From Deltaproteobacteria bacterium (GTDB lineage Bacteria > Myxococcota_A > Polyangia > HGW-17 > JAJRWW01), in assembly GCA_029938605.1 (NCBI GenBank), contig JAOZUO010000002.1:11365-62872 (forward strand): a DNA stretch of 51,508 bases. Reading direction: 5' to 3'. The notes beneath the pieces were generated by a model that ran no database searches, was not told the DNA's origin, and was given only the letters and a program-made list of their open reading frames with translations. How positions within the stretch are numbered: the stretch's first letter is position 1; each line of letters starts with the position of its first letter. This document shows positions 1 to 51,508 of this stretch, in pieces. The position numbers and the translations under genes are program-made.

Positions 1-443
1 CTTAGATGTCTCTGGGGAAAAGTTAACAAGTTAACTACGTCCCTCCCGTCCCCTCTCCCTGCGTCGCCGACGAGGCCGGCCTGTGCGAGCCGATGGAGCT
101 GCCGGATGCTCGCTGGGGTGATGTCGATCTCATCATATGACGAGTGAATCCAGTCCAGGGCGCGCCGATAACCAAACAGCTCCTCTTCCGGTCGGTCCCG
201 AGGAGGATCTTCACCCGACAGCAGCGGGCGCAACCGGTCCGCATCCACCGTCACGCCTTCGATGCGGTTGGACGACTCGGCGCTCTGGATGATGGCCAGC
301 CCGCGCAGCGCTGCGAGCACCTCAGGCTTCTGCTGCTGCCAGAGTTCCTGCTTTCCCCGTGCCTCCATACACGCACCCAACAACCACGCCAGACCCGGCG
401 GAATGCTCAGCCGGTCCATCACATCACTGCTGAACGAGTACAA
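1..443 (-). pseudogene. Fic-family protein, N-terminal part only; apparently truncated near position 60
   Basis: Not in the ORF track. Hand translation from TTG at 443 (AGGAGG just upstream): MYSFSSDVMDRLSIPPGLAWLLGACMEARGKQELWQQQKPEVLAALRGLAIIQSAESSNRIEGVTVDADRLRPLLSGEDPPRDRPEEELFGYRRALDWIH...IRQLHRLAQAGLVGDAG. SSNRIEG and LH...AG are typical of Fic N-terminal regions. After GDAG the frame runs into the AT-rich motif at 11-60. The HPFxxGNGR motif is not in the window. Confidence 0.75.
11..60 (+). repeat. Short motif (copy A), TCTGGG..TAACAAGTnnACTACGTCCC plus pyrimidine-rich tail
   Basis: 24-43 TAACAAGTTAACTACGTCCC matches 28861-28880 TAACAAGTACACTACGTCCC at 18/20; both are preceded by TCTGGG(G)AAA and followed by CCCCTCTCC-like sequence. 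Confidence 0.6.
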
Positions 444-457
444 GATCCACCTCCTAG

Positions 458-495
458 TATCCAATTATTATCCAATTACGGGAAAATATCCAATT
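458..495. promoter_or_regulatory. Three TATCCAATT direct repeats upstream of the Fic gene; putative operator
   Basis: Exact 9-mer at 458-466, 469-477 and 487-495, in an AT-rich patch immediately 5' of the Fic ribosome-binding site. Confidence 0.45.
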
Positions 496-653
496 TCCCA
501 TGCTCCACGGCCCACTGGAAGGATCTGTCGTGGTTGGCTCATGCAAAGGTTATCGGCCGCTGTCTCTTCCGGTTGCGCAAAACCAACCCCGGAGGGGTTC
601 GGCGGAGGGGTTCGGCGTATAAGCACAGCTAGACGCTGGGCGCCGTGGTGAGC

Positions 654-1556
654 CTATCCGTGTTCGAGGGCCTCGCGGATCTGGTGGATCAGAGGTTCGG
701 CCACCAGGGAGCGGGCGGTGACATCGGCGAGGGAGTCGGCCACCTGTTGCTCGGTCCAGCCCCAGTCGGCGCGGAGGCGCCAGGCCACGCGGGCTACGCC
801 GCCGGGGGATACCAGGTTGTGTTCGGCGAAGAGGGCGGCGGCCTGCAGGGCCTCCCGGGCGGCGTGCACCACGGGGCGGTAGGGGTCGAAGTAGGACGGG
901 TCGCGGCCGCGGGTGAGGATGACGCAGGCGAGCATCACCTGGGCACGTCCGGTGGCCCGGGCGGCGAGGTCCACCATGGGATCGACGGAGGACGGGGTGA
1001 CGCCGGCGTCGAGTAGGGCTGCGGCGAGGTCGTCGCCTGCCAGGTCACCGCGCTGCGTGGCGTCGAGCAGGTGGAACACGTGGCCGTCGGACTCCCAGTC
1101 GTCGCCCACCACCACCAGACGCGCGCCCGGTGGGAGGTCGGCGATGAGTGACCAGTGGGCGGTCAGCTTGTACTCCACCTGGAACTTCAGTTCCCGGAAG
1201 CGGCCTTGGAGGGCGAGCTGGAGCTGGTCCTTGAACAGGAACCCGTCGGGTTGTAGCCCATCGAGCAGCATCTTGCGACGGATCACGCCCGCGAGCTGCG
1301 GCGGGCTGGCCGAGACGAAGAAGATGGGGGTGTGAACGGGGTGTTCCCCCGGGCCCCGGCGGCACTCCTGCAAGGTGGCGGCCGTGCCCGGAATGATGGT
1401 CTTGTCGATGGCCATCTCCAGCGGAATCCGCAGGAGCCCCCAGATGGACTTGAAGTCCGTGTCCAGGTAGGTCTTGTCCACATCCCAGACAAAGACCGGC
1501 CCTTCGTAGTCTGGCTGCAGCCGGCGCTCACTCAGTTGAATGATGGGGTACGACAT
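654..1556 (-). CDS. HAD-superfamily phosphatase (App1/lipin-like DxDxT), possible phosphatidate phosphatase
   Basis: WDVDKTYL (DxDxT), FFVSASP (motif II), K...VGDDWESD (motifs III/IV); 15 nt downstream of gpsA. Confidence 0.7.
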   Translation of the reverse strand: MSYPIIQLSERRLQPDYEGPVFVWDVDKTYLDTDFKSIWGLLRIPLEMAIDKTIIPGTAATLQECRRGPGEHPVHTPIFFVSASPPQLAGVIRRKMLLDGLQPDGFLFKDQLQLALQGRFRELKFQVEYKLTAHWSLIADLPPGARLVVVGDDWESDGHVFHLLDATQRGDLAGDDLAAALLDAGVTPSSVDPMVDLAARATGRAQVMLACVILTRGRDPSYFDPYRPVVHAAREALQAAALFAEHNLVSPGGVARVAWRLRADWGWTEQQVADSLADVTARSLVAEPLIHQIREALEHG

Positions 1557-1571
1557 GGTCTGGGAAAGCCC

Positions 1572-2594
1572 TCAGGTGATGTCTGTGGACTCCACCTCCC
1601 ACATGGACGGGAGGCTGAGCATCTTCTCCAGGGCGTCAGCGGGTTTGGCGCCCTCGTACAGGACCTCGAAGACGCCTTGGCAGATGGGGAGCCGTACGCG
1701 ATGGGCGTCGGACCACTCCTTGACCACCCGGGCGGTGGGCACGCCCTCGGCCACCTGGCCAAGGTCTTCGAGGATCTGATCCAGGGGCTTGCCCTCGGCG
1801 AGCCCGAGTCCCACACGGTGGTTTCTGCTCAGATCCGAGAAGGCGGTCACCACGAGGTCTCCCACGCCCGCCATACCCGAGAAAGTCTCCGGCGCGGCGC
1901 CCATAATCGCGCCGAGGCGGGTCATCTCATTGAGGCCGCGAGAGATCAACATCGCCAGGGTGTTGTCGCCGAAGCCCATGCCCCGGGCGATGCCGCCGGC
2001 AATGGCGAGCACGTTCTTGACGGCGCCGGAGAGTTCGACGCCCAGCAGGTCGTGGCTGGCGTAGATGCGAAAGCGGGGGCTATGCAGCGGCCGCGCCACC
2101 ATGTGCACCACCTGCTCGAAGGCCGAGGCGATGACCGTTCCGCCGGGCACGCCCCGAAGGATCTCCACCGCCAGGTTCGGCCCGGAGATGGCGCCGATTT
2201 TGAGGCAGCAGGTCTCCTGGCGGAGCACCTCTGTCATGCGGGCGAAGCTCCCACGCTCCAGCCCCTTGGTGGCGCTGACCAGCACGTGGTCTCCGTGGAG
2301 ATGGTCGCCCAGGGCGCGCACCACCGTTCGAAAGGAGGAGGAGGGGATGGCCACCAGGAGCAGCTGGCATCGCTCGGCCATTTCAGCCAGGGCGGTGGTG
2401 GTCTGGATTTTTTCCGACAGCTTGAAGCCGGGGAGGTATCGCTTGTTTTCGCGGTCGCCGACGATGGCCGCCGCGCGTTCCTCATTCCGCATCCACAGCA
2501 GGGTCTCGTGGCCGTTGGAGCCGGCCAGGTGTGCGAGGGTCGTGCCGAAGGCGCCGCCGCCGAGCACTCCGATGGGCTTGTCAGTGGCCGTCAT
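1572..2594 (-). CDS. gpsA: NAD(P)H-dependent glycerol-3-phosphate dehydrogenase
   Basis: GGGAFGTTLA Rossmann motif, SATKGLE, SGPNLA, GAVKNVLAIAGG, GVGDLVVT, SRNHRVG. Confidence 0.96.
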   Translation of the reverse strand: MTATDKPIGVLGGGAFGTTLAHLAGSNGHETLLWMRNEERAAAIVGDRENKRYLPGFKLSEKIQTTTALAEMAERCQLLLVAIPSSSFRTVVRALGDHLHGDHVLVSATKGLERGSFARMTEVLRQETCCLKIGAISGPNLAVEILRGVPGGTVIASAFEQVVHMVARPLHSPRFRIYASHDLLGVELSGAVKNVLAIAGGIARGMGFGDNTLAMLISRGLNEMTRLGAIMGAAPETFSGMAGVGDLVVTAFSDLSRNHRVGLGLAEGKPLDQILEDLGQVAEGVPTARVVKEWSDAHRVRLPICQGVFEVLYEGAKPADALEKMLSLPSMWEVESTDIT

Positions 2595-4207
2595 TGGTCA
2601 CCTCGCAGACGCTCATCGATGGCCGACTCGAGGCCGTAACCCGTGAGCCGGTTGTGGTAGTAGTATAGGAGCTTCATGTCCCCGGGGAACAGACGATCTC
2701 CTCGGCGAGCCAGGACCTCGTGGGTGTGGTAGGTGCCGAAGTACTTCAGGCCATCGGCCACCACGGACTGGGGATCAAAGCCGAAGGGCACCGGGTTCGA
2801 TCCCAGCTCCCCGGCTCTCACTTTTTCTCGCAGCGCGTCTCGCAACCGCTCCAGGGCGAGGTGTACTTCGTTCAGGGGGATGCCACCGAGATCGTCGGCC
2901 GTGCGCAGGAACCGGTAGAACTGGCGGTCCATTCCCCGCGCCCTCAGGAGGCAGAAGGCAGTGAAGGCCAGCAGGTTCGTCGACAGGAAGGTGGCGTCTT
3001 GCCGGAGGGAGCGCACCACCGCCCGGCCCGCCTCGCGGGTGTACTCGGTGTCCCGCTGGGCGTCGTGATCGGGGCCGTCGCCGGTGAATACGTAGCGGCT
3101 CGGATCGACGGAGCGGCCGCGGCCGTCCTCGCTGGTGCCGTCGGGCCGCACGCGGTTGCCGAAGGGATCCAGGGGCTCGGAGATGTTCATGACGATGCGC
3201 GCGTCCAGGGAGATGAGCTCCTTGACGAAGTTGAGCACCTGGCGGGGCTTGGAGAACTCGTCGTCTTCAATAATGTAGCGGGACTTGCCGGCGGCCTTCA
3301 GATGGTCGTCGATGAGGGTCGCCGCCTCGAGCACCAGGCCATAGCTCAGGGTGCAGGGCACGATGTAGATGTTCGGCTTCTCTTTGTTGTTCTTGAGGTT
3401 GTTGATGTACGCCTGTAGTCCACAGCCTAGCAGCCCCAGCTTGAGGTGACTCTCCACGGCGCCGCTTCGGCAGCGGGTTCCCCCGGGAAAAAACAGGTTG
3501 TGATAGCCGAACTCCATGGAGACCGTGGCGTACTCCTTGAGCACCTGCTTGTAGAGGCCGGCCTGCTTGCGGCGGTCTACCTTGTAGGCTCCCAGGTTGT
3601 GCATGAAGAACGAGAGTAGCGGGTTGGCGAACAGGTTCAGCCCCGCGCCGTAGGTGAACGGCGGTAGTCCGAGCAAAAACAGGGAGTAGCCCAGGATGAT
3701 GGAGTCCAGGTTCGATAGGTGGGTGGGCGCGAGGATCACCGTGCCCTTGTTCGCCAGGCCCTTGAGGGTCTCGGTGGCGCCGCGGAGAACGACCTGATCC
3801 TTCAGGCTGGGTAACTCGGGTAGGCGGCTGATCAGAGACAGGGGAGATACCGCGTTCACCATCAGCCCGGCGCCCACGGGGAGTACCCGTGTGGTGAAGG
3901 CGTAGACCCGCGGATCGAACTTCCCGACTACCTCCCTGGCGAATCGATCGGTGGACTGGCGCAGCAGCTCCACCTGCTCGGACACGCTGGTCCGGGGGAG
4001 CTGCTGCCGAATGGAACGGTAGAGCTTTCGGTAGGCGTTGTTGTCCCGATCTCGAGGAGACTTCTTGAGCCGCTGCTGCTCGAAGTAGAGCGTATCGGCC
4101 AGCACGTCTTCCACGCTCAGCCCACCGTTATTCGCCCCGAGTCGGGTGGCCTCCACAATGCGTCCCACCACCTCAACGATGGTGCGTTCTCTATCCTGCT
4201 CCTTCAT
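2591..4207 (-). CDS. Glycerol-3-phosphate/lysophospholipid acyltransferase (PlsB-like)
   Basis: PTHLSNLD (HxxxxD), GAYKVDR, FFPGGTR; start moved to ATG 4207, which has GGAGG upstream; 4-nt overlap with gpsA. Confidence 0.85.
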   Translation of the reverse strand: MKEQDRERTIVEVVGRIVEATRLGANNGGLSVEDVLADTLYFEQQRLKKSPRDRDNNAYRKLYRSIRQQLPRTSVSEQVELLRQSTDRFAREVVGKFDPRVYAFTTRVLPVGAGLMVNAVSPLSLISRLPELPSLKDQVVLRGATETLKGLANKGTVILAPTHLSNLDSIILGYSLFLLGLPPFTYGAGLNLFANPLLSFFMHNLGAYKVDRRKQAGLYKQVLKEYATVSMEFGYHNLFFPGGTRCRSGAVESHLKLGLLGCGLQAYINNLKNNKEKPNIYIVPCTLSYGLVLEAATLIDDHLKAAGKSRYIIEDDEFSKPRQVLNFVKELISLDARIVMNISEPLDPFGNRVRPDGTSEDGRGRSVDPSRYVFTGDGPDHDAQRDTEYTREAGRAVVRSLRQDATFLSTNLLAFTAFCLLRARGMDRQFYRFLRTADDLGGIPLNEVHLALERLRDALREKVRAGELGSNPVPFGFDPQSVVADGLKYFGTYHTHEVLARRGDRLFPGDMKLLYYYHNRLTGYGLESAIDERLRGDQ

Positions 4208-4339
4208 CCATAGCCTCCATCGGGTCCCGTAGATGCGATTCCGAATAGTACAGGTCCACTGATGCCGTTGTCCACAGGCCATCTTGCCGGTTCTTTTTTT
4301 CAGCGACCCAGGGCCGATGTCCTCGTCTGGGGTTGGGTC

Positions 4340-4645
4340 CTATGGTGGGAGGGTGATGGTGACGCGGCCGTCGGGGGTGCGGTGGAGCTCGACGGTGATG
4401 GGATGACCGCCGGCGAGGTGGGGGTGATCAGCGCGGACCTGGCGGAAGTCCTGGGTTCGCAGGAAGTCGGTGAGGAGCTCGATCTCGAGCTCGGCGGCCA
4501 CCAGCCCGGGGCCGCCTCCGTCCGCGGCGCAGGGCTTGAGGCGGTCCTCCAGCAGCTCGTCCATCCTGGCTCGATGCGCCCGCCGAGCAGCAGTCTCGAT
4601 TCAGTGGCGGGTCAGATCCAGGCGGATGCAGGGGGCTTTGGTCAT
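4340..4645 (-). CDS. Small hypothetical protein, candidate selenoprotein (Sec at codon 15, RH-U-IET)
   Basis: ATG 4645 reads MTKAPCIRLDLTRH-TGA(4601-4603)-IETAARRAHRARMDELLEDRL... in frame with the called ORF 4340-4564; starts 20 nt after the upstream gene; SECIS-like hairpin follows the UGA. Confidence 0.6.
4566..4593 (-). promoter_or_regulatory. Putative bacterial SECIS hairpin
   Basis: Minus strand after UGA: ATCGAGA CTG-CT-GCTCG-GC-[GGGC]-GC-AT-CGAGC-CAG; the apical loop starts with G and lies 19 nt after the UGA. Confidence 0.45.
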
Positions 4646-4664
4646 GTGGCAGCCATGTGGTCTG

Positions 4665-5300
4665 TCAACGGGTGGGACGGACCAACGCGAGGTAGGAGGC
4701 CTCGAAGGTGACTTCCCGACGTAAGCAACTGCGTCCCACGAGGTCGGTGGTGATCCGAAGACCCTCGGCGCGGTACGGGTGCAGGTCCACCTCCTGATTG
4801 ATCTGCAATGGTAGGGTCGTCGCACCCTCGGGAATGATCGCGTTCCAGGCGATGAGCACCCGCGGTAGGGTCGAGTCCGCCTTGGAGGACTCGGCGTAGA
4901 TCTCGATGCCGGCCAGGAAGCCGAAGCTGGATTGCATGTCCATGGCAGTCGCGGCGTCGGTCATTTGGAGGCTGAGGGAGACGAGCCGAAAGGCGTCAAC
5001 GGCCCCGGCGTTCCGGCTCAGGAGCTCGCTGTCGGCCTGCTCGCCTATGTCCCCGAAAAGTTGGCTCAGGTCCCCCTCCAGGTCCTCCACATGCGCCGTC
5101 GGGACGGTGTCGCCGGTCCACCCCGCGGGACACTCCGTTTCCGGCAGCGCCGCGAAGGTCACCGGATGGGTCTGTCCCTCGAACTCGAGATACCCATGGC
5201 AACCCGCCGACAGGGCAACGAGCAGCGCCAGCGACTGAATCCATTGGGACCGACAGAACCTACGTTCAAGGATCTGCCTATTCATCGGTGTTCGGGGCAC
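4665..5300 (-). CDS. Hypothetical lipoprotein
   Basis: Hydrophobic signal ending in lipobox LSAG-C; acidic, beta-rich mature region; start codon uncertain. Confidence 0.7.
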   Translation of the reverse strand: MPRTPMNRQILERRFCRSQWIQSLALLVALSAGCHGYLEFEGQTHPVTFAALPETECPAGWTGDTVPTAHVEDLEGDLSQLFGDIGEQADSELLSRNAGAVDAFRLVSLSLQMTDAATAMDMQSSFGFLAGIEIYAESSKADSTLPRVLIAWNAIIPEGATTLPLQINQEVDLHPYRAEGLRITTDLVGRSCLRREVTFEASYLALVRPTR

Positions 5301-5375
5301 TATTCACGCAGCTGCTTACCGTGCGCAGCTTCCAACGACATTATACATGATTCGTGCGCCCGGGGCGTTCTCTGT

Positions 5376-6254
5376 TCAGGTGGGCGGCTTCGCGGTCTCG
5401 TCTGGCAGGGCTTCATTCATGGCGCCCCGGCGATATCCCTGGAGGTCCACCGACACATAGCAGAACCCCAGTTCGCGCCCCCGGCTGACCAATGTGTCCC
5501 GGACAGACGGCTCGAGCAGCCTCGGGATCTGGGCGGGCTCCACCTCCAGGCGGGCCACATCTCCGTGGTGACGGGCGCGGACCTGCCCGAAGCCCAGGTC
5601 CCGCAGGGTGGTCTCCAGCTTCTCCACCATGGACAGCCGCTCGTCCGTCACTCGGATGCCGTACTGGATGCGCGAGGCCAAACACGCCATCTCCACCTTG
5701 TCCCAGGTGGGCAGCCCCAGCGCCTGGCTCAGCGCCCGCACGTCTTCCTTGCGCAGCTTCGCATCGAGGAGGGGATGGCGGGCGCCCTGCTCCTGGGCGG
5801 CCCGGTGTCCGGGGCGGTGGTCTCCCATATCGTCGAGGTTGGTGCCGAGCACCACATGCGCCAGTCTCAGCTCCCGGGCCTTGGCGAAGGACCGCTCCAG
5901 CAGCACGGACTTACAGTGGTAGCAGCGGTTCTCATCGTTTCTGGCGTACTCCTCCAGGGACAGCTCATCGGTCTCGGTCTCCAGGAGCCGGGCGCCCATG
6001 CGCGCTGCCAGGACCTGGGCATCGGCGCGCTCGGTGGCCGGCAAGGATGCCGACACGGCGAGCAATCCCACCGCCTTGTCCCCCAAGGTCCGCGCCGCGG
6101 CGGCCAGCAGGAGCGTGGAGTCCACCCCGCCCGAGAAGGCCACGAGCACCGACCCCAGGTCCCGCAAGATGTCGCACAATCGCTCGTACTGCTCTCGGAG
6201 CCCTGGATCGGTGATGGTTGGTGTCCTGGCTGGAGGTGCTTTGGGTGCCTTCAT
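5376..6254 (-). CDS. larE: ATP-dependent sulfur transferase, LarE family
   Basis: PP-loop AFSGGVDS, NRCYHCK, GTNLDDMGDHRPG, CLASRI, VRARHHGDVARLEV, DLQGYRRGAMN; start placed at ATG 6254. Confidence 0.9.
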   Translation of the reverse strand: MKAPKAPPARTPTITDPGLREQYERLCDILRDLGSVLVAFSGGVDSTLLLAAAARTLGDKAVGLLAVSASLPATERADAQVLAARMGARLLETETDELSLEEYARNDENRCYHCKSVLLERSFAKARELRLAHVVLGTNLDDMGDHRPGHRAAQEQGARHPLLDAKLRKEDVRALSQALGLPTWDKVEMACLASRIQYGIRVTDERLSMVEKLETTLRDLGFGQVRARHHGDVARLEVEPAQIPRLLEPSVRDTLVSRGRELGFCYVSVDLQGYRRGAMNEALPDETAKPPT

Positions 6255-6384
6255 GTTCCTGAAGATACCCGGCCTCAGGGCTCGCGCAAGTCTTCCCAAC
6301 CTCCAGACAACGGTTCTGTCGATTGCGTGCCGGCGGCGGCGACGCCTGATGGAGTCATAGCCGGTGCGGAATGCTCGCAAAAAA

Positions 6385-6413
6385 TTGACGTTCTTCCCTG
6401 GCGGACCTATGCT
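6385..6413 (+). promoter_or_regulatory. Sigma70-type promoter for 6507-7073
   Basis: TTGACG-17 nt-TATGCT, preceded by an A-tract. Confidence 0.5.
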
Positions 6414-6506
6414 GGTAGTGACAGCTTAACGGACCGAATTTATTGAGCTTCATATCCTTTGCACCTGTACTGCGACGGCGGGACGGGTGGGAGGTAGCAG
6501 CCTGGA

Positions 6507-7073
6507 ATGGTGGATCGATTGAAGGACAGTTTGACTGACGACCCGTGGGGTCGGGGCGGTCGTGTGGCCGCGGAGCTGGCGCGCAAGTTGGTGGCGCTGG
6601 ACTTGGGCGTCGGGGACCTGGAGAAGCTGCTGGACGCCGTCGGTGTGGCGGAGGCGGAGGTGGAGTCCTTGCGCCAGGAGGTGGAGCGGACCGAGTCCCG
6701 ATTCGACGAGGCAGCGGTCCATGCGGCCGAGACCATGGTGAGCCTACGCAACGCCGCGGCCGAGCTGGGCGACAACCGGGAGCAGTTGGTGGAGGGTGGT
6801 CTCGCGGATGAGGCCATGCTCGCGGATTTGGACTATCAGATCGAATCCCTGGAGCGTCGTGTTGCCGACGTCAAGGCCGGGCAGTCCTCGGAAAACCGGG
6901 TCATCGACGAGGACCTTTCGCCGGAGCGGGACCTGCTCGTGGCCGGAGAGCTGCAGCGCCAGACGGTGACCGAGCAGCTCATCGGGCGGGTATTCGAGCT
7001 CAAACCCGACCCGTGCCCAGAGTCTCTCCAGGGCGACTTCGACGCGCTGGAGCTCCTGAGGCAGAGCCTATAA
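6507..7073 (+). CDS. Coiled-coil protein; stand-alone paralog of the adjacent kinase C-terminal domain
   Basis: GGAGG upstream; heptad-rich; shares ADL..QI..LE and PDPCP with the C-terminus of 7241-8857. Confidence 0.85.
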   Translation: MVDRLKDSLTDDPWGRGGRVAAELARKLVALDLGVGDLEKLLDAVGVAEAEVESLRQEVERTESRFDEAAVHAAETMVSLRNAAAELGDNREQLVEGGLADEAMLADLDYQIESLERRVADVKAGQSSENRVIDEDLSPERDLLVAGELQRQTVTEQLIGRVFELKPDPCPESLQGDFDALELLRQSL

Positions 7074-7232
7074 GGGTCCGCGAATGGACAACTCAGTCGC
7101 CCTAGCCGCCGATCCATCCCGCTGGGCGGCGTCGCTCGTCGGTTGCATAGGCACCGCTATACGCCCTCCTCGCTCCTTGCCCAGCGGGCGCCTCGACGGC
7201 CATCATCGATCGAGTTGTCTATTCGCGGACCC
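7074..7232. mobile_element. MITE-like non-autonomous element (159 bp)
   Basis: 21-bp terminal inverted repeats GGGTCCGCGAAT(G/A)GACAACTC (20/21 match); TAA on both sides (7071-7073, 7233-7235); internal stem CCCGCTGGGC/GCCCAGCGGG. Confidence 0.8.
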
Positions 7233-7240
7233 TAAGGGAA

Positions 7241-8857
7241 CTAGCCGGGTAGGTCCACGCCGTCTGAGATTCGTAGGGCCTGCAGCATTTCGGCCACCGT
7301 GCCGTAGTTCTTTTCGTAGAAGAAGGGGCAGGGGTCCGGCCGGGCCTCGTCCAGCGCATTGAGCAGCGAGATCTCCCGCTCCATCTGTGTCTTGCGAAGC
7401 ACCTCGAGGATCCGGCGCTTGTCGACGAGCTTCTTCTCTAGCTGGTCCTGCCGGCCCGCGGATTCGGCTCGGTAGGTCCCCAGATTCGTTTCGAGGTCGC
7501 GAATTTGCTGGTGGAGATCGGCCTGGGGTCCTTCGTGGTTCCCTTCCTGAGCGATGAGGCTGTCGAGGGTCATGCTGGTGCCGACGATCTCGTTCTTGAG
7601 ATCGAAGGCCCTCTGATGGATCTCCTCCTCCAGGTCGTCGAGCTCCGCTTCCGCCAGGGCCACGTCCGCCTCGGCGCCCACGGTGCGGTCTTCGGATTCG
7701 GTGAGCTTGGTCAGCTGCTTGGGCAGACCGGGGGTGGCGAGCTCATCGATCACGAGGCGCTCGGCGATGCTGGTGGCCAGCTTCAGGGCCTGGCTCCAGT
7801 ACCAGATGCGGTAGGCCGGATCTCCGGGGTGCATGGACGGCGACTCCAGGACCGGTCCGGACTGGGGGATGGTCGGCGCGAAATCTCCGGGCGTCCAGAC
7901 GGGGGTGGTGGCGCCCCAGCTGGATCCGGCTTTGCTCGTCTCGAGCACCTTGCCCACGTCCGGAGGTACCGCCCGGGGCTGGGGCGCGGTGTCGAGCACC
8001 TGCTCGAGTACCTCGAGCACCTCGTTCACTGCGTCGGGGCGGTCCTCCCTGGCCTTCTCCAGGCACTTGAGGATCACCGCTTCCAGCTCCGCGGGCAACG
8101 GCGGGATGTCGATGGAAAGCAGCGACGACGGCTTGGGAGGCGGTTCGTCCATGTGGGCCTGCAGCAACTGGGGCAGCAGGTCGTAGGTGAAAGGCGGGCG
8201 CCCGGTGAACACCTCGAATGCGAGCACGCCCAGGGCATAAATGTCAGCGCGGTGGTCCACGGACTCGCCGCGGGCTTGCTCGGGGGACATGTAGCGCGGG
8301 GTGCCGAACACCTCTCCGGTCATGGACAGCGGGTTCTCCACGTCCGCCAGGACCTTGGCGAGGCCGAAGTCGAGGATTTTCAGATTGTCCTCATCCCCAC
8401 GGTGCTTGGAGATGCGTACGTTGCTGGGGCTCAGATCCCGGTGCACGATGTTTGCCGCATGGGCGGCCTGCAGGGCCTGGGCGACCTGAATCAGGAGACG
8501 CACACCTCTCCACCGGGGCATGGGCTTGGGGGCCGTCTCGGCCAGGACGCTGGCCAGGGTGGGCCCGTCCACGAACTCCATCACCAGGTAAAAGAGCCCC
8601 TCGTCCGTACGCCCGAAGTCGTAGATCTGTACGGCGTGGGGATGGTCGAGGCGGCTGGCTGCGTGGGCCTCCCGTTTGAAGCGCGCGACGACCTTCTCGT
8701 CTTCGGCAACATGCTCCTGGAGCACCTTCACCGCGTACTGTAAGCCCAGGGTGTCGTGCTCGGCCCGGTACACCTCGCCCATGGCGCCTTCGCCCAGGAG
8801 CTCCTTGATCTCGAAACGTTCCGCCAGCGTTATGCCGGTGAGGGGTCCGTCGTCCAT
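7241..8857 (-). CDS. Hanks-type Ser/Thr protein kinase with C-terminal coiled coil
   Basis: LGEGAMGEVY, YAVKVL, HRDLSPSN, DFG, GTPRYMSPEQ, DIYALG; no transmembrane segment seen. Confidence 0.95.
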   Translation of the reverse strand: MDDGPLTGITLAERFEIKELLGEGAMGEVYRAEHDTLGLQYAVKVLQEHVAEDEKVVARFKREAHAASRLDHPHAVQIYDFGRTDEGLFYLVMEFVDGPTLASVLAETAPKPMPRWRGVRLLIQVAQALQAAHAANIVHRDLSPSNVRISKHRGDEDNLKILDFGLAKVLADVENPLSMTGEVFGTPRYMSPEQARGESVDHRADIYALGVLAFEVFTGRPPFTYDLLPQLLQAHMDEPPPKPSSLLSIDIPPLPAELEAVILKCLEKAREDRPDAVNEVLEVLEQVLDTAPQPRAVPPDVGKVLETSKAGSSWGATTPVWTPGDFAPTIPQSGPVLESPSMHPGDPAYRIWYWSQALKLATSIAERLVIDELATPGLPKQLTKLTESEDRTVGAEADVALAEAELDDLEEEIHQRAFDLKNEIVGTSMTLDSLIAQEGNHEGPQADLHQQIRDLETNLGTYRAESAGRQDQLEKKLVDKRRILEVLRKTQMEREISLLNALDEARPDPCPFFYEKNYGTVAEMLQALRISDGVDLPG

Positions 8858-8987
8858 AGGTCATTGTCGTCTTTCCCCTGTGTTGATAGTACGAAATGGG
8901 GCGTCTGGCCAGACGGAAACTCCGAAGGGGGTCTCAGAACACTATGTTTCGGGTCGAGGTTTCGGGTCGAGGTTTCTGGACGGGCCC

Positions 8988-11411
8988 TTAGGGCAGGGAG
9001 ACGCGGAAGGTCTGGTGCTGTCGGTAGAAGTTACTATTGAGCCGGACCTTCCAGGCGCCTTCCACCAGGCACCGGACCAGTCCGCTGGCTTTTTTCGGTG
9101 GGATCACGTCCACGACCTCGTCGAGGGTGGTCTCCACCTGTAGCGCCACGGTCCAGCCCCGGTTGGGCTTGTGCAGGGCTACGCACCGCTTCACGTGGGG
9201 TCTCATGAGGGCTTTGAAATTGGGCATGAGGCGGACGCTTTTGCGGTAGCGGCCGACGCCGGATCCACGTCCACCCAGTCCAAACCCCCCGCCGCCCCGG
9301 CGCTCGATGCCCGCCGTGGAGGGCCGGACTCCGGGCTCGATGGCCAGGTAGGAGGTCACCGGGGACACCACCCGCCCGAGCTTGGCCACCCGCATCATCT
9401 CGGCGTTGGTGAGCTTATGGTGTAGGTCATGGGAGAAGACAAAGGCCGCCGTGGCCCGGCTGAAGCGCCGGTCCACGCGCAGGGTCCTGCGATAGGTCGC
9501 CGCCCAGATCTTCCCCACCACGGTTAGTCGCCTCGGTGCGGTCTTGACCTGCGTCATCTCCCGCAGGCCGACGCCCTCGTTGAGCGTTGAGGGCAGGGAG
9601 GACAGCCCGTGGTCCCGGGGGAGCCCCAGCACGCGCACATTGTCGATGCGGATAGGACGCACCAGGCCGAGCACCACGGGCACCAGCGCCTTGTGGTCCG
9701 GTTTGTCCGGTCCCACGATGCTCAGCAGCACACCGCCGTGTTTCGCAGCCAGGGGGGACAGTCGGTGGCGGTCGCGCCGCATCTCGGTCACCTCACTGAT
9801 GTGGGAGCCGTAGGTGGGTATGACGACGTGGGCGATGGTGGATCGCGGTGCCCGGGCCAGGGGTGTCAGCCCGTTCCGGTTCTTCCAACTGGGGCGCAGG
9901 AGGTCGTCGCTGAACATGACGATACGCAGGGTCCCCCGCCGTTCTCTCAGGAGCTTCGCCGCCAGGGCCAGACCCTGATCGAGCGCGCTGCCGTTGCCCC
10001 CACCGAGCTTGCCCGCCTTGCGCGCATTCTTGACCCGCGCTTTGAAGGTGGTCGCCTGGGCGAAGCGCCCCACGAGCCGCTTGGCGAAGCGTCGGTACAG
10101 CACCACCTCGAAGTGGGCCTTGGGCACGTGGCTCAGGTAGGCCCGGGCCAGGGCCAGCTGCTGGTCGATGCCCTTTGGCTTCATGGAGTGGGAGGCGTCC
10201 ACCACGAACACCACCGAGAGGTTCTTGGGCAGTGGTCTCAGCTGGGGCGCCATGTCCAGCTCCATGCGGAAAAACTGCTTCTTCCGCGAGGCCACCACCC
10301 GTCCCAGCCGCCCTGCCAGCGTGGCGATTTTCGCTGGGGAAATGCGAATGGTCGCCTGGCTCGGATCTCCGTTGGAGGTCGGGGCGTCCGGCAGGACCAG
10401 GGGGAGTCCCCCGGCCCGATAGCGGAACGTCCGTCCGCCAATTTTTCCCGCCAGGTCCCAGGCCACGAGCTGGCCCACGTCCAAGCGTGCGTGGTCGGAC
10501 ACCACCAGACGCCAGGTCCCCGCCACCGGGGTTTTCTCTCCCAGCTTCACCTCGTAGGTCTTCCGCACGTTGTTACTGCTTCCGCCGGTCTTGTTGTGCA
10601 GCAGGCGGGATTTTCCTCCCGGGGTCACCAGGTGTACCTGGAGGTCTCCTTGGTAGGTGTGGCGGATGTCCACGGTCACCTTCACGTTTCTGACAAAACC
10701 CCGGCGGTGAACCTGCAGCTTGCTCACGGTGTACGACACGCTCCTACTTCGCCTGAGGGAACCCGGCAGGGGTTTCACCACGGCTTGTCGCAGGGCGATG
10801 GACTGGGCGCTCGCAGCCAGTCGGCCGTTCACGGTGATCTTCGCCCGCTTCGACGCCGGGTGGATGCGTAGGATCGGAACCGCCAGGTTCTTGGCGCCGT
10901 TGTGTCGGGGATACGACAGGGTGTAGCGCCCTTCCGAATAGCGTGTGGGAACCGTCAGGGTGTACTCCACCGTGGACTTGCCACCGGGCGCCACCGGGAA
11001 GACCTGCAGGTGCACTTCGTTGGCCCAAATCCAGTACAGCAGCGCCGGATCCCGGGGCGTGTGAGGTCCGAACCCCGTCAGCTTTTTGTACAGCGCCGCC
11101 GCCTTTCCGGCCTCCATGAGCTCGCCCTTGTACCAGCGCTTTTTCCCCTGGCCCCGGATGCGCAGCCCCGTGGCCGCCGCTCCGTAGGGCAGGTGGATGC
11201 GCAACGACGCCTCCTCGTGGCGCTTGCCGGCGTTGGCAAAGGTGCGCCGGATCGTAAAGACGGCCACTCCCTTTTTCAGCCGCACGTCCACCCTGTGGGC
11301 TACCTCCTTGAGGGGCTGGCGCAGGGTCGCGGTCAAGGTGTCAGCCGCCGCCGGTGGCGCCCCGAGGGCCAGCAGCAGCAACGCAATGGGCATGGTCTGG
11401 ATGGTTCGCAT
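8988..11411 (-). CDS. Secreted VIT + proprotein-convertase P-domain + VWA protein
   Basis: Signal peptide; VIT-like N-terminus (RRTFAN...LPYGAAATGLR...VFPVAPG); P-domain (VDIRHTYQGDL...LVTPGG...GTWRLVVSD...G.LVAW); MIDAS VVDASHSM; C-terminal VSPVTSYL. Confidence 0.8.
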   Translation of the reverse strand: MRTIQTMPIALLLLALGAPPAAADTLTATLRQPLKEVAHRVDVRLKKGVAVFTIRRTFANAGKRHEEASLRIHLPYGAAATGLRIRGQGKKRWYKGELMEAGKAAALYKKLTGFGPHTPRDPALLYWIWANEVHLQVFPVAPGGKSTVEYTLTVPTRYSEGRYTLSYPRHNGAKNLAVPILRIHPASKRAKITVNGRLAASAQSIALRQAVVKPLPGSLRRSRSVSYTVSKLQVHRRGFVRNVKVTVDIRHTYQGDLQVHLVTPGGKSRLLHNKTGGSSNNVRKTYEVKLGEKTPVAGTWRLVVSDHARLDVGQLVAWDLAGKIGGRTFRYRAGGLPLVLPDAPTSNGDPSQATIRISPAKIATLAGRLGRVVASRKKQFFRMELDMAPQLRPLPKNLSVVFVVDASHSMKPKGIDQQLALARAYLSHVPKAHFEVVLYRRFAKRLVGRFAQATTFKARVKNARKAGKLGGGNGSALDQGLALAAKLLRERRGTLRIVMFSDDLLRPSWKNRNGLTPLARAPRSTIAHVVIPTYGSHISEVTEMRRDRHRLSPLAAKHGGVLLSIVGPDKPDHKALVPVVLGLVRPIRIDNVRVLGLPRDHGLSSLPSTLNEGVGLREMTQVKTAPRRLTVVGKIWAATYRRTLRVDRRFSRATAAFVFSHDLHHKLTNAEMMRVAKLGRVVSPVTSYLAIEPGVRPSTAGIERRGGGGFGLGGRGSGVGRYRKSVRLMPNFKALMRPHVKRCVALHKPNRGWTVALQVETTLDEVVDVIPPKKASGLVRCLVEGAWKVRLNSNFYRQHQTFRVSLP

Positions 11412-11480
11412 GGGAAGTAGGAGTCTCCCATGGCCGCCAAAGTTCCCGCGGAGCTCAAAAAATATCAGTGCCCCTTATCT

Positions 11481-11756
11481 CTACCAGTCGTCGGGATCTG
11501 TGTTCTTGGGGCGGGGGCGGGGATGGGCGCGCATGGAGTTGAGTCCGGCGTCCCGGGTGGCGGGATCGGTGACGGTGCCGAACGTCTGGCCTATGCGGTC
11601 GGCGCAGCCCTTGCGGAACATGATCCAGCCGAACAAAAACAGGATCGCCAGCCCTACGAAGAGGTATTGCTGTCCTCGGCCCCCGCGGGCACGGCCCGCT
11701 CGCCCGAAGACCCGGCGCTCGCTGCGGCGCGGATCCTGGGACTCAGGCTCAGCCAT
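11481..11756 (-). CDS. Small single-pass membrane protein
   Basis: One hydrophobic helix YLFVGLAILFLFGWIMF; overlaps the recJ stop by 8 nt. Confidence 0.6.
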   Translation of the reverse strand: MAEPESQDPRRSERRVFGRAGRARGGRGQQYLFVGLAILFLFGWIMFRKGCADRIGQTFGTVTDPATRDAGLNSMRAHPRPRPKNTDPDDW

Positions 11757-13521
11757 CGTCCTGCGAGGGGCCGAGGTCCAGGAGACGGAGCTGAATGGAC
11801 GTTTTGCCGCGGTAGGTGTTGTGCTCCGGAACGAAGACCACCCGCAGGCGGGATTGCGGGTCGGGGATCCGGTGACCCATGCCGAACCCGATGACCTCGT
11901 GTACGGTGTCGCCCTCGGGGTCCGCGATCTTCAGGCGTAGGTGACCGTTGCCCACCAGCCGCGACTCCACCACCACGACGGGGTCAGCCAAGAGCATGGG
12001 CTCGGGGTTGCCTTCGCCGCAGGGCTGGATGGATTCGAGCTCGTCGACCAGCGCTTCGTCCACCCTGGCCAGGGTGGTGCAAGAGTCCACCCCGACGGTG
12101 TCGCCCACCCCCCCGAGGCGGGCGATTTGGGCAGTAATCGCAGCGTCCAGGGCTTCGGTCAATGCGGGCAGATTGGACTGCTTTACGGTGAGGCCGGCGG
12201 CGGCGGCGTGGCCTCCAAATGTGACCAGGTGCTGCCGGGTAGCGCTCAGGGCTTCGTAGATGTTGATGCCCCCGAAGGTCCGCACCGAGCCTCTGCCTTC
12301 GCCGTCGGACATGGAGATGACCACCGCGGGCCGGCCGAACTGTTCGGCGAGCTTGGAGGCCACGATGCCCACCACGCCCGGATGCCAGTCCTCGCTGGCC
12401 AGCACGTGGACCGCCTCTCCCACGCCGCCCTTCTCCACCATCTCCAGCGCGGAGGTGTAGACGTCCTCCTGGAGTCGCTGGCGTTGTCGGTTGCGACCGT
12501 CCAGCGCGAGGGCACATCGCCAAGCCTCGTTGGTCTCCCGCTCCGTCAACAGTTGTAGGGCCGGCTTCGCGTTACCCAGGCGCCCCGCGGCGTTGAGCCG
12601 GGGCGCCAATCGGAAGGCGATGTCCTTGACCGAAATGGCGGGTGGTCCGGCCTGGAGCCCTGCCAGCCGGGCCAGGAAGCGGAGCCCCGGACGCTTCAGC
12701 GCGTTGATGCGGTCCAGGCCGGCGCGTACCATGATCCGGTTCAAACCCGCCAGCGGTACCACGTCCGCGATGGTCCCCACGGCCACCAGGTCCAGCAGGT
12801 CAGTTACGTTGGGAGCGGGGCGCTTTTCGTTGAAGAAATCCCGACTTATCAGCTCCGTGCGTAGGGCCGCGGCCACATAAAAGGTTACGCCCACCGAGGC
12901 CATGTCGTGGAAGGGGAAGGGACAGCCGGGACGGCCCGGATTGACCAGGGCGTAGGCTGGCGGCGCGTTCTCGGGCATCTGGTGGTGATCCAACACCACC
13001 ACATCGATGTTGGCTTCCACCGCGGCTCGGAGGGCGGCGTGGTCCCCTGAGCCCACATCGCAGGCCACTACCAGGGTGCAGCCGGCCTCCTCGAAGGCCT
13101 TGATGTCCCTTGGCGTGAGACCATACCCGTGGTCACGGCTGGCCAGGCGCACCTCGGGGGTCTGGCCGAGATCCCCGAGGATCTCCGCGATCACCGCCGC
13201 GGCCGTGATTCCGTCGACGTCGTAGTCCCCGAACACGCCGCAGCGTTCGTTCCGGCACACCGCGTCGGCCAGGCGCGTCACGGCGCGTGGAAAGTCGGCC
13301 ATCTCCGAAGGGTCGAGCAGGCTCCCCAGGTGGGGTTTCAGGTAGGAGTGGGCCGAGTCCAGGTCCCTGACGCCGCGGCGGACGAGCACCCGGGCAGTGG
13401 TTCTCCGCAACCCCAGCTCCTTCGCCAGGGTCTCGCTCTGGAGCTCCAACTCCTCATCTTCGTCGAATACGTAGCGACGGGTAGGAGGCACCGGGGCTTT
13501 GACGGCGCCGCCCGTGGCCAT
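11749..13521 (-). CDS. recJ: Single-stranded-DNA-specific exonuclease RecJ
   Basis: FGDYDVDG, LDHH, GTIADVVPL, PRLNAAGRL, WHPGVVGIVASK, GGHAAAAG. Confidence 0.96.
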   Translation of the reverse strand: MATGGAVKAPVPPTRRYVFDEDEELELQSETLAKELGLRRTTARVLVRRGVRDLDSAHSYLKPHLGSLLDPSEMADFPRAVTRLADAVCRNERCGVFGDYDVDGITAAAVIAEILGDLGQTPEVRLASRDHGYGLTPRDIKAFEEAGCTLVVACDVGSGDHAALRAAVEANIDVVVLDHHQMPENAPPAYALVNPGRPGCPFPFHDMASVGVTFYVAAALRTELISRDFFNEKRPAPNVTDLLDLVAVGTIADVVPLAGLNRIMVRAGLDRINALKRPGLRFLARLAGLQAGPPAISVKDIAFRLAPRLNAAGRLGNAKPALQLLTERETNEAWRCALALDGRNRQRQRLQEDVYTSALEMVEKGGVGEAVHVLASEDWHPGVVGIVASKLAEQFGRPAVVISMSDGEGRGSVRTFGGINIYEALSATRQHLVTFGGHAAAAGLTVKQSNLPALTEALDAAITAQIARLGGVGDTVGVDSCTTLARVDEALVDELESIQPCGEGNPEPMLLADPVVVVESRLVGNGHLRLKIADPEGDTVHEVIGFGMGHRIPDPQSRLRVVFVPEHNTYRGKTSIQLRLLDLGPSQDDG

Positions 13522-13524
13522 GAT

Positions 13525-15747
13525 CTAGCTCTTGGCCTTTGCGTCTCGCAAGCGACCGCCACCGCTCTTCTTCTCGCGCTTGACGTACTTGGCGCGGGTG
13601 CGCTTGGCGCCGCTACCGCCGCCGCCGCCACCACCGCCGCCGCCGCCCGGATCCCGCGTGGGGCTGGCGGCAGAAGCCCGCTTGGCGAACCAGGAGTCCA
13701 GGAAGAGCACCACCGGGCTGGCGATATAGATGGAGGAGTAGGTTCCCACCAGGATTCCGATGGTCAGCGCCAGCGCGAACACCCACAGGTCACCCGTCGC
13801 CAGGAACAGGATGGCCGCGATGGCCGCCAGGGTCGTGACGGACGTCAAGATCGTACGACTCAGGGTCTCGTTCAGGGAGGTGTTGACCACCTTCTCCAGC
13901 TTGACGTCCCTCAGGCGCGAGAGGTTCTCGCGGATCCGGTCGAACACCACGATGGTATCGTTCAAGGAGTACCCGACAATGGTGAGCAGGGCCGCAATGG
14001 TGGAGAGGTTGAACTCCAGCCAGAAGATTGCCCAGATGCCGACGGTGATCATGACGTCGTGGATCAGGGCCACCACGGCGCCCGGCGCGAACTTCAGGTC
14101 GAAGCGCAACGCAATGTACAGCAGGACAAAGAACAGGGTGTACACCACCGACAGGATGCCGCGGATGCGCAGCTTGTTACCCACCTTGGAGCCCACCCGG
14201 ACCACGGATTGAATGGACTTCACTGCGCCGTGAGGAGGAATCTCCACGGCGGTGATGCCCACCGCGCCGATGGTGGCCAGCTTGCGCTCGACGGACATGC
14301 CGGAGGCCTTGCCTTTGACGTCGAGCACCACCAGCCACTTGTTCTCCTGGGCTTCACCCACCCGCGCGAGGGTGTCGCGGTGCTTGGCGATGGGCAGGTT
14401 TACCTTCTTGTCCGTCAGGGCTGTTTTTAGCTCTTCGGGGGTGGTGGCGCGGCCCATCTTAAAGAACACCCGCAGGATCAGCGCGTCGTCAGCCGTGTAG
14501 CCCGCCGCCTTGATGGAGGTCTGGTAGCGCTTCTCCGACAGGCGCACCGAGAGCTTCTCCATCTTGCCGCCGAACTTGGCGAAGGCCGCCTTGATGGTTG
14601 CCACGGGGGTGAACTTCCCAAAGGCCAGGTCCGCGTACCAGCGCTTGTTGGCGGCGATACCCACCCGTTGGACCGCGGCGCCCTGCTTGAGCTTCATGCC
14701 GGCGCCGATGAGCTCTTTTCGCACGTCCGTGGGCTTGCGCATCTCCTTATGTGTAAAGGTGATTCGCAGCGCATAGGGTTGGCCTTTGCCGTAGCGCGCC
14801 CGGCGCAAGGCCGTCTGAATGGCGTCATCCTGCGGCGGGATGTTCAGGGCGAACTGCAGGTTTTGCAGCACACCGGTAGACTTGACGAACCGCGCCAGCT
14901 CTTTGTTGAGCTGGCGTGTCAGCTTGTCGGACAGACCCACCAGCTGCACCACCCACTTGATCTTGTGCTTCTCCTGGCGACCGCGGCGGGCCACGGAGCC
15001 GGCCGTGGGAGCGATGTCCAGCTTGGCCTCGGCGAAGGCGTCGCGGATATCGGTCTCGCTGACGTCTTCGTTGAAGACGAGCCGGACCTTATCACCGGAC
15101 TTGGAGGGCTTGAAGCTGCGCAGGGTCTGGATGGTCTCCGCTCTCACCTTGGCCTTGTGCTGGGTCTTGAGGGCCGCCACCACCTGGGCTCGCTTTTTGG
15201 AGTCCAGGGCAGTGCGCGTGAGCAGGCGAATGACCGGATCCTTGGTGGGGATGAAGGGCAGCACGTCACGCACGTGCTTGCAGCCTGCTTTTTGTACCGT
15301 GGCGATGAGGTCCGCCGCCTTGGCCGCGCCCTTGGTGGGCAGCTGCACCCGGATGGAGGTGCGCGCAAAGCGCTTTTTGAGCACGGCGCTCAGACCCTTG
15401 CCACTCTTGGAGGAGCCCCCGATGATCTTCGGATTCTCCATCCGGATGACGTAGGCGTTGCCCTCGGTTCCGGCCTTGATGACCTCGAGACGCTTGTAGT
15501 TCAAGCGGCTCATGGCTTTGCGCACCGCGGCGGTGTCCAGCCCCGGCTTGTTTTGGAACGCGATCTGCACCTGCGTGCCGCCCCGGAAGTCGATGCCGTA
15601 GTTCAGGGCCGATCCGCGTGTGAACACGTTGACGACCAGCAGGATCGCCGCTCCGCCCACCAGTGCGACGGAGAGCCAGCCGAACTTACGGCGGGATGCC
15701 ATGAACCCGATGTTGGTGCCGGGCTTGATGATCTGAAACTGTTTCAT
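13525..15747 (-). CDS. secF: Protein translocase subunit SecF with greatly enlarged periplasmic region
   Basis: GIDFRGG, YIALRF, ALIHDV, GYSLNDTIVVFDRIRE, TLSRTILT, GTYSSIYIA; 740 aa. Confidence 0.93.
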   Translation of the reverse strand: MKQFQIIKPGTNIGFMASRRKFGWLSVALVGGAAILLVVNVFTRGSALNYGIDFRGGTQVQIAFQNKPGLDTAAVRKAMSRLNYKRLEVIKAGTEGNAYVIRMENPKIIGGSSKSGKGLSAVLKKRFARTSIRVQLPTKGAAKAADLIATVQKAGCKHVRDVLPFIPTKDPVIRLLTRTALDSKKRAQVVAALKTQHKAKVRAETIQTLRSFKPSKSGDKVRLVFNEDVSETDIRDAFAEAKLDIAPTAGSVARRGRQEKHKIKWVVQLVGLSDKLTRQLNKELARFVKSTGVLQNLQFALNIPPQDDAIQTALRRARYGKGQPYALRITFTHKEMRKPTDVRKELIGAGMKLKQGAAVQRVGIAANKRWYADLAFGKFTPVATIKAAFAKFGGKMEKLSVRLSEKRYQTSIKAAGYTADDALILRVFFKMGRATTPEELKTALTDKKVNLPIAKHRDTLARVGEAQENKWLVVLDVKGKASGMSVERKLATIGAVGITAVEIPPHGAVKSIQSVVRVGSKVGNKLRIRGILSVVYTLFFVLLYIALRFDLKFAPGAVVALIHDVMITVGIWAIFWLEFNLSTIAALLTIVGYSLNDTIVVFDRIRENLSRLRDVKLEKVVNTSLNETLSRTILTSVTTLAAIAAILFLATGDLWVFALALTIGILVGTYSSIYIASPVVLFLDSWFAKRASAASPTRDPGGGGGGGGGGGSGAKRTRAKYVKREKKSGGGRLRDAKAKS

Positions 15748-15769
15748 CGTCCGCTCGCCTTTACGTCTC

Positions 15770-17725
15770 TTAGATGCTGAGCTCTTCCATCTTTGTCTTC
15801 TTGGTCAAAAAGTCGAAGAAGATTCGACTGACGAAGACACCGGTATATACTGAGCAGATGATGCCGATGAGCAGGGTCACCGCGAAGCCCTTGATGGGGC
15901 CTGAGCCATACTGCGCCAGAACGAATCCGGCGATGGCGGTGGTGACCTGTGCGTCGATGATGGTCCAGAACGCGCGGCTGTAGCCCGCGTCGATGGCGGC
16001 CCGTGGCGTCTTGCCCAGGCGGAGCTCTTCGCGGATGCGCTCGAAAATGATGACGTTGGCGTCCACCGCCATACCGACTGTAAGCACAATGCCCGCGATG
16101 CCCGGCAAGGTCAGGCGCGCCTGGTAGGCGGCGAGGATCGCCAGCACGAACACCAGGTTCAGGGTCAAGCAAATGACCGCGATGATGCCCGAGCCGCGGT
16201 AGTACACTGCCATGAACAGCACCACCAGAATCGACCCAATGAGTAGTGCCATTTCGCCCTTGGCGATGGCGTCGTGCCCCAGCTTCGGACCCACCTGCTG
16301 CTCGAACTCCAGGCTCATGGGCGCCGGAAGGGAGCCCGCCTTGAGGATGGAGGAGATGTCCTTCGCCTCCTGCTGGCGCTCCCGGGCCGACTTCATGCCG
16401 CCCAGGGTGATCTGCCCGCGGGCGCCGATCTCGGACTGGATGACCGGCGCGGACTTGACGATCTTGTCCAGGATGATGGCCATCTTGCGCTGGATATTCT
16501 TTTTGGTCAGGGCGCGAAACTTCTTCTCGCCGGCCCGACCGAAGCGGAAGGTGACGATGGCCTGGCCCTTTTCGTCATAGGTCACGCCGGCGTCGTCGAG
16601 GTACTCACCGGTGACGCCCGCCACCCGGTGCAGGAAGTAGGTGCGAAGCACCGAGGCCTTCTTGTCCGTGGACTTCTGCTTGCCCGGGCGGTCCGGCGGA
16701 CCGAAGCCCACATCACGATCGTTGGGGATCTTGTAGGCGGCCAGGGCCGGGGTCTCGTTGAGCTTGCGCAGGAAGTTCTCCACAGTGGGCTTGATGGACG
16801 TAGGGAACTGGCAGTAGACGTCGTACCGACGACGGCCGCCGCGGGTTACTACGTCACCCACCTTGACCTTGAGCTTGGCCAGGTTCCGGTAGGCCGGACG
16901 CCAACGCCACTTCTTGCCCGTGGGGTTTTCCATGAATACGCCCACCACCTCCGCCGGGAGCTGGGATCGACGCCTGTTCTCCTGGAGCCCTACAATCAGT
17001 GTGGCGATCTTCTCGAACTTCGCCGAGCCATCGTCCACGATCTTGAACTCCAGCCGGGCGGCCTGGCCCAGGCGATCCTTCACGCGTTTGATGTAGTCGC
17101 CCGAGAGACCGGGAAGCTCCACGATGATGCTGTCCTCTCGGCGCATCACGTCCGCGCCGGCCACACCGAACTCATCCACGCGGGTCTGGATAGTCTCCCG
17201 GGCTTGGCGCAAGGCGTCGTCCTCGATCTTCTTGGACTGGTCCGGGTCCATGCGGAACACGGCGCGTCCGCTGGACTTGGACATGGAGACCACCGAAACC
17301 ACCGGTGTTTTGGTCTCCATGTAGCCGCCATTCTTGGCTGCCGACTTGGCGAGAGTAATGTACTTCTTCGCCTTGCCACGGCAGATGACCGTCACCTCGG
17401 AGGCGTCGGCCTCCACGGAGAGGAGGTCCTCCATGGCGTCGTCCTTGGACCGCCCGAGGGGTTTGCGCATCTTCTCAGCCATTCGAGAGCGGATGTCAGC
17501 GCCAATGCGCTCCATCTTTTCCTCGATGGCCACGTCGAGATCCACGTGATACTCGAGGTACACGCCGCCCGCGAGGTCCAGGCCTTTGAGAATCTGCTTG
17601 TTGAAATTACGGGTGAACCAGGTCGGCAGGCTCTCCTTGCTGACCACCGAGGGCAGCAAATACGCCGTTGCGGTCACCAGCAGGAATCCGAGCAGCGCGA
17701 GCCTCGGCCAGAGCTTCTTTTCCAT
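15770..17725 (-). CDS. secD: Protein translocase subunit SecD
   Basis: GLDLAGG, RVDEFGV, MAIILD...SAPVI, LKAGSLPAP, GMAVDANVIIFERIREE, GPIKGFAVTL. Confidence 0.96.
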   Translation of the reverse strand: MEKKLWPRLALLGFLLVTATAYLLPSVVSKESLPTWFTRNFNKQILKGLDLAGGVYLEYHVDLDVAIEEKMERIGADIRSRMAEKMRKPLGRSKDDAMEDLLSVEADASEVTVICRGKAKKYITLAKSAAKNGGYMETKTPVVSVVSMSKSSGRAVFRMDPDQSKKIEDDALRQARETIQTRVDEFGVAGADVMRREDSIIVELPGLSGDYIKRVKDRLGQAARLEFKIVDDGSAKFEKIATLIVGLQENRRRSQLPAEVVGVFMENPTGKKWRWRPAYRNLAKLKVKVGDVVTRGGRRRYDVYCQFPTSIKPTVENFLRKLNETPALAAYKIPNDRDVGFGPPDRPGKQKSTDKKASVLRTYFLHRVAGVTGEYLDDAGVTYDEKGQAIVTFRFGRAGEKKFRALTKKNIQRKMAIILDKIVKSAPVIQSEIGARGQITLGGMKSARERQQEAKDISSILKAGSLPAPMSLEFEQQVGPKLGHDAIAKGEMALLIGSILVVLFMAVYYRGSGIIAVICLTLNLVFVLAILAAYQARLTLPGIAGIVLTVGMAVDANVIIFERIREELRLGKTPRAAIDAGYSRAFWTIIDAQVTTAIAGFVLAQYGSGPIKGFAVTLLIGIICSVYTGVFVSRIFFDFLTKKTKMEELSI

Positions 17726-17737
17726 CGCCTTGTTGTC

Positions 17738-18223
17738 CTATTTCTTGGAGTCGCCAGAGCCGCCCGCCTGCTTGCCGGCGATGTGGCTGCGCATGATCTT
17801 CATCCGGACCTTTTCTTGGACCTCGATCACGGCGTACTGATCAGTCAAACCGGTGATTTTACCCAGGATACCACCCGTGGTGATGACCTGGTCGCCCTTG
17901 CGAAGGCCGCCCAGAAGCGTCTGATGCTCTTTTTGCTTCTTTTGCTGGGGGCGGATCAGGAAGAAGTAGAACACCACGAACATGAGCACCAGCGGGAGCA
18001 TTGTCGTAAGAGGGCTACCACCGAGACAGCCGCTCTTGGCCTTTTTCTTCTTCTGGGCCGAAGGCTGCGTGGTGCCGGTCTTCATGCCCTTGGCGCCGGA
18101 AGCACCCATGGCCGGTCCGCCCGTAGACGGTGCGCCGCCCGTGGCGGGACCACCCATGGCAGAGGTGCCCATGGCGGGCATGTTCTGCGCTTGGAACAGA
18201 TCTCCAATGTCGATACGTCTCAA
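17738..18223 (-). CDS. yajC: Preprotein translocase subunit YajC with low-complexity N-terminal extension
   Basis: FYFFLIRPQQKKQKEH, LRKGDQVITTGGILG; directly upstream of secD; start uncertain. Confidence 0.92.
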   Translation of the reverse strand: MRRIDIGDLFQAQNMPAMGTSAMGGPATGGAPSTGGPAMGASGAKGMKTGTTQPSAQKKKKAKSGCLGGSPLTTMLPLVLMFVVFYFFLIRPQQKKQKEHQTLLGGLRKGDQVITTGGILGKITGLTDQYAVIEVQEKVRMKIMRSHIAGKQAGGSGDSKK

Positions 18224-18477
18224 AACCTAGGCCTCCATAAAGTGATTTGGGCTAAGGGGTTAGGCCATAGTCCAGTCTATATAGGATGGCAACGTGTAGC
18301 AGTTAAGCCCCGGCCGGTCAACCCTTTCCTTGGGCACCTTCGGCGGGGGATCCGGAGTCCCTTCAGAATTGGCGCATACCTGCGAAAAGATGGCGTTTCA
18401 TGGCCGATTCACCAGGTCGGATTCAGGGCTCTTTTACCCTGTCAAAAGCCCCCTTTTCTCGGCAGGTGTGATGCTAG

Positions 18478-18635
18478 TTCCTCGACCCGGAAGTCTGTTC
18501 CAGATTTCGACGGTTCCGAACGCCGATGGCTGCGTTGCTCCTCAGTTGAGTACTCCCGGTACGCGCCCTCGTCGCGCCTTGCCCTCGCCGCCCGGCCCTC
18601 GCCGAAAATCCGGAACGCTTTTCCGGGTCGAGGAA
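18478..18635. mobile_element. MITE-like non-autonomous element (158 bp)
   Basis: Perfect 15-bp terminal inverted repeats TTCCTCGACCCGGAA with imperfect extension to about 30 bp; CTAG on both sides (18474-18477, 18636-18639); core similar to the 7074-7232 element. Confidence 0.8.
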
Positions 18636-19643
18636 CTAGCCCCCATGCTCTACGAACCGTTCGATGGCCTCGGTGAGGTACTCGCTCAGGCGGGCCTCCC
18701 AGTGGTCGCGGTGCGGCGACTCGAAGCGCATATTGAGTCGGTACACGAAGACGTGGGTGACCCGGGAGGTCCAGTCGGTTTTGCGGCGGGGATCCGGCGG
18801 TGGGCCGGTGAGCAGCAGCGGGATCCAGGGATCCACTCCGTCGGCCACCAGCTCCTCGGGAGGAACTTCCCGCACCAGCACCTTTGCCTCGTCCACCACA
18901 TCCAGGAAGTGCTGGTCCAAGGCGTAGATCACCGCCTGGCACACCTCGGCCAGGAGCCGGGGCTCGGGGAGGCTCGCATCTTCAGCCAGGGCCAGCTCCG
19001 CCTTGCGTACCTGGAGCGACAACCCGATGGCCTTGGGCCCGTCTCCGCGCCGCTCGGCGATCTGCGCCAGGCTGTACAGGGCGTCCGGCGGCGGGTCGCC
19101 CTGTTTGATCACTGGCGCCAGGGCTATCTCGGCCAGGTCCAGGTCGTCCAATTGCACCGCCAGTTTGCCGGCCTGCATCTGCTGGTCACGCATGGTGAGC
19201 ATCTCAGGACGAACCAGGCCCAGCTTGCGCATGGCGCTCTGGTCGTCTCCGGCGATCAGGAGCAGATCCACATGCAATAACACCGCGTCCACCCACTCGG
19301 GGGATCCCGGATCCACCAGCTCGTAGGCCTCGGTGAGGCGCTCGATGGCTTCGGTCGCGCGCTCCGGATCCGTACCCAGGGCCTCGGCCGAGTAGACGAT
19401 GGGCGCCAGGAAGTCCGGATCCAGCTCCCGGGCTCGATCGAAGGCCTCCAGCGCGTCCTCCGTGTCATGCTCGCCCATGGCCGCCAGCCCGATGAGGGTG
19501 TAGGCGTCCGGGCTCTCCGGATCCAGGTCCAGCACCTGGCGGGCGGAGAAGGCCGCCTTACGAAAGGACTTCTGCTCGATGAGCGACCATCCCCGGTCCA
19601 GGTGCGCTGAGATCTGGTCCATACCGTTTTCGGATCCGTTCAT
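18636..19643 (-). CDS. TPR-repeat protein with a degenerate C-terminal minimal zincin-like domain
   Basis: Several TPR motifs (LDLDPESPDAY, ARELDPDF, PDALYSLA); C-terminal VLVREVP...DPWIPLLLTG...VFVYRLN resembles Zincin_1 but lacks HExxH. Confidence 0.75.
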   Translation of the reverse strand: MNGSENGMDQISAHLDRGWSLIEQKSFRKAAFSARQVLDLDPESPDAYTLIGLAAMGEHDTEDALEAFDRARELDPDFLAPIVYSAEALGTDPERATEAIERLTEAYELVDPGSPEWVDAVLLHVDLLLIAGDDQSAMRKLGLVRPEMLTMRDQQMQAGKLAVQLDDLDLAEIALAPVIKQGDPPPDALYSLAQIAERRGDGPKAIGLSLQVRKAELALAEDASLPEPRLLAEVCQAVIYALDQHFLDVVDEAKVLVREVPPEELVADGVDPWIPLLLTGPPPDPRRKTDWTSRVTHVFVYRLNMRFESPHRDHWEARLSEYLTEAIERFVEHGG

Positions 19644-19704
19644 GCCGATACCATTAACCCTCTTACGTCACGGCCGGAGACAATCCCCCATCCCATCGGC
19701 CTCG

Positions 19705-21069
19705 TCAAGGGTCGTGCAACAGGTCGTAGGCTTCGTCCACCAGGATGAGTCGTTGGGTCAGGGTGTCGGCGAGGTGGCTGCCCAGGTGATTGTAGTGGGC
19801 GGCGTGCAGCTCGGTGCGTAGTGACCGGTAGGCGGCCTCGAGCGCTTTGGCGGAGTCGTCCGGGGTGACGTTCAGCAGGGATCGGGCGGTCTCCTCGTCC
19901 AATTTGGACGGGGTCGCGTGGGCGGCCAGGGCGGCTTCGTAGAGGTTGGCGTTGACGTCCAGGAGCTTTGCCATGTCTTCGAGGACGGCCCGCTCCTCGG
20001 GGACGAGGATGCCGTCTGCGGTGGCCACCGCCAGGGCGGCGACGATGAGGGACTCGGCCGGGTCGGGGATCTGGGCCACCTCGGCGGCGATGCGGTAGCG
20101 CAAGACCACGTCTTCGAGGGGCTCGGGCGGGTGGTCGTTTGCCGACGTGATGACCAGATCCCGCTCGTAGTCAGACAGATTCATGTTGTTGCAAAGTCGC
20201 GAGATTTTGGACAGCTCACGACGATCGCAGTGTCCATCGGCGCCCATGACCCGCACCAGGAGCGCGAGCAGGTTGTGGTAGTAGGCCTCCAGGGGGTCCG
20301 ACTTGTCCGGCGTGGCGATCTCCTCGTCCACCTTGCGCAGGGCCAACCCCGACCCCCAGAGGACGGCGCAGGTCACCACCGCGTAGATCATGAGGTACCA
20401 CTGGAGGGTGACCACGGAGGCCAGGACGATTACGATCGAAAAGAGGATCATCCAGCCCAGGGCGCGCATACGGTGATGCCGGATGGCGTAGGCCAAACCC
20501 AGGTTCGCCACTCCCTGCCCGATGAGCGCCAGGCTGAAGATGTGCAGCCGCAGCTCTCCGCCGATGCGGACGTTCAGCGCGTCGGCATTGACCAGCGTTA
20601 AGAACCCCGTCACCAGCTCCAGGAAGGACAGCGCCACCAGGAGCCCCACCAGCAAATGGATCCACGATGAGTGTACGAAGCGCCCCCGGTTCGGGTGGTG
20701 CGCCACGATGGCGGCGGTGTCGTCCGCCGCTGCCCCACCTTCGATGTCCAGCGCTGCGTCATCGAACACCATCGCCATTTTGCGATATCGACTGTAGAAA
20801 AGAAACGGCATCACCATGCCCAGGATCATCAGGATCACCGACGGGAAGATCATGGTTTGGGCAAAGGAGGTCGCCTTGTCGCTCGCGAAGATCCCCATGA
20901 CCACGCCGAAGAAGCCCAGCAGCAAGACGATACCGCACATGGCTGTTTGCACGCCGTACGCTCTCCAGAACCCCGGTCGGTGTACGATCTCGGTCACCAC
21001 GGGCAGGGTGTCCCTGGCGGAGAAGGAGGAGCGGATTGGGGGTGGGCGAAGTCGCTTGAGCCTGAACAT
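19705..21069 (-). CDS. Multi-pass membrane protein with TerB-like domain and degenerate J-domain (DjlA-like)
   Basis: About six hydrophobic helices; VMGADGHCDRRE and VATADGILVPEE (TerB); ARSLLNV...AAYRSLRTELHAA...VDEAYDLL (J-like). Confidence 0.75.
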   Translation of the reverse strand: MFRLKRLRPPPIRSSFSARDTLPVVTEIVHRPGFWRAYGVQTAMCGIVLLLGFFGVVMGIFASDKATSFAQTMIFPSVILMILGMVMPFLFYSRYRKMAMVFDDAALDIEGGAAADDTAAIVAHHPNRGRFVHSSWIHLLVGLLVALSFLELVTGFLTLVNADALNVRIGGELRLHIFSLALIGQGVANLGLAYAIRHHRMRALGWMILFSIVIVLASVVTLQWYLMIYAVVTCAVLWGSGLALRKVDEEIATPDKSDPLEAYYHNLLALLVRVMGADGHCDRRELSKISRLCNNMNLSDYERDLVITSANDHPPEPLEDVVLRYRIAAEVAQIPDPAESLIVAALAVATADGILVPEERAVLEDMAKLLDVNANLYEAALAAHATPSKLDEETARSLLNVTPDDSAKALEAAYRSLRTELHAAHYNHLGSHLADTLTQRLILVDEAYDLLHDP

Positions 21070-21112
21070 GGTGCTCCCTACTGGGGCTCGTTTTCGACCG
21101 AGTTGTTGTTCA

Positions 21113-21898
21113 TCAGCGTCCCTTGAACTTGGCGTCCCGACGTTCGATGAAGGACATCATGCCCTCCATGGCGTCCTCGCTGGCCATGAGCCGTTGGGTC
21201 TGTGTGTACAGATCCTTCAGGGCCGCCTCCTGGCCCTCCTCCAGCGCCACGCGCGCCGACCGCAGCGACGCCTGCACCGCCAGCGGCGCCCGGGAGGCCA
21301 CCTTCCGGGCCATGGCCATGGCGCGATCCTGGAGCTCGTCGGGAGCCACCACCTCCTGCACCAGACCGATGCGGTAGGCCTCGGCCGCGTCGAGCTCGTC
21401 CCCGGTCAGCAGGTACCGCATGGCGTTGCCCCACCCGGCCATCTGCGGCAGCCGCAGGGTCGCTCCGCCAAAGGGCATGATGCCGCGTTTGACTTCGAGC
21501 TGCGCGAACTTCGTTCCCTCCGCCGCCAGCCGGATATCAGAGGCCAGCAGCAGCTCCACGCCGATGGTGAGACACCACCCCTGGACCGCGCAGACCACGG
21601 GCTTGGTCCGCTTGGGGGGAATCAGGCCCATGAAGTCCATGGCGTCGGTGGGAACGAGCTGTTCCCCCGCCGCTACCCGCGGCCCCACGTCCGCCAGGTC
21701 CAGCCCCGCGGTGAAGTGGTCGCCCTCGGCGTACAGCAGCGCGCACCACGCCTCCCCGTCGGCCTCGAAGGCCGTGTAGGCCCGCGCCAGCGAGTGGAGC
21801 ATCTCCATGGTAAACGCGTTGCGTTTACCCGCCCGGTTCAGCCCAATACGAAACACATGGTCCTGTCGCTCGGTGAGGATCGTCGCCGGTTCACTCAT
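21113..21898 (-). CDS. Enoyl-CoA hydratase/crotonase family protein
   Basis: LNRAGKRNAF, FTAGLDL, KPVVCAVQG, ELLLASDIR, LEVKRGIMPFGG; start ATG 21898. Confidence 0.92.
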   Translation of the reverse strand: MSEPATILTERQDHVFRIGLNRAGKRNAFTMEMLHSLARAYTAFEADGEAWCALLYAEGDHFTAGLDLADVGPRVAAGEQLVPTDAMDFMGLIPPKRTKPVVCAVQGWCLTIGVELLLASDIRLAAEGTKFAQLEVKRGIMPFGGATLRLPQMAGWGNAMRYLLTGDELDAAEAYRIGLVQEVVAPDELQDRAMAMARKVASRAPLAVQASLRSARVALEEGQEAALKDLYTQTQRLMASEDAMEGMMSFIERRDAKFKGR

Positions 21899-22039
21899 GG
21901 TCGTCTCATTTCTCCGTCGAATGGAAGTGGTGGGGACGGCCAAGGTTGTGTCACGAAAAAGCGCGCTTGCCCAGAGAAGAGGGAGGGGCGTGGGGCTCCG
22001 GCCAAGGGGGCGAGGTGGGCCGTGGTCCGGGGCCTTGGG

Positions 22040-22318
22040 TCAGGCGCCGTTGAGCCAGTGGCGGTACTCCTCGGGGGAGAGGGGCGCGCCGTCCTCGGCG
22101 GCGAAGGCCTGGGCGGCCTCCACGCAGGGCGAGGGCTTGGTGTCGTCGAGGTCCGCGGTTTCGCAGGCGCAGAGGGTAGCCACCCAGCCTGGGCCGTCAT
22201 CGTCCGTGCGATGGCCGTAGCCCAGGTAGAGCACGTCTTCGGGGTTGCTGCCGATCTCTTTGCCGCAAGAGAAGCACAGGGGCGCGCGCGTCCAAGCAGT
22301 GTCTGGTTTGTCCGTCAT
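22040..22318 (-). CDS. Small acidic Cys-containing hypothetical protein
   Basis: GGAG before ATG 22318; host-like codon usage; CFSC...CAC...PC. Confidence 0.55.
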   Translation of the reverse strand: MTDKPDTAWTRAPLCFSCGKEIGSNPEDVLYLGYGHRTDDDGPGWVATLCACETADLDDTKPSPCVEAAQAFAAEDGAPLSPEEYRHWLNGA

Positions 22319-22622
22319 GCTCACTACTCCCGTGGCCCCAAATTCTGGCGGGGCTCTGATCCGAGTGTACCCAGGTGACGCCCGTGGGCGACTTTTTGGG
22401 GGTTTGTCCGAACCCGGAGTCGTCGCCCTACGAAGTAGGTCGTTCGTCCCCCAGGCGAGGGGCACTATTGACGAGGGTTGGTGGATTCATGTTTACTGGC
22501 AGGCTAGCGTCGGCCGGAGGTGGGCAGACCATTGTTTGGGCACAGCCGTTGTACTTTGGGGCTGTGCTCTCCGGATGGTTCCTCTGGAGGGCGGTGATGC
22601 TTCGGCCACACAACGGGAGACG

Positions 22623-25600
22623 ATGATGAGAAAGTTTCAGCTTGTGGGTTCAGGTGGGTCGACGATGTCAGCGGCGACGGCGGCGGCGACGATGACGGTG
22701 ATGGCCATGGCCTTGGCCCTGGCCTTGGCCTCGGGAGGTTGTCCGACGAAGAAGAAGCCGCGCCTGGGGGTGTTGGTGGAGGATGCTTTGCTGGTTGGCG
22801 ATGGAGCGCCCGCGGGGGTGGCGGTGACTAGCGGGGGGCTGACCTTCCGGTTGGCGGAGGGGCAATCTCCCCATGGCCCGGCGGCGAACAACCCACTGGA
22901 TCCGGGGAAGCCGCTGTCGGCGGCGCAGACCAAGGCGTTGCTGGCGAGGGTGGGCGCGGTGGTCATGAAGGCCGGGGACCAGTCGGCCTTCGCGTTTCGC
23001 GCGCGATCCTTGCCACCGCCCCGTACGGGCAAGACGGTCAAGGGCGTGTTCCCGCCGCCCATCAAGCCTCAAGTGGTGGACGTTAAGAAGGGCGGCCCGC
23101 TGAAGGTGCTGCGCGGCTCGCCGGTGGGCGACGTGCTCATGGCGCCCAAGCTGAGCGTGACCTTCAACCAGCCCATGGTGGCGGTTACGTCCCACGCCGA
23201 CACCATCGCCAAGGGTGTGCCGGTGACGTTGACGCCGTCCATCAAGGGCCAGTGGCGCTGGATCGGTACGCGTACGTTGCTGTTCGAGACGAAGCTGCGT
23301 TTCCCCATGGCGACGGCGTTTACCGCTACGGTGGGCGCGGGCACGAAGTCCGCGAACGGAGGGGTCCTGGCGGAGGCCAAGACCTGGAGTTTCTCCACGC
23401 CGCCGCCCAGGCTCCTGGGGCGGTATCCGAGCCACGGCCCCCAGCGGTTGGATCCGGTGTTTTTCCTGGGCTTCGATCAGCGCATCGATCCCGACCGGGT
23501 GCTGGCCAAGGTCGTGCTGTCAGGCGGCGGCAAGCAGGTCGCCTTGCTGCGGGCGCCGAAAGGGCGCATCGTCGGGGATAAAATCCTCGCGGCCCTGGTG
23601 AAGGGATCGGAGCGGGCCAAGCACAAGTCCCGTTGGGTGGCCTTCGTGGCCACCGAGCGGCTCACTCCCGGCACCTCTTACACGGTTACCGTGGGGGAAG
23701 GCACGCCCTCGGCCGAGGGGCCCCTGACCACCAAGAAGGATCAGACGTTCACCTTCAAGACGTATGATCCGCTGAAGGTGCGTTGGCGGAACTGCGAGGA
23801 GAAGGTTCCCTGTCGGCCGCCGACGGGCTTGATGATGCGGTTTAACAACCCCCTGGACGAGAAGGTCTTTGACGCCAAGTCTCTTACGGTCACGCCGAAG
23901 ATCCCCGACATGCGGATCGTCGCGCGTGGCTCTTCGCTGTATGTCTACGGGCAGGTCAAGGGGAGGACCACCTACAAGGTCACCCTACCCGCGACGCTCA
24001 AAGACACTTTTGGTCAGACCCTCGGTGCGGACCAGACGCTGAGCTTCTTCCTCAAGGACGCCCGGCCCCGGTTGATGTCCAACTACAAGGGTATGGTGGT
24101 GCTCGACCCCAAGGGCGACAAGGTCTTCCGGCTGCACTCCATCAACTACAAGCAGCTCCGGGTGACCATTCGCCGGGTGCAGGCGTCGGACTGGTCTGCC
24201 TACCTCGATTACCAGCGCAAGTACCGGAGAATCAAGGACGTGCCGCCCATGCCGGGCAAGCTGGTCGTCGCCAAGACCCTCACGGTGAAAGGCTCTCCGG
24301 ACCAGATGGTGGAGACGGTGATCCCGCTCAAAAAAGGGCTCAACAAGCAGGGCCATGGTCAGCTCTTGGTCCAGGTCTCGAATTGGCCCCTTCCCGAGAA
24401 GCGGTATTTACGGAAGTACCTCCTCGCCTGGGTCCAGGCCACAGACCTGGCCGTGGACGCCTTCGTGGATCATACGCACCTGCTGGGTTGGGTGACCCGG
24501 CTGTCGGACGGCAAGCCCGTGTCGGGCGCCGAGCTCTCCATCCGGCCCACGGGGGTGAAGGGTACGTCCGGCGGCGACGGCCTGGCGAAGCTCGCTCTGG
24601 CGGGCTACGACAAGGACATCAAGCGTCGGGTGCTCGTGGCCAAGACCGCCACCGACGTGGTGCTGCTGCCCGAGAGCCGCTACTACTGGGGCAGCGGCTA
24701 CTGGTACAAGCGCACCAAGCCCGGCGAGAGCCTGCGCTGGTTCGTCTACGATGACCGGAAGCTGTACAAGCCCAAGGAGGAGGTGCGGCTCAAGGGGTGG
24801 GTGAGGCTGGTGGACATGGGAGCGAGCGGCCGCATCCGGCTGCTGCCCCAGCCCGCTCAGAAGGTGACCTGGACGGTGCTGGGCCCCCGGAACAACAAGG
24901 TGGCCAACGGCACCGCGGAGATAAACGCCCTGGGCGGGTTCAACCTCAAGTTCAAGCTGCCCGACAACGTGAACCTCGGCCGGGCCAGGGTTTCGTTGCG
25001 TGTCCCCGTCGCGGCGTCCGGCAGCAACCACACCCATCGCTTCCTCATCGCGGAGTTCAAGCGGCCCGAGTTCGAGGTGTCTGCGCAAGCCAGCACCGGG
25101 CCGCACATGATCGGCAAGCACGTCGACGTTCAGGTCAAGGCCAGCTACTTCGCAGGCGGCGGGCTTCCCGGTGCCAAGGTGAATTGGCGCGTGACCGCGA
25201 GCAAGGGCTCCTACACGCCTCCCAACCGGAGCGGCTGGACCTTCGTGGGCTGGGCGCCGACCTGGGGGCGAAAGACCAAGGTGCGTTCCAAATCGGAGGT
25301 GTTCTCGGGGATCACCGACAGCCGGGGCGCGCACAGGGTGCGCATTCACTTCGATGCGGTGGATCCGCCGCGGCCCATGAGCGTCACCGCGTCGGCCACC
25401 ATCACCGACGTGAATCGCCGCACCTGGACCGCCAGCAAGGCGCTGGTGGTGCATCCGTCGAAGCTCTATGTGGGGATGCGCACCAAGAAGTACTTCGTGC
25501 GCCGGGGGACGCCCATGCAGGTGGAGGTCATCGTCACGGATCTGCAAGGCAAGGCGGTGTCCGGCCGGGTGGTGGGCGTGCAGGCCGTGCGAAAGGAGTG

Positions 25601-28600
25601 GCGCTACGTCAAGCGCAAGTGGCGGCCCGTGGAGCGGGACGCGCAGAACTGCCGGCTGGTGTCGGGCAAGGATCCGGGCAAGTGCGTGTTCAAGACGAGC
25701 AAGGGCGGGAGGTACATCATCCGCGCGCGGGTGACCGACGCTGACGGCAAGCCCAACCGCACGACCATGACGCGGTGGGTGACCGGGGGCAAGCTGCCGC
25801 CCAAGCACAAGGTGGAGAAGGAGAAAGTGCGGCTCATCGCGGGGCAGAAGCGGTACCAGCCCGGAGAGACCGCCGAGATTCTGGTGCAGGCGCCCTTCTA
25901 TCCGGCCGAGGGGTTGATGACCGTGCGGCGGGCGGGGATCGCGTCGGTGAAGCGGTTCACCATGTCATCGTCCACCACCACACTCCAGGTGGCCATTACC
26001 GAGAGCCACTATCCGAGCCTGCGGGTGCGGGTGGATCTGGTGGGCGCCGCCGCGCGCCTCGACGCCAGCGGTGAGCCCGTCAAGAAGCTGCCCAAGCGGC
26101 CGGCCTACGCCAGCGGGAGCATCTCCCTGCCGGTGCCGCCGCTCAAGCGCAGCCTCAAGGTCGTGGTGACGCCGGGGAAAAAGTCCATCGCCCCGGGCCA
26201 AAAGACCGCGCTGAATGTCACCCTCACCGACGCCGACGGAAAGCCCGTGGCAGGGGCCGAGGTGGCCTTGGTTGCGGTGGACGAGGCCGTGCTTTCGCTC
26301 ACGGGCTACAAGCTGTCCAGCCCGCTGTCGACGTTCCATCCCTATCGCTCGGGCGGGGTTCGGGATACGTACCTGCGGGCCATGGTGCAGCTCATGGACC
26401 CCACCGAGATGCTCAAGAGGCTGGGCAACTCGGCTCCGAGTGGGGTGATGATGCAAAAGAAGGAGGGCAAGATGGCTGCGGCGAGCACCATGGACTCGGC
26501 GGCCAGGCCTGCGCCCTCCAGGGCGCGGAGCTCGGGTGGTCGCGGATTCGGGGCGTCGAGGCGCAGGTCCGCCAAGGGCAAGCGTTCGCAGCCGAAAAAG
26601 CCCGCCACCGCCCAGCCCATCGCCGTACGCAAGAACTTCGAGCCCCTGGCGCTCTTCGCGCCCACGGTCCGGACCGACGCAGCCGGCAAGGCGCGGGTGG
26701 AGCTAAAGGTGCCTGACAACCTTACGCGGTATCGGGTCATGGCCGTGGCCGTGGCCAAGGCCACGCACTACGGCTATGGCGAGGCGTCGGTGACGGCGCG
26801 CAATCCGCTGATGCTGCGGCCGGCGGCGCCGCGCTTTTTGAACTTCGGCGACCGCTTCTCGCTGCCCATCGTAGTGCAGAACCAGACCGACCAGGCCATG
26901 GAGGTGCAGGTGGCCGTGCGGGGCACCAACGTGAAGTGGACCGGGGGGCAGGGCAAGGTCATCTCCGTGCCGGCCAACGACCGGCGGGAGGTGCGCTTCG
27001 GGGCTGAGACCGTCATGGCGGGCATCGCCCGGTTCCAGGTAGCGGCGGCCACGGGGAGCTATGCCGACGCGGCGCAGATCAAGCTGCCCGTGTGGACACC
27101 GGCCACCACCGAGGCCTTCGCCACCTACGGCACCATCGACAAGGGGGCCACCATCCAGCCCGTGTCCATGCCCAAGAACGTCTTCAAGGCTTTCGGTGGG
27201 CTGGAGATCTCAACGTCCTCCACGGCGCTGCACGCACTGACCGACGCGGTGCTGTATATCTACTCGTACCCCTACGACTGCTCGGAGCAGATCGCTTCGC
27301 GGGTGCTGGCTGTGGCGGCGCTCCGTGACGTGCTCTCGTCCTTCAAGGCCAAGGGGCTGCCCAAGGGGCCGGCCATCACGGCCGCCGTGGTCCGGGACAT
27401 GCGGCGGCTGCGCAATATGCAAAACGATGACGGGGGCTGGGGTTTCTGGCGACGGTACCAGCGGTCCTGGCCTTTTTTGTCTGTCCATGTGACCCACGCC
27501 CTGGTGCGCGCCAAGGCCAAGGGTTTTGCGGTGCCCCCGACCATGATCTCCAACGCGCTGGGTCACATCAAGAACATCGAGCGCCACATTCCGAGCACCT
27601 ACGGCGAGCACATCCGCCGGGTCATCGTGGCCTACAGCGTCTATGTGCGATACCTGGCCAAGGACGTGGACGTAGGCAAGGCGCTGCGCACCTATCGGTG
27701 GTTCAAGTCGCACAAGCACGAGGCCCTCGAGGCCATCGGCTGGCTGTATCCCGTCCTCTCGGGGGCGCCGGCGGCCGGCAAGGAGATCGCCGAAATCCGC
27801 AAGGACTTGAACAACCGGATCACCGAGACCGCCGGGGCGGCGCACTTCCGCACCTCCTACTCCGACGGCGCGCATCTGATCCTGTACTCGAACCGACGGG
27901 TGGATGGGATCCTGCTGGAGGGGCTCATCAAGGACCAGCCCAAGAGCGACTTGATCCCCAAGATCGTGCGCGGTCTGCTCGCCCACAGAAAGCGTGGGCG
28001 GTGGTCCAACACGCAGGAGAACGTGTGGGTGCTGCTGGCCCTGGACAAGTACTTCAACACCTACGAGAAGGTCACGCCCAACTTCGTGGCGCGGGTTTGG
28101 CTGGGAGAGCAGTTTGCCGGCCAGCACCGGTTCGCCGGACGCACCACGGAGCGTCACCGCATCGATATCCCCATGAAGCTGTTGGGTGAGCCCGGCAAGC
28201 AGATGGGGCTGGTGGTGGACAAAAAGGGCGCGGGCCGCCTGTACTACCGCATTGGCATGCGGTACGCGCCTGCGGACCTGCGGCCGCCCCCCGCCAGTCA
28301 CGGGTTCACCGTGCAGCGGCGGTACGAGGCGGTGGACAAGCCGTCGGATGTGGCGCGGCTGCCCGACGGTACCTGGAAGGTGAAGGCGGGCGCCCGCGTG
28401 CGGGTGGTGGTCACCATGGTGGCCCACGCCCGGCGGTACCACGTGGCCCTGGTGGACCCGCTCCCCGCGGGTCTCGAGGCCATCAACACCACCCTCAAGG
28501 GGGCTGAGCCCGTGCCGAAGGCCAAGGCCGCCGGTAACTCCGCTCTGCGTAGACGCGGGCGCAGGCGTGGACGTGGGCGTCACATGGGACGTAGTCGCGG

Positions 28601-28838
28601 GTTCCGGGGGCGCTACTACTGGGGTTGGTGGCGACGGGCCTGGTACGAGCACCAGAACCTGCGTGACGAGCGCGCCGAGGCCTTCACCTCCTACCTACGG
28701 GCGGGCGTGCACACCTATAAGTACATCACCCGCGCCCTCACCCCGGGGACCTTCGTGGTGCCCCCGGCCAAGGCCGAGGAGATGTATCACCCCGAGACCT
28801 TTGGCCGCTCCGCAGGCGATAAGCTCATCGTGGAGTAA
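22623..28838 (+). CDS. Bacterial alpha-2-macroglobulin family lipoprotein
   Basis: Lipobox-like ASGG-C; Ig-like repeats (FNQPMV, FDQRID, FNNPLD); DRKLYKPKE, EFKRPEF, AVDEAVL, VRKNF...PDNLTRYR, PRFLNFGD; thioester motif YPYDCSEQ; C-terminal PAKAEEMYHPE; start uncertain within 22623-22700. Confidence 0.93.
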   Translation: MMRKFQLVGSGGSTMSAATAAATMTVMAMALALALASGGCPTKKKPRLGVLVEDALLVGDGAPAGVAVTSGGLTFRLAEGQSPHGPAANNPLDPGKPLSAAQTKALLARVGAVVMKAGDQSAFAFRARSLPPPRTGKTVKGVFPPPIKPQVVDVKKGGPLKVLRGSPVGDVLMAPKLSVTFNQPMVAVTSHADTIAKGVPVTLTPSIKGQWRWIGTRTLLFETKLRFPMATAFTATVGAGTKSANGGVLAEAKTWSFSTPPPRLLGRYPSHGPQRLDPVFFLGFDQRIDPDRVLAKVVLSGGGKQVALLRAPKGRIVGDKILAALVKGSERAKHKSRWVAFVATERLTPGTSYTVTVGEGTPSAEGPLTTKKDQTFTFKTYDPLKVRWRNCEEKVPCRPPTGLMMRFNNPLDEKVFDAKSLTVTPKIPDMRIVARGSSLYVYGQVKGRTTYKVTLPATLKDTFGQTLGADQTLSFFLKDARPRLMSNYKGMVVLDPKGDKVFRLHSINYKQLRVTIRRVQASDWSAYLDYQRKYRRIKDVPPMPGKLVVAKTLTVKGSPDQMVETVIPLKKGLNKQGHGQLLVQVSNWPLPEKRYLRKYLLAWVQATDLAVDAFVDHTHLLGWVTRLSDGKPVSGAELSIRPTGVKGTSGGDGLAKLALAGYDKDIKRRVLVAKTATDVVLLPESRYYWGSGYWYKRTKPGESLRWFVYDDRKLYKPKEEVRLKGWVRLVDMGASGRIRLLPQPAQKVTWTVLGPRNNKVANGTAEINALGGFNLKFKLPDNVNLGRARVSLRVPVAASGSNHTHRFLIAEFKRPEFEVSAQASTGPHMIGKHVDVQVKASYFAGGGLPGAKVNWRVTASKGSYTPPNRSGWTFVGWAPTWGRKTKVRSKSEVFSGITDSRGAHRVRIHFDAVDPPRPMSVTASATITDVNRRTWTASKALVVHPSKLYVGMRTKKYFVRRGTPMQVEVIVTDLQGKAVSGRVVGVQAVRKEWRYVKRKWRPVERDAQNCRLVSGKDPGKCVFKTSKGGRYIIRARVTDADGKPNRTTMTRWVTGGKLPPKHKVEKEKVRLIAGQKRYQPGETAEILVQAPFYPAEGLMTVRRAGIASVKRFTMSSSTTTLQVAITESHYPSLRVRVDLVGAAARLDASGEPVKKLPKRPAYASGSISLPVPPLKRSLKVVVTPGKKSIAPGQKTALNVTLTDADGKPVAGAEVALVAVDEAVLSLTGYKLSSPLSTFHPYRSGGVRDTYLRAMVQLMDPTEMLKRLGNSAPSGVMMQKKEGKMAAASTMDSAARPAPSRARSSGGRGFGASRRRSAKGKRSQPKKPATAQPIAVRKNFEPLALFAPTVRTDAAGKARVELKVPDNLTRYRVMAVAVAKATHYGYGEASVTARNPLMLRPAAPRFLNFGDRFSLPIVVQNQTDQAMEVQVAVRGTNVKWTGGQGKVISVPANDRREVRFGAETVMAGIARFQVAAATGSYADAAQIKLPVWTPATTEAFATYGTIDKGATIQPVSMPKNVFKAFGGLEISTSSTALHALTDAVLYIYSYPYDCSEQIASRVLAVAALRDVLSSFKAKGLPKGPAITAAVVRDMRRLRNMQNDDGGWGFWRRYQRSWPFLSVHVTHALVRAKAKGFAVPPTMISNALGHIKNIERHIPSTYGEHIRRVIVAYSVYVRYLAKDVDVGKALRTYRWFKSHKHEALEAIGWLYPVLSGAPAAGKEIAEIRKDLNNRITETAGAAHFRTSYSDGAHLILYSNRRVDGILLEGLIKDQPKSDLIPKIVRGLLAHRKRGRWSNTQENVWVLLALDKYFNTYEKVTPNFVARVWLGEQFAGQHRFAGRTTERHRIDIPMKLLGEPGKQMGLVVDKKGAGRLYYRIGMRYAPADLRPPPASHGFTVQRRYEAVDKPSDVARLPDGTWKVKAGARVRVVVTMVAHARRYHVALVDPLPAGLEAINTTLKGAEPVPKAKAAGNSALRRRGRRRGRGRHMGRSRGFRGRYYWGWWRRAWYEHQNLRDERAEAFTSYLRAGVHTYKYITRALTPGTFVVPPAKAEEMYHPETFGRSAGDKLIVE

Positions 28839-28846
28839 ACGCCCTG

Positions 28847-28900
28847 TCTGGGAAACAAGGTAACAAGTACACTACGTCCCCTCTCCTTTCTCTCCTTTCC
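28847..28900 (+). repeat. Short motif (copy B), same family as 11-60
   Basis: TCTGGGAAACAAGGTAACAAGTACACTACGTCCC followed by tandem CTCTCCTTT x2. Confidence 0.6.
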
Positions 28901-28912
28901 ATCAGGGATTGG

Positions 28913-29842
28913 TTGGTGGAGCGGCTGCGGGGTGGGGGGGCGGTGGAGTTTGATGTGGTGGATCCGGCGCTGGGGGCTGGGCTGTATAGTGGGGAGGAGG
29001 TGCGGGTGGGGGGGCAGGTCGTGCGGGTGCGGGGGTACCGGTGCTGGGTGGATCTGGCGGAGCTGCTGGGGTGCCGGATGGTGGTTGTTTCGGTCTCGGA
29101 CCGGAGCGGTGAGACTCCTCAGGGGTTTGTGCGGCTCCGTTTCGAGGCGCTGGATCCGGACGGATCCTTCCATGACGAGGCGTCCGAAGATCCCACGGAG
29201 AAGTACGGCACCGCCTCTCGGTATGCGCGCATTAACAAGCTCGAGGAGCCGTCCTTCGTGCTGGGACTGGAGGCGGCCTTGCGGCGGGTGGACCTGGCGC
29301 CCCGAGCGCGGGTGCTGGACCTGGGCGTGAACACCGGCGACGAGCTGGAGCTGCTGCGACGGGTCACCGGAGACGAGCGGTTCGGCGGGCTGGAGCTGGT
29401 GGGTGTGGATCACAGCGCTTCGGCCGTGGCCCGGGCCGCCGAGCGGTTCGGTGGGGACCGCTGTCACCTGGTGGTCCACGACATCAACGCGCTGTCGGAG
29501 CTGGACCTGGGGCGGTTCGACCTGCTGCTGAGCGTCGCCACCTTGCACAGCCCATCCATTCACAACCCCAAGCAACTGTTCATGCAGCTCATGCAGGCTC
29601 ATCTCACGCCCACCGGCGCCGTGATCCTGGGATTTCCCAACTGCCGCTGGCAAGGGGGCGAGGTGCTGTATGGAGCCCAGCCCCCGAACTACAACCACCC
29701 GGAGCTGTCGGTTGTGCTCAAGGATGTGGACTGGTGCAAGCGCTACCTACAGCAGCACTCCTTCCGGGTCACCATCACCGGCCGCCACTATCTGTTTCTC
29801 ACGGCGACCCGAATTGGTGTGACGTCGGAAAGCGACGACTAG
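28913..29842 (+). CDS. Class I SAM-dependent methyltransferase; native start possibly lost
   Basis: VLDLGVNTGDE, VGVDHS, HDIN, RFDLLL; TTG start with only a weak RBS, abutting motif copy B. Confidence 0.8.
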   Translation: MVERLRGGGAVEFDVVDPALGAGLYSGEEVRVGGQVVRVRGYRCWVDLAELLGCRMVVVSVSDRSGETPQGFVRLRFEALDPDGSFHDEASEDPTEKYGTASRYARINKLEEPSFVLGLEAALRRVDLAPRARVLDLGVNTGDELELLRRVTGDERFGGLELVGVDHSASAVARAAERFGGDRCHLVVHDINALSELDLGRFDLLLSVATLHSPSIHNPKQLFMQLMQAHLTPTGAVILGFPNCRWQGGEVLYGAQPPNYNHPELSVVLKDVDWCKRYLQQHSFRVTITGRHYLFLTATRIGVTSESDD

Positions 29843-29955
29843 CGGACGCTACAGCGACGCTGTCTGGGGCTGGCCGGGGTGGGGATCCTCTGCTCTTTTT
29901 CACTAAGCTCGCCCGCACCGTACAACAGCACGACCGACAATGCCGGCAAGCACCA

Positions 29956-30813
29956 TCATCCGGAGGATCGATGGCTGGGCGAGGGGTACAGCTTCTCCCG
30001 ACAATCAGGGCAGATGGAGTGGGTGAACTCCATGGACTCCTCATCATGCAGGTACTGCTCTATGGAGACCCACGCCAAGGTCGACTCGTCGCCGCCGGGG
30101 CTCGCCTCGTCCTCTTTGCGGATATTCTTGCAGCTGGCACAGATAGGGAGCAGGGTCTCCAGCTTTTGGATATGGGCCGAGGCCATGCGGAGCTCGGATA
30201 CTTTACGCAGGAGAAGAACGCCTAGCAATATCAACGCGGCAACTATGGTCCCCAGCAGTATTCCCGAGACCCAGGTGGTGTTCTTTTCCGAGCGCTTCTG
30301 CATCATCGAAACGGAGCGGTCCATCTCGCCCAGGAGGGTCGCGTTCGTCCGAATTACGTACTCGAGGGCGGCCTCGTTTCGCTTGGCGAGGTAGTCCTCG
30401 AGCCGACGAGAGAATTGGCTCCACAGGGAAATGACCCTCTGCAGCTGCGCGCGAATGGAGGCGTCCTGCATGGGGGGGAGCTTGCGGTGGGCGCCCGAAC
30501 GTAGGTCCAAGGGAGCTTGTCCGCCGTTGAGGAGGGCGAAAAGTGTCGTCTGGAAGGCTCGCATGGTTCGCCGCACAACCTTCGCCGAGGTTCGCCCCTG
30601 GGCATAGAGCAGGATGTCTTTGCACAGCTTCTGCGTGAGCATGCGTTGCCGTCCGGCGAGATTGATACGCACGCCGTCGTATCGCTGCTTCTCTACGGTC
30701 CGCGCAGTTAGCACCGCCGGTATGAGCAGCAACCCCACCAGAGTCACAGCAATCCACACCAACCGCCTACCAGACCCCCGACCACCAAAGTATCTCTCTA
30801 TCGCCACGGCCAT
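29956..30813 (-). CDS. Membrane sensor: PilJ/NarX-type four-helix domain plus C-terminal Cys4 ribbon
   Basis: TM, then INLAGRQRMLTQK (P-box-like), TM, then LLPICASCKNIR...W..IEQYL...FTHSICPDC; GGAGG RBS. Confidence 0.8.
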   Translation of the reverse strand: MAVAIERYFGGRGSGRRLVWIAVTLVGLLLIPAVLTARTVEKQRYDGVRINLAGRQRMLTQKLCKDILLYAQGRTSAKVVRRTMRAFQTTLFALLNGGQAPLDLRSGAHRKLPPMQDASIRAQLQRVISLWSQFSRRLEDYLAKRNEAALEYVIRTNATLLGEMDRSVSMMQKRSEKNTTWVSGILLGTIVAALILLGVLLLRKVSELRMASAHIQKLETLLPICASCKNIRKEDEASPGGDESTLAWVSIEQYLHDEESMEFTHSICPDCREKLYPSPSHRSSG

Positions 30814-31003
30814 AACCTCCTATGCCTATAGTATTTGTAAGCGAGAGGGCCGCTTTGACAAGTGGAAAGCGCAAGGACGGCGTAATTACAGTGGATCTTG
30901 CTTTACGACTTGACCCGTTAGCCCGCAATTACCATCGTCAGTAGAAGCAGTGACCCATTCCCGCTGCTTGACCCATGCGCGGTCGTCCCCGATACTCGAT
31001 CAA

Positions 31004-32968
31004 ATGCTACATAGTCAGACTGCACGGCCTGAAGACGACATGGTTCGTCAAGCCGTTCGCGTACGTGTGCTGGAGCGCTTGCTGCTCGAGCTTTTTAACG
31101 AAGGTAGCCTTTTTGGCACCGTTCACACTTGTCTCGGTCAGGAATTCTGCGCGGCAGCGCTCCATCCACATTTGAAACCCGGGCAGGATGCCTTTTTCGC
31201 CACCCACCGGGGTCATGGGCATTACCTCTGCCATGGAGGCCCGCCCGAGGACTTCCTGGCCGAGCTCATGGGCCGGGAGGGCGCCTTGTGTAACGGCTGT
31301 GGCGGAACGCAGAACCTGGCATACAAGCGGTTTTTCTCGGCGGGGATCCAGGGAGGTAGCGCGCCGATAGGTGTCGGCTACGCCTGGGCAATGGCCAGAA
31401 GGGGCGAGGAGAACATCGCGGTCGTGCAAATCGGCGATGGCACACTCGGAGAGGGTACACTCTACGAAGCGTTTACATTCGCGGCGCTACTGAAAGCACC
31501 GGTTCTGTTCCTGCTGGAGATCAACGGTTGGGCCCAATCCACCGACACCAGCCAGACGACGCCGGGGGACCTGGTCCAGCGTGCCGCGGGGTTTGGCCTG
31601 CGAGTACACCGGTCGTCTGACAGTGACCCCGATCTGCTGTGGAGCCAGCTCAAGGATGTGGTTGCTCAGGTCCGGCAGGGCGTGCCGACCCTGCAGATCC
31701 TCGATACCCGTCGACTGGCGGCCCACAGCAAAGGCGACGACGACAGATCCCCGGCGTATATGGCGAAGATGGAAGCCCAAGACCCTCTCACCCGATTGAT
31801 TGCCGAGAGCCCCCAGGTCCGGGACATGGTTGAGGAGTCCGAACGTGAATTTCGGGAGATCGCGGAGATCGTCAAACGCCGACCGCTGTTGGAAGCAGAG
31901 GTTCTCCACCGGTCCACGGCTCGTTTGGTGGTACGATCCGAGGACCTCACACCGGGAGACGAGGCGTCGCTTCGGGGGACAGAATCGTTGAATCACGCTC
32001 TGGATGAGCTCCTGGGAGAATCAAATCAGAGGGTGCTGCTGGGGGAAGACGTACTCGATCCCTATGGTGGAACGTTCAAAGTGAGTCGTGGCCTATCGAC
32101 CAGATATCCGGACCAGGTGTTTTCGACGCCCATTGCTGAAGCGGGGATGGTCGGACTGGCAAACGGCTTGGCCCTGGCCGGGGCGGAGCCGATCGTAGAG
32201 ATGATGTTCGCCGATTTTGTCACCCTCGCCACGGACCAGCTCGTAAATTTCGCCGCGAAGTTCCGTCAGATGTACGCCCAGAAGGTCAGCTGTCCGTTGA
32301 CGCTTCGACTGCCATCGGGCGGTGGGCGTGGCTATGGGCCGACCCACAGCCAATGTCTGGAGTATCTGTTCTTTGGGATCCCCGGGATCCGGGTCGTTGC
32401 CATGTCGCACCGCCATGGTAGCGGTGCCCTTTTGAAGCACGTGGTGCGAAATCAGTCCACGCCCACCATCTTCGTCGAGCACAAGGGACTCTACTCGTCG
32501 CCCAGTCAGAAGGGACGGCTTTGGGACTTGGAGTTGGTGCCCACGGTGAGGGACAACGGGGGATATCCGCCGCTGTACTATCGAGCAAAAAATGGCGAAA
32601 GCGGGGACGTAACGCTGGTCACCTACGGGGGGACGGCCGGAATCGTGGAGCAGGTCATGCGCCACCTGGTGGAGGAGGAGGAGTTGCGTTTTGAGCTCAT
32701 TATTTTGACGCAGATCTGGCCCCTGGAGGCGGAGGAAGTCGTCACCTCAGTCCAGAGGACGAGGCGTCTGGTAGTCGTCGAAGAGGGAACCAGCGACTAC
32801 GGCGTTGGAGGGGCTCTGGCCGGGCTGGTCGCCGAATCCACCGGCGGCTCTTTTCAGATGAGGCGCGTTGGCTCAATGCCCGTTCCCCTGCCGTGCGCAC
32901 GCCAACTCGAAGATGCGGTTCTGCCCTCGGTGGAGCGGATTCGCGCCGCCATATTGGGAGTGCTGTGA
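31004..32968 (+). CDS. Fused alpha/beta E1 component of a 2-oxoacid dehydrogenase-like ThDP enzyme
   Basis: GTVHTCLGQE, THRGHGH, GDGTLGEG...EING, HSKGDD, LLGEDV, STPIAEAG, GPTHSQ, VVEEG; start uncertain. Confidence 0.9.
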   Translation: MLHSQTARPEDDMVRQAVRVRVLERLLLELFNEGSLFGTVHTCLGQEFCAAALHPHLKPGQDAFFATHRGHGHYLCHGGPPEDFLAELMGREGALCNGCGGTQNLAYKRFFSAGIQGGSAPIGVGYAWAMARRGEENIAVVQIGDGTLGEGTLYEAFTFAALLKAPVLFLLEINGWAQSTDTSQTTPGDLVQRAAGFGLRVHRSSDSDPDLLWSQLKDVVAQVRQGVPTLQILDTRRLAAHSKGDDDRSPAYMAKMEAQDPLTRLIAESPQVRDMVEESEREFREIAEIVKRRPLLEAEVLHRSTARLVVRSEDLTPGDEASLRGTESLNHALDELLGESNQRVLLGEDVLDPYGGTFKVSRGLSTRYPDQVFSTPIAEAGMVGLANGLALAGAEPIVEMMFADFVTLATDQLVNFAAKFRQMYAQKVSCPLTLRLPSGGGRGYGPTHSQCLEYLFFGIPGIRVVAMSHRHGSGALLKHVVRNQSTPTIFVEHKGLYSSPSQKGRLWDLELVPTVRDNGGYPPLYYRAKNGESGDVTLVTYGGTAGIVEQVMRHLVEEEELRFELIILTQIWPLEAEEVVTSVQRTRRLVVVEEGTSDYGVGGALAGLVAESTGGSFQMRRVGSMPVPLPCARQLEDAVLPSVERIRAAILGVL

Positions 32969-32969
32969 C

Positions 32970-34061
32970 ATGGGGAAGGACCTGGGAAAAATCGAAGCCG
33001 TATTGATTCCGCGCCAAGGCGTCAATGACGACGTAGCCACCCTCATCCACTGGGAAGTGGACGATCGACGACCCGTGAGGCGAGGAGATGTCCTGGTGGT
33101 AATGGAAACCACAAAGACGGCCTTTGAGCTCGAATGTCCAGAGGATGGATACGTCGTTCATAACGCGCAGGAAGGGGACCGTCTGGAGGTCGGCTCGGTG
33201 TTCGCCTTCATCGTCGGGTCACAAGATACAGTGGTGGAGTTGCTGTCTCATTCAACTCCTACGGAAGAGAAACCAGCCAGCGACTCACAGATCGTGACCC
33301 GTAAAGCCCGGGAGATCATCGAGCGCGAGAAGATGGACTTGGGTGCCTTTGCCGACCTCCCCGTTGTGCGTGAGGAAGATGTCAGTCGGACTTTGAATGC
33401 GTCCTCGCCGCCCCTGGAGCAGCAGCGCCAGTTTCGCGGTCAGCCATTGGATCTGAAGGGAGACTGGGACGACGTTCTGACAGATCCCCTGCTGGGACAG
33501 ACGAAGGAGCTGTTGACCAAGCTGCGCCGGCGAATGCGTGCCAAATTCAATCGCCATGTTTCCACAGGCGACCTCTTGTATGACCGGTGGGACCTGGCGC
33601 GGGACTATGGTTTTGGGGAGGGCACATCGGTCTATGACGACGCCCTGATTCTGGGTGACGTCCAGGTTGGCCAGAACTGCTGGATCGGTCCCCATGCCAT
33701 TATCGACGGTTCCGGCGGACTGACGATCGGTGATTTTGTGGACGTCGGAGCCGGTGCCCAAATTTACTCACACAACACAATTCAGCGCACGTTGACCCGC
33801 CATGCGGCGGAGACTTTCCGTAACCCAACCAGGATTGGGGATTGCTGTTTCATTGCGCCCAACGCCATTATCGCAGCCGGGACAGTGCTCGGGAGTCACT
33901 CCTTTGTTGCCGCTTTGAGCTACGTGGAGGGGCGATTTCCGCCCTGCAGTTTCGTGGAAGGAAACCCGGCGCGAAGAGTTGGGGAAATCGTAGTCAATGG
34001 CGACGTCGCGCGGGTGGTGCGGTTCGGGACCGCGAAGGACGATTCTCTGTCGGCGAAGTGA
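32970..34061 (+). CDS. Lipoyl-domain / hexapeptide-repeat (LbH) acyltransferase fusion
   Basis: N-terminal VRRGDVLVVMETTKTAFELECPEDG (lipoyl-lysine motif); C-terminal VQVGQNCWIGP, LTIGDFVDVG, TRIGDCCFIA, GNPAR; starts 1 nt after the E1 stop. Confidence 0.85.
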   Translation: MGKDLGKIEAVLIPRQGVNDDVATLIHWEVDDRRPVRRGDVLVVMETTKTAFELECPEDGYVVHNAQEGDRLEVGSVFAFIVGSQDTVVELLSHSTPTEEKPASDSQIVTRKAREIIEREKMDLGAFADLPVVREEDVSRTLNASSPPLEQQRQFRGQPLDLKGDWDDVLTDPLLGQTKELLTKLRRRMRAKFNRHVSTGDLLYDRWDLARDYGFGEGTSVYDDALILGDVQVGQNCWIGPHAIIDGSGGLTIGDFVDVGAGAQIYSHNTIQRTLTRHAAETFRNPTRIGDCCFIAPNAIIAAGTVLGSHSFVAALSYVEGRFPPCSFVEGNPARRVGEIVVNGDVARVVRFGTAKDDSLSAK

Positions 34062-34063
34062 AC

Positions 34064-34810
34064 ATGATGGAAAAGCAGATTGTCTCGTACCTGCCCAAAT
34101 TGGCTGACTTTTGGCGACTCGAAGTCGAGCAATTGGAAGAATACTACCGTGAGCTCCAAGGAAGCTCGCAGTTCTATGAGGATCTGAACCAGAAGGTGGC
34201 CGACGTGCCGCAGTTCAGCGGCACAACATTTTCCCGACCTATGCAATTGCGAGTCTATCGCTGCATGCTGTATCTCTTCACCCGGTCACACAAGCCCGAG
34301 CTGTTCATGGAGACGGGCGTTCAGCACGGATTCAGCAGTGCGGTTATCTTGCTTGCCATGGGTAAGAACCAGTCTGGGAAGCTGATATCGGTGGACATCC
34401 CCCCAGACGATCCGCGCATGACAGGGCAGGGGACTCTCGGGCTTCCCCCAGGCAAGGGGCCCGGCTGGATCATCCCAGATAGAGTACGGCAGCGCCACGA
34501 GCTGCACCTGGCGCCGGCCGAGGAGCGTGTTCCCAGGTTGCTATTCAAGCTGGCCAAACTGGGCGGATTGGACGCATTTCTGCATGACAGCGACCACTGC
34601 TACCCGCACATGATGTTTGAGATGGCCCTGGCGTGGAAATACCTGCCACCCCGAGGGATGTTGCTCGTGGATAACATCGAGCAAAACACTGCCTTTGACG
34701 AGTTCAGCCGGAATGTTGACGGAGACTGCATCACGATCAGCTCATTCGACGGCCCGGACAGGACGTGGCGCCACGGGCTTGTGAGAAAGCCCCCGGCGAA
34801 CCAGGGCTGA
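34064..34810 (+). CDS. Class I SAM-dependent methyltransferase (Methyltransf_24-like)
   Basis: METGVQHGFSS, LISVDIP, GWIIP, FLHDSDH, AW..L...G.LLVDN; 2 nt after the previous stop. Confidence 0.85.
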   Translation: MMEKQIVSYLPKLADFWRLEVEQLEEYYRELQGSSQFYEDLNQKVADVPQFSGTTFSRPMQLRVYRCMLYLFTRSHKPELFMETGVQHGFSSAVILLAMGKNQSGKLISVDIPPDDPRMTGQGTLGLPPGKGPGWIIPDRVRQRHELHLAPAEERVPRLLFKLAKLGGLDAFLHDSDHCYPHMMFEMALAWKYLPPRGMLLVDNIEQNTAFDEFSRNVDGDCITISSFDGPDRTWRHGLVRKPPANQG

Positions 34811-34834
34811 TGACACTTGAAGGTTGGCGTTTCG

Positions 34835-34897
34835 AAGTACATCACCCGCGCCCCCACCCCCAAGACCTTCGGCCGGTCCGCCGGCTTATCGTGGAGT
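34835..34897 (+). repeat. Degenerate, internally deleted copy of the alpha-2-macroglobulin 3' end
   Basis: 34835-34860 matches 28719-28744 at 25/26; AGACCTTcGGCCGgTCCGCcGGC matches 28795-28817 at 20/23 with only synonymous changes; then ATCGTGGAGT. Confidence 0.85.
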
Positions 34898-34903
34898 CGA
34901 AGG

Positions 34904-36040
34904 CTATGGCGAGTCCACGCAGCCGCAGCCGCATTCGTTGTAGAAGCTGTTTTGCTGATTCGGGAAGCAGTCGATGTCGATGGTCTCGCACTCCGCCGGA
35001 TCGTGGGAGGCGTACCACACGCCGGGATCGCTCTCATCGGGGCAGGGCGTGCAGCAGACGCCCATGCCGCATTCGCCGGAGTGCGCCTCGTTCCAGCGCC
35101 AGTCCGTGCCGAACCCATCGCTGCAGGTGGGCTGCACGTAGTCCCCGTACAAGCAGTAGCCCTGGGCGTCGCCGCAAGCGTTGGTGGGGCAGGTGGCCCG
35201 CGCCGCCCAGCACTGGTCGGCGGTGTCCCAGGTTTCGGCGCAGTCCGGCCCCTCGCAGCAGCAGATGATGGGTCGGCAGAAGCTCCCGTCCCAGTAGTAG
35301 CCGCTGACGTTGGTGCAGGGATCCATGCAGCCATCGATCTGTTGGGGGGCGCAGTCGCAGGACGGCAGGGACGTGCAGTAGCCGTACCCCTCGGTGATGC
35401 AGCACTGCTCGAAGCACAGTTCGGAGTCCTGTTGGACCCAGAAGCAGTCACCGTTGCAGTTGCCCCTTTCGTGCTCGTTGCAGGGCTGGTCCACGGGGAC
35501 GCAGACAATGGCCCGCTCGACGCACATCCAGTCGTCAGGATCGCCCCCGTCCGGACTACAGTCGGCCATGTTGAAACAGCCGCCCCCGTAGTAGAGGATC
35601 TGGCAGCCGGGCATCTCCTCGCACTCTCCGTAATCCCGGTCGGCGCAGGGCGAGGGGGAGATGCATCCGGGCACCTGCGCGCTGGCGCAGTCGGACTCCG
35701 TGGCGTACAGCCGGTCGCAGTCCGGACCCACGCAGACGCAGTGGATGGGGACGCAGCAGCTCCCTTCCCAGGCCCAGCCCACCACCTGCGCGGGGCTGCC
35801 GCAGGAGGTCAGGACCTCGGTGGCCTCCATGGGCAGGCAGGGATCCTCCACCTCGGCGTCCACTGTCTGAAGCTGGGCGTCGGCGCCCACACCACCGTCG
35901 TCGTGCGTTGCGCCGCCGTCGATGTCCTCCGCGCCCAGGTTTCGTCCACCGCAGCCCACCGCCAGCACCATCACTACCACCACCACCGCGGGCCCCAGCA
36001 TTGTCAATGCGCGTAGATTGTCTTGGATTGGCCGCTTCAT
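34904..36040 (-). CDS. Cysteine-rich acidic lipoprotein
   Basis: Lipobox LAVG-C; very high Cys content; two related G[WY][AY]W[ED]GS.C.PI.C.C.GPDC modules; C-terminal NECGCGC. Confidence 0.85.
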   Translation of the reverse strand: MKRPIQDNLRALTMLGPAVVVVVMVLAVGCGGRNLGAEDIDGGATHDDGGVGADAQLQTVDAEVEDPCLPMEATEVLTSCGSPAQVVGWAWEGSCCVPIHCVCVGPDCDRLYATESDCASAQVPGCISPSPCADRDYGECEEMPGCQILYYGGGCFNMADCSPDGGDPDDWMCVERAIVCVPVDQPCNEHERGNCNGDCFWVQQDSELCFEQCCITEGYGYCTSLPSCDCAPQQIDGCMDPCTNVSGYYWDGSFCRPIICCCEGPDCAETWDTADQCWAARATCPTNACGDAQGYCLYGDYVQPTCSDGFGTDWRWNEAHSGECGMGVCCTPCPDESDPGVWYASHDPAECETIDIDCFPNQQNSFYNECGCGCVDSP

Positions 36041-36139
36041 GTCGCTTCGCTTCCTAAGGACCCTAAGGATGCAATGCACCTTTGGAGTCTATTCACTCGC
36101 AAAAAACATGCCAGTGTCGCGTCGTGACATCACGGGCAG

Positions 36140-37852
36140 TTACCCACGCCCAGTCTCAGATTTCCGTGGAATCACCCGTTTCAGATGGGCGTAGGGGGGG
36201 TGGGTGGCCAGGCGCCGGTCCTTGATGGGGCCGCCCACGGTGAAGTGGTACAGGGACTGAAACCGCGCGTCGGGCAGTCCCATCAGGCGGTGTACCGCGT
36301 CATCGAAGAAGCAGCCGATGCCCGTGCCTCGCAACCCCACGGCCTCGGCGTTGAGGTAGAGCGATTGCCCCAGGGCGCCGGCCTCCCAGAAAAGGCGGCG
36401 ATACCACCAGGGCCCCTGGTTGAGTCCCTCTTCCAGCTCAGCCACCATGCCCACGGAGAAGGCCGAGTCCCCCGCGATGTCCTGGCGGCAACAGAGCGCC
36501 GCGGAGAGGTCGCGCAGGTCCAGGGTCTGTAACCGGCGGAGCTCGAGGTGGTCCGGGGCGCCCTCAACGGGTTCCCAGCAGTGCTCCGGATCCAACGCTC
36601 CTCGCAAGGTCTCGACGACGCCGGGGCGCCGGGGGAGCAGGTAGAGTCCGGCCGGTACATCCTCCACCCGATGCACGAACAGGAGCAGGTGGATGCGTGG
36701 TTCCCAGCCGAGGGCGGCCAGGGGCGGCACGTCCGCCCGCGGGAGGGTGGCGTCGATCATGCGGTAGAAAGCCGCCGCCGTCATGTGTGTCACGCCGTCG
36801 AAGGCCTGGGCGCTGCGGCGCTGTCGAATGAGGCGCAGTGCCTCCGCGTTGCCCGTGGCCGGCAAGGGAGGGAGGTCGCCCGGAGACCAGCGATGGGCGG
36901 GCGGATCGGGGGTGGGCGGATCGGGGGTGGGCGGATCGGGATCGGGCGGGACCCGGCAGGCCTCGGCTATCTCGCCGATGACATTCCAGTCCCGCCGCTG
37001 GGCGCTCAGTCGGTTGGGTTCGCCCTCCCAGGTCGCGCCCCGCAGTCCGGCGAGCAGAGGCGCGGAGAGCGGGGGAGAGGTCGCCACCTCGGGACCGATC
37101 CAAAGGAGCAGATCAGGCGACTCCTCTTCGGGCGCCTTTGCGGCCTCGGACCTCGGCAACCCGAGCAGGCGGATGAGGTTATCGTCGCTCCAGGCCTCGA
37201 GCCAACGTGTCTGCCAGCCCAGGACCGCGGCGGCGAAGGACAGCGCCCCCACCGCGTGTCCCACGTCGAGCTGGCAGTATCGATAGGCCCGCTCCCCGTA
37301 CTTCCACGCCTCGCGCCAGTGGATGGAGCTCAACCCCACCAGGACTCCCTGGCTCTGGTTTTGGTTCTGGTTTTGGCTCAACTCCTGCCAGGCGCGGCTC
37401 CATCGCTCGGGGTCCGGCCGCGCGCGTCGCTCCAGCAGGTGCTCGGGGCTGGTGTAGTGGTACACGCCCCCCTCCAACCCAGCGAGGTTCGGGCAGACGA
37501 GATAGCCCTCGGTGGGGTGCAGGTTGCCGCTGGACGGGTTGCATCGAAGGGCCCACCGCTCGGGTCCGATGGACTTCCACGCCGCCAGCCCCAGGGAGTG
37601 TTCGAACAGCCCGGCGACGGACTCGAGGTTGACCGGTTGCGCGGCCACTGTCCCAGGTCGGAGACAGTCGTCGTAGGGAATTTCCGTTGTGGCGGTCCAC
37701 AAGGGGAGGTCCACGGTCTCGGAGTCCGCCCAGGTTCGGAAAGGCTCGGGCTGGTTTGCCCAGTCCAGCCCCTGGGGTCCGGCCGCCGACTGCTCGGGCT
37801 GGTGCTTGGTCCGCTCGTGATAGGCGCGCACACGCTGCGTGGGGCTCGGCAT
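36140..37852 (-). CDS. SagB/ThcOx-family tandem nitroreductase-domain protein
   Basis: YHERTKH, LDWANQP, LRCNPSSGNLHPTEGY, REAWKYGERAYRYCQLDVGHA, IRQRRSA, GTGIGCFFDD, QSLYHFTVG; start placed at ATG 37852. Confidence 0.9.
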   Translation of the reverse strand: MPSPTQRVRAYHERTKHQPEQSAAGPQGLDWANQPEPFRTWADSETVDLPLWTATTEIPYDDCLRPGTVAAQPVNLESVAGLFEHSLGLAAWKSIGPERWALRCNPSSGNLHPTEGYLVCPNLAGLEGGVYHYTSPEHLLERRARPDPERWSRAWQELSQNQNQNQSQGVLVGLSSIHWREAWKYGERAYRYCQLDVGHAVGALSFAAAVLGWQTRWLEAWSDDNLIRLLGLPRSEAAKAPEEESPDLLLWIGPEVATSPPLSAPLLAGLRGATWEGEPNRLSAQRRDWNVIGEIAEACRVPPDPDPPTPDPPTPDPPAHRWSPGDLPPLPATGNAEALRLIRQRRSAQAFDGVTHMTAAAFYRMIDATLPRADVPPLAALGWEPRIHLLLFVHRVEDVPAGLYLLPRRPGVVETLRGALDPEHCWEPVEGAPDHLELRRLQTLDLRDLSAALCCRQDIAGDSAFSVGMVAELEEGLNQGPWWYRRLFWEAGALGQSLYLNAEAVGLRGTGIGCFFDDAVHRLMGLPDARFQSLYHFTVGGPIKDRRLATHPPYAHLKRVIPRKSETGRG

Positions 37853-38030
37853 GCCATACACGGTAACGTTGCTTTGACGGATGTCCAGACCTGTGGGTCT
37901 GTGGAAACCAGTCAGGAGAGCAGCAGGAAGGACTTGAGCCCGGCCCCCGCTGACTTCGCGGCGATCTTCAGCACCGCCCCGGCTCTCTCTTTCAGGTTCG
38001 TCATGGTGTACCAATGAGCTGGTAGCGCAT

Positions 38031-38843
38031 CTACCACTTCTTGAGGTGGAGAATTCCCTTCTGGCAGAACAGGGAGATTGGCGGGGCGCCACGGCCGAGT
38101 CGCGCCCGGGCCCAGTGGGGCTTTGTTGCTTCGAGGGGAAAGGCGCTCTTGATCTCGTCGGTTTTGGCTTCGGCCGTGATCAGAGCGTGGAGCTTGGTCG
38201 AGGCGTGCAGGGTCAGCGCGCCGGACTCGGTGCGGGCCTCGTTCTTGCCGACGAGCTGGGTCTCGGGTCGGAGCCAGAGGTTCACCTCTCCGAGGCGCGT
38301 ACGGAGCCTGAAACGGCGAGGTGCCCCACGCAGCATGATGTTGCCCTCGTTGGTGGTGAGCGTCACCTGGCCGGTGACGCCCCGGGCCCGCATCTCTCCG
38401 CGTTTGGCGGTGGCCACGATATTGCCTCGCACGTTGGTCAGGTTGATGTGGCCATCGCCGGTCTTGAGCACGAGGTGGGTGGACGGTGGGACCGTGATTC
38501 TCAGGTGCATGTGATACTTTTTGCCGCCCTTACTCGACGGGCTCTTGCCGACGATGCTGAGCAGCCCCTTTTTCTTCGTTACGTGCACCTTGATGTGTTT
38601 GAGCTTGGAGTCAGCGCTCCAGACCGCGCGCACCTTGCGTAAGATCTTGAGTGACACCATGCCCTTTCGGCCGGCCGCCACGGAGATATAGCCGGTGGAA
38701 ACCGTGACGTGGACCTGCGTGGATTTGGCCACGGGGATGAACTGCTCTGTACGACGGGTGGCCACAGACCCCTTGCAGCCGGCCAGCGCGAACCCGGCGG
38801 TGGCACAGACGACCAATAGCGTTCGGGGCACAAGGAGTCGCAT
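38031..38843 (-). CDS. DUF4097-like beta-strand-repeat lipoprotein
   Basis: Lipobox LAG-C; ITVPP followed by repeated T..G.I units. Confidence 0.75.
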   Translation of the reverse strand: MRLLVPRTLLVVCATAGFALAGCKGSVATRRTEQFIPVAKSTQVHVTVSTGYISVAAGRKGMVSLKILRKVRAVWSADSKLKHIKVHVTKKKGLLSIVGKSPSSKGGKKYHMHLRITVPPSTHLVLKTGDGHINLTNVRGNIVATAKRGEMRARGVTGQVTLTTNEGNIMLRGAPRRFRLRTRLGEVNLWLRPETQLVGKNEARTESGALTLHASTKLHALITAEAKTDEIKSAFPLEATKPHWARARLGRGAPPISLFCQKGILHLKKW

Positions 38844-38920
38844 GGAGTCAACGCTTCCTGGGAGTGAGTGGCTCACAATACGACGGACCGCCCCCCGGTA
38901 CGAGCACTTTCGGGCGGTGC

Positions 38921-38950
38921 TTGACAGCCTCGGACTCGTGGACCTAGCAT
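38921..38950 (+). promoter_or_regulatory. Sigma70-type promoter for 39005-39493
   Basis: TTGACA-18 nt-TAGCAT. Confidence 0.4.
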
Positions 38951-39004
38951 CGGATGCGGGTGGCGTCCACGCGTCGCTCTCCCACGGAAGGACCGACGGA
39001 ACCC

Positions 39005-39493
39005 ATGACAGCAGGGCGAATCAAGAAAATCTCCGCCGGCTCCGATGTGGAGTCCATGTGCGGCAAGTGCGGCGACACCTGGCACGTGGTGGTGGCCATG
39101 GTGGGCAGCAACATCGCCAAGGTGCAGTGCAAAATGTGCGGAGGGCTGCACAAGTACCGCCCCCCCGGCCCCAAGACAAGCTCCAAGGGTGGCAGGGCCG
39201 GCTCCAAACTCCCCAAGACCGCCGGCGGCAGCCGTTCCCGCAAGGCTGCTCCCCCCGCCGAGCCCGAGGGTCCTACGGTGGATCCGGACTACAAGCGCGA
39301 CATCCGCACCTACCGGGCCAACGAGCACTTCGAGGTCGCCGACCGCATCCAGCATCCGACCTTCGGGCTCGGCGTGGTGGAAGAGTCCGATGACGGCAAG
39401 ATTACCATCTGGTTCCCCAACGGTCGCAAGAGGTTGGCGCAAGCGGCTCCGGCCCCCAAGCTGGAGCGTCCCCCGCCCATTCAGTGGGACTAA
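39005..39493 (+). CDS. Zn-ribbon protein with C-terminal HPTFGxG Tudor-like domain
   Basis: CGKC...HVVVAM...VQCKMCGGLHKY; basic linker; IQHPTFGLGVV. Confidence 0.75.
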   Translation: MTAGRIKKISAGSDVESMCGKCGDTWHVVVAMVGSNIAKVQCKMCGGLHKYRPPGPKTSSKGGRAGSKLPKTAGGSRSRKAAPPAEPEGPTVDPDYKRDIRTYRANEHFEVADRIQHPTFGLGVVEESDDGKITIWFPNGRKRLAQAAPAPKLERPPPIQWD

Positions 39494-39516
39494 GAGTCCG
39501 TTCCGAAAGTAGTTGG

Positions 39517-42500
39517 TCAGGGCAGGGCTACGCGGTCGTTATGACGGAGGGCCCGTCCGGTGTTCAGTAGGAGCCCCAGGGCCAGGTCGAGCTGGGCCCG
39601 GACGCGGTTGCCCACGCGGGAGATTCCGAAGACGCGGGCCGTGGACTTACACAGCTCCTCGGTGGGCAAACTGATGTTCTGGGTGAGCAGGACCGCCATG
39701 GCGTTGGCCAGCTCCTGGGGCGGGATGTCCTCCGCGGCGCGGTCGCTCTGTGGGTCCTGGGTGGGCGTGCGGATCTCACGATAGGTGTCGGGGTCCTGGT
39801 CCGTGGACCAGAAGAAGTCGTCCACCCGGTGGGCCAGGTCTTCGTCCACCAGGCCGAGCACCCGCTGACGGACCCGGCCCGTGACCCGGGAAATGTCCCA
39901 GCAGTCCGTCACCCGATGTACGAGCCGTTCGAGGCTGATGGGGCTCTCGGCGGCTTGCAGTTGGCGCAGGAGACTCTGGATTTGGCGGGTGGCGGCGGGG
40001 GTGTCGAACTCCTCCGGCGTGCCGATCACCTCCAGGCTGGCCGGTACGTATCGCGAGGAGCCGGGCAGTACCGCCTGGTGGGCCTGGGAGGCTGCGTTCG
40101 TAACCAGCTCCATGGCGCTTGGCTCGGCGAGCTCCCCGTTGTTCGAGGTGTCGGTCTTGGCTTCGGTCTCGGCTTTGGGCTTGGCTTTGGGCTCGACCGA
40201 TGCCCGGGCGTCCTTTCGGGCATCGGCCAGGGCTTGATCGAGGCGCGCCAGCTCGGCGTCGGGGCTCCGGAACCAGTCCACGGACCAGATCCGGTGCATC
40301 CGCCAGCCCAACCGCTCCAGCACCGCCGGGCGCAGGGAGTCGCGGTCCCTTGCTGTCTCGCCCTGGCGGTAGACCACGCCGTCTCCTTCGATTCCCAGGA
40401 GGTAGCCATCGGGGGCGGCCGGATCCGTCACCGCCAGGTCCACCCGCGCCTTGGAGCAGCCCACCTTGGGCGCCAGGTCCCACCCTCGTTTAAGGAGGGT
40501 GGCGTGTAGATCCGCCACCAGGGGATCCTCGGGCCCAACCGCCCCATGGGTTGGTGCGTCCGATGGGGTGGACTGCGCGAAGGACTCGGACAGGGCGCCC
40601 GGCCCACCGGCGGCGTATCGCAGGAAGGCGTGCAGGTGGTGCACCCCGACGGCCCGGGTCTTGGTGAGGTTCATGTGCTCGGGGCGCAAGGTGGAAAAGA
40701 CCAGGAGCTGCTCCCTGGCGCGGGTCACCGCCACGTTGAGCCGCCGCTCTCCGCCGACGCGGTTGAGGGGGCCGAAGTGCATGGAGATCTTGCCGTGGCG
40801 ATCCTTGGCGTAGCAGATGGAGAACATCATCACGTCCCGCTCGTCTCCCTGGACGTTCTCGAGGTTCTTCACGAACACCGGCTCGGGTCGGTCGTCACGG
40901 AAGAAAGGATCGATCTCGGGGTGGGCCCGGCGAGCCTCCTCGAGCAGGTTTTCGATGAGGGTCTGCTGGGGCTGACTGAAGGTCACCACCCCGATGGAGC
41001 GTCCCTGGTCGGCTGGGGTTTGTAGGCGGTGTAGGATTTCGGCCACCACCGCCTCGGCCTCGGCCCGGTTGGTGCGGGTAGCCCCCTTGTCGTAGATCCC
41101 GTCCACGGGGATCCAGCGCACACCCAGCCGTTGGGGATCCGTACCCGCCGCCGGGAAGGTCAACAGGCTCCCGCCATAGTAGTGAAGGTTGGAAAAGGCG
41201 ATGAGGTGCTCGTGGCGGCTACGGTAGTGCCACCGCAAGCGGCAGCGCGGCAGTCCCGCAGCTACGCACTCGTCCAGAATGGACTCCAGCTCCCCGAAGT
41301 CGTCCTCGCTGGGGTTGTCCTCGCTGTCGGAGCGTCCGAAGAAGTTCGTGGGCGGGAGCTGGCGGGAGTCCCCCACCACCAGGAGTTGGCGGCCCCGGGC
41401 GATGGCGCCGATGGCGTCGGACACGGGGATCTGCGAGGCCTCGTCAAAAATCACCAGATCGAAAGGCGGCAGTGCGGGGTCCAGGTACTGGGCGATGGAG
41501 AGCGGGCTCATGAGCACGCAGGGCTTGAGCCGAGGCACCAAGCCTGGGATCTTTTCGAAGAGCTGTCGCACGGGCAGGTGGCGCCGCTTCTTCTGGATCT
41601 CACGAAGCAACACGGCCAGCTCCGACCCCGCCACCGCACCCTGGCCCGGGTCGGGAACGGAGTCGGCGAGTCGGGCGTAGCTCTCCTTTTGCACCAGCCC
41701 CATGAGCTGGTCGTCCAGGTCGCGGAACCGACTGATGCTCCGCTCATGGCCGGCCCCGTGGAAGTCACGCAAGGCGGGCTCGGCGGCGGTGACCGCATCC
41801 AGCCAGGCCCGGTGGAAGGAGCGGTCGAAGCAATCGGTCAGCCCGTCTGCGTCTACCTGGCCCGTCTCCAGACCGTGCAGCAGAGGCTGTAGGCCCAGGG
41901 TGACGGCCTCGTTGGCGGCGGCGCGAAACTGGCACCATGGGCGCAGCTCGGGCAGGGCCGTGCGCCAGGCGGTCAGACGATGTCCCAGCCAGGCCAGGTG
42001 GTCGGGCGCCTCGGGCGCCCCCCAGGCCAGGTCCGCGTCCAAGGTAAGCAGCGCCACGAGGTCGCCCCGTCGGGCGTCAAAGGTGTCCCGGGCGGCCACC
42101 AGCCGGGCCAGGGCTTTGCCTGTGGGATGGTCCGCACCACCCTGCTCAGGCTCCTCACAGGCCAACCGCATCAAGTGTGCCCGGACCTTATCGGCTGCGA
42201 CCGCGTCCAATCCATCGGTCAGGATCGCGATCTGGGTGCGGAACCGGGCGCACCAGATCAGAACCTCGTCCAGCTCGTTCCAGTCTGAGTCCGCGCCCTG
42301 CCATCGCCTTCCGAAGAGTCGCTCCCCCTCCCCGGCGGCGGTGCTCAGGTGACCGTCCTCGGCGTTCACCCGTTGGGCCGCCGAGAGGTGGGATCCGATG
42401 TCACGGCTGGGGGGGATGGACCCTTGCCGGGAGACCGCCTTCAGGGTGCGCCGGCCTGTCCAGAGCATGATCCAGGCCAGGAGGAAGAAGGCGTTCGCCC

Positions 42501-45486
42501 ACCGGCCGAACCGCGCGGCGAGCTGCGCCAGAGGCAAGACGAGGAGCGCCTGTGAGTAGGTGTCTCCCAGGGATTTCCACAGGGTGCGTCGTCGTCGGCC
42601 GTGCTCGATCCAGCCCTCCACGCGTTTTTGGCGGTCTGCCCATCGGGGCGCGTCCAACAGGGCGGCGGTGGGCGCGGGATTGTCCGTAAGGAGCCGCGAG
42701 AGGTCCACCAGGCTGCGCTCGGTGGTGCGCGTAGTAGGGACGTCGCCCAGGTGTAGCCGCTCCCGCAGGGGGGGCGACGCGGCGACCAGGTCCGCGAGGG
42801 TTGGCTCGAGTCGATCCAGCGCTTCCTCTACGCGGGGTTCCAGCTCGGGTTCCCAGCCGCCCCGGCGCACAGGGCGCCAGGGATGGTCCGCCAGGTTTCC
42901 CAGGGGACGCGCCGCCACCGCGAGACGGTCCACCGCCTGGTCCAGATCGGCGAGGCGCTCCGAGCTCGTGGCGGCCACGTCGTCGATTTTCAGCCGTACG
43001 CGCTCGGCGTGGCGCAGGGCGAGGAGGCGCCCGGTGACCTCGAATACGCTGCGCCCCAGGGGTCGGGGGTGGTGCAGGGCGTCGGCGTAGTGATTGAGCT
43101 CTCCACGCAGGTCGGCCAGGGTGTTCGCCTGGCGGTTCCAGGAGTCGGGGAAGGGGGCGCCGGCGGTGTTCAGCGCCTGGGCGAACTGCTCGATGACCTC
43201 CCGTTTCTTGGACTTGTTCGAGTGCAGCTCCAGACAGAATGGGGCCAGGCCCACCTGGTCCAGGCGGCTGTGCACCACCTCGAGGGCGGCCAGCTTCTGC
43301 GAGACGAACAGCACCGTCCGGCCCGTAGTCAAAGAGTGCGCGATGAGGTTGGTGATGGTCTGGGACTTGCCGGTCCCCGGCGGGCCCTCGAGCACGAAGC
43401 TGTGGCCTCGGGCCGCTGCGAAAATGGCCGAGAGCTGGGAGGCGTCGGCGTTGAGGGGACAGTAGGTGTCGCCCGGGGCGTGGTCGACGTCCCGGTCCCG
43501 GGGATCCGTAACGCTGGTGTGGGCCCCGGGCGGCTCCTCGTCGCCGCCCTGGGCCACGAGGTGGCGTACCACCGGGTTGTCCAGCAGGGTGGGTGCGTGT
43601 CGCTCCAGGTCGTTCCACATGAGGAATTTGGTGAAGGAGAACAGACCCATTTGGGCTTCGGCGAGCACCTCCCAACCTTTCAGGTCCCGGATGGCGTGGC
43701 TCAGCTCTCCGAGGATCAGCTCCACATTCAGCCCCGAGGTGTCCTGGGGCAGCGTGGTCAGGGAAGGCAGGTCGACGGCGTGGTCGGTCTTGAGCAGCTC
43801 CATGAGGGTCGGATTCAGCCGGGCCTCGTCGTCGGCCAGCCGCAGGCGGAACCGCGCCCCGGCGCGTTCGCGGGCCAGCTCCAGGGGTAGCAGCAGCACG
43901 GGCGCCCGGCGGAGCACCTCTGGGGTCTTGGAGTCGTACCAACCCAGAAATCCGAGGGCGAGAAACAGGGTGGAGATGCCGCCCTCCTGCCGGGCGTTGC
44001 GGGCGGCGCGACTGATGTTGATCAGGCGGCGCTCCAGCTCACCGGTCCCCATGTCAGCGTAGATTCGGCCCGCGGCGAGCTCCTTGTCCAGGTAGGCCGT
44101 CAGGGCGGCGTCGTCCTCGGGATCCGGCAGGGGCGTAGGGGAGGGCATGGATCCGTCGTCGGTCCGTTCCCCCGAGACCATCCATGGGCGGGCGAGGACC
44201 TCCACCTCCCGGCCGGCGGCCAACACATCCTCCAGATCGCCCACTTTGGGCAGGAGCAGTCCAACGGAGCGCTTGGTCTCCTTGAAGTTGAGCAGGCGGT
44301 TGCGCAGGGAGAGATCCAGCAGGGCAGTCTTCCATCGCTGTAGGCGTCGTGGCCCCGCGGGCGCTTGTGGCTCCGCGGGCGTGGGCGACCCAGACCGGCT
44401 GGCTCCACTGGCCAGGGGGCCCACGTGCTCCACGGGCGCTGGGGTCGGTGAGGGGCGATTCTCGGCAGCGGCAACCTCGAAGCCTTGATCCCGGATCCGT
44501 GAGGGCAGGGGCCGGATGGAGGCGCGCCGAGCACCTTCCACGTCGATGGCGTACTCGAAGAGATCGCCCTTGTCCAGGTGGGCGCTGGCGGTGGTTTCGG
44601 CCTCTTCGAAGGACACAGGCGGGCGTTGTGTTGCCACCGTGGGATCGAACACGGTGAGCTCCCCGCGGCCCAATCGGCGCGAGATGAGCTCAGCGTCGTC
44701 GGTGGCGGGGCTCGGGAGCTTGCCGGGGACGAGCCAGCATCCGGCGAAGGCGTGGCCGCGTTGCAAAAACACCAGCGGCCGCAGGCCGGCCTGCTCCAGG
44801 GCGGCCGCGGCCAGGAGCGACAGGTCCAGGCAGGTGCCCATGCGCGTGGTCAACACCAGCTCCGGGGTGCGGACCTTCTGCCCCTCGGCCTCGAAGCTTG
44901 CCGGCGGGTGCACGTAGCTGATTCCCAGGGACTGCACCGCCGCGTACACCGCCGCCACGACCTGGCGTACCCGGATGGGATCGGAGGCGTCGTAGCCGCT
45001 CAGGGTCGGGTCCCGGGTCCATCGCTCCAGGTGGTCTCGCGCCGCGGCGAGCACCGATCCCACGTCCGGATGGTTGGGCAGAACGTAGGCGGCCAACAGC
45101 TCGGGCAGGGTACAGAGCCCAGGCCACTCGTTGTAGGCCAGCAGCGCCAAGGGGTGCGTCTCTTCGTGAAGCACCCGCTCGCCGGCCAGCACAGCCAGGG
45201 TCAGTTGCCCCTCCTCGAGCTCGGTCATGTTCACCAGGCGCTCGGGATCCAGGGGCAGGGCAATGCGGGGGATGGAGTGGGTGTCGCCCATGGCGATGCG
45301 AGCCACCCGGCCGGACCAGCGCTCGCCGAGGTCCGGCTCGACCCACAGCCGCACCTCCAGATCCACCAGGTCCACCGGGCCCGTGTTTCGGAGCTGCAGT
45401 AGCCGAACCAGGGGTACGCCGTTTTGCTGGGCCGCGCCCGACACCCGGCGATCGTAGCTCAGGGAGATTTCCAGCGGAGGGGACAT
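39517..45486 (-). CDS. DUF4011 - SF1 (UPF1-like) helicase - Vsr-like nuclease - DUF3320 protein (Hhe-type defence candidate)
   Basis: W...LLDLSLRNRLLN (DUF4011), GPPGTGKSQTI, FDEASQ, GDSRQLPP, HYRSR, VQGDERD, RRLNVAVTRA, DLAV...GIEGDG...RDRD...LGW...RIWSVDW, ESPI. Confidence 0.9.
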   Translation of the reverse strand: MSPPLEISLSYDRRVSGAAQQNGVPLVRLLQLRNTGPVDLVDLEVRLWVEPDLGERWSGRVARIAMGDTHSIPRIALPLDPERLVNMTELEEGQLTLAVLAGERVLHEETHPLALLAYNEWPGLCTLPELLAAYVLPNHPDVGSVLAAARDHLERWTRDPTLSGYDASDPIRVRQVVAAVYAAVQSLGISYVHPPASFEAEGQKVRTPELVLTTRMGTCLDLSLLAAAALEQAGLRPLVFLQRGHAFAGCWLVPGKLPSPATDDAELISRRLGRGELTVFDPTVATQRPPVSFEEAETTASAHLDKGDLFEYAIDVEGARRASIRPLPSRIRDQGFEVAAAENRPSPTPAPVEHVGPLASGASRSGSPTPAEPQAPAGPRRLQRWKTALLDLSLRNRLLNFKETKRSVGLLLPKVGDLEDVLAAGREVEVLARPWMVSGERTDDGSMPSPTPLPDPEDDAALTAYLDKELAAGRIYADMGTGELERRLINISRAARNARQEGGISTLFLALGFLGWYDSKTPEVLRRAPVLLLPLELARERAGARFRLRLADDEARLNPTLMELLKTDHAVDLPSLTTLPQDTSGLNVELILGELSHAIRDLKGWEVLAEAQMGLFSFTKFLMWNDLERHAPTLLDNPVVRHLVAQGGDEEPPGAHTSVTDPRDRDVDHAPGDTYCPLNADASQLSAIFAAARGHSFVLEGPPGTGKSQTITNLIAHSLTTGRTVLFVSQKLAALEVVHSRLDQVGLAPFCLELHSNKSKKREVIEQFAQALNTAGAPFPDSWNRQANTLADLRGELNHYADALHHPRPLGRSVFEVTGRLLALRHAERVRLKIDDVAATSSERLADLDQAVDRLAVAARPLGNLADHPWRPVRRGGWEPELEPRVEEALDRLEPTLADLVAASPPLRERLHLGDVPTTRTTERSLVDLSRLLTDNPAPTAALLDAPRWADRQKRVEGWIEHGRRRRTLWKSLGDTYSQALLVLPLAQLAARFGRWANAFFLLAWIMLWTGRRTLKAVSRQGSIPPSRDIGSHLSAAQRVNAEDGHLSTAAGEGERLFGRRWQGADSDWNELDEVLIWCARFRTQIAILTDGLDAVAADKVRAHLMRLACEEPEQGGADHPTGKALARLVAARDTFDARRGDLVALLTLDADLAWGAPEAPDHLAWLGHRLTAWRTALPELRPWCQFRAAANEAVTLGLQPLLHGLETGQVDADGLTDCFDRSFHRAWLDAVTAAEPALRDFHGAGHERSISRFRDLDDQLMGLVQKESYARLADSVPDPGQGAVAGSELAVLLREIQKKRRHLPVRQLFEKIPGLVPRLKPCVLMSPLSIAQYLDPALPPFDLVIFDEASQIPVSDAIGAIARGRQLLVVGDSRQLPPTNFFGRSDSEDNPSEDDFGELESILDECVAAGLPRCRLRWHYRSRHEHLIAFSNLHYYGGSLLTFPAAGTDPQRLGVRWIPVDGIYDKGATRTNRAEAEAVVAEILHRLQTPADQGRSIGVVTFSQPQQTLIENLLEEARRAHPEIDPFFRDDRPEPVFVKNLENVQGDERDVMMFSICYAKDRHGKISMHFGPLNRVGGERRLNVAVTRAREQLLVFSTLRPEHMNLTKTRAVGVHHLHAFLRYAAGGPGALSESFAQSTPSDAPTHGAVGPEDPLVADLHATLLKRGWDLAPKVGCSKARVDLAVTDPAAPDGYLLGIEGDGVVYRQGETARDRDSLRPAVLERLGWRMHRIWSVDWFRSPDAELARLDQALADARKDARASVEPKAKPKAETEAKTDTSNNGELAEPSAMELVTNAASQAHQAVLPGSSRYVPASLEVIGTPEEFDTPAATRQIQSLLRQLQAAESPISLERLVHRVTDCWDISRVTGRVRQRVLGLVDEDLAHRVDDFFWSTDQDPDTYREIRTPTQDPQSDRAAEDIPPQELANAMAVLLTQNISLPTEELCKSTARVFGISRVGNRVRAQLDLALGLLLNTGRALRHNDRVALP

Positions 45487-45671
45487 ATAGCGGAGAAGAG
45501 TACCCCGAAGCCGCTATGGTTGCGAAGAGGGATTCTCCATGAAAAATGGCTCTGTCGGCCCGTAGATCACAGCATTGGGTTCCACGCGGGTTTGGAACCG
45601 GCCGAATCCGCCCTCCCTCCTCGATAAGCAAATGCTTGAAAGATTACGATATTTACAGGAACATTCTCGCA

Positions 45672-48600
45672 ATGCGTTCCGCGATCAACAGGGTGTTGTC
45701 AGTTCGCCCGAAGCGCGACAATCGTCCTGTTTTTGTCGCCGGATCTGTGGGGCTGGCGATCGCCTTGTGGCCCACGGTGGCCTGGGCGTTACCCGGGCCG
45801 GAGGTGGTGATTCCGGTTGCGGCCGCCGTGGGACAGTTGCTTGTCTTGTCGGCGTGGATGGGCAGACATCTGTTGCGCCGGGTTCGACGCACCAAGTGGC
45901 GATGGGCCATTGTGGGCGGCTTCTGTCTGGCGTCCATCGTTGTGTTCAATCTCCCGTTTACGCTGGTGGCGCTCGGACTTTTCGGGGCGTTCACCGCGAA
46001 GCGTTGGTCCCGTCGGTGTGCCTGGGGCTGTCTACTCCTCGCCGTGATCCTCGTGTCCCTCAGGACGACCTGGCCGGGTCCGCTCCCTCCGGTCAAGTCC
46101 TATGACAGCACCGCCAGGCCAGTAGGGCCATTTCCCAAAACCGAGGCCCAGGTGCTGCGGAAAAGGCCCATGCACCTGATCCTGCTGGGTGAGCAGGAGG
46201 ACTTTGCCAATTGTCGCCCCGCTGCCGGCAGGTTGGTACGTCCCGCTGATTTCGCCGCCGCCAGGCGTAGCTTTGAAGAGTGCTCACATCCTGTGGTGAT
46301 TCTGGTGCCGCCGACCTCGAATATGGTTGACGCGCGGCGGACCCTCGGGCGCACCCGTCCGAATGTTCATCTGGTGCTCTTTACGCAGGCGTATCCCAAT
46401 CCACCCGATCAGGGGGCGATCTGCTACGAGCCGCCGCTCGATTTCTTCTTGCGGGCTCTGGTGCCCCGAAAATGGCTAGTCAAGTCCATCCTGAGCGCTC
46501 CCATTGAGTTGGAACAGGCGCCATGGTTGCGTCCAATGGATGTCGCGGAGCTTGTTCATCGTCGTCCGGAGGTGCAGGTGGTGGACGCGTCGTGGGTCCT
46601 TCGCCAGCCCACTGACCGGATGGGCGATCTCCTGGACGGACCGGTGGTGCTCGTACATGGGGACGTTCGAAAACTGGGGGCCGCGGCAAGACTGCTGACC
46701 GGGCAGTCCGTTCGGATACTGGGGTTGTGCCGTTTGGATGGGAGCCTCCCGGGGCGGCTGGAGAGGACACCGCTGTCGACCACATCGCTTTGGGCTGGCA
46801 TGGCCCTGGCGGTGTTGCTGGTGTGGCTGTTGGGCGCGGTCGGTCGGTTTGCAGCGTTCACTGCCGAAGTCCGTTTCCTCGTTGGTCGGTGGTCCTGGTC
46901 GGCAAGGGGAGTTCTGGTGGCCGGAGGTAGGTTCGGCGCCCTGGCTGCCGCCGCGTTGGTGGCCTGGCACCTGGGCAATCGCGCCGTTGGGCCCGACCTT
47001 GCCCATTGGGTGACACCGACCATGGTTGGGTCTCATGCGCTCGCTTTGGGGACACTGTGGTTGGTGCTGCTCACCCTCGGCCTCTGGCTGTTGGTGGCGG
47101 GTCTTCCGGCGAGGTGGCGTTGGGGCGCCATGGCGGTGTTTGGGGTCGGGTCGATCCCACTGTTTATCGGGCTTGCGCGCGGTCCCCAGGTCCTGCCATT
47201 GCATCTGGCCGTCACGGGGATCGGGCTGATCGGGGGAGCGCTGATCGAGCGCGCATGGGCGGCGGTGTGGGCCTGGCGAGCCCGAACCCGCGGTGGAAAG
47301 TGTCCGGGCTGGGCGTGTCTTGAGTGGGTGGCCGGCCTCGATGCCGCGGGTGGCAAGGCGAGACGGCTGGCGGACTGTTCTCGCAGGGAGCCACAGGTTC
47401 CTCCCGGGTTGGTCATTTGGACGGATCGGAACGGGCAGGTGGGGAGGAGGGAGCGCTGGGTGATCAGGCTGTTTTGGGGCAGCTTGCCGCTGCTGGTTCG
47501 CAGCACATCCCTGGAGGAAGATCGCAAGGAGGCAACTGGAGCGGGACGGTTCGAGTCGTCCACCTGTCTTGACCCCGCTCGCCTGGAGGAAACGATCAAG
47601 GAGGTTGTCGCCGGCTACGGGGCGACGTCGGGCCCGCTGCCCGCGGTGCTTGTCATGCCCCTTGTGGAGTGCACCCGAGCGGGTGTGGCACAGGACCCCT
47701 ATATCGGCACCCAGACTGTTTTGGTAGAGGAGAGTGAACAGCGCGATGGCGTGACCGCCGGAAGAGCCGGGCGCCAGCATTTTTGGGGGCGCCACAGTCG
47801 TCGCTGGCTGAATCAGAGCGAGGCGACACCGGAGCTCGAGGGCGTGGCCAGGTTGCTTGAACGCCAGCGTGCGTCGTCCCCTCGCTACCTGGAATGGCTC
47901 GCCCGGGATCGAGTCGCCTGGCTCGTGCAGAGTCGTCCGGCTCCCGTGGGGGTGAAGGCGGATCAGGGGGATTTGGAGACCTCTATCATTTCGGCGATTG
48001 AGCCTCCTGACCGACCCCGCCAGATCTGGCTGAAGAGGGCCGCTGAGGGGTTGCCTCCCGTGGCATCCGTCGATACGGCGGCGTTTTGGGCGGACGTGTG
48101 GCGACGAGATGGGGCGTTGGGGGATGCGTTGGCGCTCCTGGGTGTCCCTCGTATTTTGGTTCCCCGGCGGGCGATGATTTCTGCCTGGGGCGCCGCCTGG
48201 TCCATCAGCGGAGCCGTATTCGACATCGTTCGGTTGGTCCAGCTCCGGTTGCTCGGCGGGCTACTGATTCCCGGCCGGTCGATCCCGCGGGTGGCCGGAG
48301 CTTTGGCGTATCGTGCCGCGGGGGAGGCCGAAGGGTTTCGGCAAACGGCGGCGTACTCCATTGCGCTGCGTCTTTTGGAGCCTTTCCTGGAAGAGGAGTC
48401 TGGAGCTGCGCCGCCGGTTTCGCCGACGGTTCTATTCGCTCGAGCCCTCTGTAAGGCCGGCTCAGTGGAGGGGGTGCCCGACCGCTTCAAACATCGCGCC
48501 CAGTGGGATTTGGATCCCGCTTGCGCCCGCTATGGCGAGGTCGGGGACCATCGTTGGCTCCCCTCGGACCAGCCGCCCCGGCGCCCGATGGCCGAGCCTC

Positions 48601-49097
48601 CTCGCGTCTTGGACAAGAGATGGTGTGCCTATTTTCGCGACTGCCTGCACGACCTTCTTGTTTGGGAGGTTGCGTGCAAGCGCGCATCCGAGCCCGTGTG
48701 GGGAAGCGTACAGTCCTATGCCGGGGCCACTCCCGAGACGGACCAGCTGACGCTCATGGATGTTGAATCCATCGGCCTGCCCTTGCGCAGTGAAACAACC
48801 GTCGGCCGTGGTATCTGGGTCTCCGGATCCGGGCCGATTCAAGGACGCGCCGACCGTACGATGGTTGGTCCTGCGCCCGGCCGTGTCCTGGTCATCGACA
48901 CCCCCACCGCGGAGGTCGCGGCGCACTTTGAAGGGTACGACGCCGTGGTGGCCGCGCGCGGGGGAGCGCTCTCTCATGCCGCGCTGGTAGCCCGTGAGTG
49001 CGGGGTGCCCGCTCTGTTCGGCGTGGGGTCTGGGGCGATCGTCGGCGAAGGGACTGTTCGTCTTGAGGAGGACGGCCGCGTCACGTGGGATGATTGA
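45672..49097 (+). CDS. Diverged membrane protein with PEP/pyruvate-binding (ATP-grasp) and phosphohistidine swivel domains
   Basis: Multiple hydrophobic helices; GGKARRLA...VPPG, VRST..EED...AGRFES, EW...WLVQSRP, RGGALSHAALVARECGVPA; atypical codon usage; start uncertain. Confidence 0.75.
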   Translation: MRSAINRVLSVRPKRDNRPVFVAGSVGLAIALWPTVAWALPGPEVVIPVAAAVGQLLVLSAWMGRHLLRRVRRTKWRWAIVGGFCLASIVVFNLPFTLVALGLFGAFTAKRWSRRCAWGCLLLAVILVSLRTTWPGPLPPVKSYDSTARPVGPFPKTEAQVLRKRPMHLILLGEQEDFANCRPAAGRLVRPADFAAARRSFEECSHPVVILVPPTSNMVDARRTLGRTRPNVHLVLFTQAYPNPPDQGAICYEPPLDFFLRALVPRKWLVKSILSAPIELEQAPWLRPMDVAELVHRRPEVQVVDASWVLRQPTDRMGDLLDGPVVLVHGDVRKLGAAARLLTGQSVRILGLCRLDGSLPGRLERTPLSTTSLWAGMALAVLLVWLLGAVGRFAAFTAEVRFLVGRWSWSARGVLVAGGRFGALAAAALVAWHLGNRAVGPDLAHWVTPTMVGSHALALGTLWLVLLTLGLWLLVAGLPARWRWGAMAVFGVGSIPLFIGLARGPQVLPLHLAVTGIGLIGGALIERAWAAVWAWRARTRGGKCPGWACLEWVAGLDAAGGKARRLADCSRREPQVPPGLVIWTDRNGQVGRRERWVIRLFWGSLPLLVRSTSLEEDRKEATGAGRFESSTCLDPARLEETIKEVVAGYGATSGPLPAVLVMPLVECTRAGVAQDPYIGTQTVLVEESEQRDGVTAGRAGRQHFWGRHSRRWLNQSEATPELEGVARLLERQRASSPRYLEWLARDRVAWLVQSRPAPVGVKADQGDLETSIISAIEPPDRPRQIWLKRAAEGLPPVASVDTAAFWADVWRRDGALGDALALLGVPRILVPRRAMISAWGAAWSISGAVFDIVRLVQLRLLGGLLIPGRSIPRVAGALAYRAAGEAEGFRQTAAYSIALRLLEPFLEEESGAAPPVSPTVLFARALCKAGSVEGVPDRFKHRAQWDLDPACARYGEVGDHRWLPSDQPPRRPMAEPPRVLDKRWCAYFRDCLHDLLVWEVACKRASEPVWGSVQSYAGATPETDQLTLMDVESIGLPLRSETTVGRGIWVSGSGPIQGRADRTMVGPAPGRVLVIDTPTAEVAAHFEGYDAVVAARGGALSHAALVARECGVPALFGVGSGAIVGEGTVRLEEDGRVTWDD

Positions 49098-49175
49098 GGT
49101 CGCGCGGTAGCGAAGAGGAATACCCCAACGGGAGTGACCATGGTACGGTCCGGGCCGCGAATGGAGGTGCGACGT

Positions 49176-50147
49176 ATGCGAAGCCACTTGTACATTTGGA
49201 TCCTGGGCCTGGCCCTCGCGCTTTCCGGTTGCTCCAAGGCGTCTGACAAGCCCGGGGCTTCCAAGAAGAAGGCGACCGTCCTGTCGTCGATTCCCGAGAA
49301 GGTGACCGTGAAGCTGCTCACCGCCGGGAGCGGACCCAAGCAGAAGCTCCGCTATCGCTTCGGGGCTCCCCAGACCCATCAGGTGGTGGTGACCATCGCC
49401 ATGTCCGTGGGCGTGTCCACTCAGAAGCGCTCGGTTCCCGTGCAGAAGATGCCCGAGATGCAGATGCACCTGACCCTGGACCACCGCGCGGTCTCGCCCA
49501 CCGGGACGTTGCAGTACGCCTTCCGGTTGACCCGGGCCGGGCTGACGGGGGAGGGCGGTGGCGCCATGAAACAGCGCTTTTCGAAGGTGCTTGGGCCGGC
49601 TCTCGGGCTGCTCAAGGGGTTGACCGGTAGCGGCGAGGTTACGCCGCGAGGAGTGGCGACGCACGCGAAGCTGAAGATTCCGGATACCATCCCCGGTTCG
49701 GCCCGCAAGGCGGTGCAGAGCCTGCAGGAGCAGATCCAGCAGCTCGCTACCCCGTTGCCCTTGGAAGCCGTGGGCGTGGGCGCGCAGTGGGAAGTGCTCA
49801 AGCCCTTGACGCGTTCTACCCTGCGCATGGCCCAGTCCGCGCAGTACACCCTGGAAAAGGTGCAGGGCTCAAAGGTCACCTTCGCCCTGCGTATCGAGCA
49901 GTTCGCGCCGTCGCAGGATCTCACCTCCAGCGTGCTGCCGCGCGGAGCCAAGGCCGCGCTGCACTCCTTGAAGTCCACCGGGAAGGGGCGCTTTGAGATC
50001 GACCTGACCCGTCCCGTGCCCCGGGGCTCGTTGCGCTACGAGACGACCATGGATCAGACCATCTCGGCGGGAGGCAAGAGCCGACGTATGCAGTTGACTC
50101 TGAAGGTGAACGCGCGGTTCACGCCGGTTGCCGCGCCCGCGCAGTGA
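49176..50147 (+). CDS. Hypothetical lipoprotein (DUF6263-like)
   Basis: GGAGG RBS; lipobox LSG-C; LLTAG..P...LRY, PLPLEAVGVGAQW. Confidence 0.7.
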   Translation: MRSHLYIWILGLALALSGCSKASDKPGASKKKATVLSSIPEKVTVKLLTAGSGPKQKLRYRFGAPQTHQVVVTIAMSVGVSTQKRSVPVQKMPEMQMHLTLDHRAVSPTGTLQYAFRLTRAGLTGEGGGAMKQRFSKVLGPALGLLKGLTGSGEVTPRGVATHAKLKIPDTIPGSARKAVQSLQEQIQQLATPLPLEAVGVGAQWEVLKPLTRSTLRMAQSAQYTLEKVQGSKVTFALRIEQFAPSQDLTSSVLPRGAKAALHSLKSTGKGRFEIDLTRPVPRGSLRYETTMDQTISAGGKSRRMQLTLKVNARFTPVAAPAQ

Positions 50148-50279
50148 CATCTTTTTTCATTTCTCGGGGATCTTTTCGGGCTTGGGCGCGTATCCAGGAC
50201 ATCTGACACCACAACTGAAACCGAGCGGGAATTTGCGGCTGCGGGCCCGTAGGGACCTGGCTCACCACAGGAGGGAAAC

Positions 50280-51508
50280 ATGCGTAGGATCGCTTCGACG
50301 TACGCCTGCATCTTGATCGGTGCGGTGTTGGTAGTTGGCTGTAACAAGGAATCGGTGGTGTTGGTGTATGAGCCCGGGCCCGAGCGGCCCCGGCATCGTC
50401 CGCGGACGCTTTCCGAGCCCCGGGACGTACCTGTGGCTCGGGTGAAGGCGCGACCCCGGAGGCGGGCCGCACCCGTGGGGAAGCTGCCCGACAGCCAGCC
50501 CGTCAAGCTGGCGAGCCTTCTGCCGGCGAATCTGATCGGTACCCCGCTGCACGGCCGGGTGGACAAGCTCTCGTTGGCCAAGCCCATGGTGCACGGGAAT
50601 CTCACCATCTACCCGGTGCTCTCGGACGAAAAGCCCCTGGCCAAGCCTGTGCTTACCATCGACCAGGCGTTCAAGAAGCGTAAGCTCGTTGTCACCGAAG
50701 AGGGGTCGGCTCAGGTGCCGCGGGTGGCTGTGTCCAAGGCTGCCGGGGAGCACATCTTCGTCATGACCGGTGAGATGTTCATCGGCGCCCGACAGGACCG
50801 AATCTCCAAACACGACGCGCTCCTTCCCTCGGCCAAGGGGCGTTTCAAGTTGCCGGTGTACTGCGTGGAGCAGGGGCGTTGGGGCGGAGGGAACACCTTC
50901 AAGTCCGGCAACAATGTGGCTACCCAGTCCCTACGAAAATCGGCTGTACGCAAAAAGAGTCAGTCCGAGGTGTGGAGCAAGGTTTCCAAGAAGACCTCCC
51001 AGGTCAAGGCGCGGACCTCCACCCAGACCATGGCAGCCACGTACAAGTCCAAGCTCTTCACGAAAAAGAGCCCTGCATACCTGAAGGTCTTCACCTCGTT
51101 GCCGAAAAAATACCCCAAGAGCGTGGGCGTCCTGGTGGTGATCAACAAGGCCATCGTCAGCTTTGACGTGTTTGTGACCCATGGGCTCTTTGACGGGCTG
51201 TGGGCCAAGTTGATCAAGGCCTTCGTCCTGGACGCCATCGACCCGCACTTCAAGGGGTCGCCCTTTCACCACGCCCGGTCGAAGCAGTTCTTCGACAAGC
51301 TCTCGCGGGCGAAGTACAAAAAGGCCAAGTCTCCGGGCATGGGAGAGGAGTTCCTCATCGCCTCCCCGGACATTACCGGCTCGGTGCTCGTGGCGAAAAA
51401 CCGGTTGGTGCACTTCGCCCTGTTTCCGGAGAAGGAGGAGAAGATCCGCGGCTTCGTGCGCGGCAACAAGGTGTCGGCTCCAGGTTCTCCCCCGAGCCGC
51501 AAGGGCTA
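50280..51508 (+). CDS. DUF6569/ARPP-1-like domain lipoprotein; partial, runs off the window
   Basis: Not in the ORF track. AGGAGG then ATG 50280: MRRIASTYACILIGAVLVVG-C...NLTIYPV...GEMFIGARQDR...PVYCVEQGRW...SQSEVW...D.F...LF..LW.KL; no stop seen before the window end. Confidence 0.8.
   Translation, partial: MRRIASTYACILIGAVLVVGCNKESVVLVYEPGPERPRHRPRTLSEPRDVPVARVKARPRRRAAPVGKLPDSQPVKLASLLPANLIGTPLHGRVDKLSLAKPMVHGNLTIYPVLSDEKPLAKPVLTIDQAFKKRKLVVTEEGSAQVPRVAVSKAAGEHIFVMTGEMFIGARQDRISKHDALLPSAKGRFKLPVYCVEQGRWGGGNTFKSGNNVATQSLRKSAVRKKSQSEVWSKVSKKTSQVKARTSTQTMAATYKSKLFTKKSPAYLKVFTSLPKKYPKSVGVLVVINKAIVSFDVFVTHGLFDGLWAKLIKAFVLDAIDPHFKGSPFHHARSKQFFDKLSRAKYKKAKSPGMGEEFLIASPDITGSVLVAKNRLVHFALFPEKEEKIRGFVRGNKVSAPGSPPSRKG

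Follow-up and report, generated by a model that had tools for sequence, protein, structure and literature searches.

Does the TGA at positions 4603..4601 on the minus strand of this 51,508-nt stretch of DNA (the window) end one short gene, or does it specify selenocysteine (Sec) within a longer one? Table-11 ORF calling yields two pieces, 4601..4825 and 4340..4564, and an earlier note on this DNA, made from its letters alone, had proposed that they belong to an unrecognised selenoprotein. We found the layout described there on the minus strand: the two ORFs lie in one frame, separated by one TGA and 12 sense codons, and between the ATG at 4645..4643 and the TAG at 4342..4340 this TGA is the sole interruption. 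Translation through it gives a product of 101 amino acids, as the note had stated (candidate selenoprotein CDS, 4340..4645, minus strand), in which the TGA is codon 15 (U15; 4601..4603). The residues from the ATG to the TGA are MTKAPCIRLDLTRH, on which the 4601..4825 ORF also ends; the 12 codons after the TGA, I16 to R27 (4565..4600, minus strand), encode IETAARRAHRAR and would be left untranslated if the start were Met28 at 4564, where the 4340..4564 ORF begins. The entry in the public protein collection (P0002) is this 74-aa piece alone, and the 101-aa read-through protein, stored with C in place of U, is referred to as P0001. The ATG is placed exactly 14 codons ahead of the TGA in the window gene and in two of the TGA-containing homologs described below (L055 and G181). 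Between the last base of the preceding gene and the ATG are 19 intergenic bases, a distance of 20 nt that agrees with the earlier count, and no obvious Shine-Dalgarno sequence precedes the ATG at 4645. On the comparisons that follow, we predict that the UGA at 4603..4601 very probably encodes Sec and that the two annotated ORFs would be one gene.

The read-through protein belongs to a small family. An exhaustive phmmer search of 1.84 billion cluster representatives returned 121 proteins at E ≤ 0.001, nearly all of 85-125 aa (about 120 clusters at 50% identity), and the homologs span residues 6-97 of the 101-aa candidate. We aligned P0001 with 108 full-length homologs, all natural Cys forms (alignment A1, 109 rows), leaving out truncated, long or multi-stretch sequences (P0003, P0037, P0053, P0059, P0066, P0067, P0084, P0085, P0095, P0097, P0103, P0106 and P0110). 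Only two columns of A1 are invariant, C15, which is the TGA position and the family's only invariant Cys, and R71; the consensus reads L.L..HCIETAARR...ELL..FLE..DF..LRA..P.LAGG, and the IETAARRAHR motif that follows U15 in the window gene is kept across the family. The statement in the earlier note that homologs have Cys at this position was right for all 108 natural Cys forms. Two of the outcomes that the note had named as telling against Sec were not seen among the homologs, whose conserved N-terminus, L.L..HC[IV][EQ]T, spans the TGA position instead of starting at the Met at 4564, and which have Cys there, never Trp or Arg.

The family is largely without annotation. P0001 had no match at E ≤ 1 in local copies of Pfam and NCBIfam, and a search of the ESM Atlas with the homolog P0004 returned 'hypothetical protein' clusters only. 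A precomputed label, PF27306.1, is attached to P0004 and P0005; PF27306 was not returned by the local Pfam copy, and no mention of it was found in the literature. Two fusion forms were noted, one of 433 aa with the family domain C-terminal to a radical SAM domain (P0053) and one of 363 aa with the domain N-terminal to approximately 270 residues that have no Pfam hit (P0067).

At the DNA level, the Cys codon is replaced by TGA in four divergent sequences, namely the window, G001 and G181, which are genomes from the window's order, and a metagenome contig (L055), and it is TGC or TGT in all 31 other homologous loci. Thus the same codon is TGA in three divergent sequences besides the window, and the earlier concern that the TGA might be seen in no other genome is answered. 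Among 21 credible loci examined in a class-wide sample of 401 genomes, TGA was found in the window, G001 and G181 and TGC or TGT in the other 18; within the window's order the family is present in 6 of 23 genomes, three with TGA and three with Cys. A phylum-wide sample, also of 401 genomes, added 16 copies in 15 genomes with no internal stop, and all 13 copies that were translated have Cys (13/13). These locus counts omit the weak hits L038, L040 and L043-L049, as well as L073, L081 and L082, which were missed by single-sequence tblastn and were reported without internal stops. In G001, the DNA around the homolog (L021) has no ATG, GTG or TTG within 15 codons of the TGA, leaving the start of that gene unclear, and the frame upstream crosses a (GGACCC)n repeat that reads RTRTRT....

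A degenerate DNA pattern specific to TGA forms was also run against two public collections and gave 11 hits; because the pattern demands an H ahead of U and AAR[RQK]A behind it, TGA forms lacking this motif may be missed. Two of its four genome hits were true (G001 and G181, found again) and one of its seven metagenome hits (L055). The other eight were rejected as chance matches, the family's C-terminal motif being absent from them. Five database proteins (P0003, P0005, P0006, P0059 and P0103) begin at or shortly after the Cys/Sec position, and we suspect from their sequences that they are probably further TGA forms trimmed by gene callers.

The four TGA forms are only ~44% identical overall, yet all keep [IL]RL.L..H-U-[IV]ETAAR[RQ]A, and RLDLTRH-U-IETAARRAHR is conserved around the TGA of the window gene; conservation on both sides of residue 15, which the earlier note had proposed to look for, is found across the TGA forms and the Cys homologs alike. 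Between the window gene and its nearest relative, L055, codons 16-27 carry five synonymous and no non-synonymous changes and codons 8-14 encode the same protein, against whole-gene values of pN 0.152 and pS 0.33. Since the 12 codons after the TGA and the other flank are both conserved, a start at Met28 is disfavoured, and the conservation argues against a decaying pseudogene. In a quick tree, all Sec rows and the five truncated rows, which were labelled Sec by supposition, fall into one 12-row clade together with three Cys rows, with weak support (SH-aLRT 87). The four TGA forms are thus kin within one subclade and not independent, and Sec use looks confined to a subclade centred on the window's order; a tree with this support (SH-aLRT 87) speaks neither for nor against a single origin of the Sec forms.

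Bacterial recoding signals such as the E. coli fdhF-type bSECIS are found inside the gene, immediately 3′ of the UGA. A SECIS-like hairpin, GCUCGGCG-GGCG-CAUCGAGC, is present at 4569..4588 (minus strand), with the 5′ arm at 4588..4581, the loop at 4580..4577 and the 3′ arm at 4576..4569. The hairpin and its G-initiated 4-nt loop described in the earlier note are real, but we count 20 nt from the UGA to the loop, not 19; the stem begins 12 nt after the UGA. Seven of the eight stem positions pair in the window, six plus one around a single C.A mismatch. All four TGA forms have a hairpin in the same register, with an 8-position stem 12 nt past the UGA and a GGCG loop, and pair at 7 (window), 8 (G001), 5 (G181) and 7 (L055) of the 8 positions; the 31 Cys forms pair at a mean of 3.35 positions in this register (range 1-6), some reaching 5-6 of 8. 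The folding energies of the corresponding 26-nt windows are -8.7 kcal/mol for the window gene and -18.4, -11.3 and -12.0 kcal/mol for the other three TGA forms. One pair of the stem is GCU..CGA in the window gene and L055 versus GCC..CGG in G001 and G181, with both sides changed at synonymous third positions, which is a double synonymous compensatory change, and the G.U pair of the window's stem is G-C in L055.

The hairpin agrees with published bSECIS constraints, which call for a loop of 3-9 nt with G in the first two loop positions, a distance of 16-37 nt from the UGA, a minimum free energy ≤ -7.5 kcal/mol and an upper stem of 4-16 bp (PMC13188914, Fig. 2 legend): the window has GGCG at 20 nt, and when a 26-nt segment is folded alone, this hairpin is its structure of lowest energy (-8.7 kcal/mol). 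It is not part of the RNAfold minimum-energy fold of a 60-nt stretch. A strict contiguous-stem check discriminates poorly, passing two of the four TGA forms (the window gene fails) and also 4 of the 31 Cys forms. The hairpin overlaps the conserved AARRAHR codons, and this motif is partly self-complementary in GC-rich codons. An Rfam scan of 4400..4700 at E ≤ 10 gave two chance matches only, to lncRNA and miRNA models. Compared with the fdhF-type element, the window hairpin shares the position just 3′ of the UGA and the small GG-initial loop, and differs in its loop sequence (GGCG instead of GGUC), its C.A mismatch and its lack of an Rfam match. Its geometry is very close to that of the SECIS of an FdhA-like gene in the same genome, where a stem of 8 pairs starts at +10 and the GGUCU loop at +18; selD, also in this genome, differs from the candidate and the FdhA-like gene in that the loop of its element is CCCG and not of their GG type. 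We regard the SECIS evidence as supportive and not decisive alone.

The genome (359 contigs, 92% complete) encodes the machinery required for such recoding: selA, selB, tRNA-Sec (68.9 bits) and selD are all present above curated cut-offs, and selD is itself of the Sec type, so that the absence of Sec machinery that the earlier note had listed as a counter-argument does not apply. Related genomes holding the family have selB in 5 of 5 cases and selA in 4 of 5, the one miss being G181, which is 65% complete. The selD gene carries one in-frame TGA in the context SCAG-U-AAK (L001, G000:C313, locus position 1531), which makes SelD, the selenophosphate synthetase of this genome, a selenoprotein as well. 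A second gene in the genome, encoding an FdhA-like molybdopterin oxidoreductase, has its TGA in the context HCARL-U-HSS (L085, G000:C342, TGA at locus position 1897), followed by a textbook-type SECIS; its N-terminal piece scores 149.5 bits, under the TIGR01553 cut-off.

We considered whether the TGA could instead be a lesion in a gene of the Cys form, either a nonsense mutation from TGC to TGA or an assembly error, with no full-length protein made. Cys is by far the commoner state, the assembly is fragmented into 359 contigs at 92% completeness, and gene callers do split the gene, P0002 being the 74-aa ORF, all of which would fit; yet a lesion is hard to reconcile with the sharing of this TGA codon by four sequences of ~44% identity whose frames are intact on both sides, with the absence of non-synonymous changes against five synonymous ones in codons 16-27, and with the full Sec machinery of the genome. 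The read evidence points the same way. A contig from the likely source sequencing run matches the window exactly over 4200..4900, and a 250-nt contig from a different study (X3; cold seep, depth 2.2) covers 4421..4670 with five differences, of which, among the four listed, two are synonymous and two fall at codons 36-37 in a variable loop, none being at 4601..4603; contigs X2 and X4 lie outside the TGA, and no RNA run with the stretch was listed among public sequencing runs. The independent X3 contig keeps the TGA, which speaks against an assembly error, and we give a lesion of either kind very little credence.

Similarly improbable, in our judgement, is that the real gene is the 74-aa ORF from the Met at 4564, preceded at 4645..4601 by a leader or a separate short ORF for which the TGA is a true stop. 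A start-capable codon is kept at this point in the nearest relatives, two database proteins (P0003 and P0006) are called from MDDLLEDR, and the helical hairpin partner and the C-terminal sheet of the predicted fold both come after Met28, but a product of 74 aa would be without strand 1, the greater part of helix 1 and the position of the family's only invariant Cys. Moreover, the Cys-form homologs are continuous through this point, codons 16-27 are under purifying selection, and neither G001 (...RARQDEAL) nor G181 (...RERMERAF) has a Met at position 28, the Met of the latter lying three residues earlier. Less probable still would be read-through without Sec, by near-cognate insertion of Trp or Cys or through a local change of the code. 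The inserted residue is predicted from sequence comparison, but TGA is an ordinary stop here, ending the adjacent upstream 211-aa gene at 4667..4665; the other in-frame TGAs found within genes are at Sec-type positions in selD and the FdhA-like gene only; the homologs invariably have at this position a Cys, the residue classically paired with Sec; and the hairpin is common to the TGA forms and weaker at the same register in the Cys forms. We therefore retain Sec insertion as the preferred reading, in which the hairpin at 4588..4569, 12 nt downstream, would direct SelB and tRNA-Sec of this genome to recode the UGA at 4603..4601 and so give a 101-aa member of a small uncharacterised alpha/beta family; that selenium is actually inserted is what we infer from these comparisons.

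The assignment to an alpha/beta fold comes from an AlphaFold2 model built on alignment A1 (mean pLDDT 89.9, pTM 0.80), which comprises a strand (residues 6-10), a helix (16-36), a low-confidence loop, a second helix (46-64), two short helices and strands at 84-89 and 95-98, a predicted arrangement of one strand, a helical hairpin and a two-stranded C-terminal sheet. In the model, helix 1 is capped at its N-terminus by U15. A helix N-cap is a classic site for a reactive thiol or selenol, and the position of the sole invariant Cys, here Sec, would suit a reactive nucleophile. No similar structure was retrieved: a Foldseek search of the PDB with the model found nothing at E ≤ 0.001 (E ≥ 0.1), the VIA wide fold search gave only generic helical hairpins at Z ≤ 5.8, and a sequence-profile search of the PDB had nothing below E 0.3. 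A homodimer prediction from an alignment of Cys homologs (A3) gave no answer (score 0.00) and counts neither way.

There is no Cys within three residues of U15 and no CxxU or UxxC motif, bearing out the remark in the earlier note that RH-U-IET is not a thioredoxin-like context. A selenoprotein of the thioredoxin fold was considered and rejected on the absence of this motif and on the modelled order of strand, helical hairpin and two strands; no thioredoxin-fold match was found either, although a missing match alone would be inconclusive. A second Cys of the window protein, C39 (in KPCA; 4529..4531, minus strand), lies in the low-confidence loop between the helices, is conserved only in the window protein and P0003-P0006, and is absent from G001 and G181. 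As speculation, C39 might act as the resolving Cys of U15 among these nearest relatives.

On the minus strand, the genes around the candidate are ordered LarE-type sulfur transferase, 211-aa gene, Sec gene, PlsB-like acyltransferase, GpsA and APP1-like phosphatase. The LarE-type ATP-dependent sulfur transferase (PP-loop; 5376..6380; TIGR00268, 305 bits against a cut-off of 150) lies upstream and in the same orientation, as the earlier note had recognised, and the 211-aa gene (4665..5300), which is the one that ends at a functional TGA stop, has a lipoprotein-like N-terminus (LSAGC) and no family hit. Downstream and co-oriented is the PlsB-like acyltransferase (2591..4282), followed by GpsA (1572..2594) and the APP1-like phosphatase, which has a phosphatidate phosphatase domain (654..1556). 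A co-oriented glycerolipid gene set (654..4282, minus strand) is thus found directly downstream of the Sec gene. L055 has the window's order from LarE to GpsA, with a gene of similar size at the position of the 211-aa gene. In G001, the acyltransferase likewise comes after the homolog and is the only neighbour shared with the window; the LarE neighbour is shared by the window and L055 only and is absent at G001. A few kb upstream in the window are a Ser/Thr protein kinase gene (7241..8857, minus strand) and a VIT-VWA gene with a proprotein-convertase P-domain (8988..11411, minus strand), which appear unrelated to the Sec gene.

The Cys forms of other lineages have different neighbours, which suggest a link to the ORP ('orange protein') system. 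In the phylum-wide sample, orp-type genes adjoin the family gene at 6 of 13 loci, all Cys forms. These six clusters contain MinD/ParA ATPases with a 4Fe-4S ferredoxin insert, sigma-54/PAS activators, Mrp/NBP35 (NUBPL-type) proteins that are often fused to a NifX-like Nitro_FeMo-Co domain, and stand-alone NifX-like proteins. At L083, an OrpR-like activator gene is followed by MinD-Fer4, the family gene (with a 4-nt overlap with its neighbour) and Mrp-NifX. In the class-wide sample, a sigma-54/PAS activator is directly downstream at two loci, and other neighbours are DUF134, NifX-like, CGGC, glutaredoxin and DCC1-like genes. Membership of ORP-type operons is thus found for some Cys forms and not for the TGA forms in the window, G001, G181 and L055. 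The window genome does have two ORP-like clusters, one on contig C275 (~1-5100) with an OrpR-like sigma-54/PAS activator and two MinD-Fer4 genes and one on contig C40 (~5300-7800) with a NifX-like gene and two MinD-Fer4 genes; no copy of the small family adjoins either cluster, and the candidate gene is on another contig.

In the available sections of work on Desulfovibrio, the operons orp5-orp4-orp3 and orp7-orp8-orp9 of D. vulgaris Hildenborough are under OrpR, and the ORP complex proteins reported are Orp3, 4, 5, 8 and 9 (PMC6345978, PMC8359166, PMC3897727). As described there, Orp3/4 belong to the MinD-like ATPases and have two 4Fe-4S motifs, while a resemblance to a [2Fe-2S] protein is stated for Orp5 (DVU2105). 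The orange protein itself is Orp8, to which a Mo-Cu-S cluster is bound; Orp9 (MrpORP) carries Fe-S, and OrpR is a redox-sensing sigma-54 activator (PMC6345978, PMC8359166). Some Cys forms resemble this system in lying between MinD-Fer4 (Orp3/4-like) and Mrp-NifX (Orp9-like) or NifX-like (Orp8-like) genes and in adjoining OrpR-like sigma-54/PAS activators. An Orp5-like [2Fe-2S] protein has several Cys, unlike the single-Cys small family, and our literature search found no description of Orp7 (DVU2107; Dde_3197). The differences are that no ORP complex protein is described as a member of the small family in those sections (PMC6345978, PMC8359166, PMC3897727) and that the window gene lies outside the ORP-like clusters of its own genome.

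Since the Cys forms are often encoded in ORP-type operons, we tentatively propose, short of an even chance, that the family acts as an accessory protein associated with ORP and that its Cys/Sec is redox-active or handles metal sulfide; the Cys of the other lineages would have been replaced in the window's lineage by the more reactive Sec. A more specific reading, which we consider rather unlikely, is that the window gene encodes the first selenoprotein tied to ORP and that the family is an unrecognised accessory subunit of that system, possibly Orp7. In the same unlikely reading, the lone helix-cap Cys/Sec would serve in assembly or transfer as carrier of, or ligand to, sulfide, selenide or a Mo/Cu/Fe-S cluster, and the Sec forms of this hydrothermal/cold-seep lineage would have been redeployed beside a LarE-type sulfur transferase and a glycerolipid-synthesis cluster. 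Both the chemistry of the residue and any physical contact with ORP proteins are here predicted from gene neighbourhoods and the model.

We also asked whether the family has been recognised previously. A 2026 review lists 119 prokaryotic selenoprotein families and subfamilies in its Table 1 (PMC13188914). P0001 matched none of the Pfam, NCBIfam or TIGRFAM models that define these families at E ≤ 1, a scan that extends to these three model types and not to families defined by cd- or PTHR-models only, in line with the suggestion in the earlier note of an undescribed Sec family. No entry in the same table has an H-U-I-E-T-type motif, the comparison being with the models and descriptions of its families and not with sequences in the table. 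The local motif of the candidate, H-U-[IV]-E-T at a helix N-cap, is not the UxxC/CxxU, GUxG or GxU of other families.

The closest parallels are the deep-Sep proteins DG, DW and DF, which, in the accessible part of their description, likewise have a single UGA at a conserved Cys and a downstream bSECIS-like hairpin (PMC12013277), and which share with the window gene few TGA and many Cys forms and a Sec-rich former deltaproteobacterium as host (PMC12013277; PMC13188914). The window gene differs in having no sequence relation to their NCBIfam models at E ≤ 1 (PMC12013277), and it matched none of deep-Sep's three domain-less families as far as that accessible part describes them. The evidence for it is of the same kind and strength as that accepted in the accessible parts of those two reports (PMC12013277, PMC13188914). 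BSepDB, according to the part of its description available, was built from previously reported families. We conclude that this is a probable genuine selenoprotein family and that it is probably unreported, with the reservation that the deep-Sep and BSepDB supplements or a groundwater-MAG study to which PMC13188914 refers may already list it.

Collectively, these data suggest that gene callers cut the gene to 74 aa and thereby lose its only invariant residue, and recognition of the UGA as a Sec codon would mend the annotation of at least four sequences and probably of five more N-truncated database entries. It would also enlarge by one the prokaryotic selenoproteome, for which 119 families were counted in May 2026. 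The Sec/Cys switch marks the functional residue and would provide a handle on a small uncharacterised protein that accompanies ORP operons in anaerobes, a system whose physiological role has so far been described only as 'putatively involved in cell division'.
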